From Naegleria gruberi (taxonomy: Eukaryota), in the NCBI GenBank assembly GCA_000004985.1, contig GG738861.1: a stretch of 64,000 nucleotides of DNA; one strand, written 5' to 3'. Below, in pieces: positions 1 to 64,000 of this stretch. The notes beneath the pieces were generated by a model. That model did not search any database and was not told the DNA's origin. It saw nothing but the letters and a program-made list of their open reading frames with translations. Positions within the stretch are counted from its first letter, which is position 1. Each line of letters starts with the position of its first letter. The translations under genes were made by a program, and so were the position numbers.

Positions 1-744
1 GTGGCCGAAGAATTATTGAGGCAACACCATATTTCATCCAACAAACGACAACTACAGTACGGCTCAAACAACAATTATTGGCTGGAAAGAAAGCACCCCT
101 CAAGATTTAAATGAATTTCAAAGCCGAAAAGATGAAAAAAAAAATATTCAACAAATAATCCGTTGTGACTTGCTGATTTTCAGAGTGATTTCACATCATG
201 AAAGCACCAAACTTTCACATCAGCATCTCAACATCATCCGAATAGTAATAACAATCATTGTTTTTTATTAGTGGATTATTATCAGCAAATAGGAATTTAT
301 TTTTAAAGTTGGAAAAATACCAGTTGGTGAACCATCATATGAGCACTCACCAACCATCATCATTATTGTTTTCCATCAATATAATAATAGTATTTGTGGA
401 AATTAATTTTTAGTAATGTAATTTTGGTTGAAGAGCCAAAATTTTCACTAAATCCATCATCACTGCTGAATCTACTGAACAAGTTGGAAAACTGTGAATG
501 TAGTATTGTTCGGAATTGTCAATAGGAGGCAGGAGAACTTTCTCTGATTCTACTACTATTTAAAATAGATAATAAACATCATATTTATTATCAGATTTTC
601 ATCATGTTCTATTGCCCTATCATCATTGCAATAATATAATTAATGAAAGACTTCCAATACGGCCCAAACCATTTGCACCACCCAAACAATCAAGTTTGCG
701 ATTGAAAGATTTTCAAGTTTGCGATTGACTCTTCAACACATAAA

Positions 745-2320
745 GTAAAGTATTCAGATTGATTTTAATTTTACATAATAGTTTTATTACAAACAAGTTT
801 TTGTTGTTTGTTTGGGAGAATTGAATTGTTTCAAAATCAATAGATTTAGAAACACTTTCTGTGGACAATACCTGGACCGGCATCCTCATATTCTTCCTTG
901 GTGATCCACATTTGTTGGAAAGTGGACAATGAAGCCAAGATGGAACCACCAATCCAGACAGAGTACTTTCTTTCAGGTGGAGCAACAACCTTAATCTTCA
1001 TGGAAGCTGGAGCCATAGCAGTCAATTCCTTGGTCATTCTTTCAGCAATACCTTCGAACATAGTAGTACCACCAGACAAGACAACGTTACCGTACAAGTC
1101 CTTTCTGATATCAATATCACATTTACCAATAGAGTTGAAAGTAGTTTCATGAACACCAGCAGCTTCCATACCAATGAAGTTTGGTTGGAACAAAACTTCT
1201 GGACATCTGAATCTTTCATTACCAACAGTGATAACATTACCGTCTGGCAATTCGTATGACTTTTCAACAGATGATGATTCAGCAGCAACCTTCATTTCAG
1301 CTTCGAAATCCAAAGCAATATAACAGAGCTTTTCCTTAATATCTCTGACGATTTCTCTTTCAGCAGTAGTATTGAATGAGTAACCTCTTTCCATCAAAAT
1401 CTTCATCAAGTAATCAGTCAAATCACGGCCAGCCAAATCCAATCTCAAAATGGCGTGTGGCAAAGCATAACCTTCATAAATTGGAACAGTGTGGGAAACA
1501 CCATCACCAGAGTCCAAAACAATACCAGTGGTTCTACCAGAAGCATACAAGGACAAGACAGCTTGAATAGCGACATACATAGCTGGAACTGAGAAGGTTT
1601 CAAACATAATTTGAGTCATCTTTTCTCTGTTTGCCTTTGGATTCAAAGGAGCTTCAGTCAACAAGACTGGGTGTTCTTCTGGAGCAACTCTCAATTCATT
1701 GTAGAAAGTGTGATGCCAGATCTTTTCCATATCGTCCCAATTGGTAACAATACCGTGTTCAATTGGATACTTCAAAGTCAAAATACCTCTCTTTGATTGA
1801 GCTTCATCACCAACATAGGCATCCTTATTACCCATACCAACCATAATGGACTTTTGCTTTGGTCTACCAATAATTGAAGGGAAGACAGCTCTTGGAGCAT
1901 CATCACCAGCAAAACCAGCTTTACACATACCAGAACCGTTATCGACAACGAGGGCTTGAACGTCTTCACAGAATGACATTTTATAGATTATTTGAATGGA
2001 TTTGTTTTTTTTGATTTTTAATTGATGATTTGTGTGTTAAAAAAATATTTAAATGAAAAATTAATGAAAGAATGATTGATGTGATTGATGGCAAGTCAAA
2101 TTGAAGTTTTAAAAAACTATTTTAGAGGTCATTTTTTAAATGTGGAAAGTCAAGTGAAGAAGAACAACTTTACAATATGACTTTTCATTCTTTTCATTCA
2201 ACACATCATCAAAATTACTAGCAATCAACTGTAAAATTTAACACATCAAACATTGCTTTGTCAACTTACTGTAATTTTCAACGTGGAAAAAATTCATCAA
2301 GTTTGAATGAAACCAACTTC
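745..2320. repeat. arm A of a ~1.57-kb inverted duplication (actin CDS plus ~340 bp 5' flank plus ~100 bp 3' flank)
   Basis: The reverse complement of 1980..2315 matches 8160..8477 with small indels (e.g. aatatttttttaacacacaaatcatcaattaaaaatcaaaaaaaaacaaatccattcaaat). The 3' flank, reverse-complemented 760..845, matches 9612..9707. Similarity ends at about 745 and about 2320. Confidence 0.8.
846..1979 (-). CDS. actin (copy A), 377 aa, single exon
   Basis: Full-length ORF with canonical actin motifs ([68 protein letters not shown]-terminus). Stop is TAA. Codons are those of a highly expressed gene (GGT, GCT, AGA, TTG, CCA). Confidence 0.95.
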
Positions 2321-3072
2321 GTCATCATGGAGGAACTAACAGCAACCAGGAATTAATTTATTGTTAGGATTGTGGTCAAGAGACGAAATTAACAAAATTG
2401 TCTCACCCTATATATTCATTGATGCATCAGTGATTCGCATTCTTGTTGTGGTGAGTCCTCTATGGACTTTGATTGGATTGATACTTGGTAATCGGATTCT
2501 CCTTCTTAATACCTCACAAATGGGAATAAGTTTTCTTCTGATTTTCAATTCCCAAGACTAGTATTTATTGTGGTCAGTCTTTTTGGCCTTACACTTGATA
2601 AGTGTGATCTACTGGATTTGGCCAAAATCATCAATAACACTGCCTCGTATCTGCTTGTTGGAATGCCAATTTTTTTAAGTTGGAAGTGCTTGTTGTTATT
2701 AAGAGAGTAATCCAAACAATAATCATTCCTCAATGGTTGTGATATTTTTGATATTTTAGACACAAAGTGGAATTTAATTTGGCTTCAGGTAGGCCTAATT
2801 GCTCTTTTTCCCAACATGAAGATTGTTGGAAACAATACTATGGAGAAAGAATAATAGATTTGGAATTGACCTATTTGGTCCTAATTGCTTGTGGATATTA
2901 TGAGTTTTTTATTGTTTTCTTAAAATTTGAGTTTCACCAATATTTGGATATTTTATTTATTACAAAGCCATACTACGGGGCAAAACATCAATCAACAAGT
3001 GAATGTTCAAGTAATTTCAATAATTGAGCAAAGTTCATCCATCACAATAAATTATTTACAATTCATAAAAAA

Positions 3073-3975
3073 ATGTCTCAAACAACAGTAAAGAATCGTT
3101 GCCCTCACAGAGTTTGGTATCGATTGTATGAATCCGATGATGTAAACTTTACAGGAAAAGACATTGCATCAGGTGAACAGCAAACTGTGGAGGGTGAATT
3201 TAAATCAGTGAAGGGATTCAAGTGGGAGAGAGGAGAGGATGAAGTTTGGGAACCAACTTTTAAAAGTCTATTAGAACCACAAGATGCTTGGAATTATCAC
3301 GTTGATTTGACTTCATTGTTTGGATGTAGACCTGCTAGCTCAATCAAAGTGTTCATGGCATGTTTGGCTGGTCCAGCAGATCCAATGACAAGGAATGACA
3401 TTATTCTCATCGATAAATTACATAAAGAGATTGGTGTACCAAGGGAGAATATTTGGATGTTTTTGGAGAGACAATGTACACCAAATGCAATTTATGAATC
3501 ATTGAAGGTGGCTGCCGAAATTTGTAATGATGAAAATGATATCCTATTTGTTTATTTGGGAGGACATGGAAGCAGAAAACAAAGTGAAGTTTATCAAGAA
3601 AGTGGAAACAAGTTTGAATATAATTTGGGAACTTGGGGAGGATCTACTCCTAGCTCACTTGTTTTGAAAGCAATTCAAAATGTAAAGTGTCCTGTTTTTA
3701 TGGTAGTGGACTCGTGTTATAGTGGCCAAATGATTGATGATGCAAAGAGTTATTTCCTTCATGCACCTCTTGCTCATGAGTTGTATGTTTTAACTTCAAC
3801 TCAGAATGACAAGTCAGCTCAAACTGGCTGGAGACTAATTCAAATGTTGATTGATATCATGATTGAAAGATCAAAGAGTATTACAATTACTCCTACTCTG
3901 ATAGGAAAGACAATTTCAGAAAATTTGAGAACCCCCTATGAAGAACAACGATCTCAATTCCAAATTATTGAATAA
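3073..3975 (+). CDS. caspase-fold (clan CD, C14-like) cysteine peptidase domain protein, 300 aa
   Basis: Putative catalytic dyad ILFVYLGGHGS ... VFMVVDSCYSGQ, with ~48 residues between His and Cys as in caspases and metacaspases. No signal peptide seen. Confidence 0.45.
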   Translation: MSQTTVKNRCPHRVWYRLYESDDVNFTGKDIASGEQQTVEGEFKSVKGFKWERGEDEVWEPTFKSLLEPQDAWNYHVDLTSLFGCRPASSIKVFMACLAGPADPMTRNDIILIDKLHKEIGVPRENIWMFLERQCTPNAIYESLKVAAEICNDENDILFVYLGGHGSRKQSEVYQESGNKFEYNLGTWGGSTPSSLVLKAIQNVKCPVFMVVDSCYSGQMIDDAKSYFLHAPLAHELYVLTSTQNDKSAQTGWRLIQMLIDIMIERSKSITITPTLIGKTISENLRTPYEEQRSQFQIIE

Positions 3976-4366
3976 GTAACTGGCCCACAACAAATCTCCC
4001 AAAATCATATTCGAATGATGAACGAGATCTACAAAATGAGAAATAAACATTAGTCTCCATTATGTCTGTAAACTGTCCCATTCAAGGAAGGGTTCAGAAA
4101 GATATGGAAAATTTGTCAAACAGTCAAACTGCATTATTGCAATGTATTTCAAGCAATTTATTTCATGTTCATTTCTTGAGATATTTGGTAGTAATGTAAA
4201 ATGTGTTTCCAATTATTAAATATCTATGTAACATTATAATTATGAACGAAATCACTTCAGTTAAATTTTGACGATGAAAACAATTCTGAAAATAGCATAA
4301 CTTTAAAAAACATAAATTTTTGCCATCAACTTTTAATGTCCAACCATCAAATCAACATAAAAAAAA

Positions 4367-5116
4367 ATGCAACCCATTCAACCACCAAACAAACAATCAT
4401 CATCAGCAACACCTTCTTTCCTTAATTCTCAGCAACGGAACCAACATGATGAAAAACAACCTGTGAATGATAATGAAGAACAAGATGAACTAAATTTATC
4501 AATTTATGAAGAGGATAATATCAGCACAGATGATGAATGTCATGATAATGGAATTTCCAATTTATCTTTGCATTCCAATCATCAAGAAGATGAAACAGAG
4601 GATGCATCTCCACTTGAGGAATTGAACAAATTCGTCTTCAACATTCATGCTTTCAGAGGTGAATTGTTAATGAATGAGACAAGTAATAATGCCACTATTC
4701 AAGTTTACAAAAATACAAATTATAGCTGTAGAAATTCAAATTTCAAGTTACATGATATTCCCTTGATATTCTTGGATGGTTGTAAAGATAATGTATTTTA
4801 TTGTAAGAAACATTGTGAGAAAGTGTATTCACATTCGAATCTCCATACCACAATTGACAGATTAGGTGGATCCACAACAAGAATTACAGCATTTGGACTT
4901 TCTTTATTGAAGAAGGCAATGGTGCTGATAAACAAGGAATCGAATAGTTTTGATACACTGCTATCTAATCATGCTCAACAGCTGGCTTTGGTTTCGTATA
5001 CAGGATTGATGCTAATGGCTAATAAGAAGAAGAATCAACCTGAATGGGACGAAACTGAATTATCTTCCTTTTACAAGCACAAGTTTATTATTGTATTGAA
5101 GGGAATTACTTTATAA
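4367..5116 (+). CDS. hypothetical acidic protein, 249 aa (Q/N/D/E-rich N-terminus)
   Basis: Long ORF with host-like codon usage. No recognisable domain. Confidence 0.4.
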   Translation: MQPIQPPNKQSSSATPSFLNSQQRNQHDEKQPVNDNEEQDELNLSIYEEDNISTDDECHDNGISNLSLHSNHQEDETEDASPLEELNKFVFNIHAFRGELLMNETSNNATIQVYKNTNYSCRNSNFKLHDIPLIFLDGCKDNVFYCKKHCEKVYSHSNLHTTIDRLGGSTTRITAFGLSLLKKAMVLINKESNSFDTLLSNHAQQLALVSYTGLMLMANKKKNQPEWDETELSSFYKHKFIIVLKGITL

Positions 5117-5153
5117 CTCAAATTGTTGTAATCATAAATTCGAATATTAAAAA

Positions 5154-5513
5154 ATGTCATATCTTCAACTCCCCACAGAGATGCACCACCAGATTCTATC
5201 CTATTTATCACCTTTTTGTGAATTATTCCACAATCAAATTGGTGGAAAACACTTGGATCCATTTATAAAGTTCATTCCGATAATATTGAACTTTCGATTG
5301 ATTCATCCAAATTATTCGAAATTAATTTCAAAATATGTAGATGAATTTTGTTGGAGTTTATTTGGAAATATGATGGATACTTATTCGATAGAACCCAAAG
5401 AAATTGATTTATTGAAAATTAAATTCACCAAAATTGGAATTGTGAAAAGTTTTGGTTCCTTTATTCATCTGATTCGAACAAGAGAAAAACAAATCCGATT
5501 CATCAGAAATTAA
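5154..5513 (+). CDS. F-box motif protein (119 aa ORF; may be the 5' exon of the downstream GTPase)
   Basis: N-terminal LPTEMHHQILSYLSP fits the F-box consensus LPxEIL..IL.yL. No C-terminal substrate-binding domain within the ORF. Confidence 0.45.
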   Translation: MSYLQLPTEMHHQILSYLSPFCELFHNQIGGKHLDPFIKFIPIILNFRLIHPNYSKLISKYVDEFCWSLFGNMMDTYSIEPKEIDLLKIKFTKIGIVKSFGSFIHLIRTREKQIRFIRN

Positions 5514-6180
5514 ACTCTTTCTACTGGGAAGTGTGTACAGTGGCAAAACCTCAATTATTAAGAGATTTGTTTATAATCAGTTCACACAAGGTTATGAATC
5601 ACCTTCCTGTTTTTATGAAGAATTCAAACAAACAATTTCTATAGATCAAAGAGAAGAATCCATACTCTTAATAGATTCATTTGGGATCCTTAGTCGTTTC
5701 CTTCCATTTGAAGAACGTTATTATTGTAAAAAGATTAATTTCAATGTTTTGGTAATTGTTTGCTCAATGACGGAATATGAAAGTTTGCATGATTTGAAAC
5801 AAATATTGAGGAGATTTGTGGATGATAAGGGATTGAATGCTCCTTGTGTTGTGGCCATTAATAAGTGTGATCTTTTTCATCATTGTGTGGTTGATATAAG
5901 GGAGGTTAATGAAATTGTGGAAAATTTTGGATTGACTGATTATAAAATTATGGAGACGAGTGCAAAAACAGGAAAGAATATTGAAGAATTAGTGGAAGAA
6001 TGTGTTAGAAAGTTTAGAGAACGATTGAGAGATGTAAAAAGTGTTGTAGAACAAGTTCTGTTATTGGATCAAGAGGAGAAAGATGACAGAATGAGTATTT
6101 ACAAGATGGTGTTTATACCTCTTTGCTTTCTTTGGAATTTGATACTAAACTCGATTTTTCTCTGGAAGCTTAATGAATAG
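5473..6180 (+). CDS. divergent Ras-superfamily small GTPase
   Basis: G1 KLFLLGSVYSGKTS, G3 LLIDSFG (DxxG), G4 NKCD, G5 ETSAK. The frame is open from 5473 with no ATG before the listed GTG start at 5533, so the true 5' end is probably supplied by splicing. Ends TAG at 6180. Confidence 0.65.
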   Translation, partial: FEQEKNKSDSSEIKLFLLGSVYSGKTSIIKRFVYNQFTQGYESPSCFYEEFKQTISIDQREESILLIDSFGILSRFLPFEERYYCKKINFNVLVIVCSMTEYESLHDLKQILRRFVDDKGLNAPCVVAINKCDLFHHCVVDIREVNEIVENFGLTDYKIMETSAKTGKNIEELVEECVRKFRERLRDVKSVVEQVLLLDQEEKDDRMSIYKMVFIPLCFLWNLILNSIFLWKLNE

Positions 6181-6637
6181 AATCTCACCGACACGGAATT
6201 CACTAGACAAGTTTTCATTATTTTATGAAACAGAAAGGATAACCTTCTTAATGTTTCAAAAGATGCTAATCAAATAATTGGAAATGTTATAATCTATCAA
6301 CATTTCATTCTGTGGATCATCTTCTGAAATTCTGAATTGAATAGCAATGGAGCTTTGTTTAAAAGATAACTTGATAAGATTTGTTAATTAATTATAATTT
6401 ACAATTTTTCATGACTAACGTAATTCTCAACAATAACATACCAATTTGAAATTTGGTAAAACTGCAAATAGAATATTTTATTGGAAAGAAAAATAAAGGA
6501 GTCTAACCTTTGACTATTTTCTCGATGGAATTAGGAGATAAGGTTTTGAAAATTGGCAGATATGTTGATTACATACCAGTCTTCATATTATGAAAAAAAT
6601 TTTAAATTAAATAGTGAAGATAAAGTTAAAAATTAAT

Positions 6638-7092
6638 CTCGAGTGCCGGGAATTGAATTTCCTAATTTGGAAGATGACTTCAACAACCAAATAACAATAA
6701 TAAATTGGGTTATTAAATTAATGTTTATTAAATAGTGACCGTTAGGTCACTGATTGTTAATTAATTATTGATGATGATTTGTTGTTGAACAGATACTAAC
6801 CACCACCGATTGTTGTCATAATATTAAACACAGAGTAATCACCGTGTCGCCAAATTCCTTGATAATTATTCATAACTGTAACTTCTTGATCAAAAGGCAC
6901 TCGAGCAATAAACAATTTGATTTCACACAGCCAAAACTCTCGTTCATACTTTGGGTACCGGGAATGAAATTTCCAAATAAGGAATGACCGATATCATTCA
7001 ACTATTACTAACTCATACTCACACTAACAAAACAAATTGAACCCGGGTCGCCAGAGTGACAGTCTGGAATGCTACCACTATACCACACCCGA
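6638..7092 (-). pseudogene. tRNA-Asp(GUC) gene interrupted in the T-loop: 5' part 7092..7035 (nt 1-60), 3' part 6650..6638 (T-stem CCCGG + acceptor CACTCGA + discriminator G)
   Basis: Reverse complement of 7035..7092 is TCGGGTG TG GTAT AGTGGTA GCAT T CCAGA CTGTCAC TCTGG CGAC CCGGG TTCAATT (anticodon GTC). Reverse complement of 6638..6657 is TTCAATT CCCGG CACTCGA G. The acceptor halves pair 7/7 with one G·U, and the T-stem halves pair 5/5. The two parts are 377 bp apart. Confidence 0.75.
6658..7034. mobile_element. 377-bp non-coding insertion in the tRNA-Asp T-loop, flanked by 7-bp direct repeats AATTGAA (6651..6657 and 7035..7041)
   Basis: Left end TTTCCTAATTTGGAAG and right end ...CAACTATTACTAACTCATACTCACACTAACAAAACAA. 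Both ends are homologous to the ends of the 1,333-bp insertion at 23272..24604. It contains an internal second copy of the junction motif at 6951..6985. Confidence 0.55.
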
Positions 7093-8159
7093 TTTCATAT
7101 TAAGTGATAAATATTATTGAATATATAGACGTATTTTCAACAATTTTAAATAATTCTACCAACACCAATCCTGTGGTGAGATCCAGTTTCAAACCCTTTT
7201 AAAGGCATCCATTGCCCATCAGTAATTATAAACGAGTTGATCTCACAATAGTTCCTCGGACAATATTCCAATTTCCTTCAACACGTATTCTTCTTCCAAT
7301 CTCTCAAGCCTTTCCATAAATTGCAATACAATAATGATTCAGAAGTATGAATAAATTCAATAGTATCACATTTACATATAGTACATTTAGAACATGATCA
7401 GCACAGCCATTAGTTTCCCAAATTCCACTCTCTGAAAATCTTAAAGATTCAGTACTATCAGTCTCGTGTAGAAATTAACAAGAATACTGTGATAATTCAT
7501 TCACTCACAGAATTCAATTCAGTAGGTGAAAAGACAGGAAAGTTAATTTGATCTACCTTAAAATTGGTTTCCATCTTTGTCTAGAATATCACCTTAATTC
7601 ATTGAACAAGGGAATTTTCTAGAATATACATGTTAACTTTGCAAGAGCTTATTTCAAAAGATCAACTCTTGACACAAGTGGAAAATTAATCAACTCAAAT
7701 TAACAATGCTGTTCAATCACTGATGTCAAATATTAAAGGGTTCATCCCTATCCCCAATTACTATTCTCTTAAAATCACATAACTTTATCCAAAATGATTT
7801 CCAGTGTTTTCCCTTCTTCATTCCAGAATTAACTGAAGAAATATCATCCACTCAACTAATCATCTCAATAATACATGTGTTTATCTCAAATTATAATGTA
7901 AATATATCCACAGCACACAATGTTGCAACTTGAATTGATTGGAAGAGTAGAGTCACTTTGGGATGATTAAATTTGTTGTAGCCTCTCCACTAAATGTTAA
8001 ACCAACAACAACAATAATACCATCCAATGATAATCAACAATTGACGGCCCTCCAACTAGAAAGGGACAAGAAATAACGATGTGATATTACTATCAATATG
8101 TATGTGGTGGGAATTGTGTGAGCAGATGCAAGAATATTGTAGATGAAGGTTTTCTATTT

Positions 8160-9710
8160 TTTATCAAACTTGATGAATTTTTTCCATGTTGAAAATTACA
8201 GTAAGTTGTTAATTGCAATGTTTGCTGATTGTTTGCTCGTAATGTTTGATGATGTGTTGAATGAAAATAATGAAAAGTCATATTGTAAAGTTGTTCTTCT
8301 TCACTTGACTTTCCACATTTAAAAAATGACCTCTAAAATAGTTTTTTAAACTTCAATTTGACTTGCCATCAATCACATCAATCATTCTATCATTAATTTT
8401 TCATTTAAATATTTTTTTAACACACAAATCATCAATTAAAAATCAAAAAAAAACAAATCCATTCAAATTCTATAAAAATGTCATTCTGTGAAGACGTTCA
8501 AGCCCTCGTTGTCGATAACGGTTCTGGTATGTGTAAAGCTGGTTTTGCTGGTGATGATGCTCCAAGAGCTGTCTTCCCTTCAATTATTGGTAGACCAAAG
8601 CAAAAGTCCATTATGGTTGGTATGGGTAATAAGGATGCCTATGTTGGTGATGAAGCTCAATCCAAGAGAGGTATTTTAACTTTGAAGTATCCAATTGAAC
8701 ACGGTATTGTTACCAATTGGGATGATATGGAAAAGATCTGGCATCACACTTTCTACAATGAATTGAGAGTTGCTCCAGAAGAACATCCAGTCTTGTTGAC
8801 TGAAGCTCCTTTGAATCCAAAGGCCAATAGAGAAAAGATGACTCAAATTATGTTTGAAACTTTCTCAGTTCCAGCTATGTACGTCGCTATTCAAGCTGTC
8901 TTGTCCTTGTATGCTTCTGGTAGAACTACTGGTATTGTTTTGGACTCTGGTGATGGTGTTTCCCACACTGTTCCTATCTATGAAGGTTATGCTTTGCCAC
9001 ACGCCATCTTGAGATTGGATTTGGCTGGTCGTGATTTGACTGATTATTTGATGAAGATTTTGATGGAAAGAGGTTATTCATTCAATACTACTGCTGAAAG
9101 AGAAATTGTCAGAGATATTAAGGAAAAGCTCTGTTATATTGCTTTGGATTTCGAAGCTGAAATGAAGGTTGCTGCTGAATCATCATCAGTTGAAAAGTCA
9201 TACGAATTGCCAGATGGTAATGTTATCACTGTTGGTAACGAAAGATTCAGATGTCCAGAAGTCTTGTTCCAACCAAACTTCATTGGTATGGAAGCTGCTG
9301 GTGTTCATGAAACTACTTTCAACTCCATTGGTAAATGTGATATTGACATCAGAAAGGACTTGTACGGTAACGTTGTCTTGTCTGGTGGTACTACTATGTT
9401 CGAAGGTATTGCTGAAAGAATGACCAAGGAATTGACTGCTATGGCTCCTGCTTCAATGAAGATTAAGGTTGTTGCTCCACCTGAAAGAAAGTACTCTGTC
9501 TGGATTGGTGGTTCCATCTTGGCTTCATTGTCCACTTTCCAACAAATGTGGATCACAAAGGAAGAATATGAGGATGCCGGTCCAGGTATTGTTCACAGAA
9601 AGTGTTTCTAAATCTATTGATTTTGAAACAATTCAATTCTCCCAAACAAACAACAAAAACTTGTTTGTAATAAAACTATTATGTAAAATTAAAATCAATC
9701 TGAATACTTT
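8160..9710. repeat. arm B of the inverted actin duplication
   Basis: See arm A. The arms are separated by ~5.8 kb carrying 3073..6180 and the repeat-rich 6200..8100 region. Confidence 0.8.
8478..9611 (+). CDS. actin (copy B), protein identical to copy A
   Basis: Same 377-aa translation as 846..1979. Nucleotide sequence differs at a few synonymous sites (alternate-frame shadow ORFs 1034..1288 and 9169..9423 differ at 6 of 84 codons). Confidence 0.95.
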
Positions 9711-10004
9711 TTGTGTTGCGAAAGAGAAATTGAAATCTTTAACAAACTTCGAATAGGTTCAAAGTTATTATAGACAAAACTTGGAAATGAACTAAATTAA
9801 TCTTCCCTTAAATCAAAAAGATTCTCATTTACTCTCAAGCCCTTAAATAGTCATCATCAACATGTTGACTCTCTCTCGAATATTCGTCATCACCAACAGC
9901 ACGGAAGTTTAGGATGACGCACAAAAAGATATTATTCGTAAATAATGTACTTATGAATAAAATATATTTGGATCTATTCAAAAGGATCTAAAATAGAAAA
10001 AAAA

Positions 10005-12138
10005 ATGAGCAAACAAGAATTGCAGGAAACCATTGAAAAATCAACTAGCAAGACTGCTGCTGATGAGAGCAGTTTTGAAGAGGAAGAACATGAGGATATC
10101 ACTGCAGATGAACAAGTATTGCAAGATTTTTACAAGAAGGAAGCTCAGATTAAACAAGCTACTAAACCAAAGGAAGAAAAGCCGGTTGCTGCTTCTACTT
10201 ATGAAGATCAGGGAGAAGGTGCACATATGATTGAAATGCCATTAGATAAAACTAAGCTTTCCAAGACTGATATTAGGTCATTGCACAAAGATGAAGTAAA
10301 ACAAGCTAGAAAGGAATTGGACAAGCTTCCGAAGCCTCAAACTTTCCCAAATCATGCTGAAATTAGTTTCTTTGGTGCTTCAGGTACTGTTACTGGTAGT
10401 AAGCACATGATTACTTATGGATCTTTGAATGCTTTGATTGATTGCGGAATGTATCAAGGTTTGAAGGAACTTAGGTATGTTTTTTAATTCTTTCATTTGT
10501 TTTAATTAGATTAATTATCAAAGAGAGAGAAACTGGAAATTAATTTCATCATCAAAACCTGTTGAAACAATGTGTGATGCCATCATTATTACTCACTCTC
10601 ACTTGGATCACACTGGTTATCTTCCAAGGTATGTTTTTTATACAATGTTTTGATACAAATGAAAATTAAAACTATCAAAAATCATCAATCGGAATGAATA
10701 ATTTAATCTTCAATCATCATAATAATATCAAAATAGAATGGTTGCTCTTGGATTTACTGGACCAATCTACATGACAGAACAAACATTTAATTTGACCAAA
10801 CTAATCTTGTTGGATTCTGCTCGTTTACAAGAAGAAGATGCTCACTATGCCAATCACAAAGAAACTACTAAACATGAGGTTGCCCTTCCACTCTATTCCG
10901 AAGAAGATGTTCTCAACTGTTTCAAGTTGGTGAGAACTGTCAAGTATGGAGAAAAAATTGTTGTTAAAAGTAGATTGGATGAAGACAAATTCAGCTTTAA
11001 ATACTTTAATGCAGGACACTTGTTGGGATCATCGTTTGTTGAAATTACTCTTGACACAAAGGAAAAGATTATCTTTTCAGGAGATTTGGGAACTTTCCAC
11101 ACCTCCACTCCAATGCAACAACAACCTCAATTACCAATGGGAGCTGATTATGTTATTTGTGAAGCTACTTATGGTGGCAAGTCACACATTGATTTTGCAA
11201 CTGGTAGAGCTGCTGAGGATCAAGATTACATTATTGAAACTAAGGTTAAACCAGCGTTGAAACAAGCTGTTGAACATATTGTGGAAAATGATGGTGTAAT
11301 TCTTATTCCAGCTTTTGCCATTGGTCGTTCTCAAACTATTGCTTATCACTTGTTAAAGATGATGAGAGAGAAGGAAATTCCAACACTTCCTGTCCACATG
11401 AACTCTCCAATGTCAGTTGAAGCTCTTGATTTTTATCAACAATATTTATTGGACGAACATCAAAAGGATGCACACGAAATTTTGAGAGATGTCATTTGCC
11501 ATAATAGTGCTAAGGAATCTAAGGAACTTCACAAAAAGCTCAAGGATGGTTATTCTAAATGTGTCATTATCAGTAGTAGTGGTATGATGACAGGTGGTCG
11601 TTGTTTATTCCACTTTGAAGAATTGGCTCCTCATGAAAAGAACGTTCTCTTATTGAGTGGTTTCCAAGCTGAAGGTACAAGAGGTAGAGACTTGCTTAAT
11701 GGTGTCAGAGATATCAAATTATTGGGCAAGACTGTCAATGTTAAATGCCAAGTCATGCAAGTCCAAGGTTTGTCTGCTCACGGTGATACTGATGATGTTA
11801 TTAAATGGATTGAGGCTGCCAAAAATCCAAAACCAAAGATGGTTTTCGTTGTCCACGGAGAACCAACCTCACTCCGTAGTATGGCTAGAGAAATTTGTGT
11901 TGAATTGGATGTTAATGCTCTCGTTCCAAAGAGAGGTACAACATTCCACATGAGAACTGAACTCTCCTTCAGTCACAGTAGAAGAGCTAGTGTTGTTTCA
12001 ACCAATAACAGTTTACAAGATGTCATTTCAAGCAATATGCCTGATATTCCAAAACTTGGAAAGACCAATATGGTTCACGTGATGTATGCTGGTATTATTT
12101 TAATTGCCTTTATTGCCTTCCTTTTAAGATTCTTTTAA
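10005..12138 (+). CDS. bacterial-type β-CASP metallo-β-lactamase-fold RNA-metabolising hydrolase with acidic N-terminal extension and C-terminal TM anchor; 3 exons (10005..10474, ~10524..10628, 10737..12138)
   Basis: FFGASGTVTGSKHMI...LIDCGMYQG and AIIITHSHLDHTGYLP (HxHxDH), split by introns GTATGT...AG (~49 nt) and GTATGT...AAATAG (10629..10736). Also FNAGHLLGSS, YVICEATYGG, LSAHGD and VHGEP β-CASP motifs. C-terminus has hydrophobic helix AGIILIAFIAFLL. Confidence 0.7.
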
Positions 12139-12403
12139 ATTATTTGTAAATATATTTGACTTGTAAATTTCATTTGAATAATAATAAATTAAGTTATCCA
12201 CAACAATAAATAGGATGCTTCTCATTATTCTCTCTGCAGAGAGTTTCATCATCCATTGCACAATTCTTACTTTTTGTTCAACGGTAATGATACAAGTCAC
12301 AATCCACGCACTGATGATGACAAACACAAAAAAATTCCCTCTAACCTAATACAACGTGCTTTCATCACAACAAATAGAGAGGAAATTTTCATCATCAAAT
12401 AAT

Positions 12404-13781
12404 ATGGTCTCTAAATTATCATCAACAAGGAGTCTGTCGTCCTTTGCGATTGTACTCACCATTTTGTTCTCCATACTCGTATTGTGTAGTGCCGCAGATG
12501 AGAAGAAAACAGTTACCAGACAAACAAAAACCAACTCTGTCTATGAAACTCATGATGTTATCGATTTAGTGGTTGAAAAGTTGTGGTCTAAATACAACCC
12601 ATCAGAAACTTATAGTTATAAACAATTACCATTTTGCGATGCTAAAGGATCAACAGATACTTCATTGGGTGAAGAACTTACTGGTAGTGCTGATTCTGTC
12701 ATTTCAAATTATGATATTAGATTTGAAGGTTTGTTATTGCTTGTGTTAATTCAATCCCACTTACTATTAATTCTTTTCAACAATTTACTTTGATTGTATT
12801 ATTTTCTTTCTAATAATAATAATACCTAACAACAATAATACAATAATTAACATTAATAATGATAATGATAATAATAATTGATAATGTAAAATTCTAGTCG
12901 ATGTTCCTGCCGAGACTGAACTTTGCTCCAAGTCATTGAACAAGGAAGATTTGTCACTTTTACGTTCCTCAATCAAGGAAGATTATCTCATGCTCATGTA
13001 TTATGATGGTATTCCAATGATTGTTCACATTGGTTATTATGACACTGTTGAACACAAGTATTATCTTTACAATAGCTACAAATTCTCTTTGACTTACAAT
13101 GGTAATCATGTTATTACTGCTGTTGCTCAACCTTCTTCCAAGGTTGATATTTCTTCCGATGATGTTACTCTCATCAAGTTTAAATATTCAGCTGAATGGC
13201 AACAAACAGCCAAACAATACGTTACACGTGTTAATTACTTTATTGGTATGAACTTTAATAGTGATGAATTGGAAATCCAATGGTTCTCAATTATTAACAG
13301 CTTGATCTTTATCCTTGTTTTGACATCATTCTTGACATTTATCATTATTCGTATGCTCAGAAAGGATTATGATGCTATGGATTTGGTAATACACTATATT
13401 GAACTCCATTATTTGTATTTGAGTATGTGGGGTCAATATGGTCACGTTCCATTCCCAATTGTTTTGATGGTTGTCTTGATTTTGATTGCTGTCACTAGTT
13501 GCATTACCATTTCTCTCATTTATTTGACTCTCTCACAAGAAAACCACAATTGGTGGTGGAGAAGTATCAAGTTTGGTGGTACTAGCAGTATTTTCGTTTT
13601 TGGTTATTCCCTCTATTACTACATTATGGAAAGTGGCATGTCAGGCACTCTCCAAACAACCTTCTTTGTTGGTTACAACTTGGTTATTGCCTTTGCTGTT
13701 TTCTTAATGATGAGTACTGTTGGTTTCCTCTCTAGTTTGACCTTTGTCAAGAATATTTATAGTTCTATTAAGTGTGAATAA
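12404..13781 (+). CDS. TM9SF/nonaspanin-like membrane protein; 2 exons (12404..12728, 12898..13781)
   Basis: Signal peptide MVSKLSS...LVLCSAADE. Signatures YKQLPFC...SLGEELTG, YYDGIPMIVHIGYYD and C-terminal multi-TM region ending FVKNIYSSIKCE. Intron GTTTGT...TCTAG of 169 nt. Shorter than typical TM9SF, so further introns may be unresolved. Confidence 0.55.
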
Positions 13782-14008
13782 ATTTGATAATTTTTGTAAA
13801 ATTCAATTAGTTTTATTCATTAATGAACGGAGCAATCTCTGTTGTTGTCAATTAGGTTGATAAGTTTGACCTTGCTCTCATTGTAAAGGAAAAAAAGATT
13901 TGAAAAAGATTGTGGAATTTCCAACATTCATCAGATAACATTCTCCGTACAACCAACTGGTGTTGATGTTTTAATAATCACACGATAAAAAACCAGCACA
14001 CACACAAG

Positions 14009-16755
14009 ATGACATCACGGGGGATCAGCAAATTGTCATCCTCATCATCGTGCTCTTTCCTTTTATTTGTATTGCTATTATCATTGGCATTACTCTTAAT
14101 TAATTGTCATGCTGTTATCGGAGGTGAGTAAAATTATCATCATTATCATATCTTTACCAAATCTAAATATTGTACATTATCAATGACACAATACAATTTC
14201 ATCATCATAATCTTCTAATAGCCACTTACAAATTCCAGAGTGAATTGAAACAAATTGAAAACGGCAAAATTGTTGGTTTAGCTCAAGTGGAATATTCCTT
14301 TGAGAAATCACAACTTTTAATCAAGACTTCCTATTCATCAGAAGAAGAAGATATCGATGAAGAAGAAGCAGATAATTTATTGAAATATCAACTAGTACAT
14401 TCCAATTCATTATATTTAAATTATACCAAGTCGTTGATTGGTATTGAGGAAACCAATGATGAACCATTGAAGAATTATACACTTCCGATTGTAATTGAAT
14501 TGGGAAATTCAATTGATGGTTCAATAATAGTTGTAAATAATACGAATTATTATGTGAAAATTCCAGATTTGTTCAAGGGAAAATATGCTTTGCAAATTGT
14601 GAATCATTCTCGTGGTGGTGTTGCTTTTGGAATTTTACAAAATACTTGTGGATCTTTATCTCCAATTCAGGATTATTCAATTACTAGTTGGAAATTGTGG
14701 TTTGTTTTGGTAACTGTTTTGGGAATGTTGATTGGTTTGATTTTTGACTTGTACAGACCTTATTTTGTAATTTTTATGGCTCTTGTTTTCTTTTTATTGA
14801 GTGGAGTTTTGACATTGAAGGAGGCATTGAATGGGTTCTCAAATGATGGATTGTTGGCTATTGCATTTCTCTTCCCAGTTGTCCAACCTCTTTCTACCAA
14901 TCCAATTTTGTTGAAATTGTCAAGTATCATGTTTGGAAAACCTTGGCTTACTCCAAGATTATCCTATTTGAGAATGTTTCTCCCAATTGCCATCTTGTCC
15001 TCAATTTTGAACAATACTCCAATTGTTGTCTTGTTTTTACCAATTATTAAGGATTGGTGCAGAGCTAATGGGTTATCTCCTTCCAAGTTTTTAATTCCAT
15101 TGAGTTATTTCACTGTTGCTGGTGGTTTGTGTACATTGATTGGTACTAGTACTAATCTGGTGGTTTCAGGATTGATGGTCAATTATGGATATAGATCCTT
15201 CTCATTCTTTGAATTTATTTATATTGGTGGAATTTTACTCGTGGCTACCTTTATTTACATGATGACATTCGGATATAGTTTATTACCTAATAAGAAGGGT
15301 GGTTTATTCAAGTATGCAACTGAGAGGGCTGAAAATTTCCTTTCCCAATTGACTGTTACGGATCCACAATCTCCTCTCTTGAGAAAGAACAAGACTAAAT
15401 TATTGGAACATTTACATTTACCTAAATTGGAAATTATTGAAGTGATTCGTCCACAAGGTCGTTTTGAAGAAAGCGCCGAATCTTTGGATGATAACATGAC
15501 GGAAAAGATTGTTCCAGTTCCAGATGATTATATTGTTCAGTTGGGAGATAAGATTTTCTTCAAGGGAAGTCCAAAGGATATTATGGCCTTGCACTCAGTT
15601 ACTGGACTTTCTGATAAATTTAAGGATACTAGTATTTTCAAAGTGATTGGTACTGAAGAATTGAGAAAATCTTTGGATGAAACTACAGTCAATTTGGATC
15701 AAAATGAAGTCACTGAGGAAAATGCTCAAGAAGAAGGATCTCAACCGCAAGCAGGTGAAAATTCCCTCACTAGATTCCCAGTTCCAAAGAGTCAATTGAA
15801 ACAAGCTTTAGGTCAAGAAGAATCAGAGCCATCCAATGATCCAGAATATTTTGAAATTGTTGTAGGAACCAGTAATCCATGTTGTGGACAGACCTACAGT
15901 GAATTCTCTCAATTCTATCAAGTTGCATTATTCGCAGTGAGACATCGTGAGTCAATTATCAAATCAACCACTGATGCCAGTGACTTTTCTGAACTCAAAG
16001 TTCAAGTTGGTGATACAGTTCTCGTTTTATGCAAGGCAGATTTCTATGAGAAACATAGAGAAAGTCTCGAATTTTTCAGCATTTCTAGATGTAGTGTCAA
16101 TCCAAAAATCGATCACAGACCATTCATTGTGAAATTTAGAGGAAGAGAGTTTAACTTGTGGTGGTGGGAATATTTAATCTTTCCAATCTTTATGGCCATG
16201 ATTATTGGAGCTAGTGCTGGAATTCCAATGGTCATTTGTGCAATGGTTGCATTTGGATTGATGGTCATTTTGAAATTGCTCTCACCAACCAAAGCTATAG
16301 CCTCTGTCGATTGGGAATTAATCATTCTGGTAGCATGTTCTTTAGGTGTTGGTACTGGTATTAGAAATTCAGGCATTTCTGAAGCATTTTCTGAACTCAT
16401 CAATGCCATGAATATTCCGGATATTATTTTGCCAGCCATCATGTTCTTCATTACTCAAACCATCACTCAGGTCATTACCAATAACAGTGCAGCAGCCACA
16501 ACTCTCCCACTCGCTCTAGCATTGGCTCAATCAAGAAATTTAAACTCTCAAATGTTTGGAATTATTGTTGCTGTTGCCTCCTCCAGTGAATTTGCAACTC
16601 CAATCGGATATCAATGCAATTTAATTATTCAAGGACCTGGTGGATATGGATTTTTGGATTATGTAAAGGTGGGTCTTCCTCTCAATATGATTTACTTTGT
16701 GCTGTGTAGTGTGTTTATTCCATTAATTTGGGGATTGAGAGAACCAAACTTTTAA
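14009..16755 (+). CDS. DASS/CitT-ArsB-superfamily anion permease with central tandem TrkA-C (RCK_C)-like domains; 2 exons (14009..14123, 14222..16755)
   Basis: Exon 1 encodes the signal peptide MTSRGISKL...LLLINCHAVIGG, followed by intron GTGAGT...TAATAG (14124..14221). Two multi-helix permease halves (GTSTNLVVSGL, ANSIGYQCNLIIQGPGGYG) flank a soluble ~330-aa region. Confidence 0.6.
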
Positions 16756-16813
16756 TAAATCCTTAAATAATATCGTTAACAAGTTTGAAATTTAATTAAA
16801 TCTCATATTCTCT

Positions 16814-18001
16814 TTAAGGTTGAAAACAATCGAAAAATCGTTTCTTTCTCTGCAATGCTTCACATCCATATTCCTCATAATCCGCCATAGCAACAGCCAT
16901 TTCTGCGAAGGACTCAAGGGAACCAGCAATACTTCCTCCAATCCATGATGAGTAACGTCTCTCAGGAGCTGCCACCACACTTAATCTCAATGATTTTGGT
17001 ATTAATTGTGCCAAATCATGTCTAATTCTGTCTGCCAGTCCAGGAAGGAGCGAAACTCCTCCCGAAATGATAATATTATTGTAGAGACCGTAGCGAGTGT
17101 CAATGTTTGATGCTTGCATGCTGTCTTGAATAATATCAACAATTCCTGGATATTCAGAATTAATTATTTGAGGATTGAAGAGAATTTCATTACATGTGAA
17201 ATGTTCATGAGATAGATTTAACACTTGACCATCAGGTAGCTCATACTGTTGATGTCCTTCACTAGACATTCGACTATTTTCATATTCTCTATCATAATCC
17301 TCTGCAACACGACCAATTTTCCTAATCATTTGATCCACAATTGACCTATTCCCTTCCAAACAAATTCCATGATTTTCACTCAACATTTTAATCATGTAAT
17401 CTGTAACATTGGCTCCTCCAAAATTAATCCTCCTCGTTGTATTATTATCTACAAATCCCCAATAACATGGCACTATCTGAATCACACCCTCTCCCAAGCA
17501 TAAACTCAGTGCCGTCGTTGTTCCACATGCATAGACAGACATGAGAGGTTGTGGAGAGCAGGCAAACGATCCAAATCCATACTTTTCAAAGAATAATTGC
17601 ATTAAATGATTCTTCTGTGAGGAGGGTTGTAAAATTGAATCAATGAATAGTATTGATCTCGATTCATTGTCTGAAATTTCACATTCAGAATTTTGAGTAT
17701 TTTTTGAGAGAATTTCTTGAAAGGTATAATCAAGTAAAATTTCCATCAAATCCCAATTTTTAATAATTCCATTTCGGATGGGATAGTTTAGATTGAGAAT
17801 TCCTTCTCGTTTAATTGCCTGATCACCAATATAACCTGATTTCATAGTGCAATCACTAATCATGATGGGTGAATATTTAGGTGTTCCGATACAGGAAGGA
17901 AAGACACAGCTGGGTGCATCTTCTCCTGCTATGCCTGCATAGAATGTGCTTGAACCGCAATCTAAAACGAATACTTCTGGCCACTCATCACTGAATGACA
18001 T
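16814..18001 (-). CDS. actin-related protein (divergent actin fold), 395 aa
   Basis: N-terminal VLDCGSSTFYAGIAGEDAPSCVFPS and C-terminal LRLSVVAAPERRYSSWIGGSIAGSLESF are actin-family signatures with insertions. Subfamily is not assignable by eye. Confidence 0.65.
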   Translation of the reverse strand: MSFSDEWPEVFVLDCGSSTFYAGIAGEDAPSCVFPSCIGTPKYSPIMISDCTMKSGYIGDQAIKREGILNLNYPIRNGIIKNWDLMEILLDYTFQEILSKNTQNSECEISDNESRSILFIDSILQPSSQKNHLMQLFFEKYGFGSFACSPQPLMSVYACGTTTALSLCLGEGVIQIVPCYWGFVDNNTTRRINFGGANVTDYMIKMLSENHGICLEGNRSIVDQMIRKIGRVAEDYDREYENSRMSSEGHQQYELPDGQVLNLSHEHFTCNEILFNPQIINSEYPGIVDIIQDSMQASNIDTRYGLYNNIIISGGVSLLPGLADRIRHDLAQLIPKSLRLSVVAAPERRYSSWIGGSIAGSLESFAEMAVAMADYEEYGCEALQRKKRFFDCFQP

Positions 18002-18093
18002 TTTTTTTAAATTATTCTCTTATTGGAGAGATTACAAAAAAGGTATTACAAAATCAAAATATCAATGTGAATAGTTGTGTTGTTAAAATATAT

Positions 18094-19242
18094 TTACAAT
18101 TTTTGATACAAGACTACTTGAACTAATTCCTTTCCATCATTGGCATTGGAAATTTCAATAACCTTAATTAAAGATGAATAGGAATTGAGCCACAACTTGA
18201 CCTTTTCAGTGAGTGAAAGTAAAGAGCTAATTTTTTGACTCTTTGAAGTATATGGAACTGTGAATGCCTTTGAAGCAAAGAAACCAGATGGAAGACTATT
18301 GACGTATTGATAATCGGAATAGGCAGTAATGCTCAATCTAACACCCAATTTACCGACATGTTCTCTCAATTGTTGATCCTTGAATAAATCGAATGAATAC
18401 ATTGGTTGTTGTTGTTGTTCGGTGCCTGTCTTTAAAAAGTCAGCCAAAGTAAAACATGGTGAATAAGCAATAGCAGTCTTTTGGACATCCAAAAGGTTAA
18501 CCTTGGTCTTTTTCACAATAACATAAATAAAAAAGTTGTGCAATGATTTTTGTGGATCAGAATTGACAAGAGCTTCAATTCTCTCAGTGAAGGTGGATAC
18601 CTTATCTAAGGCAGTAATGTGAACCTTCAAGTCAGGTCTATAAGTGGCACTTCCTCCAATTTCATTCTTGTTAATCTTTTGAGAAATATTTGGAATTGTC
18701 TTGTGTTGGATGATCATTTCAAAAGTAATTCTTGAACTGACTTGACCCAATGCAGTTGGATGAACCAATTGGCAATCCAAAAATCCAGAATCAATAGTAT
18801 ATTCATATAAAGTTTGAGGATTTTCAATATTGCCAATTGGATTATACTTTGGTTGGAGATAGGTATTATTTCTAGTGGTTGAATTTGTGGTTGGTGTGGA
18901 GGAAATGGACATGCTATTTACAAGACTACTCAATGAATCATTAACCGTCTCGATAATACCACGGGATGGTGGTGCCTGATTGTTAGTATTATTATTATTA
19001 TCATTGGTCATAATGGTTGATTCAACTAATGGTTGTTGTTGAGAAGGGGATGATCCGACGACAACTGGTGGTAATTGTTGTTGTTGATACATTGGTTGTT
19101 GTGGCTGTTGTTGGTTATATACAGATCCACTCATGGTAGTATCAATGGATGAATACATCAGACCATTACTTTGATCATGATCATCCAACTTGACGTAGTG
19201 TTCAGTGCTTTGTGGAGGCAAGTTATTATTGTTATTGGACAT
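18094..19242 (-). CDS. hypothetical protein with N/Q-rich N-terminus and globular C-terminal half, 382 aa
   Basis: Long ORF with poly-N/poly-Q tracts. The C-terminal half is non-repetitive (possible mu-homology-like β-rich domain; unverified). Confidence 0.45.
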   Translation of the reverse strand: MSNNNNNLPPQSTEHYVKLDDHDQSNGLMYSSIDTTMSGSVYNQQQPQQPMYQQQQLPPVVVGSSPSQQQPLVESTIMTNDNNNNTNNQAPPSRGIIETVNDSLSSLVNSMSISSTPTTNSTTRNNTYLQPKYNPIGNIENPQTLYEYTIDSGFLDCQLVHPTALGQVSSRITFEMIIQHKTIPNISQKINKNEIGGSATYRPDLKVHITALDKVSTFTERIEALVNSDPQKSLHNFFIYVIVKKTKVNLLDVQKTAIAYSPCFTLADFLKTGTEQQQQPMYSFDLFKDQQLREHVGKLGVRLSITAYSDYQYVNSLPSGFFASKAFTVPYTSKSQKISSLLSLTEKVKLWLNSYSSLIKVIEISNANDGKELVQVVLYQKL

Positions 19243-20233
19243 TGAGCGGGAAAGATTTTGAGATATTTTTTAAGAGTTTTGATTTTGAATAGAGATTGGA
19301 AAAGGCTCAAAATAAAGTTTGCTTGAATTTGAAGGGAATTGGAAAGAAGATAAGGATGGAAGGTTTTGTTAAGTGAAAAGGAAGAGGAATCCAAAATGAT
19401 GATAATTGCAAATATGGATTAAGGGTGTTTGACACGTGTAAATTACATATTTTAATATTTCTTAATGATGATGATGAACATTATTGAATTTTTGTGAAAC
19501 TTTCTGATGAATTAAAATTCCTTCAAGCGTATGTATGGACAATGTATTAGAATACCACATCTCTGTAATGTGATTGGAATTGTACAATGAAACAATCAAT
19601 CTATGGAATATTCCAAACCCTACCCAGAATCCTTAATCGTCATACTGTTATTCTAACTGTATTCAGTTTATATAACTACTGGATAGGAAGACTTAATCCT
19701 AACAAACTCAAAGACCTTTATATCTCTCAATGAGCGTGCAACTTGACGATATTGATGGATGTAAAAATCGATTGATAATCAAAAATACTACAGAAATTTC
19801 CTAACTGTGTGCATTCTCACCTGTTGAAAGAGATAAAACAGTGACCTCTGCTTTATATAATTGTTATAAACATCTGTGCCGATCAATCTCTCTTGATGAT
19901 TTTAAGGATAATTCACAGGATTGATGTATAGCAGCACAATATTAGCAGAGTTTACAAAAGTATTAGTGTGAAAGGAATATTCTCCATAGCCACTGTTGTT
20001 GATAATTTCTTCAAATAGTGGTTTTTTGGCCAAAATAAAACATCTTTATATTCTTCTCAAATTATAGATTCATCCAAAAAAGTCAAAAAGACGAAAACGC
20101 GATTTTATTTGGTATCCAAAACTCATTTTTAGGCAATTTTATACTGTACTATATTTGAAAGACTCGCTATGCACTTTGTGTTCTCTCTCCAAACACATAC
20201 AAAGGCTACCCATGAAAAAAAAGCCTAAACATC

Positions 20234-21748
20234 ATGTTGGCGGCAAATTATCAAAACAACAATAGCAAGCTGAACATTTCGAAGGCTTCGTTTTCGTCTT
20301 GTGAACCAAACAAGGAAGAAGTAAGCAGCATGCTTGAACAACAACAGCAACAACAACAATCATTGAATGATTCATTGGGTGTTCTCTTGTTTCATTCCTC
20401 ATCATCAACAGCACCTCCTCCTCATACAAACAATAATTCTTCTTCACCATCCACTCCAACAAGGAGACAACCATCTGCAAGAAAACAACAACAAATTACT
20501 GAATATGAAGATGACATTGTATTCGGAAAGGCTTTGGAAGTGTTGGATCTCAAACAAGGAGTTAACAAGTCAATTGTATCATCTGCTTCTGGTTCTGTTC
20601 ATTCACCTTTTAGTGTTGTTCAACAACAACAACAGAATAAGGAATGTTTTGGAGTAAATACAAGTTCTCAATTGAATGGTGGTGGTGATCCATCAAGGAG
20701 GGCAGAGTTTAATTCACCACTTCCTTCACTCTCTCCAAAGCCATTTACTAAATTAACGAGTCAGCTCTCTTCGTCATCATCCAATTCGTCATCTTCGAAT
20801 GGATCAGAAGAGACGTTATCTTCCAATTCGAATGAGGATGGAAACTGTCTGTATGGCAGTCCAAAGAAACCAAAGACACCCACCAAAAAGACATTTGCAA
20901 CCTATGATGGTTATTTGACATCTCAATCTTTCAATTCTTGCAATTCTTCAATGAATTCAATTAGTACGGGTGGTAGCAGAATTTATGATCCATCAACTTC
21001 ACCATCCATTGTTGAAAGGAGAAGGAGTAGAACACTTGCCTCGTGTGATGCCTATCAAAAGACAATAGATGACTATCTCCATATTCAATGTATTGAGAAT
21101 TATATTCCAACCATTACTAATAATTCAACGAAATGTATACAGGTCACTTTGAAAATTGATTCCTACATTAAGGGATTCGAGAGTGAGGTACTGACTGATT
21201 GTCATCCATTAGAGCACGAATGTGTTTCTCCAACATTAAGCAAGACAAAGAAGAAGGAAAAGCCACAATTTGCGAGTGTGGTTGTTTACAAAAAGAATTG
21301 TAAAAATAAGAAACATTTAGAAACAATGTTCAAGACTATGATTCTTCCACCCAACTCTACCATCAATCTTACTCCAAACAGTTGTCAAGATACAATGTCT
21401 TTGACTGACGACTGTCATAGCCCAGACTGTGTAAAGAATGTAAAAAAGCACTATAGTTACGAGATTATATCCAAAGGATTTGTCAAGGGAAATTCGAGCC
21501 CTTCCCAATCAGATTTATTTATTCCATCACCATCTAGCAATACATACGAACAAGCAGATGGCATGATGACTAGTAGCTCTTCAGAGAGCTCGTCCACCTC
21601 CTCACCAACACAATCATTCTTTGGCAGTAGCCATTCCCTGAATAGAAACCTCTCTGTAAATGAAGAAACAAGACAATGCACCACACCACCTCCAGGTTGG
21701 AATCTAGAAAGATTGAAATTCCTGTCAATAGCAGACCACGTCGATTGA
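20234..21748 (+). CDS. hypothetical S/N/Q-rich low-complexity protein, 504 aa
   Basis: Long ORF from an ATG, (CAA)n tracts, ends TGA. It may be joined to 21676..22782 by an unrecognised intron or frameshift. Confidence 0.4.
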   Translation: MLAANYQNNNSKLNISKASFSSCEPNKEEVSSMLEQQQQQQQSLNDSLGVLLFHSSSSTAPPPHTNNNSSSPSTPTRRQPSARKQQQITEYEDDIVFGKALEVLDLKQGVNKSIVSSASGSVHSPFSVVQQQQQNKECFGVNTSSQLNGGGDPSRRAEFNSPLPSLSPKPFTKLTSQLSSSSSNSSSSNGSEETLSSNSNEDGNCLYGSPKKPKTPTKKTFATYDGYLTSQSFNSCNSSMNSISTGGSRIYDPSTSPSIVERRRSRTLASCDAYQKTIDDYLHIQCIENYIPTITNNSTKCIQVTLKIDSYIKGFESEVLTDCHPLEHECVSPTLSKTKKKEKPQFASVVVYKKNCKNKKHLETMFKTMILPPNSTINLTPNSCQDTMSLTDDCHSPDCVKNVKKHYSYEIISKGFVKGNSSPSQSDLFIPSPSSNTYEQADGMMTSSSSESSSTSSPTQSFFGSSHSLNRNLSVNEETRQCTTPPPGWNLERLKFLSIADHVD

Positions 21749-22782
21749 CCATTGGAAGTGTTCATTATGCTGGAGAGCCTTACATACCACCTGTCATTCA
21801 TCAAATTATTCTCACCATGAAGCAACGAAGAAATATCAGAGACTTGATTAATATCATTGATAACAATATTAGAAATGATTCATTCTCAATAGAAGGTGAT
21901 TGGAGACAACGATTGGATTTTCTAATCTATTCTCCAGACTCCTTCGTGTTGATTAGAGATCAAGAATTTTTACACATGATTGGAGAAGAATTTGTTGGTT
22001 TTAGCTGTTTCACTTATGCTGCCAAGAAGAGAAGAATTGACATTCTGAAAATGCTCTGTAAGGCACAACCAAGCAAGGTATATGAAAATATTCTCCTTGA
22101 TATTGAGCAATTAGAAAAGATTATAGAACTGAAAGACAATGATGTGATTAAAATCTTGATCACTGCCCTCCAGTTCCACATTGAAAATGAAAGAAATCAA
22201 AATCTCAAATTGGAAGAAGAGGGTCAAAAGAAGAAGAAACCATCCCTTTCAATCTTATTGAAAAGACCACATCACCACCACGAAGATGATGGTATTGAAA
22301 CTGAGGCATTCATTAGAAAATATGTTGCCAGAAATTTCATTTTCATTGACAATTTGAACGCAGTGAAGGTTATTTTGGAAATGAATTTAGTCACAGTCCA
22401 AATGGCAGCAAAAATTGCTGCAACCATGTCCAAGGTTAACACTTTAAGATTCCTTCTCTCTAGAGAATACATCAAGCCATGTGATTACTTTGAGGGAGGT
22501 AATGTACTCCACTGGAGCGTTCTCAATAGAGCTTCAGATGTCATACAACTAGTTTGTGGAATGAGAGCTACCAAGAAGGGCCACCGTGTTAATGTGAAAC
22601 GAGGTAGCTCCAGTCGACTTCAACCATTCAATGGCATGACAGCATTCGAAATTGCCAAGACAGTCTATGATCAAAACAAATTGTCGGATGAGGAAAAACT
22701 GATTTATGAACATTTACAACCAACCAAAGCAGAGCTTATTAAGGGTGTTGTAGAAATTGTTGTACATAAAGTTATTCATTAA
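21676..22782 (+). CDS. hypothetical protein with ankyrin-like repeats
   Basis: FSCFTYAAKKRRIDILKMLCKA and GNVLHWSVLNRASDVIQLVCGM resemble ANK repeats. Overlaps the previous ORF in another frame. Confidence 0.35.
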   Translation: MHHTTSRLESRKIEIPVNSRPRRLTIGSVHYAGEPYIPPVIHQIILTMKQRRNIRDLINIIDNNIRNDSFSIEGDWRQRLDFLIYSPDSFVLIRDQEFLHMIGEEFVGFSCFTYAAKKRRIDILKMLCKAQPSKVYENILLDIEQLEKIIELKDNDVIKILITALQFHIENERNQNLKLEEEGQKKKKPSLSILLKRPHHHHEDDGIETEAFIRKYVARNFIFIDNLNAVKVILEMNLVTVQMAAKIAATMSKVNTLRFLLSREYIKPCDYFEGGNVLHWSVLNRASDVIQLVCGMRATKKGHRVNVKRGSSSRLQPFNGMTAFEIAKTVYDQNKLSDEEKLIYEHLQPTKAELIKGVVEIVVHKVIH

Positions 22783-23271
22783 TTTATTGTCAATTTAACT
22801 CCAACATGTCCATATTCGCAATTCAAAATTCAAATGAGGTGAATGTGAGCCAAATTGGGGTAACAATTAATATTCATCTTTTTTGATCATTACTTAACTA
22901 TATTTGTACATAATAACCTGGGTTTAGAACTATGAGAATTGCGGAAGAGGTCCTCTTCATTGCTTGTACGATTATGTACAGTAATTGAGTTTGGGTACTG
23001 TCTTGTCCTTAATTAATTGATAAATTTTGCAAACAAATAAAATCGAATTCCAATTCTATTCTGGGTAGCCAAACTCACGCTGCATTACCCCAACTCTAAT
23101 ACTAATTGGTTTAAAAAAAATTAAAAATGACCCATTCTCAAAAAGAATTGGGATTAGAGGTAGTAATATTTGGATGGAAGATAGTAATTAATGTCTGGTT
23201 TTAGTGATAATCAAACAAAATGTAAAAGGAGGCTAAGAAAAGTAACTGGTTTGCGTCGACCGGGAATTGAA

Positions 23272-24604
23272 ATTTCCTTTTTTGGAATTCATTTAACTTT
23301 TAATTTTATGATGAAATTATGAATTATTTATTTTAATATTATTCATGATGTGAAACATCATGTTGAATTCTGTTCATTATTTTTAATTCATGATGTGAAA
23401 CATCATGTTGAATTATTAACAAATGTTGTTCTTCAATTTTTCATTGAATGTTGTTCTTTCAATGAATGTTGGAATAAGTGTCCAGTATATGATAGAATTG
23501 TTAATACAAGTAAGTTTTCTATTATTTTATATTTATTAATTGACTCACGGGTAATGGAATTTCCTTTTTTGTAAATCATCATGATTGATGATGATTGATG
23601 ATGATTAAATAATAATAATTTATTATTTTATAGATGATGGTACAATTAGATTTGTTAGTACATATCCTAATTGTATTTTAAAGAAAGAAAATTCACCAAC
23701 TAAAATTGAAGATATTATTCGTGAATATGAAGATGTAAAAGTTGTTTTAAATGAATTAGGTAAATCAACAACAAAAATTTATTCATCAGATACAACAAAA
23801 CATATGAATTTCCTAAAAGTTTTATTTATTTATGTAATGGTAATATTAAATATGATCAATCATTAAATATATCACAAGGAATTTATACAATTAAAATTCA
23901 AGATGATGAACATGATCACAAATATTATTATTTATTCGGAAGAGGTTTATTATTTCTATCAATTACATTACAAATGATTCCAACATTTAGTTTAAACAAG
24001 TATTATTATGAAATTGTATTGAATGATTTAAGTAACACATATTTTGATAAGAATGAAATTATTCAATATAAAATTGAAATTTTGCCATCAAATATTATTC
24101 AACAATATTCTAAACGAAAGTTTCTTGTTAGAAAAGATAGTCAAAAGAACTCAAGATTTATTACATATCAACCTGACGCTCAATCACCATCAAAGAAAAC
24201 AAAGAAGAATAACATTATTGAAAGTGATATTGAAGATTTCGATTGCAATATTAAAGATATTGATGATTGGGTATAGGGAAACGGAATTTCCTAATTGGGA
24301 ATGTCATCACACAATAAATTAAATTTATTATTTATTCATTGATGTTCACAAACTGTGAATTAACACATTACATGATGAAACAATTCAAACATTTACTCAA
24401 ACTTTAAACATTAACCATCGGGTAACGGATTTTAATACATGTACTAGTATGTTTATTAATTGGTCGACGCACATAAATTTAAATAAACAAAATTAACAAG
24501 ATTTTAAACAAAATCCTACATAGAGTTGGAGAACGGGAAATGAAATTCCCAAATTGAAATTGAGAAACAACTATTCATTTCACAATAATTCATACTATCA
24601 AAAT
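23272..24604. mobile_element. 1,333-bp insertion in the tRNA-Gly T-loop, flanked by 7-bp direct repeats AATTGAA (23265..23271 and 24605..24611); carries ORFs
   Basis: Left end ATTTCCTTTTTTGGAATTC and right end ...CAACTATTCATTTCACAATAATTCATACTATCAAAATG are homologous to the ends of the 377-bp insertion at 6658..7034. It contains internal junction-motif copies at 23541..23575, 24272..24300 and 24528..24560, and a 45-bp tandem duplication at 23341..23414. Confidence 0.55.
23608..24279 (+). CDS. insertion-internal ORFs (frame 23608..23848 overlapping frame 23764..24279), hypothetical protein with AT3-biased codons
   Basis: Two overlapping open frames (~80 and ~171 codons) that could be joined by one short intron or a frameshift. 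Leu is almost all TTA and Lys AAA, unlike host genes (TTG/AAG). There is a possible 3' splice site TTATTTTATAG at 23622..23633. No transposase or integrase motif is recognisable. Confidence 0.3.
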
Positions 24605-24969
24605 GAATTGAACCCGGGTCACGGCGATGGCAACGCCGTATTCTACCACTAAACCATCGACGCTTCTTGTTAAGATATTAAGGTTCCTTAATTTAATATA
24701 AGGAATATCCAAAATGCTTAAAGTACAACACAACAAGAATTGAGTATTCGTTTGAACATGCTGTAAAATATTTCAAATTATGCTAAGATCATTTGATGTA
24801 TTTAATGCCATAGGGCATTGAGAGCCATCATTTGAAGATTCAAATAGTATGTTCTTGATTTTATCTGATAAAGCACAAGAATAACATTTCATCCACTAAA
24901 TTTTATAAATGTTGACTGTGTTACATAATAGTATTTAATTATTATTGAAATGAGGATAACAATAAATTA

Positions 24970-26682
24970 TTAGAAACCATCTCTCATTACATAATACTTT
25001 GAAGATGAAGAGTCCATCATGGCAATTGAAGGATTATTAATATGAGCTGCCTGTCTCTTCATTCTCCACTTTGAAACAAGTACAAAAACAATGGTAATGA
25101 CAGCTGCCAACAATAAACCACCAAACACAACTCCAATTGACACATAAAGCCATGTGAAATCTCTTTTTTCAGAGATTATATTTCCATCATTACTACTTGG
25201 ACTTCCAATAGTTGGATTACTGTAAGAGGGAGAAATAGGCATCATGAAAGCTGACACGTCAATATAATTAATGGCATTCTGATTTGCAAATAATTGAAAG
25301 TATGCTGTACGAGCCAATGTTTCATTATTGGAAATTGTAATACTTTTCATAGTTTTTGAAATTTCTACAACATTCTCATAATTTTGACTATTTGGAGTTT
25401 CAGATTTGAATGATTGATAGATTGTAAAGGTGGATGCATCCTTTCCAAATATTCTTGGAATTTTCAAAATAACTTGTTGACCAGCAGGTAAGGAAATTTG
25501 ATATAAATGTGAAATTCCATTAGAAATTGGTTCCAAATAGAGTTTTGAATTGTTTCTCAATGTAACTCCATGGGCAGTGTCCTCTCTCTCGTGATGTGGA
25601 GGTGGTGGAGTATTGTCAATGACACCACAAATTGTGACAAGTCTGCCAGAAATCACACTACTTGTCAGTTCACAAGTTTGTTCATTACAAACTAATTTTT
25701 GATCAGGTATCCAATAATCATTGACCCAAGTTGCAATACTCAAGGTATCTTCTTTGATATTAAATGACTTTCCATTTGTGGCATTGTAAAATGTGAAATT
25801 TGAATTGAAAGAAAAGACAACATTAAAAAAGCTTGGATCTGATGTGTTGGTTTTTGTTGAAAATAAATAGAGTGGTACATAATCATCATAATCCAACTTA
25901 ATTTTTGAATATTCCCCTTGCCTATTTTGTAAATTAACCGAATATGGAAAGTTAAAAATATCTTTAAATTCCATTTTTAGATTTTCATCCATTGGCGAAT
26001 ATTGTTGACGAAAATTCAAACTTCTCTTAAACTCAATCGTGTAAGGAACATCAAAATCAGCTCTAACATTCTCAAATGTCTTTCCCACCAATCCAAACAT
26101 GAGTGTCTTATTATTTCCAATATAATCTCTTTCCAAATTTAGAACAGTAAATGTAAATTCATTTCCTTTTTGAGAAAGAGCTTTAACTGGCACCACCGTT
26201 TGACTATCCTTAAATACGACACATCTATAACTTTTTGGATCCGTGTCCATCACATCCGTTCCTACAATTGCCATTGTAATATCAAGTGTTGGAATAGTTG
26301 CCATTTCTGGTATAAAACTTTTCGATAAATCCAATTGAAAAACATTGTAAATATTCATGGTATCATATGGTAGAAAGGGTAAATTTGAAACAACTCGTGG
26401 GAAGGAATTTGACACCAACTCGAGATTGTTAATTTTTGCCATTCCGCTCATGTTTGTAAATTTCACAATCATACTCGAGTCAACGCCAATTCCTGTTAAT
26501 GTAAATGAAGTAAATGATGTTTTTCTGATGGTAAAATATTCATCGAATGAGAAACCACAAACGGCGGACGCGAGAAGTGTCAAAATGAGAAGGTGTTTGA
26601 GTAGTGACATTTTTTTAAATAACATTAAAAGGGGTTTCATAAAATCTTTGTAAAGCCAATAAGAAGGTTTAATTGGCAACAA
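24970..26682 (-). CDS. hypothetical type I membrane glycoprotein (signal peptide, large ectodomain, one C-terminal TM, short basic tail)
   Basis: Probable start MSLLKHLLILTLLASAVCG at ~26610. The C-terminal TM is GLLLAAVITIVFVLV followed by SKWRMKRQ. Ectodomain has many N-x-S/T sites. Confidence 0.5.
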   Translation of the reverse strand: MLPIKPSYWLYKDFMKPLLMLFKKMSLLKHLLILTLLASAVCGFSFDEYFTIRKTSFTSFTLTGIGVDSSMIVKFTNMSGMAKINNLELVSNSFPRVVSNLPFLPYDTMNIYNVFQLDLSKSFIPEMATIPTLDITMAIVGTDVMDTDPKSYRCVVFKDSQTVVPVKALSQKGNEFTFTVLNLERDYIGNNKTLMFGLVGKTFENVRADFDVPYTIEFKRSLNFRQQYSPMDENLKMEFKDIFNFPYSVNLQNRQGEYSKIKLDYDDYVPLYLFSTKTNTSDPSFFNVVFSFNSNFTFYNATNGKSFNIKEDTLSIATWVNDYWIPDQKLVCNEQTCELTSSVISGRLVTICGVIDNTPPPPHHEREDTAHGVTLRNNSKLYLEPISNGISHLYQISLPAGQQVILKIPRIFGKDASTFTIYQSFKSETPNSQNYENVVEISKTMKSITISNNETLARTAYFQLFANQNAINYIDVSAFMMPISPSYSNPTIGSPSSNDGNIISEKRDFTWLYVSIGVVFGGLLLAAVITIVFVLVSKWRMKRQAAHINNPSIAMMDSSSSKYYVMRDGF

Positions 26683-26691
26683 GATCGATAA

Positions 26692-29491
26692 TTGGAAATG
26701 TTACACGGAGTTTCGGCTAGAATAGTTTCGGTGAAACACGCAAAAAAAATGAAAAGAAACAGTTCACCCACATGGCTCACAGCAGCATGCTTGTTGATTT
26801 TCTCATTGTTTGGCAGCTTCTGTTTAGTTTCTGCCACAGCAGTGAACGAAGGAATCTTTAAAAGCGAAACTAATATTCAGTTTCTTTCAGAATATTTTCA
26901 TGTGGAAACTAAACTTGCAGCAACAGGTAGAAGAAATGGCATGTATAATTTATTTACACAAAATGAGAAGAGAAGAGATATGAATAGGTTTCTTCATGAA
27001 TCTAATCCATTTCTTTTGAATGAACCTTTACTTTCGTCTACTTTAAATCATCAACGAAATATTCAACAAGAAGACGAAACTCAATTTTTCAGTGTCTTGT
27101 TGAAAGTGAAAGATATCCAAAAGTTTAAAAAGGAAAACACTAACTTGAATATCCAACCAATGGCCAAAAATGTAATTTCCACAAGAATGGACATGGATTC
27201 AATTCAATCCTTATTAGGAAAAGATTACATTGAATGGATTGGACAAATTGACCCAATTTTCAAGTTTGATATTCAAGATTTCATGGAAAATAAGCAAGAA
27301 ACAGTTGAATTGTTAATTCAGTTTGCAAGTGGCATTTCTAATGAAATGAAACGAATGATGGAAATATTCGAAACTCAATTTGGCGTTTCACTTTTAAGAA
27401 TTGAAAAGCAAAATCTCATGTTATTGACAGTGCCTAGAAGATATGCCCTCGGAGTTTCGTATGAAATTTCCAAAGATTCTTCAGTAATTTGGATCGAACC
27501 AAAACAAGAAATTTCACTCACCAACAAATTTTCCAAAAGTATCATTGATGATGGAAGTGAGAGAATTCAAGAACGTGTGAATTTTGGTGGATTGACAGGT
27601 GAAGGTGAAACAGTAACAGTGGTCGATGGATCTTTTGATGTCACTTCATGTTTCTTTGCTGATCCAAATGTTCCTGTCACTCAATTTAAAACCTACAAGG
27701 AAGGAATGAAGTTGACTTCACAACAAGTCAATTCACACAGAAAAATCAAAGCTTACTATGCATTTGTAGATAATAGAACAAGAGATAGTGATCATGGTTC
27801 ACATGTGGCTGGAAGTGTTGCAGGAAATTCCATTTATAGTAATAGTATTGGTGATACGTTAGTTTCTGATTATAATGGAATAGCTCCAGATTCAAAAATG
27901 GTATTTATTCAACTTGGATGTACATCACCAGTATGTATTTCAGAAAATGGTGAGAAATTTACTTCAAGTCCTGGTTCACTTTTTCCACCTTCTGATCCAT
28001 ATAATTTCTTTTCCTTCTCCAAGGAGATTGCCAATAGTAGAGTGCAAACGAATAGTTGGGGAGGAGGTAGTTCCTATAATTATTATGCCTCCTCTACGGA
28101 TGAGTACATTTTTAATAATAAGGATATGGTTACCTTGTTTGCAGCTGGTAATTCTGGAAGAAGTGGTTTTAAAACTATTGGAGGTCAAGCGCACGCCAAG
28201 AATGTTATCACTGTTGGAGCTAGTCATAATTCCTTTGGAGCACGTACAGTTCAGTATGCCAACTTGACATCCTCAACAAATTCAGTTGTGAGAGAGTATA
28301 TTGTGGCAGTTTTACAATGTTCTCCATATTCTACCAAGTACATTAATCAATGTACATATTTCAATGATTTGAACAATATTGTGGATGCATGTGATGAGAG
28401 TGGATATTGTGCTAAAGGAACTATGTCCGTTTCGACTGGATCTTGTGGATGTGCCATTGGAGGAGTTGGACAATTGTATTGTGGAAGATGTGTCTATCCG
28501 AGTCTTGCTGTTAAGGATATTCAACCTGATTCAGTGACCTCTTTCAGTAGTAGAGGACCAACTATGGATGGAAGAATTAAGCCAGATATTATGGCTCCAG
28601 GTGATCAAATTATTAGTGTGAGATCTTATCCGACTCTGGATGATGTTGGAACTCAATGTTCTCAAAGAAAAAACCTAATTGACCATGTTACTGCTAAACG
28701 GGGAACAAGCATGGCAACACCAACTTTAGGTAAGTTTAATTCACCATTCATATTTACATTATTCTATGATTTGTAAAGCTGGCTTGACTGCGATCGTTAG
28801 ACAATATTTCAGAGATGGATACTATGTGGATGGTGTGAAGAATGCAAAGATTGCATTTAATCCATCAGCATCACTTGTAAAAGCTACAATGATTAATTCT
28901 GCTGTTGATTTGGCATCTCTTTCTGAGGATACTCAATTTTTGGAAAAGCTAGCACCAAGAAATTGGAATTCCACTCGTTATCAAGGATTTGGTAAAGTTC
29001 AAATTGATAATGTGTTCCAATTTGGTAAAAGTGAAAGAAAATTGTGGATTGGAAGAACTGAAAACATTCAAAACATTGCACAATTATCAAATGTTGAGAC
29101 TGAATTTGGTGATCCAGTTCTTTCAAGTGTCGAGGATGAACATGTTTATTACATTGCTCCTACTAATGCTAATTTGCCAATGAAGAATGTTAAAATTACA
29201 CTAGTCTGGTCAGATTACCCTTCAAATCCTCTTAGTCGTCTCAATATTGTCAATAATCTTGACTTGGAGGTGAATGTTTTTAGAGATGTGATTTTTGGAA
29301 ATTCTCAATTGTATGGTCTTTCACAAGATAACATGGCCAGGGATACTTTGAATAATGTTGAACAAGTTTGGCTCGATAGTACTGATCACGGAGTGGTAAT
29401 TAGAGTTTATGCAGAGTATTTGTTTGTTCCACAAAGTTATTCACTCGTAGTTTCTGGAGATAATGTTTCCATGCACTTACTGAAAGAGTAA
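26692..29491 (+). CDS. subtilisin-like serine protease (S8); 2 exons (~26749..28729, 28779..29491)
   Basis: Signal peptide MKRNSSPTWLTAACLLIFSLFGSFCLVSA. Catalytic motifs VTVVDGSFD (Asp), DHGSHVAGSVAG (His), FAAGNSG (Asn) and GTSMATPTLAG (Ser), the last reconstituted across a 49-nt GTAAGT...AAAG intron at 28730..28778. Confidence 0.85.
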
Positions 29492-29540
29492 CTTGTAATT
29501 ATATCAATACACCATTTTGAACATTTAATCTAGATGAGTC

Positions 29541-31049
29541 TTATATAATTCTCTTTTTATTGAGCAATACATCTTCAGATGATTCAGTTCTTCCTCTCTT
29601 CAGGCTGCTGTTGCTGCAATGAGATTGGAGGAAGGTATCAAAACTGCTAATGGAAGGCAAAATTTGTTGTGAGGAGGAATGATATTGTACAGGGGAGGTT
29701 GTTGGCTTTTCATCAAAGAAGGTTGAAATATTTGGAAGAGATTGATGAGCTGATTGTGATCCAACATGGTGGCAGCAATTGGATGCTGAATGTTTTTGCT
29801 GAGAATAAGCCAAACCAGAAGAACCTGTAGGTTGTTGAGCTGGATAATATTGAACTTCACACTTTGCTTGATAGGAATAAGTATTTGCCAAATGATTCTG
29901 TTGAACTGTTTGATTGTAAGCTTGGAAAGCTCCCTTTGGTTGTGACTTATTCTTTGGACTTCCCATTAGAGTGGAATTTTGTTGCACATTGAATGAAATA
30001 TTGCTTGCTGTGGATGGGCTTGATAGGCTACATATGGAGCCATTATTCGGAGACAAGCATGCTGGATTCTTCTCGACGTTTCCTGTAATCTTGACAATTT
30101 TGTTTGGTTTCTTGTTTGGCTTATTGGTAGCCAATGGTGATGATTGCTGCTGCTGACCAACACAATTCGAATTATCCACAATGACCATTGAATTGCTGTG
30201 TGGCTGTGGTGTTGATCTGAACTTTTTCCTTTGTTGTGGTGGATAGCAGGTTAGTGGTGGACAACCCGTCTCAATAACAGAACACAACTGTTCAAAGTGA
30301 GAAGTAACTGTATTGAATTGGGTAACCTTCTTGGCATTGGTTTTTGGCCACCTGGACACACCCAATACATTCAAACGTTCCTTCAAATCCCTCCATGAAA
30401 CCTTCAGAGCAGTACAAGCATCTTGTCTCGTCAAGTGGTAATGTCTAGATATTTCCTCGAGTGTGAGTGAGGCAGCAATGTTTCTATAGCTCTCAGATGG
30501 ACATGGTCTCTTATACTTTTCCTTTGTGAGGCCATTGATATTGGTTGGACTTGGAGAGGAATCATCTGAGGAGGAGTTTGTGCAATACACTGTTTGATTG
30601 TAAGAATTAATTGTATTGTTATTGTTATTATTTTGAGTAGTATTAGTATTAATATTGGAAGTTGTTCTTGATGGAGAGGAGGTTGATTGTGAGTGATTAT
30701 TGTTATTATTATTATTATTATTGTTAACCATCTTTGTATGAATGACCATAGGACGAGCCTTAGTCGATGATGAATTAAAGTAATTATTATGAAGTGTATG
30801 AAAGGAAGCTTGAACTGAAGGTGTATTATTATTCACAACAACAGAATTAGTAGAAGGAGCCAACACTCCTTCAGCAGATTCAGAGCAGCACTGATTAGAA
30901 GAATTTACAGGACATGTAGAGTCATGGGAGGATGGTTGCTTAGTAGTATTGGTCTGTATTGGAATGACGGTATATTCTGGTCGATGAGAATGGTATTGCT
31001 GATTATAATTGTGGGCGAAGTGCAGCTGTTGTTGTGGATTGTTATTCAT
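29541..31049 (-). CDS. RWP-RK domain putative transcription factor with long poly-N/poly-Q/S tracts, 502 aa
   Basis: ASLTLEEISRHYHLTRQDACTALKVSWRDLKERLNVLGVSRWPKT matches the RWP-RK domain consensus. Poly-N runs come from AAT repeats at 30600..30740. Confidence 0.55.
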   Translation of the reverse strand: MNNNPQQQLHFAHNYNQQYHSHRPEYTVIPIQTNTTKQPSSHDSTCPVNSSNQCCSESAEGVLAPSTNSVVVNNNTPSVQASFHTLHNNYFNSSSTKARPMVIHTKMVNNNNNNNNNNHSQSTSSPSRTTSNINTNTTQNNNNNNTINSYNQTVYCTNSSSDDSSPSPTNINGLTKEKYKRPCPSESYRNIAASLTLEEISRHYHLTRQDACTALKVSWRDLKERLNVLGVSRWPKTNAKKVTQFNTVTSHFEQLCSVIETGCPPLTCYPPQQRKKFRSTPQPHSNSMVIVDNSNCVGQQQQSSPLATNKPNKKPNKIVKITGNVEKNPACLSPNNGSICSLSSPSTASNISFNVQQNSTLMGSPKNKSQPKGAFQAYNQTVQQNHLANTYSYQAKCEVQYYPAQQPTGSSGLAYSQQKHSASNCCHHVGSQSAHQSLPNISTFFDEKPTTSPVQYHSSSQQILPSISSFDTFLQSHCSNSSLKRGRTESSEDVLLNKKRII

Positions 31050-32165
31050 CTTGTATTGATGATGAGTATTATTAGGTTTATAATAATTATTGATTGGATG
31101 ATTGGATGGATGGTATTACTTATTAATTGAATAGGATCTTCTTAATAGTAGTTATATTCAAGCTGCTTATTGATCAGAGAATATCGAAATAATTAAGGTA
31201 GAGTTATCAATACAGAGAAGGTTCTATATATAATGTATCTTCTTCTTCTTGTTGTGTTGTGGTTGTTTTTTGTTGTGCGTGAGAGTACTTTACTTTATAG
31301 AGTGATGGGTAAACACAACAAAAGCAAAAACAAGCAGCCTTATTCAGATAAACAAGCAATGGTCTCTGCACTTAATAAATATCATCACCGCACCCGCCCT
31401 TTTTTGGGAACACACACACCACAAATACAAACACCCAAGGGAAAGCAAACATTTGCACAAGAAAGCAAAAGGAAAACAGTTTGAAAAACAAGGCAGCAGA
31501 AATAAGGGTAAAATAAAGTGGTTGGTTTTTGTTGATAAATATTACATGGATCGGATGATTAACAAATTTGAGAATGCAAACACATTTTGAGGAATATGTT
31601 ATTGAATACAAGATTCGATCAAGTCACCACTTGTATTGCCTTGATTTGATTTGGTTTTTTATTAAGGAATAATAATCAAATTTGTTGAAGAGAAGAATCG
31701 ATTCTTGAATAATCAAATAATGTTGGTTAGAATGCTCTTCTAGTAATGAGATTTGAAAGATTTCACATTAAAGAACTGACAGAATAAAGACAAGTATGTA
31801 TCGAATCATCCTCAAAAGCGTCTTTCCCACCATTAATAGTAAACAACCAACATTTACAATTGATAAACTTATTCGCCTTTAATGCTTTCTGAATATGGAA
31901 CACGTACAAGCTTTACATTAATACCCAAAATACGATTCACAAATATGAGAAAGTAATCCATTTTTGAACAATAGATACCTTAATATATAATTTGAATAAC
32001 AATGTTTTTGTCCCGCCTCAGTTTCCTAACTTCACACATCCAATACGAACAATAGTTGCGTTCAAGGAAATATAATGAAAGCTTTGAAAGTTAAAAAAAG
32101 CAGTGGTAAATCAAAAAATCATTACATGAGCTAATTACCATGAAGGTTAAAATTAAAATACTAAT

Positions 32166-32238
32166 CGCCCACCGTGGGGGTCGAACCCACGACCACAAGG
32201 TTAAGAGCCTTGCGCTCTACCGACTGAGCTAGACGGGC
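32166..32238 (-). tRNA. tRNA-Lys(CUU), 73 nt, intact
   Basis: Reverse complement is GCCCGTC TA GCTC AGTCGGT AGAGC G CAAGG CTCTTAA CCTTG TGGTC GTGGG TTCGACC CCCAC GGTGGGC G. Cloverleaf with anticodon CTT and conserved GTTCGA T-loop. Confidence 0.9.
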
Positions 32239-32394
32239 TACATGTTCATCATTTTGTATTCTTAAAATAAAATAATAATCAATCTTGATGATTAATATGA
32301 TTATTAGTCTTCAAACACGAATATCAAAATAATGTGTTTCTAGACAATAATGATTATTGTCTAGAAATTTATTCTTGAAATTGCACTTAAAAAA

Positions 32395-34355
32395 ATGAAC
32401 AAACGACATCTAGCTGTAGAAATTCTAAACGATCAGTTCGGAGACATTATTGGCAAGGTTGGTTCTGTTCTTTTAGAACAAGGACCTCAGACCATGACGG
32501 ATTTGATTCAAAATACATCATTGCAATTTCCTCAAGTCAGAAATGCTCTCCTTGTTTTAATTCAACACAACATGTGTGTCTATTTTGACAAGAATATATA
32601 TCAACAAAAATTAGAACATGGATCAAAGAATGCGGAAGAGGAAGATGACATGAAAACACAAACAGAAAAATTGAGAGAACAAGAGGAAAGGAGAGAAAAG
32701 TGGAAGCATAAAGGTGGAGGTAATGATACAGCACCAGTCACTGTACCTATTGAGGAAGAAGAATCGGAACAAATTAAAGCAGAAAAACAAAAACAATTCG
32801 AAAGACAAAGCAAAATTATTTATTATCAAGTAATCATTGAAAATATTATTATGAGGTTGAAGAGTGCCAAGTTATTATATACCATTAGGACAAGTTATGG
32901 TATTGATGCAGAAGAATTGTTGCACATTCTCTTACAACACGGCAGATTGACAATGAAGGAATTAATTCAAAAAGCTTTGGAAAATATTACACAAACAGGT
33001 AGGTTTTACCCAAATATTTTGAGTGTATTGAATACTGTTATTGTTTATTTAATCTATTATTATTGTTAATTAATATTACTTTTAAACTCGGAATAACCCA
33101 CTCTCAATTTTATTAATTTTTATTATTATTATATTATTATTATCATAATAATAATATTTAAAAAGATTATACATTTGCCACTGAAAGTAAAAAGACATCC
33201 TTCATCACTGCCTTCCAAAAGATGGTCAAGGACAGATTTATCAAGAGAGTTCAGCCATATGTTTCATCCATTCAACTTCAAGAACAAAAGAAAAATGCAA
33301 AGGAAGGAGGATCAAACTCTACAACAGATTTACTTCAAAAGTACTCCAAACAAAACAAGGAATCTAAAAAGAAATCGGACAAGTCAAAGAAGAGAAAGAC
33401 AATTGAAGATGAAGATGGCAGCTCTCAATATGAACCTGAAAAGAAAAAGAAGAAGGGAACAAGTTCAGAAATTTCACCACTCGAATTTGACACTGAAGAA
33501 TTTGATTCAATTGATGAAGATGAAATTCATATTGATGCTGAAAATATTTTGTGGACTACCAATTACTCACAATTTATCAGAACTTTCAGAAATGAATCCA
33601 TCATTAAATATGTTGAAACCAAGATGGGAGAACAATTTGCATCCATTGTTAAAGCTGCCTTTGATGAAACTGCACCATATCAAAGATCTAAGAATGATCC
33701 AATGTCAACACCACTCAAATTTGAAAAATTATATGATAGAATATCAGAAACTGAGGAAATTGGTAGAAAGGTATTGGAAAATAACTTGAGTTTCCTCTGT
33801 AATCCAGAATTGGATATTTTGAGAGCTATGGGTAAGGACACTTATTTCATTAATTTGAAAGGTGTTGCCGATAAACTCAAAAAGCAAGAAACTGAAGTCA
33901 TCATTTCACAAAAATACAGTGTGATTGGATGTAGATTATTCAGATTATTGCTTGAAAAGAAGTATTTGGAACAGACTCATATTGCCGAATGTGCACTTTT
34001 ACCACCTTGTGAAGCTAGAACTCTATTGATGAACATGTTGAGAGGCTCCATCCTTCATTTACAAGAAGTACCTAAGAGTAAGGATCGTAGCGCTCAACAA
34101 ACCTTCTTCCTGTGGAGTGTCAAGTTGGAACAAGTTTATGAAAAGATTATCGATGACATGTACAAATCTGTAAGAAATTTGAGAATTAGATTAAAGAAAG
34201 AACAACAACATATAATTGAATCAGGCATTCTCGAAAGCACCTATTTGAGTGAAGAACAAGAAGAACAAATCAGACGATTGAAAAACATTGAAGACAGATT
34301 AGAAGCCTCTCTCATCAAACTAGTTGACCTCATTACTTTATTCGAAGATTTTTAA
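32395..34355 (+). CDS. RNA polymerase III subunit RPC82/RPC3-like; 2 exons (32395..32998, 33166..34355)
   Basis: N-terminal winged-helix region FGDIIGKVGSVLLEQGPQTMTDLIQNTSL...VRNALLVLIQHNM and LLQHGRLTMKELIQKALENI resemble Rpc82. Intron GTAGGT...AAAAAG of 167 nt keeps the frame into 33166. Confidence 0.55.
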
Positions 34356-34525
34356 ACTTATAAAAAACATTTTCACCTGAGTACACCTGTGTGCTTGATA
34401 GAACAGATTTCTATAACTCAATAATAACTATTGACTCCAATTATTCTGAGAAATGATCATTAACCACCTCTGTACAACAAATCTGTTGTTGCTTCAAAAG
34501 ATTAAATGTTGAAAGTGAATTTTTC

Positions 34526-37233
34526 TTGAGTTCAAAAAAAATGAGAAAACACGGAGGCAACAATAAGAAGCCTTCAAACAACAACAATAAGAAGGGAGGA
34601 AATAACCCTGCTGGTAATCAAAAAGGTGGAGCCGGAAAGAAGTTTGGTGGCGCTGGAAAGAAGGCACCAAACCAACAAAAAAGAAAGGCAGAAGAAATTG
34701 TCAAGGATGATGATGTTCACTTGAGTGATTTGGATGAAGCCGATTTTGAATTTGCTGAAAGAATGAGTAGTCTTGCTGATTTGAAAGAGTAAGTTTTATA
34801 TATTTATTGATTGTTCTTATGGAATATTATTACAGGTCCGACTTTGATAAGAAGAAAAAGAAGAAACAAAAATTCAACAAACCAGATCCTTCGGAAATGA
34901 TTTCTGATGATGAAAAGGAACCAACAGTATCCGAAGATGAGGATGATTTGAAAGTAAAACAATTAGAAGAAACCTACTCTAAAGGAAGACTCTCAAAGAT
35001 TATGGAAAAGACTGAAAAAGTTTTGGAAGAAAATGAAAAGGAAGAATCACAAAAGAAGGTCAAATTAAAGCTTCCAATTAAGGGTGAGGATGGTACCATT
35101 AAAAAACAACTTCAAGTTATCCAAGAAAAGGAGGAAAAGAAGAAAGTTTTGACAAAGCAAGCAAAGAAGGATAAAAAGGAACAACAAAAGAGAAATGAGG
35201 AACAAGAAGAGGATGATATGGAGGATGAAATTGATGAAGAGGAAGTGTTTGATTCACTGAATACTAAAATTGAGGAGGAAACAGACGAAACCAAAAAGGA
35301 AAGAGAAGCCAAAAAGCAAGAAAAGATTAGACTTCAACAAATTTTGGAAGATCCTATTTTGAGAGAAAACAGAAGACAAAAATTAAGAACTGAAATTGGT
35401 GCATTGGCTTCCTCCATTTTAGAATTGCCAGATGTTAATGTGAGTATAGTTGATCATTATTGAAATATTTAACCATTTATCAAGTTAATCAAAATTTCTA
35501 GAATTTATGACTTGTGTATGGATGGAGATGTTTTTGTGAAAAAGATTGCAGTTCTCTCCATGTGTGCTCTTTTCAAGGATTTACTTCCTGATTACAAGAT
35601 TAACTTGGAAGTTGCTGCTGAAGGTACTCGTTTCTCAAAGGAAGTTAAGACAAGAAGAAACTTTGAAAGTAATATTTTGAAACACTATCAAAAATATGTA
35701 CTCTATGTAGAGAAACATGCCAAGACTCCTTCCTCTAAAATTCAATTGATTTGTGCCAAGAGTTTGTGTGAACTTTTGGTTAATAGACCATACTTTAACT
35801 TTACCAATGATATTATTAGAATTATTGTTCCACAATTGAACTCTAAGGTTGACAAAGTGAGAGAACTTGTTGCTCAAAGCATTTCTGAACTCTTTGCCAA
35901 CGATCCAACTAAGGGTGCAACCAGTTTAGATATTGTTGAGGAAATTGCTGCCGTAATTGTAAGGAAAAAGTATGAAGTTTCTCCAACCATGTTCGATGTT
36001 TTCTTGTCCCTCAAGTTAAAGACCATTTTGAAAGACAAGGTTTTACCTGAAAATATTGTGAATAGAAAGAAGAATAAGAGAAATAAGAAGAAGGCTAAGG
36101 ATCTTTCAGATGGTGAAGAATTGAGAAGAGATTTGAAGGAAGCTGAAGGTGCATCAAACTCTGAACAAAAGAAGAATCAAACTGATATTTTGAGAAATAT
36201 CATTGTTTGTTATGTCAGAGTTCTCAAACAACAACCTGAATCACCAATCGTTTTCAGTGCTTTGGCAGGTTTGGCCAAGTTCTCCCACTTGATGAATGTT
36301 GATATATTGTACTCTCTCTTGGATTATATGAAGGCCTTGTTGGAATCTGCTGATAATATCAATGAATTGGTTGCCTCACATTTAGATGAAAATGAATCAA
36401 AGGCTTTCAAACCAATTGAATTACCAATCAGAACTGTTTTACAAACCCTCATCACTACTGCCAGACTTTTGACAGGTATTGGTAGTGCCATCGATATTGA
36501 TCCAAAGGAATTCTATACTCAACTCTACAATGCCATTGATAGAGTTATTTCATTACCATATGAAGAAACCAACCTTAGATTGCTTTTGGACGCTCTTGTG
36601 TTGCTCTTATTGAAGCCAGCCAAATTGCCAATTACCAGAGTTGCTGCCTTTATCAAAAAGTTATGTTGCTACTGTTTCACCACATCCATCCATATTACAT
36701 TGGCCTTCTTGGAAATTATTAAGGAACTCTTCATAAAATATCCAAATGCCAAGCAAATGCTCAGTGGAGAAGAAAGTGGTATTGGTAACTATTCATTCGA
36801 TGAAACTGTTCCAGACAGCACAACTCCATTCTCTAGTCCATTGTTCGAATTGGGTCAAATTCAAACTCACTACCACCCACAACTCAAATACAGTTTAGAT
36901 GGTATCAGAAGTGTTTTGGGTCTCGTAACCAAATTCCAACAAACCAAAGCCAGAGACGAATTCAAACTCTTATCATGTGATGAATATCAAAATATTTTAA
37001 CAGAGTTCGATCCACAAAACGTCAAATTCAAACCACCAGTGCAAGCTCCAACCTCACATCCACTCCAAGAAAAATTAGAAAGACTCAGCGAAAAGAAGAA
37101 TAATCCAGAATTTAACAAGAAGAAGAAGCAAAAACTCCAAGAAAAGCAAATCTACGTTTCTCCATCACTTCTTCACATGAGATCAACTTTTGCCCTTGAT
37201 TGTCTCTCTAAATCATCGACATTACGTTTGTAA
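34526..37233 (+). CDS. NOC3-like nucleolar complex protein; 3 exons (34526..34788, 34836..35439, 35485..37233)
   Basis: K/E-rich N-terminus, then VLSMCALFKDLLPDYKINLE... and a long helical CBF-like region. Introns of 47 nt (GTAAGT...ACAG) and 45 nt (GTGAGT...CAAG) restore a single frame across the three listed ORFs. Confidence 0.5.
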
Positions 37234-37504
37234 AAAAGATTGTAAATAAATATCGACTTTTTCAACTTTCCAATACTAAAACCCAACAGGTTGGCACCTT
37301 ATCAGTCAACTAGCCTCAGACAAACAAAGTGGAGAAAATCAAAAAGACAAAAGACTACAGCACCACAGGTTCCCAAGTTGTCTCCAACCTCAGTACTGAT
37401 GTGGCTCGACGATGCTTAACTTCTCAAATCGGACGGGATGAGGTGCATTCATCGTGATATGGCCGTAGCCATTCATAACCCTAAAACAATGAATGTAAAG
37501 AATA

Positions 37505-40500
37505 TTGAAAATCTTAATACTGAATTATTGGAGGTCGACACAAATACCAAATCAGACAGTTGTAGTATTATGGAACAACAAAAACAACACAGATTCAATA
37601 TCGATAATATTATCATTTCATCCTTTGTCTTACAAGAATCAAGAAAATTACAATTTATTAATAAAATTAAAAAAAATGCAAAACAACAACAACTCATCAA
37701 ATCCACAACAAAAAGTTTATCTTCCCTCTGAGGAGATGACGTACATACACAGACACTTTAGAGAAGATTCCTTTTTGAAAATGTTTGTGGACAATTTCAA
37801 GCCTTCGGAAGCCTTTTCCTTTGATGTATCAAGCTATTTGAAAAAGAAATTAAAAGAAGAGGAAGATGATCAGTCGACAAATTCAAAATCAACATCATTA
37901 GAATCGGAAATATTAAAACTTTCTGAAGGTGTTTCTGCGATTGATAATCAAATTTTCAAGATTTTTGAAAAGCAAAGTTCACAGTTGGATGAAGAAGAAT
38001 CGGAATTTAAAACTTTTTTGTTTAAATCATTGGGTGATGAATTGACACAACATGATGAGTTGGCAGATATGAGTTTGGTCAATCAGTATCAAAAAGTCAT
38101 GTCTGGAAAGGGATTTTATAAGAGTATATTTGAAATTCAAAATTTAGAGGAAGATTTAAATTCCATCAAGAAGAGTGTTGATTTATTACAAACTTCAGTC
38201 AATAGGTTTGTGTTTATTTCTATTCATTAACATGATAGAGATTTATAATTATTTTGCAAATAATATGTGGTGTGAAATATGATTTTATTCGATTATTAAA
38301 TAACATTATTATTGGAAAATTTAAAGATTACAATCAAGTTTGGGAGCAAGTGCCACTAATTTGACCTCCCGACACAAACAACTTGAAAACATGTTCGAAA
38401 CACTTGAATTGATGAAGAAAGTTTATTCCTTCCTCTCAATGATCTCCAAATTAAAGAAGAGTTATAATGGATATAATTCTGATCAAACTAATTTATTTGC
38501 CACGTCACAATATATTTTCGAATTGGAACAAGTTGTAAAATCACGAGAATTGGAGAATATTACAATTGTAGATAAGGAAATTCCATATATTCAAAATATT
38601 TCAACCGAAGTGAAGAATGAAGCCATCAAGGCAATGAAGGAAGGCATGAAGAACAAACAACAATCAACAGTAGCTACTGCCCTACAAGTTTTTTTCAATT
38701 TTAACATTCTCTCAGAGATGATCAATGACACTGTTACACACCAAATCAATGCTGCAACAAATGCTGTAAAATCTGTATTTTCACAAAAACCAACCAAATC
38801 AACAGAGAGTACTTTCAAGACTCAATTCCTCGTCTCTCTCAAGAGCTTGTTTTCTGATATGGAAACTCTCTACCAACAAATTTATCACTTGGATTTGGTT
38901 GTAAAGAAGAAGAGGGATACATTGTCACAGAGGGATTTTTCTGCCATTCTCATTGAAAAGGGTAACGAAAACTTTTTGGAATTATTTTGGAATAATGTTC
39001 AAAAGTCAATTTCACTCTCAATGAAAAAGGTGATCGATAATCAATTCCTTAAGGACATTTTTGTGATTGAATATCCACAAATTAAGACCATGATGAAGGA
39101 ATTTTTCAATTCTCTCGTTCAGCAATTACCAACACAGGAGTCAAGGTTAGTTTTTTTTCTTTTTTTAATTAAATTATTATTAATCATTTTCACATCATAA
39201 TAATAATAACAATACATTAATGATAAAATAATAATATAGAAATCAATCTTGGATTATTACCATGTTGGATCCATTCGAAGTTCAATATTTATACTCATCC
39301 CTGAATAGACTTGTAGAAAAGACAAAACTAGTCTTTGGTAAGGTATCTCCTCCAAAACCAAAGGAAACAACATTCAAAGGTCTGACCACAACTGATATCA
39401 GACAAATCACTTCTCTCATGTTACAGGAATTGAATAATGTTAAATCTGATGAAAAGCTCTTCTTTGAAATTGGAAAGAATATTGCCAAGACCATTCAACT
39501 CTTTTGTAATAATATTGAAGAGCTCATAATTACTGATTCCTCTTCAAGAGATATCGATTTGCTCTCAGTTCTCGAGGGAAGTATTGGAAGATCCACCACT
39601 CCCTCCCAACTCTTCAATGCAAATCTATTCAATTCCACTTATTTCATGCTGACAAACACTACCAAATCAATCAAGACTCTATCGAATCTTCCAGCATTTA
39701 CAGCACTTGAGAAAATGTTAGAAATTTCTCTGAAAAAATTGGATGAAATTGGAAAGCAAATTACTGGGCCAATCTTTGACACAATCAGCAGACAACTTTT
39801 AACCATCCTATTGAATATGCATCTCTCTGAGGAGGAAATGAGAATCAAACAGCAACAATTGGAAATGAGTCGTATGAATGAGATTGGTGTCGAGTACAAT
39901 ACCAATACTCTATTCGTATGTCAATTCTTCTATTGCCTCAAACATGCCAAGAGAGTTTACTTTCAAATGTTCGATCAACAAACTGCCTCTGTGAGTGGAA
40001 ATATGTTCATTCCCCTCATTGAAAAACTGTATATTTACATTACCATTGAGATTACCCTCAAGACCATAACACTCTCGAGAACATTCCCACTCGAAGAGAG
40101 AGAAATTCACTTCCTAACTCTTCTCAATGATGCCAAGCAACTTCAAGCAATGATTGCTGACTTTTTGTCTGATGATAGTAATCATCAAACCAAAGGTCAC
40201 TTGCTGTTCAAAACCTTTTTAAAGATTATCTTTGTGAATGACTTTTCAATTATCGACAAGCAGTTGGCAATTAATGAAGCTTCTCATGCCATCCTAGTTT
40301 CTCATCTCTTAATGACCAAGATTGAGAATGTAGATTGGATTATTCCTCCTCACGAACATACCAAGACCTCACTGAGAGAGTACAGTAAGTGGTGGATTGA
40401 AAATATGCAAAATTCGAAAGAAGGTGTCATTCTAGATAATCTTAGCAAGTGTATTGCTGAAATGAAAAAGAAGGATACTGAATCTGCCTCCAAAGTCATT

Positions 40501-40584
40501 CCAATTATTGAGAATATTTTGAGTAAGAATTATTCCAGTGGTGCCAGTAATAATACTAATGGTGAAGATAATCTCAAACAATAA
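37505..40584 (+). CDS. large coiled-coil/helical protein, possible vesicle-tethering (COG-like) complex subunit; 3 exons (37505 or 37676..38205, 38339..39145, 39240..40584)
   Basis: The three consecutive ORFs are joined in frame by introns GTTTGT...CAAG (38206..38338) and GTTAGT...ATAG (39146..39239). The N-terminal F..EDSFLKMFVDNF motif resembles COG-type subunits weakly. Assignment is tentative. Confidence 0.4.
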
Positions 40585-40832
40585 ATTCAATTTTTGTGCG
40601 TTTCTCAAGTTCAATTACTAAACTTCATATGAATTACAAAGACAACAATTTAAGAATGTTTTTTTATGTTTTTTATTGTTATTGTGTGATGATCGAAAGT
40701 CATGATGATATTAATCCTGTTGTTGTTGTTTTTAGAGTGTTGTTCATTTACGGAACACACAATAATATTACTACTACAAATATCCATCATCATTCCCATT
40801 AAATTATATTTTCTATTTGATTGTTATTCAAA

Positions 40833-41189
40833 TTAATTCATCAATGGTCTTCTTCTGACAACTCTGACGAGACTCTTATTAGCAGATGGATCAATGATTT
40901 TAGCGTTAATCATTTCTTCTCTATTTTCCTTGTATCCTTTCAAACGTAAAAAAGAGTTAGCTTGAGTAATCCACAAACCACCAAAGAGAGAAACACTTGA
41001 AGCAACCAAAGCGGCAGACATTCTACCTGGTCCTCCTCTAGCATATCCAAAAATACCAGATCCAAGAGTCCACAAACCAACATATCCCAATTCCTTTGGT
41101 CTTGTATTTTGCATAATTTGTGGATAGGATGGTGCTTCGCTAATCACTGGATAGCACAAGTGTTCCTTTGTTTCAATGATACCCTCCAT
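40833..41189 (-). CDS. TMEM14-like (UPF0136) small membrane protein, 118 aa
   Basis: Gly-rich helices GLWTLGSGIFGYARGGPGRMSAALVASSVSLFGG fit the TMEM14 pattern. Confidence 0.35.
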   Translation of the reverse strand: MEGIIETKEHLCYPVISEAPSYPQIMQNTRPKELGYVGLWTLGSGIFGYARGGPGRMSAALVASSVSLFGGLWITQANSFLRLKGYKENREEMINAKIIDPSANKSLVRVVRRRPLMN

Positions 41190-41616
41190 TGTTACTAACT
41201 AAGTATTTTTTTCAATTTAATATTTTTTAAAAATATTTCAAAAAAATTAAATATTTGTGATGGTGATGATGATAAGTGTTTTCTAGAAAACAATGAATTG
41301 AAGAAGGAAGTTAGATAGGAAGAGTAAGGTACATTTGAATGGTCAGATGCCAATACTTATTCGAGCCTTCCGAAGATAGAACTTTTATCCGTTAAAAATG
41401 TTCATCAATTAATTATGATGGAAAATTAAATTCTAATTTTTTGAAATGGTAGTCTATCCAATTCTATGAATTTAAATAAGATATTATTAATAACCTTCCA
41501 TCATCATCCATATTCCAACAAGTTTCTTACATTCGGACCGGAGAAGAAAACGGAGATGTTACCTAAAAGAAAATTAAAAAAAAATCAAATTATTTTTTCG
41601 AAATAACAATAAAAAA

Positions 41617-41880
41617 ATGGCTTGCAACAAATCAATTTGGATGGGCTGTTGCGGTTGTTGTGCCGTATACTCCCTAGTCAGCATGCTTATATTAGTATAT
41701 TTGGGTGTCCTCATCATTGCTGAGGCTTATCCTTTCTCTGAAGGTGTTAACGATCACGTGCATAAAACCAGAGTCCAAAAGGCTCAAGGTTTCTTCATTG
41801 CTGCCGGCATGTATTTGTTCTTTGTTTTGTTAGGAATTGGTGTTACGCTTGGACTCTACTTTAAGAAGAAGAGAGAATAA
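41617..41880 (+). CDS. hypothetical small two-TM protein with N-terminal Cys cluster, 87 aa
   Basis: ORF with CCGCC and two hydrophobic helices. No homology recognised. Confidence 0.3.
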   Translation: MACNKSIWMGCCGCCAVYSLVSMLILVYLGVLIIAEAYPFSEGVNDHVHKTRVQKAQGFFIAAGMYLFFVLLGIGVTLGLYFKKKRE

Positions 41881-42451
41881 GTTTGCGGATCATATAAATA
41901 TATAATTAATTTAATTCATCAGTACTGCTCAGAGTGTTTTAATAACAATATTTGGATAATTATTTGAGGAGGATAATAATTTATGGAATTCTCTTTGGAA
42001 ACCAATACTTTTCAAGGACCTATCCTCTGAAATATTATCCGAGAGGCTATCATTATGATCTTCAAATAATTATTCAAATCGTTTCATCTCTTTACAAAAA
42101 ACCTATTCTTAAATCGTTTTCAATTCTTATTACAAAATAATTAACTGTAGTTCCAATCAAATTGATATCATCTCCAAAAATCAAAACAACAGCTCCCCAC
42201 CACCAGTACTCAACCAAGCACAAACTCTAGCAATTACAGGTGAGGAGAATTATCGAGTCCTATTGCTGGTTCGTTCATTTTCCACTCCACCACATGAGTT
42301 TCAAAAGAATCTTCGGCCTTTTTATCAACACTGTAAAAAAACGCAAAACAACTTGCAACTTTGCTAATTGATATAACGATCAAGTTCTTCTTGAAATTGT
42401 TTTTCATCATCATTACTATCATTATCATTATCAGCATCATCATTTAAAAAG

Positions 42452-43912
42452 ATGACAAATACTAATTCCTATGTAATTGGTGTTGATCATGTTAGATTTC
42501 ATGTGGATAATGCTCTTCAAACAGCAGCCTATTATATTTCAAATCTTGGATTTGTTCCGATGGCTTATGAAGGATTGGAAACAGGTAATAAGGATTTTTG
42601 TACACATGTAATTCGACAAAATGATATTGTCTTGGCCTTTACTTCTCCTCTTCATAAGGCTCCTTGTGTATTACAGACCAATGTTCAACTTCATCCATAC
42701 TTGTTCACCACATTGAAACACTTTGAACAAACAAAAACAATTGAATACAAGGATGAAGATCCTATTAGAAAATTCTATAAATCATTGGAAGCTCATGGAA
42801 GTAATCATGCTCATGATATGGCCTTGTTAGTGAGTGATGTTGAAAAGGCCTATGAACAAGCTTGCAAACATCCAAAAACAAAAGCACTCACACCACCAAC
42901 TAGATTATATTTGGATGAGGATAAGAGTAGATTTATTGAATTTGCTTGTATTGCAACACAATTCGGAGAGGATGCTTGGATTCACACATTAATTAATAGA
43001 GATCATCAAGGAAGTGATATTGGTCAGGTTTTCCTTCCAGGATTCAGACAGAGAAAATTAAATCCAGACCAAGAAGTTCCACCTCAACATTTGGAATATG
43101 TTGATCATTTTGCTATTGCTATTCATAAAGGAACTCTCATTGAGGGAATACAGTGGTATTCCGAAGCATTGGGCTTTGAAAGATTCTACAATAATGATGA
43201 TGAAGAGGATCAGAAGGGTATTCAAATTGAGAGCTCGGAGAAGGATTTGGGTGGATTAACTACAATGGTAGTTGCTCCTTCATTAATTTCATCATTGAAT
43301 AGACATATTGAATTACACGAGCTCAACAAGCAATCTACTAAGGAAATGAATGAGAGTGAAATACATCACAGAAGAGAATTGATTGCCTCCAAGGTCATGA
43401 AGAAAATGATCAAGTTTGTACTGATTGAACCTGTCAATACCAAACAATCAAAGAGTCAAATTCAAGAATTTTTGGATTATAATGATGGACCAGGTATTGC
43501 TCACTTGGCTGTTCATACAGAAGATATTATCAATGCAGTTTCTAAATCTAGAAAGGCAGGTGTTGATTATATCACAGTTCCACCAACCTATTACACAAAT
43601 TGGAGGGAAAAGAAGGAATTGTACGATATGGTCAATGAGGATTGGACTCTATTGGAAAAGAATGCAATTTTGGTGGATGGTGTTGTCTTTTCTAAGGAAG
43701 ATGATGAATCATTACAGGAAAATCATGGATTCAGATATCTCTTACAAACTTTCACTAAACCAATTGAGGATAGACCAACATTTTACTTTGAAATTATTTC
43801 ACGTCGTGGTAATAGCGGATTTGGTAAGGGAAATATTAAAGCCCTCTTTGATGCTATTGAGAGGCTTCAAATTGAGAGAGGAAATTTATTTATTGAAGAG
43901 GATAAACAATAG
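42452..43912 (+). CDS. 4-hydroxyphenylpyruvate dioxygenase (HPPD), 486 aa with insertions
   Basis: N-terminal GVDHVRFHVDNALQTAAYY...GLETGN and C-terminal NSGFGKGNIKALFDAIERLQ match HPPD vicinal-oxygen-chelate signatures. Stop is TAG. Confidence 0.75.
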   Translation: MTNTNSYVIGVDHVRFHVDNALQTAAYYISNLGFVPMAYEGLETGNKDFCTHVIRQNDIVLAFTSPLHKAPCVLQTNVQLHPYLFTTLKHFEQTKTIEYKDEDPIRKFYKSLEAHGSNHAHDMALLVSDVEKAYEQACKHPKTKALTPPTRLYLDEDKSRFIEFACIATQFGEDAWIHTLINRDHQGSDIGQVFLPGFRQRKLNPDQEVPPQHLEYVDHFAIAIHKGTLIEGIQWYSEALGFERFYNNDDEEDQKGIQIESSEKDLGGLTTMVVAPSLISSLNRHIELHELNKQSTKEMNESEIHHRRELIASKVMKKMIKFVLIEPVNTKQSKSQIQEFLDYNDGPGIAHLAVHTEDIINAVSKSRKAGVDYITVPPTYYTNWREKKELYDMVNEDWTLLEKNAILVDGVVFSKEDDESLQENHGFRYLLQTFTKPIEDRPTFYFEIISRRGNSGFGKGNIKALFDAIERLQIERGNLFIEEDKQ

Positions 43913-44907
43913 ATTATCTGGAATGGCAACTTGGATTTTTTTAATAGAAAATAAACAATGATACTAAACTAAACTATTCAGTTTTATATTAAGATTTGGG
44001 ATTCAATTACAATAATTTCAAAAACAGAGGTACAGTTGATGAATTTTCAGGAAATATCATCCACTGACCAATAAAGTGTTGATTTGAAATCAATTAACAT
44101 GTTTCTCCAAGTTGCTGGAATCTGATGAGGCAATTGAATTGGTTGCAGATGTTCAGGGAAAGGGAGATGTCATGTTGGAGCCGTTGTTGAAGCAGGTGCT
44201 GTCATTTTAGCATTGTGTGTTGCTGTGTGGGATGAAAAAAAGAAAAAGCCAAATAGAACGTTTTAAATTCATAAGCCTCAGCAAAACCATTGCTAAATCT
44301 CACATGAGAATTAAACTTGTGTATTTTGAATCTAATTATTGAGTTGAAGTTTAAACTTTCGAACATTTACTTGTTTCAAATCAATTAAAAAACAGTTGAA
44401 AAGATAACAACCTGTCATTACGTTAAAAAAAATGAATCAAACAGAACTCTTGGTCTTGATTATTTTCAGTTTATTCTTCCCTCCACTTTGTAAGTTTTTC
44501 ATGAATAACCCGAAGTTTAGTTTCACCTAACTCCAATATAAATTCACTAGCTGTGGCAGTTGTAAGTAACAAAACATGACACCAAACATTTGACATTTCA
44601 CAACAATATTATTCGGATGATGATAATTATTGAATATCCAACATGAAAATAATTTAGAAAAAAAGAATGCACTTGCATTTGTACTTGAACATTCTCCTGA
44701 CAATTTTAGGTTGGATTCCAGGAGTTATTCATGCTTTTTTAGTATTGTTCGATGTTTTCAATTAAAACAACTTAAAGATAGATTATCAAACTATCTATTT
44801 GGAGGAACTATTAAATATTTGATAGTTCAACTATATTATTAATTCACAATTTCTTTGATTTCACACAGAATATCACAAAATAATATTCAATCTTGTTATG
44901 AAACAAT

Positions 44908-46392
44908 TTATCGTTCTTTATTCAAAGTAGAGTTGAGAGCAATTTCTTGTGAAAGTGTAATGTCTTTTCTTTCAGGAATTGCAAATGAAATGTTGGATAA
45001 ATTAGCTCCAGCCAATTCATGCTTTTTTCTAATTCTTAATTTGGTTGAGTGGAGAAATTGTAACTTTTTCCAAACTTCTGTTCTTATCGATTTGAAAAAT
45101 TCCAAAGGTTTACGATATTGAACAATATCAGCAAATGGTAAAACACATTCTTGTTGTTTCCAAATTGTAATATCATCATCAAAAATTACAGTTTCAAAAC
45201 AGTCAATATCAAACTTTTTCAAATCTTTCAATCCTAGTGGTTTTGGAATACTTTCATGAGGAGTCATATCTTCTCTTGATTTAAGCATCTTTTTCAATGC
45301 AATTGTATCATCTACATCAATATATTTGATTAAATGTTCCTTGTTTGGATCTAGAATTTTACAAACTTCTCTTGCATATTCAAATATACTATTTGTAAAA
45401 ATGTATACTTGAAAAACTGTACAACACCATGAAAGTAATTGTTGTGTACCTGGTCTCACATAACAAACATATTTAGAACCAAGAACTGAAAATTCATATT
45501 CTGATGGATTTGAAATTACTTCATTAGGATTCATAACTCTTGTTCTAATTAGAGTTTCATCAAGATCAAGAGCCATTACAAATTTTGGAACTATTATACA
45601 AGTTAATTTGGAATCAAATTCAAAATCATCAAGTAAATAACCTTCTAAACTACATGGTGTATCAGAATATGATTTATCATTAATATGATCGAATACTAAA
45701 ATTTGATGTGTATGATTTGGTATTGGAACTATGGCAATTTCTGATTTTCTAACCAACATTCCTTTTAAATAACATAAAATATACCTAGATTGTTCATCCT
45801 TTCCAGAAATTTCAAATTGTGGAATATAATCATGAAATAAATTAGTTTTTAAATCCTTATATAATGATAAACTTTCATCTGAAATAAAATCCTTAATTTC
45901 CAAGTAAATGTCATTATTATTAAGTTTGACATCACTCTTTAAATGTGGATTTGATATAATATTTACAATTTGTTCTTCCATTTTGTGACTCTTATCTCCA
46001 TTATTCTTTAATGTAAATGTAACATTGGCAAATAGACCTTTTGTTGCTTTAAAATTACAATTAAATTTCCTAGTTCTCTTCTTTTGAGTAGTTGTATTAG
46101 AAGTTTGTTTTGAAATAAGTGGAGGTGAAACACTGAATTTAAGTGGATTCAATTTAGTTTTCTTTGGTGGTGTTTGTGTTTTATCTTCAAGATCCCATAA
46201 AGAACTCTCATCAGGAGTTGCAGGTGACAATTCATCAGCAGATAAATCATCAATCAGTGTTGGATCATCAATTTGTGATGAAGTACTTTCATAATCAAAA
46301 GCATCATCAAGTTTTCTCTTTCCTGTGAATGCTGTTGTTGTTGCCATTATAAATGGTCTGTCTCTCTCGTAGTCAATTGTTACTATATTCAA
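44908..46392 (-). CDS. FCP1-homology (NIF/CTD-phosphatase-like, HAD) domain protein, 494 aa
   Basis: ALDLDETLIRT (DxDxT motif), then YVCYVRPGTQQLL and IFTNSIFEYA typical of SCP/FCP1 phosphatases. N-terminal half acidic and unstructured. Confidence 0.65.
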   Translation of the reverse strand: MNIVTIDYERDRPFIMATTTAFTGKRKLDDAFDYESTSSQIDDPTLIDDLSADELSPATPDESSLWDLEDKTQTPPKKTKLNPLKFSVSPPLISKQTSNTTTQKKRTRKFNCNFKATKGLFANVTFTLKNNGDKSHKMEEQIVNIISNPHLKSDVKLNNNDIYLEIKDFISDESLSLYKDLKTNLFHDYIPQFEISGKDEQSRYILCYLKGMLVRKSEIAIVPIPNHTHQILVFDHINDKSYSDTPCSLEGYLLDDFEFDSKLTCIIVPKFVMALDLDETLIRTRVMNPNEVISNPSEYEFSVLGSKYVCYVRPGTQQLLSWCCTVFQVYIFTNSIFEYAREVCKILDPNKEHLIKYIDVDDTIALKKMLKSREDMTPHESIPKPLGLKDLKKFDIDCFETVIFDDDITIWKQQECVLPFADIVQYRKPLEFFKSIRTEVWKKLQFLHSTKLRIRKKHELAGANLSNISFAIPERKDITLSQEIALNSTLNKER

Positions 46393-46826
46393 GTCTATAT
46401 TTAGAGTTGAAACTCTTTGTTCGCTAAAGAAAATATTCCAAAAATGCGGTTGTAGTTGTTGAGCGCAATTTATTGTTGCGTCGAGTTGTGTTGTTTTTTT
46501 TAACGATGAATTTTGTTTGTGTGTTGCGTGATTTAGCGTTGGAACTTGCTTTGCTTCCTCTGTATGTTGGAATTTGGACTTCCAGTAAAAACCAGAATCG
46601 ACTTCTTTTTCCCGAACAAGTCTGAAAAAACAAAAATATTTTTGGCGCGCTTATGGATGGTATTACCATCATAATATTGGATTGCAAAGATGTTCTTCAA
46701 AGGATTCTTCGGGTATGATGATATCAAATAAATTGAATATTGAATAGTAATTGGATTTATCTTGTTCAATTTACATAAGGCAATGTGTTTTTATAGTTTA
46801 CAAAAAATTAATACTTTACAATGCAA

Positions 46827-48209
46827 CTATTGCAGATCGTGTCGACATACAGGGCATGTATGCTTTCTTTCAAACCATTTTCCAATACACTCACTATGAA
46901 AGAAATGTTCACAAGGTAATGTTGTCGACCACTGTCCTCTACAAACATCGGTCTGACATATTGGACATTCCTCTCCTTCTATGAGTCTTGAGGTTGGCAA
47001 TTTATTCCAAATTTCTCTCTTCAGTGGCACGACAACATCCTCAAATGCTTCAAGGTTATGTTCATATGAATCAAAGTTATCTTGTCGTGGTTCTTCGTGT
47101 TGATTGGTGAAGGGTTGGAGAATGAGTTGATTTGCATGATGATGGTTTTGATGATGGTGTTGGAGAGGAAACAAGTTATGGTGATGATTGAGTGGTGGTG
47201 GATTGGCATCTTCAAGGAAGAGCTCTTCCTGTAATTTTCTGGCATATTCCTCATCGTCATGAATAGAATGATTCAAATTTTGTCGTTCTTGTACAATGGG
47301 TAATTTTGGTTGTCTTGATTGAGGAGGCAGTCTTGGTTGTCTTGTAACACTTTGTTGTACTGGAATATAGAGTTGTTGCTCTATTGGTGTTTGATTTACA
47401 AGAGCTGGTCTAAATACATTTCTTTGATTTTGTAAAACTTGATTAAATTGATCTCTATTTCCATACTCTAATGGATCGATTTCTCTGGAAATTTCTTGTT
47501 TTTTCTCAGTCTTCTTTTTGATTGGAACTACTCTTGGAGGAGAATTTTCCAAATATGTATCCTGTTTTAGTAAAACTGATTTTGATGCCAAATTGAGATT
47601 ATTTCTTTTTTCTGGAGTAGTAGTAGTATTAGAAAATAATGAAGTTGGTCTTATTGGATCTGTTGAGGAATATACCGAAACTGATTCACTACCTGGTTGT
47701 GTCGGTGGTCTATAAACAAATTTTTGTTGTGGACTAATTTGTGTCTGTGGCTGTGGCTGTGTCTGTTGTCCAAAAAGAAATTGTTGTGGTGGTTGGACAG
47801 TAGCATCTCTAATCACCTCTTTCTGTTTCTTACTCCTCTCCTTCAACTTTTTATTTTCATTACTCAATCGAGCATTCTCCTCTTGGAGTGTCTGAATTTC
47901 TCTTCTCAATCTCTCAATTTCTAACTGTTTTTCCTCTTTAATCAAACGAATTTCTCTTCATTGAAGTTACAATAAATTATTATTATCATTATTAAATGTT
48001 TATTATAAAATCACTCAAAAGTTAACTTACTCATCCCTTTCACTCAGATCAAATATTAATTGTTGGCATACGATGCAATCAATTCCATCGAGTGGATTGA
48101 ATTGTTGTTGTTGTTGTTGATCATTCCGAGGTTGTTGATGACGATTAAATTGATGAAACATTTTTTTGTGTTTTTTGTGTCTTGGAATTGGTGATTTTTT
48201 TATTCCCAA
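46827..48209 (-). CDS. RING-H2 zinc-finger protein (putative E3 ligase) with coiled-coil; 2 exons (48209..48031, 47955..46827)
   Basis: C-terminal ECPICQTDVCRGQWSTTLPCEHFFHSECIGKWFERKHTCPVCRHDLQ is a RING-H2. The upstream ORF joins in frame through a 75-nt GTAAGT...GAAG intron at 47956..48030. Confidence 0.6.
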
Positions 48210-48633
48210 GCCAAAAATAGGTTGGGAATTCTCAACAAGGGAATTTTAGCAAACAAAACAATAACATTATATATTGGTCACAAATTACAGCTAAATCATC
48301 CTTTTGAGGAACTGTGATGGATCTTTGAGGTAGTGGCTTTACAACCTCCATTCCCAAAAACTCATTAGAAATACTTTTTGGTATAGTGATTGTAAACTTG
48401 GCACAACAAGTTGTGAAAAGCTTCAGAAGTATTCCAACTTTCAACTATTGAAAATAATTGTTTGAATTTTCTCTATGGAGTGTGTACTTTCAAAATTTCA
48501 ATTAATATTGATGAGGGTGGACAAACGCGCTGAAGCAAATCGCTTATTAGCACAATTTCTGAATGCGGTCAAACTTTCGAATAAATTCTGAGGATCTAAG
48601 AGTGGGAATTTTTCAATTCAAAACACAAAAGAA

Positions 48634-49441
48634 AATGAGTAAAAAGTATAACATTGGTATTATTGGTGCAGGTAATATTGGATCTGCATTGGCCAAACAT
48701 TTGGTTGCTTTGGGTCATTCAGTTGTTATTGCAAATTCTCGTGGTCCTCAAACTTTGATCGAAGTTGAAAAGGAAACAGGAGCAAAGGCAGTTCAAATCT
48801 CTGAAACAATCAAAGACATTGTCATTGTAACCATTCCATTCAAAAATATTGAACAATTACCTAAAGATTTATTTAGAAATGCTCCAAAAGATTTGGTCAT
48901 TATTGATACTAATAATTATTATCCAGGATTTAGAGATGCTCCAATTGAATCGTTGGATAAACTTGAATTAACTCATAGTGAATGGGTTTCCAAAACAATT
49001 GGAAGATCAGTTGTTAAGGTTTTTAACAATATTTCAACCTACAGTTTGAAATTCAAGCCAACTCAAGATAAAAAACACAGAGTGGCTCTTCCAATTGCAG
49101 GAGATGATGAAAAGGCTAAGGCAATTGTCTTTGATTTGGTTGACCAAATTGGTTTTGATCCAGTTGATGCAGGTTCTTTGAAAGATTCTTGGAGACAACA
49201 TCCAGGAACTCCTTCCTATGGTTGTGACTATGGCAAGGAAGAATTGCAAGAAAAATTGAAACAAGCTGATCAATCTCTCTCACTTAAAAAACTTCAACAA
49301 GCTTTCGTTCTCTATGGACAAGCAGTTGAACAGTTCAATAAGGAGAAGGGAAAGGAGTGGACAATGGTAGAATATCTCTTACAAGGAGGAGAAGAGTTCA
49401 ATGATAAGTTTGTTGATATTCAACGTTCACTTTATCAATAA
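48634..49441 (+). CDS. NADP-dependent oxidoreductase of the coenzyme-F420-dependent/STEAP-N-terminal (COG2085-like) Rossmann family
   Basis: MSKKYNIGIIGAGNIGSALAKHLVALGHSVVIANSRGP dinucleotide-binding motif, ~270 aa. Listed ORF starts upstream at 48563 with a non-ATG codon. Confidence 0.55.
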
Positions 49442-49455
49442 ATATTCTATACGTG

Positions 49456-52062
49456 TTAGTGATACCAACATAAATTATCAATTCGTTGTTGCTTTTTACA
49501 CTTTTGCAAGTATATATAATTGAGAGAAATTCCAAGGCGAACCAACACACTTGGTGAAGCATAGTCATACATTGATTTTTGGTAGAGGACGTGTCGAATA
49601 CTTGATATGAGGTCAATATCATTTTTCAATTCATCTGAGGCATATTTAAGAGCTATAGGACAGATATCAAGTACTTTCTTGAAGAATTCACGATTTCCTT
49701 TGAGTCTTTCAGAAATAAATTGTAAATTTTGGAATTTTTCCTCAGCTGTAAGGAGTGACAATACGAAGTCTCCATCATCTCTGAAATGGGGTGGAACATG
49801 TTCGAGTACTTGGTTTGTTATTTCATTAGATCCAATAATTACGCTCTCCGTAATCTGATTTGCATCTAAATACTCTATGATGGGTATTAATCTACAAATA
49901 CCTTCCAAAAATGAAATATCTTGTTTAAGATTTTCTGGAAATTGAGTAAAATCAAGCATGTAACAGTCTCGTGTTTGGTAAATCAGATATATGGCGTTTG
50001 AAACATCATACTCAAAGACATGTATCCATTGTTGAGTTAAACTTGGAGGAAATTTGAATTCACAAGTTTGTACATTGGTTTCCTCTTCATGATAAGAATA
50101 CACCATTGAGAGAATTGGATAGGTAAATATGTCCTCAACATGGAAGTTCATTCGCTTCACTTCTTGCATGACAAATTCTCTATCCATTAACAACTGAGCA
50201 CCAGCAAAGTATAACGGCTCTCTTGTAATGTTACTTGTTTCAGACATGGTTTGGTAAATATCCAATTGTTCTTCCTTATTTTCTATAAGATGATAGTCAA
50301 ATATCTTGTGAGGAGCTTGGTTACATTCTATTAAAAGCTTCTTTACAAGTTTTGTATTTGCTCTCAATCGTGGGGATGCATAACGAAAGAGGTCAACTTC
50401 ACCATACTTGACAACTTTCTCAATAAACTCTTCATTGTCTCTTAAAGATTGAGGGAAAATTTGCAAGATTTTGCTCTTGGATTTGAGAGGGAGAGTTCTA
50501 TATAGTGCTGGTATGCAACCACTTGCTATTTGGAAATCCAATCTCACAGCCTCTGAGAAGTGTGGATAAATCTCTGCTTTCTGTTCGATGCAATGTCTAC
50601 ACAGTTCAAGACTATTTCTAATACATTCTGGTGCATGTTTGATATTCAAGTCTAAAACGAAAAATTTACGATAAAGTGAAATGTCAGATCTGATTTCTTC
50701 TCCAAATAAATCAAATATGTCGTTGTAGGGAGTCAACATTGAATCTGCAACTTCCTTTGAGTTTCTAATTTTGTCAGAGGCAAATCGTATTGCATTCTCA
50801 GCCCCATAAACTTTCGAATGAATTGCAATATTTACCACTTCAATGTTATTTCGAATATCTTCAGAAGCAAAGGCAAGGGCCTCAGGGAATTTGTCAACAA
50901 TTTGTGAAACCAGTTCTATATCATTCTTCCAATGATGAGGCATTAGTTGTAATAAACACCCTTCAATAGAGAGCATTTGTTTCAAAGTGTCAGTACTCAA
51001 TTTTTCGTAATGTTCTATTGGTACTACTGTTGGTGATATCAAATTGGCATCCACAAGTTTTTTCCAAAATTCAAAATCGAAAGCATCACAATATTTGAAA
51101 AGTTGAACTTGTAGACCATATCTCTTGATCCAATCAAACATGAAATCACAATCTTGGGTGAGAGTAGAATTCATTAGAAATTCCAATGATCCACATTCCA
51201 ATATAAATTCAGGATCATTACGCCAACCAAAAGGTACAATCTTCATAAATTGTGAAGTACCTTTCCCACTCTTCAATGCCTCAATAACGAATGCCTGTTC
51301 TGGCCATGTCTTTCTCAAAAAGAAAATAACCTTTGGATTAGATCTAATGGCCTCCAACACTATCTCTCTATAACTTGTAATACTTTTGCAAGTTGACTTA
51401 ATTCCATACTGATATGCTAACCAAGCTTCAGAATGTAGTGGAATAAAATTGATCAGCCTATTCGGATTCTTAAACAAACTAATCAGTCCTTGCTGTGGCT
51501 TATTAGAGAAATCACACTTGTACAATACATCTTTCAGTTTTGGATCTTTCTTCAAGCTCTCAATATTTAAAGTCATATTGATAACATCCAAGTCACCTCT
51601 CAACCTCTCTGAAGCATATCGAAAGGCACTCTGGTGATGTTTTACACATTCCATCACAAATTCCTTATCATCCTTCAATTCCTCACTCGCAAATTTCATC
51701 AACAATCCTCTCTCCTTCACAACAGCTAACATATGAAACCTATCATTTGGAAATGGAATTGGATTCTGTTTAATGTACTTGATCACATAGGTCCAATCAT
51801 TCCGATGCAAACTAACAAGTTGATACAAGTATTCATAATTTTGCAGAGTATTCATTCGGGTTGTATGGTACCTATTTTTCAGACCGTTTAAACATTTTAA
51901 TGAAAAAGATTGATCATTGCCATCATCGTCATCATTATCGGCACCATTCGATGATGAATAATGATGAAAGATACCATCTATGAGAATTATTTTGGTGCTC
52001 ATTTTTTTTTTGATTTTAAAACATTGAAATTCTTTATTGGGAATTTGTTTCCTTATTGGCAT
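49456..52062 (-). CDS. DUF4116-type repeat protein, 868 aa
   Basis: Repeated ~25-aa units FASEELKDDKEFVMECVKHH..AFRYASERLRGDLDV, FASEDIRNNIEVVNIAI, YASPRLRANTKLVKKLL and FISERLKGNREFFKKVL match the DUF4116 repeat consensus. Confidence 0.5.
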   Translation of the reverse strand: MPIRKQIPNKEFQCFKIKKKMSTKIILIDGIFHHYSSSNGADNDDDDGNDQSFSLKCLNGLKNRYHTTRMNTLQNYEYLYQLVSLHRNDWTYVIKYIKQNPIPFPNDRFHMLAVVKERGLLMKFASEELKDDKEFVMECVKHHQSAFRYASERLRGDLDVINMTLNIESLKKDPKLKDVLYKCDFSNKPQQGLISLFKNPNRLINFIPLHSEAWLAYQYGIKSTCKSITSYREIVLEAIRSNPKVIFFLRKTWPEQAFVIEALKSGKGTSQFMKIVPFGWRNDPEFILECGSLEFLMNSTLTQDCDFMFDWIKRYGLQVQLFKYCDAFDFEFWKKLVDANLISPTVVPIEHYEKLSTDTLKQMLSIEGCLLQLMPHHWKNDIELVSQIVDKFPEALAFASEDIRNNIEVVNIAIHSKVYGAENAIRFASDKIRNSKEVADSMLTPYNDIFDLFGEEIRSDISLYRKFFVLDLNIKHAPECIRNSLELCRHCIEQKAEIYPHFSEAVRLDFQIASGCIPALYRTLPLKSKSKILQIFPQSLRDNEEFIEKVVKYGEVDLFRYASPRLRANTKLVKKLLIECNQAPHKIFDYHLIENKEEQLDIYQTMSETSNITREPLYFAGAQLLMDREFVMQEVKRMNFHVEDIFTYPILSMVYSYHEEETNVQTCEFKFPPSLTQQWIHVFEYDVSNAIYLIYQTRDCYMLDFTQFPENLKQDISFLEGICRLIPIIEYLDANQITESVIIGSNEITNQVLEHVPPHFRDDGDFVLSLLTAEEKFQNLQFISERLKGNREFFKKVLDICPIALKYASDELKNDIDLISSIRHVLYQKSMYDYASPSVLVRLGISLNYIYLQKCKKQQRIDNLCWYH

Positions 52063-52296
52063 ACCAATTAGGATAAAAGGGAAAAGAAGTAATTAAGGTT
52101 TGAAGTTCTATAGTACTTGATGTTTACAAAAATCAATCAATTCCCTTGCTGGAATGTCTTGAGGATATTTCGATGAGAAATCTTGCAATTCAAAAACAGC
52201 CTCCTTGAACTGAGATCCACCAATCAAATCAACGGCCTTATTATACTGAATCCATTTTCCTTTCTTTTCCTTTGCTTCCAATTCGTACATCCATTC

Positions 52297-54673
52297 TTAA
52301 TGTGTGTGATATTTGTCCATAAAGTCAATTTCAAAAAAAACAATTGAAACAACCAACTTACCATCCATTGCCACATCATTTCTCTCTCCAATTTCATAAA
52401 CTGCAACATTATCCTTTCCAAACTTATCATATGAAATCCCAAACACAAAATTATTCTTATCAAAGGTGGCTAGCTCTGCATTTGCAATGAATCGATTCTG
52501 ATATTGCTTTTCAATTTCATCTCTCACACGTTTGGTGACCAGTATCGACACTTCATATCTTGAGGCCAAATCTGCCATACACTGAATATTTCCATTGATT
52601 GGTCCCATTATTGTGAAGGATTTGTAGTTTTTGGTACCAACATTTCCAGTCATGGATTTTTGGCTATCAATGGTGGTACTGAAAATAATGGTTCTGTTGC
52701 TCCATCGTTTCTTTAACTCTTCTGATTTCTTGATAAGAGTTTCGGCTGTTGAGAGGGCTTTCGAAATGTGTGAGGGACAATCTGAGGCTGAATTCCAAGA
52801 CATTGTAATGAATCCATTTTCAAAATTGCCGATTTGTCCCTTTGAAGTTTTGGTTGTTTGTTCCAATAGGGTGAAAACTTCAGACGAAATTTGAATGATT
52901 TCATTCGAATTTAGGTTTTCACACAGGTGAAACTTGAATCCAAGTATTGAAATATCTCTACATTCCAATCCAAGATCGAATTTTGAAATAGATTGAGTAT
53001 TCTTCAAGCTCATCATTGATTCTTCGGTTTTGGAAACTTGCCTTGAAGGTCTTGAACTTTTGGACATGAAGGAGGTTCGAGAGGCCAGTTCAGCATTTGA
53101 AGATTGTTGGTCATCATTGTGTTTTTCATTGGTTGGCAGGTTTTCTACACCCTTCTTATCTAATTCCTGTAAGAGATGAGGTGGAAGGAAAGCTCTGTAT
53201 AGTCTGAGTCTTTCCACTAAAAAGACGAAACTTGTTTGAATTGTAGAAACTTCAGAAAAGAATGAATTCTTAACATGAATAGAATCCAGATCCATATTCG
53301 CAACTGAAGCAAACATGACCACCAAATCATAGAATGGTTTGATTATCCTAACTGAGAATACAGCTCCAGAAATTCCTCCAATTGAAACAATGAAAACACT
53401 CAACAATAAAGCAACCACAATTGCAATTATCATTTGTCCAAGATAGAACCATTGAGGCACTGCCAAGATAAGCGTCCAATCCAAGTCTTGAGCAGTACAA
53501 ACTCTTACCAAGCTCACATAATTGGAATCCAATGGAAATGAAGCCATTTCATTACACGGAATACTAGTCAACTTGCCATATTTGTCATAGATACTATTGG
53601 ACACTTGCTTAATAGTTGGTTCTCCAAATTGACTACCTTTGTATCTATTATATTTGTATTGATTAATCTTTTCAAATACAGGAATATCAGGAAAGCTCGC
53701 TGCGAACTTTGTATTAGATTCCAAACTATTCCAACTTACTTGCAATAATATATTCAGTAGAAGTTTCCAACACAAATGCAACAGATCCAGTCAAATGTAC
53801 AATTGCCTCCTTCAAATAGGTAGAAAACGATTCCACACTCAAATCATACATAAACCAAGAGGCCAACTGTGTAGGATCTGTTGCATTTGGCACACTCGTC
53901 ACAATGGTCATGAAAACAATCGAATAACTGATATAACTTGGCACAAATGATGTTTTCCCCACTCGTGCACTTGCCCACTCAATTCCACTCAATCCATATC
54001 TCCTATCAATCTCATCTGGCTCACTATTTCTCACACAATATTCATTCTTGGCAAAGTCGTTACATTTCCATAGATAGGTTTCGTTTCTCGGATTGATTCC
54101 ATCCCACATGGAGAAGAAGAAAGTCTCCTCACCAACATAAATGCCAACACTATTCCTCTCGATATCTCCCATGTACATGGTCACTGCTACATCTGGTCTC
54201 AATTCTGATTCCAATTTGTATAATTGATAGGTCCAGTCAGAGACCAAATCGAAATTCCTAATGTCAAAGTTTCGTCTCATTAAATGGTTGACAGTTTGAG
54301 CCATTTGAACAATTTCATCGAGTGTTGTAAAAATGTGGGTCTGTAATTTTGTAAATTCGTGGTCTCTGTTTTGAGCAGTCAATTGGGAGAGACTCACTCC
54401 AAATGAGCTAGCCCATACAATGGTAATGATGGCAACAGAAACGAGAATGACAGTGCTGAGCATGAGGATGAGGCAAAATCTTACTGAACGATAGAAACCA
54501 TTTTTTTGTTGTTGGTGACTAGTTTCGTCCAGCAGAAATTGTTCTTGGTCTTCCTCTTGATGGGTCGAGTCCTTATCATTGGTTTTGTACTTTGAGGAAG
54601 AAATGGGAGCGACTCTTGTCATTTTGTTTTTTTTTTGAATTTTGTTATCTCCAGTTGTAGCGAATAAAGACAT
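52297..54673 (-). CDS. receptor-type class III nucleotidyl cyclase-like protein (N-terminal TM sensor region plus C-terminal cyclase-homology domain); 2+ exons (54673..53740, 53699..52297)
   Basis: A 40-nt GTAAGT...CGCAG intron (53700..53739) joins the two ORFs. The C-terminal region RDISILGFKF...GQIGNFENGFITM...IIFSTTIDSQKSMTGNVGTKNYKSFTIMGPINGNIQCMADLASRYEVSILVTKRV follows the class III cyclase fold pattern. The second metal-binding Asp appears replaced (GN instead of GD). Confidence 0.45.
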
Positions 54674-54933
54674 TAGTCAAGAAACATCACTCAATTAAAA
54701 TCAAGTTGACTTGTTGAGATTGGCATTTCTGGATGTCCATCATCATGTATAATTGTCTCCACCATACAATCTCTCAGCTATGAACATTCAAATATGTCAT
54801 TATTTCGATTACAAATCACAAATACGAATGTGATCTTGAGAAGGGTATTTTTTAATATTAAACATTTGCTTGTTTTATTTCTAAGCTAGCTATTTATTCG
54901 AATTGGAAAATAATTTTATATTCTAAATAAGAA

Positions 54934-56018
54934 TTACAAGGCAGGTTTGCCTGCCCATACATCCTTTCCAAATCCGCATTCATTATGTCCTCTTAGAATC
55001 CAGAAATATCCATCCAATCCCCAAGCTATCACAATAATGAACACTCACATGATGATAAACTCCCGACTTGTATGAGAACAGATCACGATAGACAGCAATG
55101 GCTACTTGCACAGAACCATGAGTTTTGATTTCAGTCATAATCTCAACCATGTTTTCTAATTTCTTAGCAGCTGCTGCTTTGTAAAATTTGGAAGTTTGTC
55201 CTGGAACTGTGCATTTGGAAGGACAATGGCCAACTGTACCATTTCCAGATGAATATGGAACACAAGAATCAGTTGGAATACCTACAGAGACGAGGAATTG
55301 CCATGCAGCATGTAAAGTACCTCCTTAATATTTTTGATTTTTACAGTTATTGGAATTTTGTAAAGAATATTGTAAAATATTTTTCAAACGTACCATTACA
55401 AGCATTATTTTGAGCACTACATTCAAGCATGTATTCAGGTGATAGCATTACTTGAACGCTACCATTGGAATAAACACAAAATCTATCAGAGAGTACAGCA
55501 CTTGCCTGATATAATATTAATTTTCAATGAAATTCACACAAAACTTACAGAAACTATTTGAAATTATCAATTTCAGAGTGAATTAAACTTACATGCCCAA
55601 CAACTACCACATTGTTCTTGATTTCTGATTGGGGTAATGCAATGTGGCCATTCTTTTCTAGCATCAAATTGTTCTGGTAAATTTCTCACTTTGGTCAACT
55701 CTGCCCTGACATTAAATTTACTACGAGTTGGTTCAGTAAAATTATGAACACCCAAATACTACAAGATTACATCCCACTCTATTAGAAAATTAAATAAAAT
55801 TAAATACCAACCTTTCTAAAATCGGATAATTTCATATTATCAAAGTGTGGATAAGAAGTTGCTCTCCAACCAACTCCAACTTGTGAATTTACTTGTTCAA
55901 CAAGTGCTCTGGTTTGGATCGGTTTATTCCAGAAATCTTTCTCTTCGGCGAAAAGAAATGTGACAGCCAAGAGAAGCAAGCAGATAACAAGGAAACTATT
56001 GTAGACGAAACCGTTCAT
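54934..56018 (-). CDS. cathepsin B-like papain-family cysteine protease; at least 5 exons with 39-70-nt introns (approximately 56018..55812, 55758..55593, micro-exon 55553..55549, 55505..55394, 55323..~55055, then terminal segment to 54934)
   Basis: Signal peptide [21 protein letters not shown]. Propeptide and mature start YLGVHNF...[14 protein letters not shown]...QCGSCWA. The next exon [38 protein letters not shown] and C-terminal [22 protein letters not shown] match cathepsin B. The region that should hold the His box is not recoverable in one frame. Confidence 0.65.
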
Positions 56019-57080
56019 TTTTTTTATCATATATGTGGTGGAAATGGAGAGATAGAGAGATGTAACATATCCATCGTGATAACTAATTATTTCTATGATA
56101 ATTCGAATAACAAAGCCAGGAATTGAAATAGAGTTCTTATCCTTGCACGTGATAACCATTCAATTATATACGAATAGTTTACAATAATCAAACTAATGGA
56201 CAATGATAAAAAAGATAGAAGGTTGTGTAAAACTTCCTGTGAACCAGCACACCTCTTCGATCTACTTTTCAATTCTTCAAGTCAATCAACAAATTTAACA
56301 CCTATTCCACAGATTAAAAACAAGTTGGTGTTGCTCTTTATCATAATGAAACCATTGGATAATATGAAGGAAAGGAAGAAGAAGAAGAATTTGTGTTTGT
56401 GACAAGGTTGGCAGCAACCCAATTCTGGGTTATCTTGTCAATGAAAGCAGTAAATATCCAATTATTTATGGAATAATAGCTGCCAACTGTCTATTATATG
56501 GATATTTCAAATTTTAAAGTTAAATATTCTGTAGATTTCTCATTCTTAAAGACATTTATGGAAAAACTTTGTCTTTCACCTCATAATTATCTTTCAGGAA
56601 CATTACACACTTCTTACTGAATGCCAATTCGATAGCTCACATTGGAGGTGCCTTATTTGGACTCTTATCAGCCTTCTCTTTGAAACAATGGGATAGAATT
56701 AAGGTTAGGAGAGTTGAGATGAAAACTCGATCAGGTTATGAAGTGTGTGAACGCAGAAACTTTAGAACGGAGGGTAGGTCAGTGGGAATTAGTTGGAATT
56801 CGTCTGCTTGTAATGGAGAAGGGAAAGCTTGTGGAAGGAGAAATTTATTAAACCAAGACTATCTATGCAAGAAGGGAAGAAACCAAGAAGGAGTAAACAT
56901 TAGTTTATTATAAAGGATAATACTAAATGTTGTCAACTTGACATGAGATTCTAATAAAAGAAGTGTCAGTGACTAGATGGTATTTTCGTCATCCTTTCAT
57001 GGATCGATTCACTGCCAACAGGAATCAAAAAGAAACTAACGGTCAACAGCAAAAAACCATTCGAAACAAAACTAAAAAAA

Positions 57081-58009
57081 ATGTTTTCAGAACTTTCGTC
57101 CGTAGGCAATATTGTCTCCAACAAAATGCACAAAAAGCAACCATCCTTCAAAGAGATTCTCTACTCATCCACAAGTCCTCTCTTCGATCAGGATGGTGAA
57201 GAAATTCGAAAGCTATTCGACAAGTTTATCAACTCAACCGAGGTGAAGCAATTTAAGAGTTTTTTGGAGAGAAATAAAAAGATTGGTGAAATCCAAGGTC
57301 AGTCCCACTCTCTCAAGTTTCTAAAACAAGTAAATTTGGAGAATTGCTTGTTGACAAGAAGAAACTGTAGAGAAAAGTTTAGTTTCGGCTTGATTGGTGA
57401 AAATTGTAGGGAGGGAAATCTTTTCCTGACGAGAATGAGTGGTAGCTTTGATGATGCAGTGAGGTTCGATAATCCTGTACAAGTGTCTATGAAATATATG
57501 GATATGCAGACTAATCTTTCATTTGTGTAAGTTGTTTCAATATTGGAAAGGTTTCTAATAATTACTTTTACAGAGATTTATCAATTCAGGCACCATGGAA
57601 TGACAAACTATCCCTCCTACACTCTCAATATTCATCATTGAACCTCCAGAATCATCATGGTATTGCTCTCCTTCTCATAGATACAGTTCACTTCAATCAA
57701 ACATTCATTCTTCAACAATTACAAGCCATCACACGTGATTTCCACACCACCACTCAATCCAAATCATCGATCATCCTCCTAGGAATCAACACTAAACAGA
57801 GACATGACATTCTCACTCAAACTATTCCACTCACTGGAAAGGAATCTCAAATTCCACTTTCTAGAGAACAAGGTGAAAAACTTGCAGAGAAAATTGGATG
57901 TTTCACCTATTTGGAAGCAGATATTGAATCAAAAGATGGATTGGAACACTTGAAACAATTGCTTTTCAAAACTTTTTTTATAATTGAGGAATTAAACAAA
58001 ACTCACTAA
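57081..58009 (+). CDS. P-loop-less paralogue of the 5473..6180 GTPase (pseudo-GTPase-like); 2 exons (57081..57526, 57574..58009)
   Basis: A 47-nt GTAAGT...TTTTACAG intron joins the ORFs. It aligns to the GTPase (GIALLLIDTVHF~ESILLIDSFGIL; IILLGINTKQRHD~VVAINKCDLFHH; YLEADIESKDGLEHL~IMETSAKTGKNIEEL), but G1 is KFSFGLIGENCREGN with no GK[ST]. Confidence 0.45.
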
Positions 58010-58068
58010 CAAAATTTTTATGTGATTTGTGTGGGATTTATCTCAATATCACTTGGATTTACAAAATT

Positions 58069-59547
58069 TTAATGTTTTCCATTGGAAACTGGTGGAGGAG
58101 TGGCAGCTTTCTTTGGATGCTTTCTCTTTTTGGTAACGTGATGACGTTTCTTATTGACCTTCTTTGGTTTCTTATGATTCTTTGGTTTACTCTTTTCATT
58201 GTAAGTATCAAAATTGTCTTCCTTAACTGAAGAACAAACTCTCTTTCTCTTGGCACAGACAGTCTTTTGAGCAAAATGTTGACACTTGGCCTTACCACCT
58301 CCAAATGCAAACTTGACACAAACTTGTTGACCTTCACTCTTCTTGACACATTTCTTGACATGTCTTTGCTTGACACATCTCTTTGGAAGATTTTCATGTT
58401 GTGTACAGAATGAAACTGTCTTGTAAGAGGCACAGTATGGAACTTGTTTCTTCTTTAAACAACATCTAATCTTCTTGAATTGATCACATTGCTTTTCCTT
58501 AGTCCATCTAACACAATACTTGACACGTTTTTGTTTCTTACATTTTGGAGGAAGATAAGTATCAGCTGGAATGTAACCATCAGTCTTTGGAGCTGGTTGA
58601 GCACAGAATTGAGTATATCCAGTCTATTTTTGAGAAATTATTGTAATTTGAAAAATTGTAAATCAAAAACTTACCTTCTTACAGAACTTGACATTTTCAT
58701 ACTTTTCACAAGTCAATTTCTTTGAGAATTCATCACAAATCTTGTGACATTCTTGGTGACAAACCTTTCTGAATACCTTTGGTGGTGCATATGGATCAAC
58801 TTGCTTTCCCTTAGTTGGCTTGGTTGACTTGGCATTATGTGGAACATACAAATCAGATTGCTTAACTTCTTCCCACTTGCATTTCTTTTCACATTTCTTA
58901 CCAAATTTACTACAATATCTATCAGTCTTATAATGAACACATCTCTTCTTGTAATTACATTCCAATTTTGGAATATAAGAGTACAAATCACATCTGGCAT
59001 ATGGATCTGGTTTCTTTTGTTGAGGAGTATAATTATCTAAACAGATATCACGATGAGCCCATTCTAAACATTTACCATTTTCTCCATTGTGGACACAACT
59101 CTTCTTGAATTCTTCCTTTTCACAGACAGTCAAGTAGTGTTTCTTGGCACATTCTTGTCTGGTTCCGTGGGCAATACAGATGGTGGATGGACCTTCGTAT
59201 TTGTCACAATAGGTTTCACGTTTATATTCTAAACATTTGCCCTTGCCGATTGTCTTGTGTTGGATACACTTTTTGGTGGCTCCTTCCCAATTGTAATCGG
59301 TACATTTGCCCTTGATAGATGAATATTTGATACACTTGTTGTAACAGTATTTATCACCTTGTTTCTTGTAGGAATCGGTTGGTTTCTTATTCTTGTGGAT
59401 TTTCTTAATAACCTTTGGAGGAACTACAGGTGGTGCTGGATGAGGAGCTGTTGCTGGTGTTGCTGCAGTTGGATTTGAAAGAACAAGAGCTGCACAAACA
59501 CTCAACAATAGAATACAAGCTATACTAATGGTTTGGATTAGTTTCAT
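58069..59547 (-). CDS. secreted Lys/Cys-rich repeat protein; 2 exons (59547..58675, 58623..58069)
   Basis: Signal peptide MKLIQTISIACILLLSVCAA, Pro-rich linker, then ~440 aa of repeated C-x3-K / KxxC motifs (for example KCIQHKTIGKGKCLEYKRETYCDKY) with very high Lys content. The 51-nt GTAAGT...AAATAG intron at 58624..58674 keeps the frame. Confidence 0.55.
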
Positions 59548-59776
59548 ATTTTTTAATGATGGAATTGAATTGTTGCTGTTGGAGGCATATTAATGGTTTT
59601 GTGAATGCATGTCACATGTTTATTCTTTTTTGGGATGATACATTCTCTTGATAATACTCCTAAAAAGTAACGAAAATTAATAAAGTGCATTTTGGAATCA
59701 TTCCAAATATTGAAGGATCGGTTGATTCAATTTAGGATCATGATTGGATATTTACAAGCTGTGTGCTAAAGAGTTT

Positions 59777-61006
59777 TCAGTGATTTACGATAAATCGTGC
59801 TAACCTGTTATCCTCAATAACTCTTTCCGAGGAACTCATTAGTAATAAGGAAGGATCAAAAGAGAGGTTGACATTAGTGACGAGAGTATCCTTGTTTGAT
59901 TCCTTTTCCAAATGTCCTTCCAAAAGAGTGTCTAAAATATGGATTGGATGTGAATGTTCATAGTCCAGTTCATTTCTGTGCAGGAATAACCTATCAAGGA
60001 CGTCTCTATTGAAGATTGTTCCATAAATTGAAACGTCCCTAGATGGATCAACTTCTGAATATATTCAAAATGAAATTAAACTATTAGAAATGTTTGAAAA
60101 CATACCTTGAGGCATTTCAATTGGTTGTCTAGTAAATGATGTATTAACACTAGTACAAATAGATGTAGTTGCCAGTTGATTTTCATCTTCATAATCTTCC
60201 TTAACCTTCTTTTGAGATGGTGTTTTCTTTGTTCCTGGAGGTCTTCCTCTCTTCTTCCTTGGAAGGTCTTCATTCTTTTTAGAGTTTGGAGTTTCAATTT
60301 GTTGTGTGAATTTTGAAGGTGTGACAATACGATCATCCTCTCTCAAAGGTTTTGTTTGTCTCTTCACTGGAGTTGTTACAGTGGCATGAGATGAAGAGGC
60401 TGTAGCACCACTTGCTGATGAAGAAGCCACTTGAGGGTTTGTTGATTTGTGTAGAGATCTAAGTTTTGTCTTTTTTGGTTTGGATTCATCCTCTCTTACT
60501 GTTTTGATAGGAATTGGAATAAGCATTGAAGAAGGAGGTTTTGGAGCATCGTGATGATGACTAACAATTACAGAAGGAATGGAAGAGGAAGGCTTACTTT
60601 GAGCAGCTCCGCTACTGAAAATTTGAAGTGATGTAGAAGTGCCTGTAGAATTGCTTCCAAAATCCATGAGAGGAGGTGGAGGAGGTTGTTGTGGTTGTTG
60701 AAGATTACAATTGCCATTCATCATGACACTATTATTCATATTCTCTGGTGAGGTAAAGAAGGAAGCAAATTCAATAAAAACCTTAGCATCTTCATCAATG
60801 ATTTTAGGCTTTTCCAATAATGAAGATGAATTTAACACCTCCATAGAAGATGATCTAACAATACTACCACTACTACTTTCACCAATAGCACTGCTCTTCT
60901 TATGAGTGGAACCATCCTCCTCATCAAGCCTTAATTCCCTCCTCGATTCATCCTCGCTATCAGAACTCTCATAATTGTGCAAACTTTCCCGCTCGACTTG
61001 TTTCAT
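59777..61006 (-). CDS. AT-hook-containing S/P-rich nuclear protein; 2 exons (61006..60106, 60054..59777)
   Basis: KKRGRPPGTKKTP (AT-hook) lies in a Ser-rich low-complexity body. A 51-nt GTATGT...TTCAG intron adds a structured C-terminal exon (...IYGTIFNRDVLDRLFLHRNELDYEHSHP...). Confidence 0.45.
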
Positions 61007-61161
61007 TTTTTTATTGTTGAATATTTAATAGTAGACTTTCATCTTGAAGGCTAACAATTTTCATCTTCATCAAGTGTGTAAATTTTTCAATAGGAACAGA
61101 ATTAATTACCCTATTTATCATCATCCAGCATTATCACATGAATTTAAAATTGGATTAAAAA

Positions 61162-63522
61162 ATGAAAAAACTTGTCCGATGCATTCATCATCATTATAAA
61201 ATAATTAGTAATAGTGGTGGTGTTGATGGCATTGTTCCAATTACATGTATTAGTAATCAATTAGTGGGAGGCTATAGTACAAGTCATGTGGCTCTTTTGT
61301 TGAGGAATTTAAATTCTCGAATAATTAATGTTAGGAATTTTAGTTCTAATTCAATTGTCGTTGTTGCTGCAGAGGATTCACAATTATTAGTAAATAATAA
61401 TAAGAATAATATTATCGGAACGGAGAAGGTATTACACGATCAAAATTTGACTGCTAAGAATGATTTGTTTAATTTCATTCCGAATATGAAAACCAAAAAG
61501 GAAAAACCAAGAGCAACCATTTCTCGATCTGCTGATGATTATTTACTCGTAATGCAATCAATACTTTCTATAAAAAATCAATCGGAGGAAAAGATTGATA
61601 GATCTAAACATGCCATTCCTTCTTCACTGATCTTTTTAATTGATGGAACCAAGTATAAAGTGAGATGGTGGTTGAGTATGTTAACATCATTTGGAGAACT
61701 GGAAAATAGAGAGATTATGGAATTATTGTCAGATGTATTGTTGAATAGATTATTTGTTTATCCTGAAAAACGAAATGAAGTATTGGCTAAATGGTATGGC
61801 ATAACGAATATGGAACAAGCAGAAACAATGAATTTAGAAAATATCCACGATACTGAAATAGATAATGGAAAGAGTGAAATTATTTCACTTTCAGATATTG
61901 TCAAGTTTTACAAATCATTCCAAGTGTATGGCTCTGAAGAGGTGGAGAAGAATTTCGTTACAGAACTGAGAATGGTTTGTAAATCTCAGCTCATTGCAAA
62001 TTATTGTAATCTCAAAGATTTGGAAATGATTAGACAAGTTTTTCAATCTGTTAGAGAAGAGGAAGGAGAACCTTCAATTCAAATCTATAATCAAATGATG
62101 TCAGCCCTTGCTAATCTCTCCTCCAATGCAACTGAAGATGCCAAATCCATCATCCAAGAAATTGAAAGTCTCTACTCTGAAATTGAATCACCAAGTACTC
62201 AATGTATTCACACCATGTTACATACCTATGCAAAGTTTGGCATGTATGTCCAAATGGAAGAATTGGCCAAAAAATTAGAAGATAAGAACTCTTATACCTA
62301 CTCCATTCTGTTATATGGATATACTGTTGGTAAACGATTTTCAAAAGCTTTAGAAGTGTACAGTACTATAGCCGAGCCAAGACCAGAACATATTCGTTTG
62401 GTTGTTTCTCTCCTCTTAGAAGTTGGACTGGATATTCAAGGTGAGAGACTTATTCAATCCCTACCAGAATCCGTTCACAAATTGAGATTGACTAATGAAT
62501 TGATGGATCTCTACACTAAATCTGGTGATTTTGAATCAGTCATTAGGTTGTTCCATTCACTGAATGAACCAGATTGTTACAGTCTTGGAATTGTAATGAA
62601 TGCATATGTGAGGCAGAATAATGTGGAAACATCCCTCAATTTATTTCAAAAGTATTGTGTAGAGGGAAATATTGCACCAAATAGTATTATTTATAATTTA
62701 TTATTGCATGGAATTGCACTTCAAGGAGATTTTGAAAAACTGGAAAAATTCTTTCATCAAATTCCAAAGGCACTCGTTGACTGTAAAACCATTGTAACAA
62801 TGTTATCAGCGTATCAGAAGAAGAGAGATTATAGAAAAACTGAACAAATTTATAGAAACTATGCTGCCATTCTCAAAGATTCAATGTATGCCACTACTCT
62901 CATGATCAAGTGCTATGCCTCTCTGGGGAAGATTCACAAAGCAGAACAACTTTACGAGTCAGTTAAAAAGCCAGATCTAGTGTTGTGTAATATCATGTTG
63001 GACTCGTATGCCAAGATTGGTGACATGACAAAGGCATATAATTTATTTTTAGGAATGTACAAGAGAGACATAGTTTCCTATAATACTATTTTGAAAGGAT
63101 ATTCTGTAAAAGGAGCTCTGCATAATGCAGAAGTAATTTTCAATAGAATTGATGATCCTGATTCTCAATCCTATCTCATCATGTTAAACACTTATGCTGA
63201 ACATGGTAGCACAGAGAATGTAGAAACCTTTTTCAAAACGATACCAAAGAAATTCAAGAATTCATACATTTATACATGTATGATGAAAATTTATTCCAAG
63301 CTTAATAAGGTGGAAAGAGTGAAATTTTATTATGGACTTGTTGGAGCCAATAATTTCCATGCTGATCACTTAATGTTGAATACATTTTTAAAGAATGAGG
63401 ATTTTGAATCAATGAGACAATTAGAAAGTAAGATGAGAGAAAAATACACCAAGTATGATGTTCATTCTAGGGCAATTTTTGATTTATACAAACAAGTACC
63501 AGGTTTTAAATTTAAACAATAA
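61162..63522 (+). CDS. pentatricopeptide-repeat (PPR) protein, probably organellar RNA-binding, 786 aa
   Basis: Repeated ~35-aa helical units of the PPR type (YNQMMSALAN..., YSILLYGYTVGKRFSKALEVY, YSLGIVMNAYVRQNNVETSLNLF, IYNLLLHGIALQGDFEK, YNTILKGYSVKGALHNAEVIF). Confidence 0.6.
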   Translation: MKKLVRCIHHHYKIISNSGGVDGIVPITCISNQLVGGYSTSHVALLLRNLNSRIINVRNFSSNSIVVVAAEDSQLLVNNNKNNIIGTEKVLHDQNLTAKNDLFNFIPNMKTKKEKPRATISRSADDYLLVMQSILSIKNQSEEKIDRSKHAIPSSLIFLIDGTKYKVRWWLSMLTSFGELENREIMELLSDVLLNRLFVYPEKRNEVLAKWYGITNMEQAETMNLENIHDTEIDNGKSEIISLSDIVKFYKSFQVYGSEEVEKNFVTELRMVCKSQLIANYCNLKDLEMIRQVFQSVREEEGEPSIQIYNQMMSALANLSSNATEDAKSIIQEIESLYSEIESPSTQCIHTMLHTYAKFGMYVQMEELAKKLEDKNSYTYSILLYGYTVGKRFSKALEVYSTIAEPRPEHIRLVVSLLLEVGLDIQGERLIQSLPESVHKLRLTNELMDLYTKSGDFESVIRLFHSLNEPDCYSLGIVMNAYVRQNNVETSLNLFQKYCVEGNIAPNSIIYNLLLHGIALQGDFEKLEKFFHQIPKALVDCKTIVTMLSAYQKKRDYRKTEQIYRNYAAILKDSMYATTLMIKCYASLGKIHKAEQLYESVKKPDLVLCNIMLDSYAKIGDMTKAYNLFLGMYKRDIVSYNTILKGYSVKGALHNAEVIFNRIDDPDSQSYLIMLNTYAEHGSTENVETFFKTIPKKFKNSYIYTCMMKIYSKLNKVERVKFYYGLVGANNFHADHLMLNTFLKNEDFESMRQLESKMREKYTKYDVHSRAIFDLYKQVPGFKFKQ

Positions 63523-63545
63523 TTAAATAATGAACTGAGATTAAA

Positions 63546-64000
63546 CTAATTTATTATAACATCAGGAAGTCCGTAACAAACTGTTGCTGATCCAATAAGG
63601 GAAGGTAATTTACATGTTTCTCTTGCCTCAGTAAGAACTTCACAAATTGATTGGTTTTGATTATTGACAAGCCACTTCTCTAACATGTACTCTGTGAGTC
63701 TATCAATGTCCTTATCTGTTACATCCCAAAGATTAGCAATAACAAATGGTGAACCAGCCAACAAGAAACTCAAAATGGTGCCATTTGGTTCATAATTACC
63801 ATACTCTTTCAATCTTCCACTACTACATCCCATCAATAGTATTGGACAACATTTCAATAGTCTCCTTATCTTGTGTGGATTGTAGTATCTTTCTCCAGTT
63901 CCGTGGCCTATATAAATCATCAAATCACTATCAGATAATACTTGATAGAGGGTATCCTCAGAGGGAGGTGCATTTCCAATAATACCTTTCCAATTAGTGT
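63546..64000 (-). CDS. separase (peptidase C50) C-terminal catalytic region, partial; continues beyond the window end
   Basis: MMIYIGHGTGERYY (His box) and CCPILLMGCSSGRL (Cys box), followed by SPFVIANLWDVTDKDIDRLT typical of separase. The frame is open to position 64000. Confidence 0.55.
   Translation of the reverse strand, partial: TNWKGIIGNAPPSEDTLYQVLSDSDLMIYIGHGTGERYYNPHKIRRLLKCCPILLMGCSSGRLKEYGNYEPNGTILSFLLAGSPFVIANLWDVTDKDIDRLTEYMLEKWLVNNQNQSICEVLTEARETCKLPSLIGSATVCYGLPDVIIN

Follow-up and report, generated by a model that had tools for sequence, protein, structure and literature searches.

Dada elements insert at fixed positions within multicopy genes for small RNAs, tRNAs among them, where they produce 6-7-bp TSDs and carry no TIRs; their non-autonomous derivatives occupy the same site, they also form tandem insertions and copies with chimeric tRNA flanks, and they are known in the protist Perkinsus (Kojima & Jurka 2013, PMC3706591; PMC8869645). 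Of the Dada families known to target tRNA genes, most use a site at nt 8-13 (A box). The TSD of Dada-tL is GCGTTCA, which in our own reading resembles the T-arm region.

Multicopy RNA genes are also the target of site-specific non-LTR retrotransposons of the R1/R2, Utopia and Dewa/Mutsu type (PMC4640811). In the literature searched, we found no report of Dada in Naegleria or Heterolobosea and no description of tRNA-targeting elements in Naegleria or of T-loop insertions in eukaryotic tRNA genes. To our knowledge, no family of non-LTR retrotransposons is aimed at the tRNA T-loop. In prokaryotes, integrative elements reportedly use the T-loop of tRNA genes as a crossover site. The Mauriceville and Varkud retroplasmids of Neurospora mitochondria produce cDNAs that gain tRNA 3'-end sequence by template switching and integrate at tRNA genes.

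We analysed a gene-dense stretch of 64 kb (34% GC) from Naegleria gruberi, hereafter the window; the genome of this species contains about 924 tDNAs. The ORF at 29541-31049 (minus strand) encodes a product identical to N. gruberi XP_002678597.1. Two of the three tRNA genes in the window are inactivated by inserts. These two genes, tRNA-Gly(GCC) and tRNA-Asp(GTC), lie 17 kb apart in the same orientation and are cut at the identical nucleotide of the T-loop by inserts that also share their orientation (Table 1). They have in common the T-arm CCGGG-TTCAATT-CCCGG, identical over 17 nt, whereas the uninterrupted tRNA-Lys of the window has another one (GTGGG-TTCGACC-CCCAC). A perfect 7-bp duplication of the T-loop, TTCAATT, stands on either side of both inserts and corresponds to a TSD. 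The position of the insert within multicopy small-RNA genes is thus fixed, being the same nucleotide in tRNA-Gly, in tRNA-Asp and in the tRNA-Gly junction of a related strain described below.

Table 1. Features of the two interrupted tRNA loci (window coordinates).
Feature	Coordinates	Strand	Remarks
tRNA-Gly(GCC), 5' part through T-loop	24606..24663	-	heptamer copy 24606-24612; A and B boxes kept; TTTT directly downstream
tRNA-Gly(GCC), 3' part	23252..23271	-	TTCAATT (23265-23271), CCCGG, TCGACGC, discriminator A; 20 nt
Composite insert in tRNA-Gly, 1,334 bp	23272..24605	-	23% GC vs 34% in the window; excision restores the tRNA
Proximal block Y, Gly locus, 134 nt	24472..24605	-	homologous to block Y of the Asp locus (129 nt)
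Exact inverted copy of tRNA-Gly nt 64-73, GGTCGACGCA	24462..24471	+	followed by CA; tRNA-sense TGCGTCGACC
Motif copy A, inside block Y	24526-24559	-	plus-strand coordinates including acceptor-like flank
Degenerate motif copy G	24411..24438	-	CGGG and TAACGGA kept, ATTTCC gone; better preserved in L128
Internal motif copy B	24267..24301	-	TTCC-CAATTA-GGAAAT TCCGTTT CCC TATACCCAA
Internal motif copy C	23540..23574	-	tRNA-sense TTAC-AAAAAA-GGAAAT TCCATTA CCCGT GAGTCAA; diverged copy in L128
Motif copy D, distal terminus TTCC-AAAAAA-GGAAAT abutting the T-loop	23272..23287	-	genuine junction; 23252-23287 including acceptor-like flank
Orphan open frame	23764..24276	+	23974-24276 annotated as XP_002678484.1, 'predicted protein' (NAEGRDRAFT_66102), 100 aa, wholly inside the insert
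tRNA-Asp(GTC), 5' part through T-loop	7035..7092	-	heptamer copy 7035-7041; then TGTTTTG
tRNA-Asp(GTC), 3' part	6638..6657	-	T-loop copy 6651-6657, CCCGG, CACTCGA, G
Insert in tRNA-Asp, 377 bp	6658..7034	-	terminus F 6658-6672, motif copy E 6951-6984, block Y 6906-7034
Exact inverted copy of tRNA-Asp nt 64-73, GGCACTCGAG	6896..6905	+	followed by CA; tRNA-sense CTCGAGTGCC

Deletion of the insert together with one heptamer yields a canonical 71-nt cloverleaf for both tRNA-Gly and tRNA-Asp, and the rebuilt tRNA-Gly agrees in its acceptor and T-stem with the intact tRNA-Gly(GCC) genes of Willaertia magna. The 3' part of tRNA-Gly is located 1.3 kb downstream of the 5' part on the same strand, with a T4 terminator in its native 3' flank. 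The tRNA-Gly called by ARAGORN at 24593-24664 in reality comprises just the first 58 nt of the gene, up to and including the T-loop; this truncated form reaches 21.2 bits, below the Rfam gathering score of 29, and permissive Rfam scans of both loci detected nothing except it. The W. magna sequence (L129) contains two intact tRNA-Gly(GCC) genes (7634-7704 and 13560-13631) in opposite orientation around a Beta-CASP orthologue, with the T-loops TTCTATT and TTCGATT, compared with TTCAATT in both split N. gruberi genes. The sequences from N. fowleri (L123) and two other relatives (L122 and L130) contain no tRNA genes.

Several other features of the window are worth recording. The Beta-CASP/RMMBL metallo-hydrolase encoded at 10738-12138 has its best matches outside Naegleria and Willaertia in bacteria (Acidobacteriota and others, 35-40% identity), which suggests a bacterial-type enzyme, possibly acquired by transfer. 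The split tRNA-Asp locus is bracketed by a 1.56-kb inverted duplication (747-2306 and 8164-9710, 96.4% identity) that holds two actin genes encoding an identical protein (846-1979, minus strand; 8478-9611, plus strand). The intact tRNA-Lys(CTT) (32166-32238), the gene for the RNA polymerase III subunit RPC82 (two ORF pieces, 32395-34355) and a dispersed 5S rRNA gene (37352-37470) lie within 5 kb of one another.

The two inserts resemble each other at their ends and in their general layout. In the sense of the tRNA, both open with YRTTTTG (CATTTTG at the Gly locus, TGTTTTG at the Asp locus), which places a T4 Pol III terminator right behind the tRNA 5' part, and both close with TTCC-N6-GGAAA(T). 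The ends are without TIR, their symmetry (TTTTG/CAAAA) being weak; the TTCC of the T-loop/T-stem pairs with the terminus TTCC-N6-GGAA, and no conserved sub-terminal pair is common to both ends. Three components follow one another in the same order in both inserts: block Y, an inverted copy of nt 64-73 of the host tRNA (hereafter the 10-mer) and a variable body with the terminal motif. This body measures about 1.17 kb at the Gly locus and 0.22 kb at the Asp locus, and its start again resembles the canonical element start; the middles of the two inserts are otherwise unrelated.

At both loci, block Y is composed of a mini-element of 61-66 nt whose start and end are canonical, an internal copy of the terminus motif together with its T-loop-like heptamer and CCCGK, and a tail of about 50-55 nt. 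The version at the Gly locus corresponds to the 61-nt mini-element b (24545-24605; starting with CATTTTG and ending with GGGAAT), motif copy A and a tail of about 55 nt. The local alignment of the two blocks (about 130 nt) has a score of 90.5, where shuffles give 48.6 +/- 5.9 and the best of 956 real segments of the window gives 77, so that the region at 23-24 kb and the Asp locus share structure past the motif, in keeping with the preliminary description of this DNA. A further shared segment, 'W', located upstream of copy C and of the 10-mer, scores 42.5 against 30.3 +/- 4.2 for shuffles (maximum 44), which is marginal, and we do not rely on it. The Gly insert also includes two perfect 29-nt copies at 23341-23414, spaced by 45 nt and each with the hairpin CATGATGTGAAACATCATG; a weak match of these positions to the Rfam family 'Fusobacteriales-1' was rejected as spurious. 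In the body of the Asp insert, a hairpin with a 7-bp stem and a 4-nt loop (AGTGACC-GTTA-GGTCACT, at about 6734-6751) is part of a stable predicted fold.

The motif at the closing end, TTCC-N6-GGAAAT followed by a T-loop-like heptamer and CCCG, occurs in six to seven copies in the 64-kb window, which share one orientation and are confined to the two split tRNAs. The copies that the preliminary description had listed between 23541 and 24560 all exist, copy G being degenerate in that it lacks ATTTCC, and the association of the motif with tRNA sites, as opposed to a dispersed distribution, is borne out within the window. A strict form of the motif has five matches, all on the plus strand and all at the two split tRNAs, where 0.19 would be expected from Markov-1 simulations, an enrichment to be read in the light of the fact that the pattern was derived from these very copies. 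A metagenome-wide DNA scan for TTCC-N6-GGAAA-T-loop-TCC produced 120 loci, all of them chance matches in unrelated sequence, most of it bacterial. Conservation across all copies covers only about 25-30 nt, at the end adjoining the tRNA 3' half; the upstream sequences are unrelated and not nested.

Two earlier suggestions about the motif have to be revised. Its centre had been proposed to be palindromic, as in a protein-binding site, yet the exact decamer GGAAATTTCC is found nowhere in the window; the copies read GGAATTTCC, TGAAATTTCC or TGAAATTCCC, so that the centre is merely an imperfect palindrome, and the constant symmetry is that of TTCC-N6-GGAA, followed by another TTCC. The flanks had been described as acceptor-like and different from copy to copy, but they are not pieces of different tRNAs. 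The 7-8 nt past CCCG resemble one another (TTGACTCA, TTGGGTATA, TTAACCAT, TTGGAGAA and TTGGGTAC, all of the form TT[GA][GA]...) and match no tRNA acceptor; as acceptor strands, they would require tRNAs starting with UUG or UUA, and no inverted partners of these flanks are present in the window. Their sequences suggest that the flanks go back, with divergence, to a single ancestral sequence borne by the element.

The preliminary description was right to recognise an oppositely oriented tRNA-Gly 3' end inside the large insert, although it placed it at 24461..24470, one base away from its true position (Table 1). Its interpretation as the product of random rearrangement does not hold, since the Asp insert contains the equivalent copy of its own tRNA in the corresponding place. 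Within the 64 kb, each 10-mer is found just twice, in its own tRNA 3' part and after block Y, and its distance from the T-loop is 134 nt at the Gly locus and 129 nt at the Asp locus, directly after the homologous block in both cases. The presence of a host-specific copy at an equal relative position in both inserts indicates that the inverted 3' end is a systematic feature; it constitutes a mechanistic clue, as no standard transposition model predicts such a copy. The Asp 10-mer differs from the 5' acceptor strand (TCGGGTG) and was therefore copied from the 3' strand. Both 10-mers end exactly at the discriminator, i.e., the 3' end of an RNase Z-processed tRNA. This boundary may point to the mature tRNA 3' end as an RNA template, but it could equally reflect a cut at a constant distance of 20 nt from the T-loop; both tRNAs have the same geometry, which makes these readings inseparable here.

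The tRNA-Gly junction was also found in an independent metagenome assembly (sample ERZ929261) that includes a strain 99% identical in CDS and 97% identical in intergenic regions; the junction contig (L124) stops 22 nt into the insert. A second contig of the same sample (L128, 559 nt) contains copies C, B and G, the inverted 10-mer and the start of block Y. It is only about 88% identical, lacks about 700 nt of the interior and exhibits an additional inverted duplication of copy B (about 105 nt) beside the 10-mer. This contig may be either an orthologue or a paralogous copy of the interior of the Gly insert. Both contigs end inside block Y (window-equivalent positions 24583 and 24520, respectively), which is consistent with a multi-copy repeat disrupting short-read assembly. 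The tRNA-Gly junction is thus not an artefact, and the interior varies structurally between copies.

The annotated protein encoded inside the Gly insert, XP_002678484.1, has no Pfam match, forms a singleton cluster and has no homologues detectable by word-based protein search; an exhaustive HMMER search with the insert ORF retrieved nothing but this ORF and, in the related strain, a fragment of 44 aa. Since it has no homologues and most of it is missing from L128, this protein is probably a spurious gene call. No transposase, reverse transcriptase, endonuclease or integrase/recombinase was detected by Pfam in the 33 window ORFs of at least 200 aa and two ORF-like translations of the Gly insert, and a query in which the proteins on either side of the two loci were joined end to end gave no protein matches. 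The class of enzyme proposed below is for this reason deduced from the architecture of the inserts.

The flagged region is well supported as the interior of an insertion that splits tRNA-Gly and in which small copies of mobile elements are piled up over 1.3 kb. The preliminary description, which saw here a graveyard of insertions and rearrangements, is supported as to repeated insertion, given the stacked or nested copies of an element terminus joined to a T-arm-like remnant, and not supported as to rearrangement in the case of the inverted tRNA 3' end. We favour, with moderate confidence, the view that both inserts are stacked non-autonomous copies of a T-loop-specific family of mobile elements with a Dada-like cut-and-paste logic. 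The precise cuts at both boundaries between loop and stem of a palindromic T-arm, the 7-bp duplication and the short non-autonomous copies fit site-specific cut-and-paste best. This reading rests on the identical split position and 7-bp TSD in two tRNAs whose cloverleaves are restored by excision, and on target T-arms that are identical to each other and different from that of the intact tRNA-Lys. That the inserts represent a family, apparently undescribed and hitting one fixed site in tRNA genes, is suggested by the restriction of the motif to these loci, by the shared ends and 130-nt block combined with unrelated middles, and by the junction in the related strain. The targeting of tRNA genes is plausible given the large and safe pool that about 924 tDNAs offer.

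According to this cut-and-paste scheme, the target would be the 7-nt T-loop of tRNA genes with the T-arm CCGGG-TTCAATT-CCCGG. A sequence-specific enzyme would recognise the palindromic T-stem and cut with a stagger of 7 nt across the loop; the element would then be joined in, and gap repair would yield the 7-bp duplication. Such a scheme follows the logic of a DDE cut-and-paste transposon, whose candidate enzyme would be encoded elsewhere in the genome. The internal motif copies may correspond to older terminus-plus-target junctions that were absorbed into a composite: block Y would consist of mini-element b, such a junction and a tail, and the composite would then have spread as a unit, generating head-to-tail stacks. 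The inverted nt 64-73, which separate block Y from the next element, could have been templated as a by-product when the element integrated or the site was repaired, through a strand switch, snap-back or the opening of a hairpin. Several observations count against cut-and-paste. No transposase was found in the window or the inserts, and the family is represented by only two loci and one partial relative. A simple model does not predict the inverted tRNA nt 64-73 that part the tandem units, and the conservation of only the end of about 25 nt beside the tRNA 3' half, with variable sequence upstream, is typical of TPRT retroposons too.

A SINE-like or 5'-truncated non-LTR retroposon inserted by TPRT is a serious rival, even if we consider it rather unlikely. 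A site-specific endonuclease would nick the antisense strand at the T-loop boundary, and the A-rich 3' tail of the RNA (…CCAAAAAAGGAAAU, possibly with read-through T-loop/T-stem sequence annealing to the target) would be reverse-transcribed from the nick, with the inverted tRNA 3' end arising from template switching or snap-back at the 5' junction. Such a process would explain why every one of the six to seven copies keeps about 25 nt beside the tRNA 3' half and has unrelated sequence upstream, why the tail is purine/A-rich, why several junctions resemble starts truncated at the 5' end (AGTATGAA behind copy E; TTTTGATCAAG and CATACTAG behind the 10-mers) and why extra templated nucleotides, ending at the mature 3' end of the tRNA, stand at the would-be 5' junction. 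However, both outer junctions are nucleotide-precise with an exact 7-bp TSD at both loci, and truncated copies of one master should have more than 25 nt in common. Moreover, the strand required for a tRNA-RNA template (element sense being the window plus strand) is opposite to the strand with the conserved 3' ends, and the window is devoid of an RT/endonuclease ORF, although autonomous copies could be located elsewhere. The 10-mer is also central to another proposal, in which integration would be coupled to the target tRNA. The 10-nt complement of the host 3' end, either carried by the element or acquired at each insertion, would form a tRNA-like acceptor/T-arm minihelix with the retained tRNA 3' half and the GGAA-N6-UUCC hairpin; this 'top half' may guide the element to its cognate gene, serve as a handle to recruit RNase P, RNase Z or the CCA-adding enzyme, or both. 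The match to the host at the same relative position in both loci agrees with such a role, as does the predicted fold of the Asp unit (MFE -69.1 kcal/mol, z = -4.7), in which a 10-bp helix between the 10-mer and the tRNA 3' end closes beside the hairpin to give a putative acceptor/T-arm-like top half. The 10-mer of L128, by contrast, carries one substitution (GGTCGACACA), which argues against constraint; the complement reaches the discriminator, suggesting copying over selection for an acceptor stem; and the many T-runs of the inserts would stop Pol III. With n = 2, we regard a function of this kind as improbable.

The geometry of the target itself, in which perfect 5-bp inverted repeats enclose a 7-bp spacer, is that of a classic core site, and could point to circular cassettes integrated by a tyrosine recombinase, with the T-loop as 7-bp crossover, the T-stem arms as core sites and the internal motifs as hybrid att sites. 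The same heptamer on either side of the insert and the arrays of units in one orientation, each bounded by a related site of about 35 nt, would agree with this, but the attP core deduced from the junctions, GGAAAT-TTCAATT-CATTTTG, has no inverted-repeat arms, the intact tRNA is not regenerated (the 5' part continues into CATTTTG or TGTTTTG), and the window contains no recombinase gene. Furthermore, the variant heptamers at internal sites would call for improbable hybrid sites and the inverted 10-mer is not predicted, so that we give this model little credence. Least credible of all, in our opinion, is that nothing mobile is involved and that the loci are tRNA genes with a giant intron in the T-loop or split tRNA genes, arose as an assembly artefact or reflect one-off local rearrangements of tRNA pseudogenes. 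Non-canonical tRNA introns and split or permuted tRNAs do occur in archaea and in Cyanidioschyzon, and provide a precedent. Nevertheless, an intron would not duplicate the T-loop, the 5' part is directly followed by TTTT, the 377-bp and the 1,334-bp insert have common termini, the same architecture is present in two unlinked tRNA species, and the junction is reproduced in an independent assembly. A split or intron-containing tRNA gene, whose exons should abut with no duplication, was specifically rejected on the T-loop being present twice and on the T4 Pol III terminator after the 5' part. Two other classes of elements were discarded as well: an LTR retrotransposon, as the inserts have no terminal direct repeats and the 10-mer is preceded by ATG/TTG and not by TGG, and a Helitron, on the basis of the junction sequences.

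If confirmed as a family, the T-loop-specific elements proposed here would include the first eukaryotic tRNA T-loop cutter known to us, and the first in Heterolobosea. Elements at one fixed nucleotide of multicopy RNA genes are rare and represent natural models for safe-harbour gene delivery. If the frequency of two in three is typical, a sizeable share of the approximately 924 N. gruberi tDNAs may be dead, affecting tRNA-gene counts and inferences on codon usage. Should integration turn out to be coupled to the target tRNA, this would be a target-specific transposition mechanism not described for any eukaryotic element.

Among the known systems, the Mauriceville and Varkud retroplasmids differ from the Naegleria inserts in being mitochondrial, plasmid-borne and equipped with an RT, for which no counterpart was identified at the Naegleria loci. 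The prokaryotic T-loop integrative elements have in common with these inserts the same tRNA sublocation, a symmetric T-stem with a 7-nt loop; they carry an integrase and a replacement 3' tRNA segment, so that the gene stays intact, whereas the Naegleria gene is destroyed and the window contains no integrase. Elements of the R1/R2/Utopia type resemble the inserts in their fixed target in RNA genes, in their conserved 3' ends and variable 5' parts, in the templated nucleotides at their 5' junctions and in possible read-through annealing; the Naegleria inserts differ from them in lacking an RT/EN ORF and in having two precise junctions with an exact 7-bp TSD. Among known kinds, Dada comes nearest to the inserts. 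Pfam gave no match to a transposase, which in Dada is a DDE enzyme with the C/DxxH signature, in the 33 window ORFs of at least 200 aa or the two translations of the Gly insert. Tandem Dada copies are parted by the TSD, whereas the Naegleria units are parted by the inverted tRNA nt 64-73, and Dada insertions in tRNA genes are mostly at nt 8-13 instead of the T-loop. Like the Naegleria inserts, Dada elements combine a 6-7-bp TSD (here a perfect 7-bp one) with a fixed site in small-RNA genes, and the lack of TIRs may be a further resemblance.

Follow-up and report, generated by a model that had tools for sequence, protein, structure and literature searches.

The locus described here raises the question whether a segment of only five nucleotides is a genuine coding exon of a cathepsin-B-like gene, and whether the gene that carries this segment still encodes an active protease. 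The gene lies on the minus strand of a stretch of 64,000 nucleotides of contig GG738861.1 of Naegleria gruberi (assembly GCA_000004985.1), which is called the window below and to which all positions refer. Naegleria is a heterolobosean and deep-branching discoban amoeba. A preliminary description of this stretch had proposed the five-nucleotide exon and had further reported that the reading frame changes toward the 3′ end of the gene, where either additional tiny exons or a pseudogene were considered.

Identity and organization of the gene

The minus-strand gene at positions 56018–54934 of the window is NAEGRDRAFT_66115, as its spliced product is 100% identical to the protein of this locus (XP_002678602.1, EFC45858.1, UniProt D2VB73), which bears the public name "predicted protein". 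Joining the segments 56018–55812, 55758–55593, 55553–55549, 55505–55394, 55323–55045, and 55025–54934 gives the exact translation of XP_002678602.1. The window has a G+C content of 30–37% and tightly packed open reading frames, and it contains only this one cathepsin-B-like gene. The next-best protein matches are the cathepsin B and cathepsin B-like proteins of N. fowleri, N. lovaniensis, and Willaertia magna with 44–49% identity. In Pfam the product matches Peptidase_C1 (PF00112) with E=4.3e-40 at profile positions 1–158 of 220 only, and the cathepsin-B propeptide (PF08127) reaches 25.2 bits, which is under the cut-off of 32.7 bits. The parts of the gene are as follows.

55812..56018, minus strand: exon 1, 207 nt, with the ATG at 56018; it encodes the signal peptide and the propeptide and ends with ...DFRK
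55759..55811, minus strand: intron 1, 53 nt, GTTGGT...TTGTAG, phase 0, positioned at DFRK/xLG
55593..55758, minus strand: exon 2, 166 nt, with the catalytic cysteine; it ends with ...CGSCWA and a T, the first base of the Phe codon
55554..55592, minus strand: intron 2, 39 nt, GTAAGTTT...CAAATAG, phase 1, 5′ to the micro-exon
55549..55553, minus strand: proposed micro-exon, 5 nt, TTTCT, which completes the Phe codon (T/TT) and adds the Ser codon TCT of CGSCWAFSAS
55506..55548, minus strand: intron 3, 43 nt, GTAAGTTT...ATATCAG, phase 0, 3′ to the micro-exon
55394..55505, minus strand: exon 4, 112 nt, with the first bases GCAAGTGCTG (GCA AGT GCT) at 55505; the encoded protein part ends with ...ACNG
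55324..55393, minus strand: intron 4, 70 nt, GTACGT...TATTAAG, phase 1
55046..55323, minus strand: exon 5 as far as it is homologous, GTLHAAW...YKSGVYHHV, after which the original frame is left
55026..55045, minus strand: lesion site, where about 33 codons, among them those for the catalytic His and Asn, are collapsed with a frameshift
54934..55025, minus strand: C-terminal remnant in a shifted frame, 62% identical to N. fowleri cathepsin B-like

The proposed five-nucleotide exon and the reading frame

The preliminary description had placed the segment TTTCT at 55553–55549 between introns of 39 and 43 nt, and on re-reading all its coordinates and sequence details are correct. Exon 2 ends on the minus strand with ...TGTTGGGCAT at 55593, that is, with TGT TGG GCA T, and inclusion of the five nucleotides joins the exons as GCA-T/TT-TCT/GCA, which reads CGSCWAFSAS. 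Once the micro-exon is included the catalytic cysteine stands in a complete CGSCWAF motif. The predicted spliced junctions are GTAGTTGTTGGGCATTTTCTGCAAGTGCTGTACT for inclusion and GTAGTTGTTGGGCATGCAAGTGCTGTACT for skipping. As had been claimed, the frame is broken when the five nucleotides are left out, and stop codons follow six codons on. Both borders of the micro-exon are canonical (CAAATAG/TTTCT/GTAAGTTT) and each of the two flanking introns is complete, with the donor that is the consensus of this genome and with an acceptor of the YAG type.

The main claim was that the micro-exon is required to keep CGSCWAF in frame. This claim is borne out by its being the unique splice solution that restores the motif, by the shuffle test, the consensus donors, and the normal intron lengths described below, and by the conservation of the motif, which is found in 119 of the 120 best homologues with an invariant length at this point. 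For the splice solutions we enumerated all ways of placing one or two GT/GC-AG introns of at least 25 nt across positions 55758–55394 that leave the frame free of stops. Of the 237 stop-free solutions obtained, a single one yields the family motif CGSCWAF[SGA]..LSDRFC, and this is the solution with the TTTCT micro-exon, whose product reads CGSCWAFSAS...LSDRFC. The same solution is also the sole one of the 237 that uses two GTAAGT donors.

How likely such an arrangement is to arise by chance was estimated by shuffling the 87-nt interval at 55592–55506 in 200,000 trials with its composition preserved. An AG-N5-GT exon restoring the phenylalanine plus a serine, glycine, or alanine occurred in 0.13% of the shuffles (1.3e-3), and the same exon with a GTAAG donor in 0.0015% (1.5e-5). 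The micro-exon arrangement is far beyond chance.

Splice signals and intron length

The donor sequence GTAAGTTT is present in seven copies when both strands of the 64-kb window (128 kb) are counted. Two of these copies are the donors that flank the micro-exon, 44 nt apart, and four of the other five fall on introns that were inferred independently by joining long open reading frames. The other introns inferred in the window (n=10) are 40–124 nt long and have the donors GTAAGTT[TG], GTATGT, or GTGAGT. For the N. gruberi genome, 39 and 43 nt are normal but short intron lengths, intron 2 with its 39 nt being at or slightly under the shortest other intron of the window (40 nt). For N. fowleri a minimum intron of 30 bp has been judged appropriate (PMC8296547). 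YTRAY-like elements, TTGAT and TTAAT, are found 11–13 nt 5′ of the AG in the two flanking introns, which is weak evidence in AT-rich sequence; a clearer element, TCTAATA, is present in four other introns of the window.

Two further ideas on the origin and the recognition of the micro-exon were rejected. An origin of introns 2 and 3 by tandem duplication does not hold, as their similarity beyond the donor consensus is at the level of shuffled sequences (z = 0.09), and an RNA structure that presents the micro-exon is not indicated by the local fold, which is non-significant (z = −1.34).

The short distance between the two introns bears on how they might be removed. We suggest that introns 2 and 3 are most likely taken out one after another by intron definition, because five nucleotides would be too short to accommodate a 3′ splice site complex and a U1/U5-bound 5′ splice site together. 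Skipping of the micro-exon, in which the first donor would be paired with the second acceptor and an intron of 87 nt be removed, is a plausible competitor and would yield a premature stop. In plants micro-exons of 1–15 nt are found, including a validated 5-nt exon, and it has been argued that the two flanking introns are impossible to splice simultaneously (PMC8831610). The exon of 5 nt between introns of 39 and 43 nt would offer a compact natural test case of how a spliceosome copes with two introns that it is unable to occupy together.

The C-terminal lesion

Translation confirms the frame change after ...SGVYHHV to which the preliminary description had drawn attention. The lesion lies between ...HHVS and AWGLDG..., where about 33 codons of the intact relatives (including ...YWIVANSWG) are reduced to about 16 nt (55042–55027) in NAEGRDRAFT_66115. 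The net loss is about 83 nt and out of frame. The catalytic histidine has been lost or lies in the wrong frame; the asparagine of the NSW motif is deleted. We suggest that one or more deletions, which together shifted the frame, took away the His box (GGHA) as well as the asparagine of NSW. The conserved tail after the lesion is still open in another frame. When the gene is read through unspliced in the original frame, translation stops at a TAA at 54985–54983 and the product has 279 residues.

It had also been stated that neither the His box GGHA nor NSW is recoverable. This holds for the whole window, which has no such coding sequence, and the segment comprising the His box and NSW gave no match elsewhere in the 64 kb when used as tblastn query. 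Of the two explanations that had been offered for the C-terminus, that of a pseudogene or non-catalytic relic is supported by these results, whereas that of further tiny exons restoring the His box and NSW is excluded, since only about 16 nt are available to them and such a coding sequence is absent from the window. Two candidate introns were considered as a repair of the frame, one of 61 nt (GTGATC...GATAG) and one of 85 nt (GTGAGT...GGAAAG); both reopen a frame only at the cost of conserved sequence, neither regains the histidine or the asparagine, and they were rejected.

The public gene model spans the frameshift with a 19-nt "intron" at 55044–55026 (GTGTTC...GATAG). This is under half the length of any credible intron of the window and has no donor consensus. 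We regard it as an annotation patch that hides the frameshift and as implausible as a real intron. It also affects how the public model is to be read with respect to the micro-exon: the model may be homology-driven (of the GeneWise type) and not EST-backed, as its 19-nt intron suggests, and its agreement with the five-nucleotide exon is therefore not independent evidence.

Status of the gene

The Peptidase_C1 domain and the catalytic cysteine expected of a C1A peptidase are present in the product. In-frame codons for the catalytic histidine of the GGHA box and the asparagine of NSW, which an active C1A peptidase also requires, are missing here. When aligned to human CTSB the product has a 15-residue gap at the position of the occluding loop, and so lacks the feature of a classical cathepsin B; the homologues from Naegleria and Willaertia have an equally short loop. 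A disabling lesion in comparison to intact relatives, by which a pseudogene is recognized, is found in the out-of-frame net deletion after HHVS. The proper name should be degenerate cathepsin-B-like paralogue and not cathepsin B.

In the first 256 codons of the gene, which are spread over four introns, there is no stop and no splice-site lesion. Within these 256 residues, 6 of 48 columns that are conserved to at least 90% are violated, including the changes of SASEVL to SASAVL and of NGPVQ to HGSVQ; in the family the median is 1, and with six the gene shares the highest count among 100 sequences, which may point to relaxed constraint.

For N. gruberi 35 C01 cathepsins and at least three species-specific expansions of cathepsin B have been described (PMC8296547). 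A decaying extra copy is to be expected, because the cathepsin B family expanded in this species, and we suggest that NAEGRDRAFT_66115 is most likely a pseudogene or a dead or non-catalytic remnant from an N. gruberi-specific cathepsin B expansion. The tail, which is still open and 62% identical to the relatives, and the clean first four exons suggest that the disabling lesion is recent. As an alternative to recent decay a truncated non-catalytic protein may still be made. Should NAEGRDRAFT_66115 be a dead pseudogene, its micro-exon may have ceased to be transcribed or spliced.

Comparison with homologues and paralogues

The exon structures of eight homologue loci were obtained from exact spliced alignments, namely of FDP41_005005, FDP41_007875, FDP41_011344, and FDP41_010780 of N. 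fowleri, C9374_010021 of N. lovaniensis, and three genes of W. magna. At CWA^F and at FS^A all eight Naegleria and Willaertia loci are without an intron. Intron 1 alone (DFRK/xLG, phase 0) is common to the window gene, FDP41_007875 of N. fowleri, and C9374_010021 of N. lovaniensis. Because introns 2 and 3 are absent at all eight loci, they would either be confined to this lineage of N. gruberi or have disappeared from all others. The micro-exon is without cross-species support and its structure could be young. The protein cluster of XP_002678602.1 has one member, the genome model itself, and no RNA-derived protein in the database is more than 49% identical to it.

The sole aberrant motif among the 120 homologues belongs to another paralogue of N. 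gruberi, XP_002682681.1, and reads CGSCWA/CKNLFIQ/SSEVL. This gene may possess a phase-1 intron at the corresponding site and may be mis-spliced at CWA/F, because the residues "CK" correspond to a read-through of T/GTAAG. The N. fowleri orthologue of this protein (76% identity) has no intron at that site.

Alternative explanations

From the genomic sequence we consider it probable that TTTCT at 55553–55549 is a genuine internal coding micro-exon between two ordinary spliceosomal introns and that the gene around it is most likely a paralogue disabled not long ago. This reading has to be weighed against others. In a dead gene the 87 nt from 55592 to 55506 could be one intron, the phase mismatch another lesion, and the AG-TTTCT-GTAAGT arrangement a product of chance. 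One more lesion would be unsurprising next to the independent frameshift and the loss of the histidine and asparagine, 87 nt is a normal intron length in the window, and the homologues have no introns at the micro-exon site. We nevertheless think such a coincidence quite unlikely: shuffling yields an AG-N5-GT exon that restores the phenylalanine plus serine, glycine, or alanine in 0.13% of cases, or in 0.0015% when a GTAAG donor is demanded, no more than seven copies of GTAAGTTT, the second donor among them, exist in 128 kb with both strands counted, and otherwise no stop interrupts the first 256 codons, which span four introns. The frame could also be kept without a micro-exon by a single non-consensus intron, either a GC-AG intron at 55596–55506 (91 nt) or one with a GTTTAA donor at 55588 and an acceptor at 55501, and both options are stop-free. 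They ignore two perfect GTAAGTTT donors, however, and use donors (GCATGT, GTTTAA) unlike those of any other inferred intron of the window; moreover, they delete or replace the invariant Ala-Phe after the catalytic Cys-Trp, whereas 119 of 120 homologues have CGSCWAF without length variation. An intron of this kind appears extremely improbable to us.

The micro-exon might be real and yet serve regulation, such that it is included alternatively and its skipping leads to a premature stop and mRNA decay, which would tune the expression of the gene. The first donor can indeed be paired with either acceptor, skipping is kinetically plausible, as the nearer acceptor gives an intron of 39 nt, which is the lower size limit in the window, and stops do follow six codons after skipping. 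On the other hand there is no sign of conservation or regulation, the RNA fold with z = −1.34 is non-significant, and the gene appears to be non-functional anyway, so that we deem a regulated exon of this type unlikely. Very improbable in our view is an assembly or sequencing artefact, by which the C-terminus or the micro-exon region would consist of draft errors and the real gene would be a normal protease. A very recent or an artificial lesion would both fit the C-terminal remnant, which is still open and 62% identical to the homologues. The lesion amounts to about 83 nt net and is not a single-base change, though, the micro-exon region has clean consensus signals, and the raised number of substitutions at conserved columns elsewhere suggests a real relaxation of constraint. 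We thus prefer to explain the locus by a genuine micro-exon in a degenerate gene.

Other annotated and predicted micro-exons in Naegleria

Very short exons are also found elsewhere in the genus. An annotated gene of N. fowleri, FDP41_011344, contains three such exons, of 7 nt (GCAAGTG), 15 nt, and 16 nt; the 7-nt and the 15-nt exon encode the conserved residues W-G-K-C-I-H-P-I-R. When the window was scanned for paired strong donors, a second case of a micro-exon was obtained on the plus strand, in a gene for a Pmp3 protein with the following exons.

44432..44489, plus strand: exon 1 of the Pmp3 gene, from the paired-donor scan
44551..44561, plus strand: 11-nt exon CTGTGGCAGTT of the Pmp3 gene, from the paired-donor scan
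44658..44765, plus strand: exon 3 of the Pmp3 gene, from the paired-donor scan

The two introns of this gene are 61 and 96 nt long and both have GTAAGT donors. The product has 58 residues and matches PF01679 at profile positions 3–48 of 49 with E=3e-16; without the 11-nt exon a stop follows immediately. As a collection of 5.8 billion proteins holds no identical N. gruberi protein, the Pmp3 gene at 44432–44765 appears to be unannotated. Another candidate of the scan, a tandem donor of the minus strand (12764/12681), is antisense to an apparent plus-strand coding sequence and was set aside as coincidental. In the literature searched we found no mention of the NAEGRDRAFT_66115 locus or of micro-exons in Naegleria.

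It is possible, and we put it forward tentatively, that Naegleria has many coding exons of 5–16 nt with near-minimal introns and purely sequential intron definition, that these are often missed or mis-modelled, and that the introns around TTTCT are recent lineage-specific gains. What is offered as the basis for many micro-exons are the two cases within the 64-kb window, the exons of FDP41_011344, and the apparent mis-splicing of XP_002682681.1.

Significance and comparison with known systems

The TTTCT micro-exon is a case of a known phenomenon and is already contained in the GenBank/RefSeq model of NAEGRDRAFT_66115. Micro-exons of 1–15 nt being established, the finding has little weight for biology at large, and its value is mainly practical. 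The protein model XP_002678602.1 is half right, as it includes a real-looking 5-nt exon, and half wrong, as its 19-nt "intron" masks a frameshift. A count of the active cathepsin B enzymes of N. gruberi should leave NAEGRDRAFT_66115 out. The 5-nt exon together with the 11-nt exon of the Pmp3 gene and the 7–16-nt exons of N. fowleri suggests that Naegleria would benefit from a re-annotation that is aware of micro-exons. The more useful by-products of the analysis are the flawed 19-nt intron of the public model, the Pmp3 gene, and the hint that under-annotated micro-exons are common in Naegleria.

The closest known parallel in splicing are the micro-exons of land plants, which are 1–15 nt long; among them are a 5-nt exon of rice Os08t0562700, validated by RT-PCR, and exons of 1 nt in APC11 and VPS55 (Yu et al. 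2022, PMC8831610). These are likewise internal coding exons, only a few nucleotides long and flanked by canonical GT-AG introns, and in plants as in the case of TTTCT the donors are strong (GTRAGT) and the exon is needed for the frame and for conserved residues. The plant micro-exons are easily and frequently mis-annotated, and a sequential removal of their flanking introns is thought to be required. In contrast to them, the TTTCT exon has near-minimal flanking introns (39 and 43 nt) and a heterolobosean host; furthermore, its structure is found in none of the homologues examined and it resides in a gene with lost catalytic residues.

Within the genus and the protease family, the micro-exons of N. 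fowleri FDP41_011344 are comparable, as they too are very short exons with GT-AG borders that encode strongly conserved residues. They differ in that they are located upstream of the active-site cysteine, in that their flanking introns are 78–155 nt long, and in that their gene is intact with both His box and NSW. With regard to the encoded protein, the first 256 residues are 44–49% identical to cathepsin B and cathepsin B-like cysteine proteases of Naegleria such as the N. fowleri cathepsin B-like X5D911, fowlerpain-2 (PF00112 and PF08127). Shared with the cathepsin B-like proteases of Naegleria are the signal peptide, a propeptide of the cathepsin B type, the CGSCWAF helix, a short loop where the occluding loop would be, and the intron after DFRK. 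Unlike these proteases, NAEGRDRAFT_66115 is without the catalytic histidine and asparagine, has substitutions in six conserved columns, and carries two extra introns around a 5-nt exon.

Finally, the gene resembles unprocessed, that is, duplicated pseudogenes and pseudo-enzymes, in being an intron-containing paralogue from a lineage-specific expansion with a frameshift, lost catalytic residues, and what may be relaxed conservation. It is set apart from typical unprocessed pseudogenes by its first 256 codons and four introns, which are intact, and by a C-terminal remnant that is still recognisable.

Short exons and introns in the window

The window contains a gene for a Pmp3/UPF0057 proteolipid (44432–44765, plus strand) with three exons:

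44432–44489, plus strand, first exon
44551–44561, plus strand, 11-nt exon
44658–44765, plus strand, third exon

The 11-nt exon, CTGTGGCAGTT, is flanked by GTAAGT introns of 61 and 96 nt and is required for the 58-residue product, which matches almost the whole of the Pfam profile PF01679 (E = 3e-16). As no identical N. gruberi protein was found in a set of 5.8 billion proteins, the gene appears to be unannotated. Its 11-nt exon is the second micro-exon within the window, besides the 5-nt exon TTTCT of the cathepsin B-like gene.

Two unrelated introns of the window start with the same 15 nt, GTAAGTTTAATTCAC:

28730–28744, plus strand, first 15 nt of an intron
55578–55592, minus strand, first 15 nt of an intron

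These are the only matches in the window, even when two mismatches are allowed, and beyond the first 15 nt the two introns show no similarity. The common start could mean that the donor preference is extended, that the two introns share an ancestor, or that the match arose by chance.

The public model of the cathepsin B-like gene, XP_002678602.1, includes the following element:

55026–55044, minus strand, 19-nt "intron" GTGTTCATTATTGTGATAG

It lacks a donor consensus, is half as long as the smallest intron that is credible in the window and serves solely to bridge a frameshift. It is probably an artefact of annotation.

Comparison with other cathepsin B genes

The active-site motif CGSCWAF is found in 119 of 120 relatives, the deviating one being the N. 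gruberi paralogue XP_002682681.1. Its sequence at this place looks like read-through of a T/GTAAG donor located at the phase-1 position where the window gene also carries an intron, and from this resemblance we infer that this second paralogue probably holds a mis-modelled intron or micro-exon. An intron at this site is absent from its N. fowleri orthologue, FDP41_010780. The latter has an annotated short exon of its own:

L008 (FDP41_010780 locus) 1552–1565, 14-nt exon

This exon inserts "CFV" in SPQDLV-SCNWY compared with XP_002682681.1. It could be a genuine micro-exon, or the annotation could be wrong here.

Very short exons are also annotated in another N. fowleri cathepsin B paralogue, FDP41_011344 (L006 1383–1705 and 2289–2304, contig VFQX01000009.1):

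L006 1493–1499, 7-nt exon GCAAGTG
L006 1578–1592, 15-nt exon
L006 2289–2304, 16-nt exon

The 7-nt and 15-nt exons encode the conserved WGKCIHPIR.

Only one intron of the window gene has cross-species support, namely the phase-0 intron at DFRK/xLG:

55759–55811, minus strand, intron of the window gene
L003 1696–1867 and L004 1690–1782, introns in homologue loci

Its position is common to the window gene, N. fowleri FDP41_007875 and N. lovaniensis C9374_010021.
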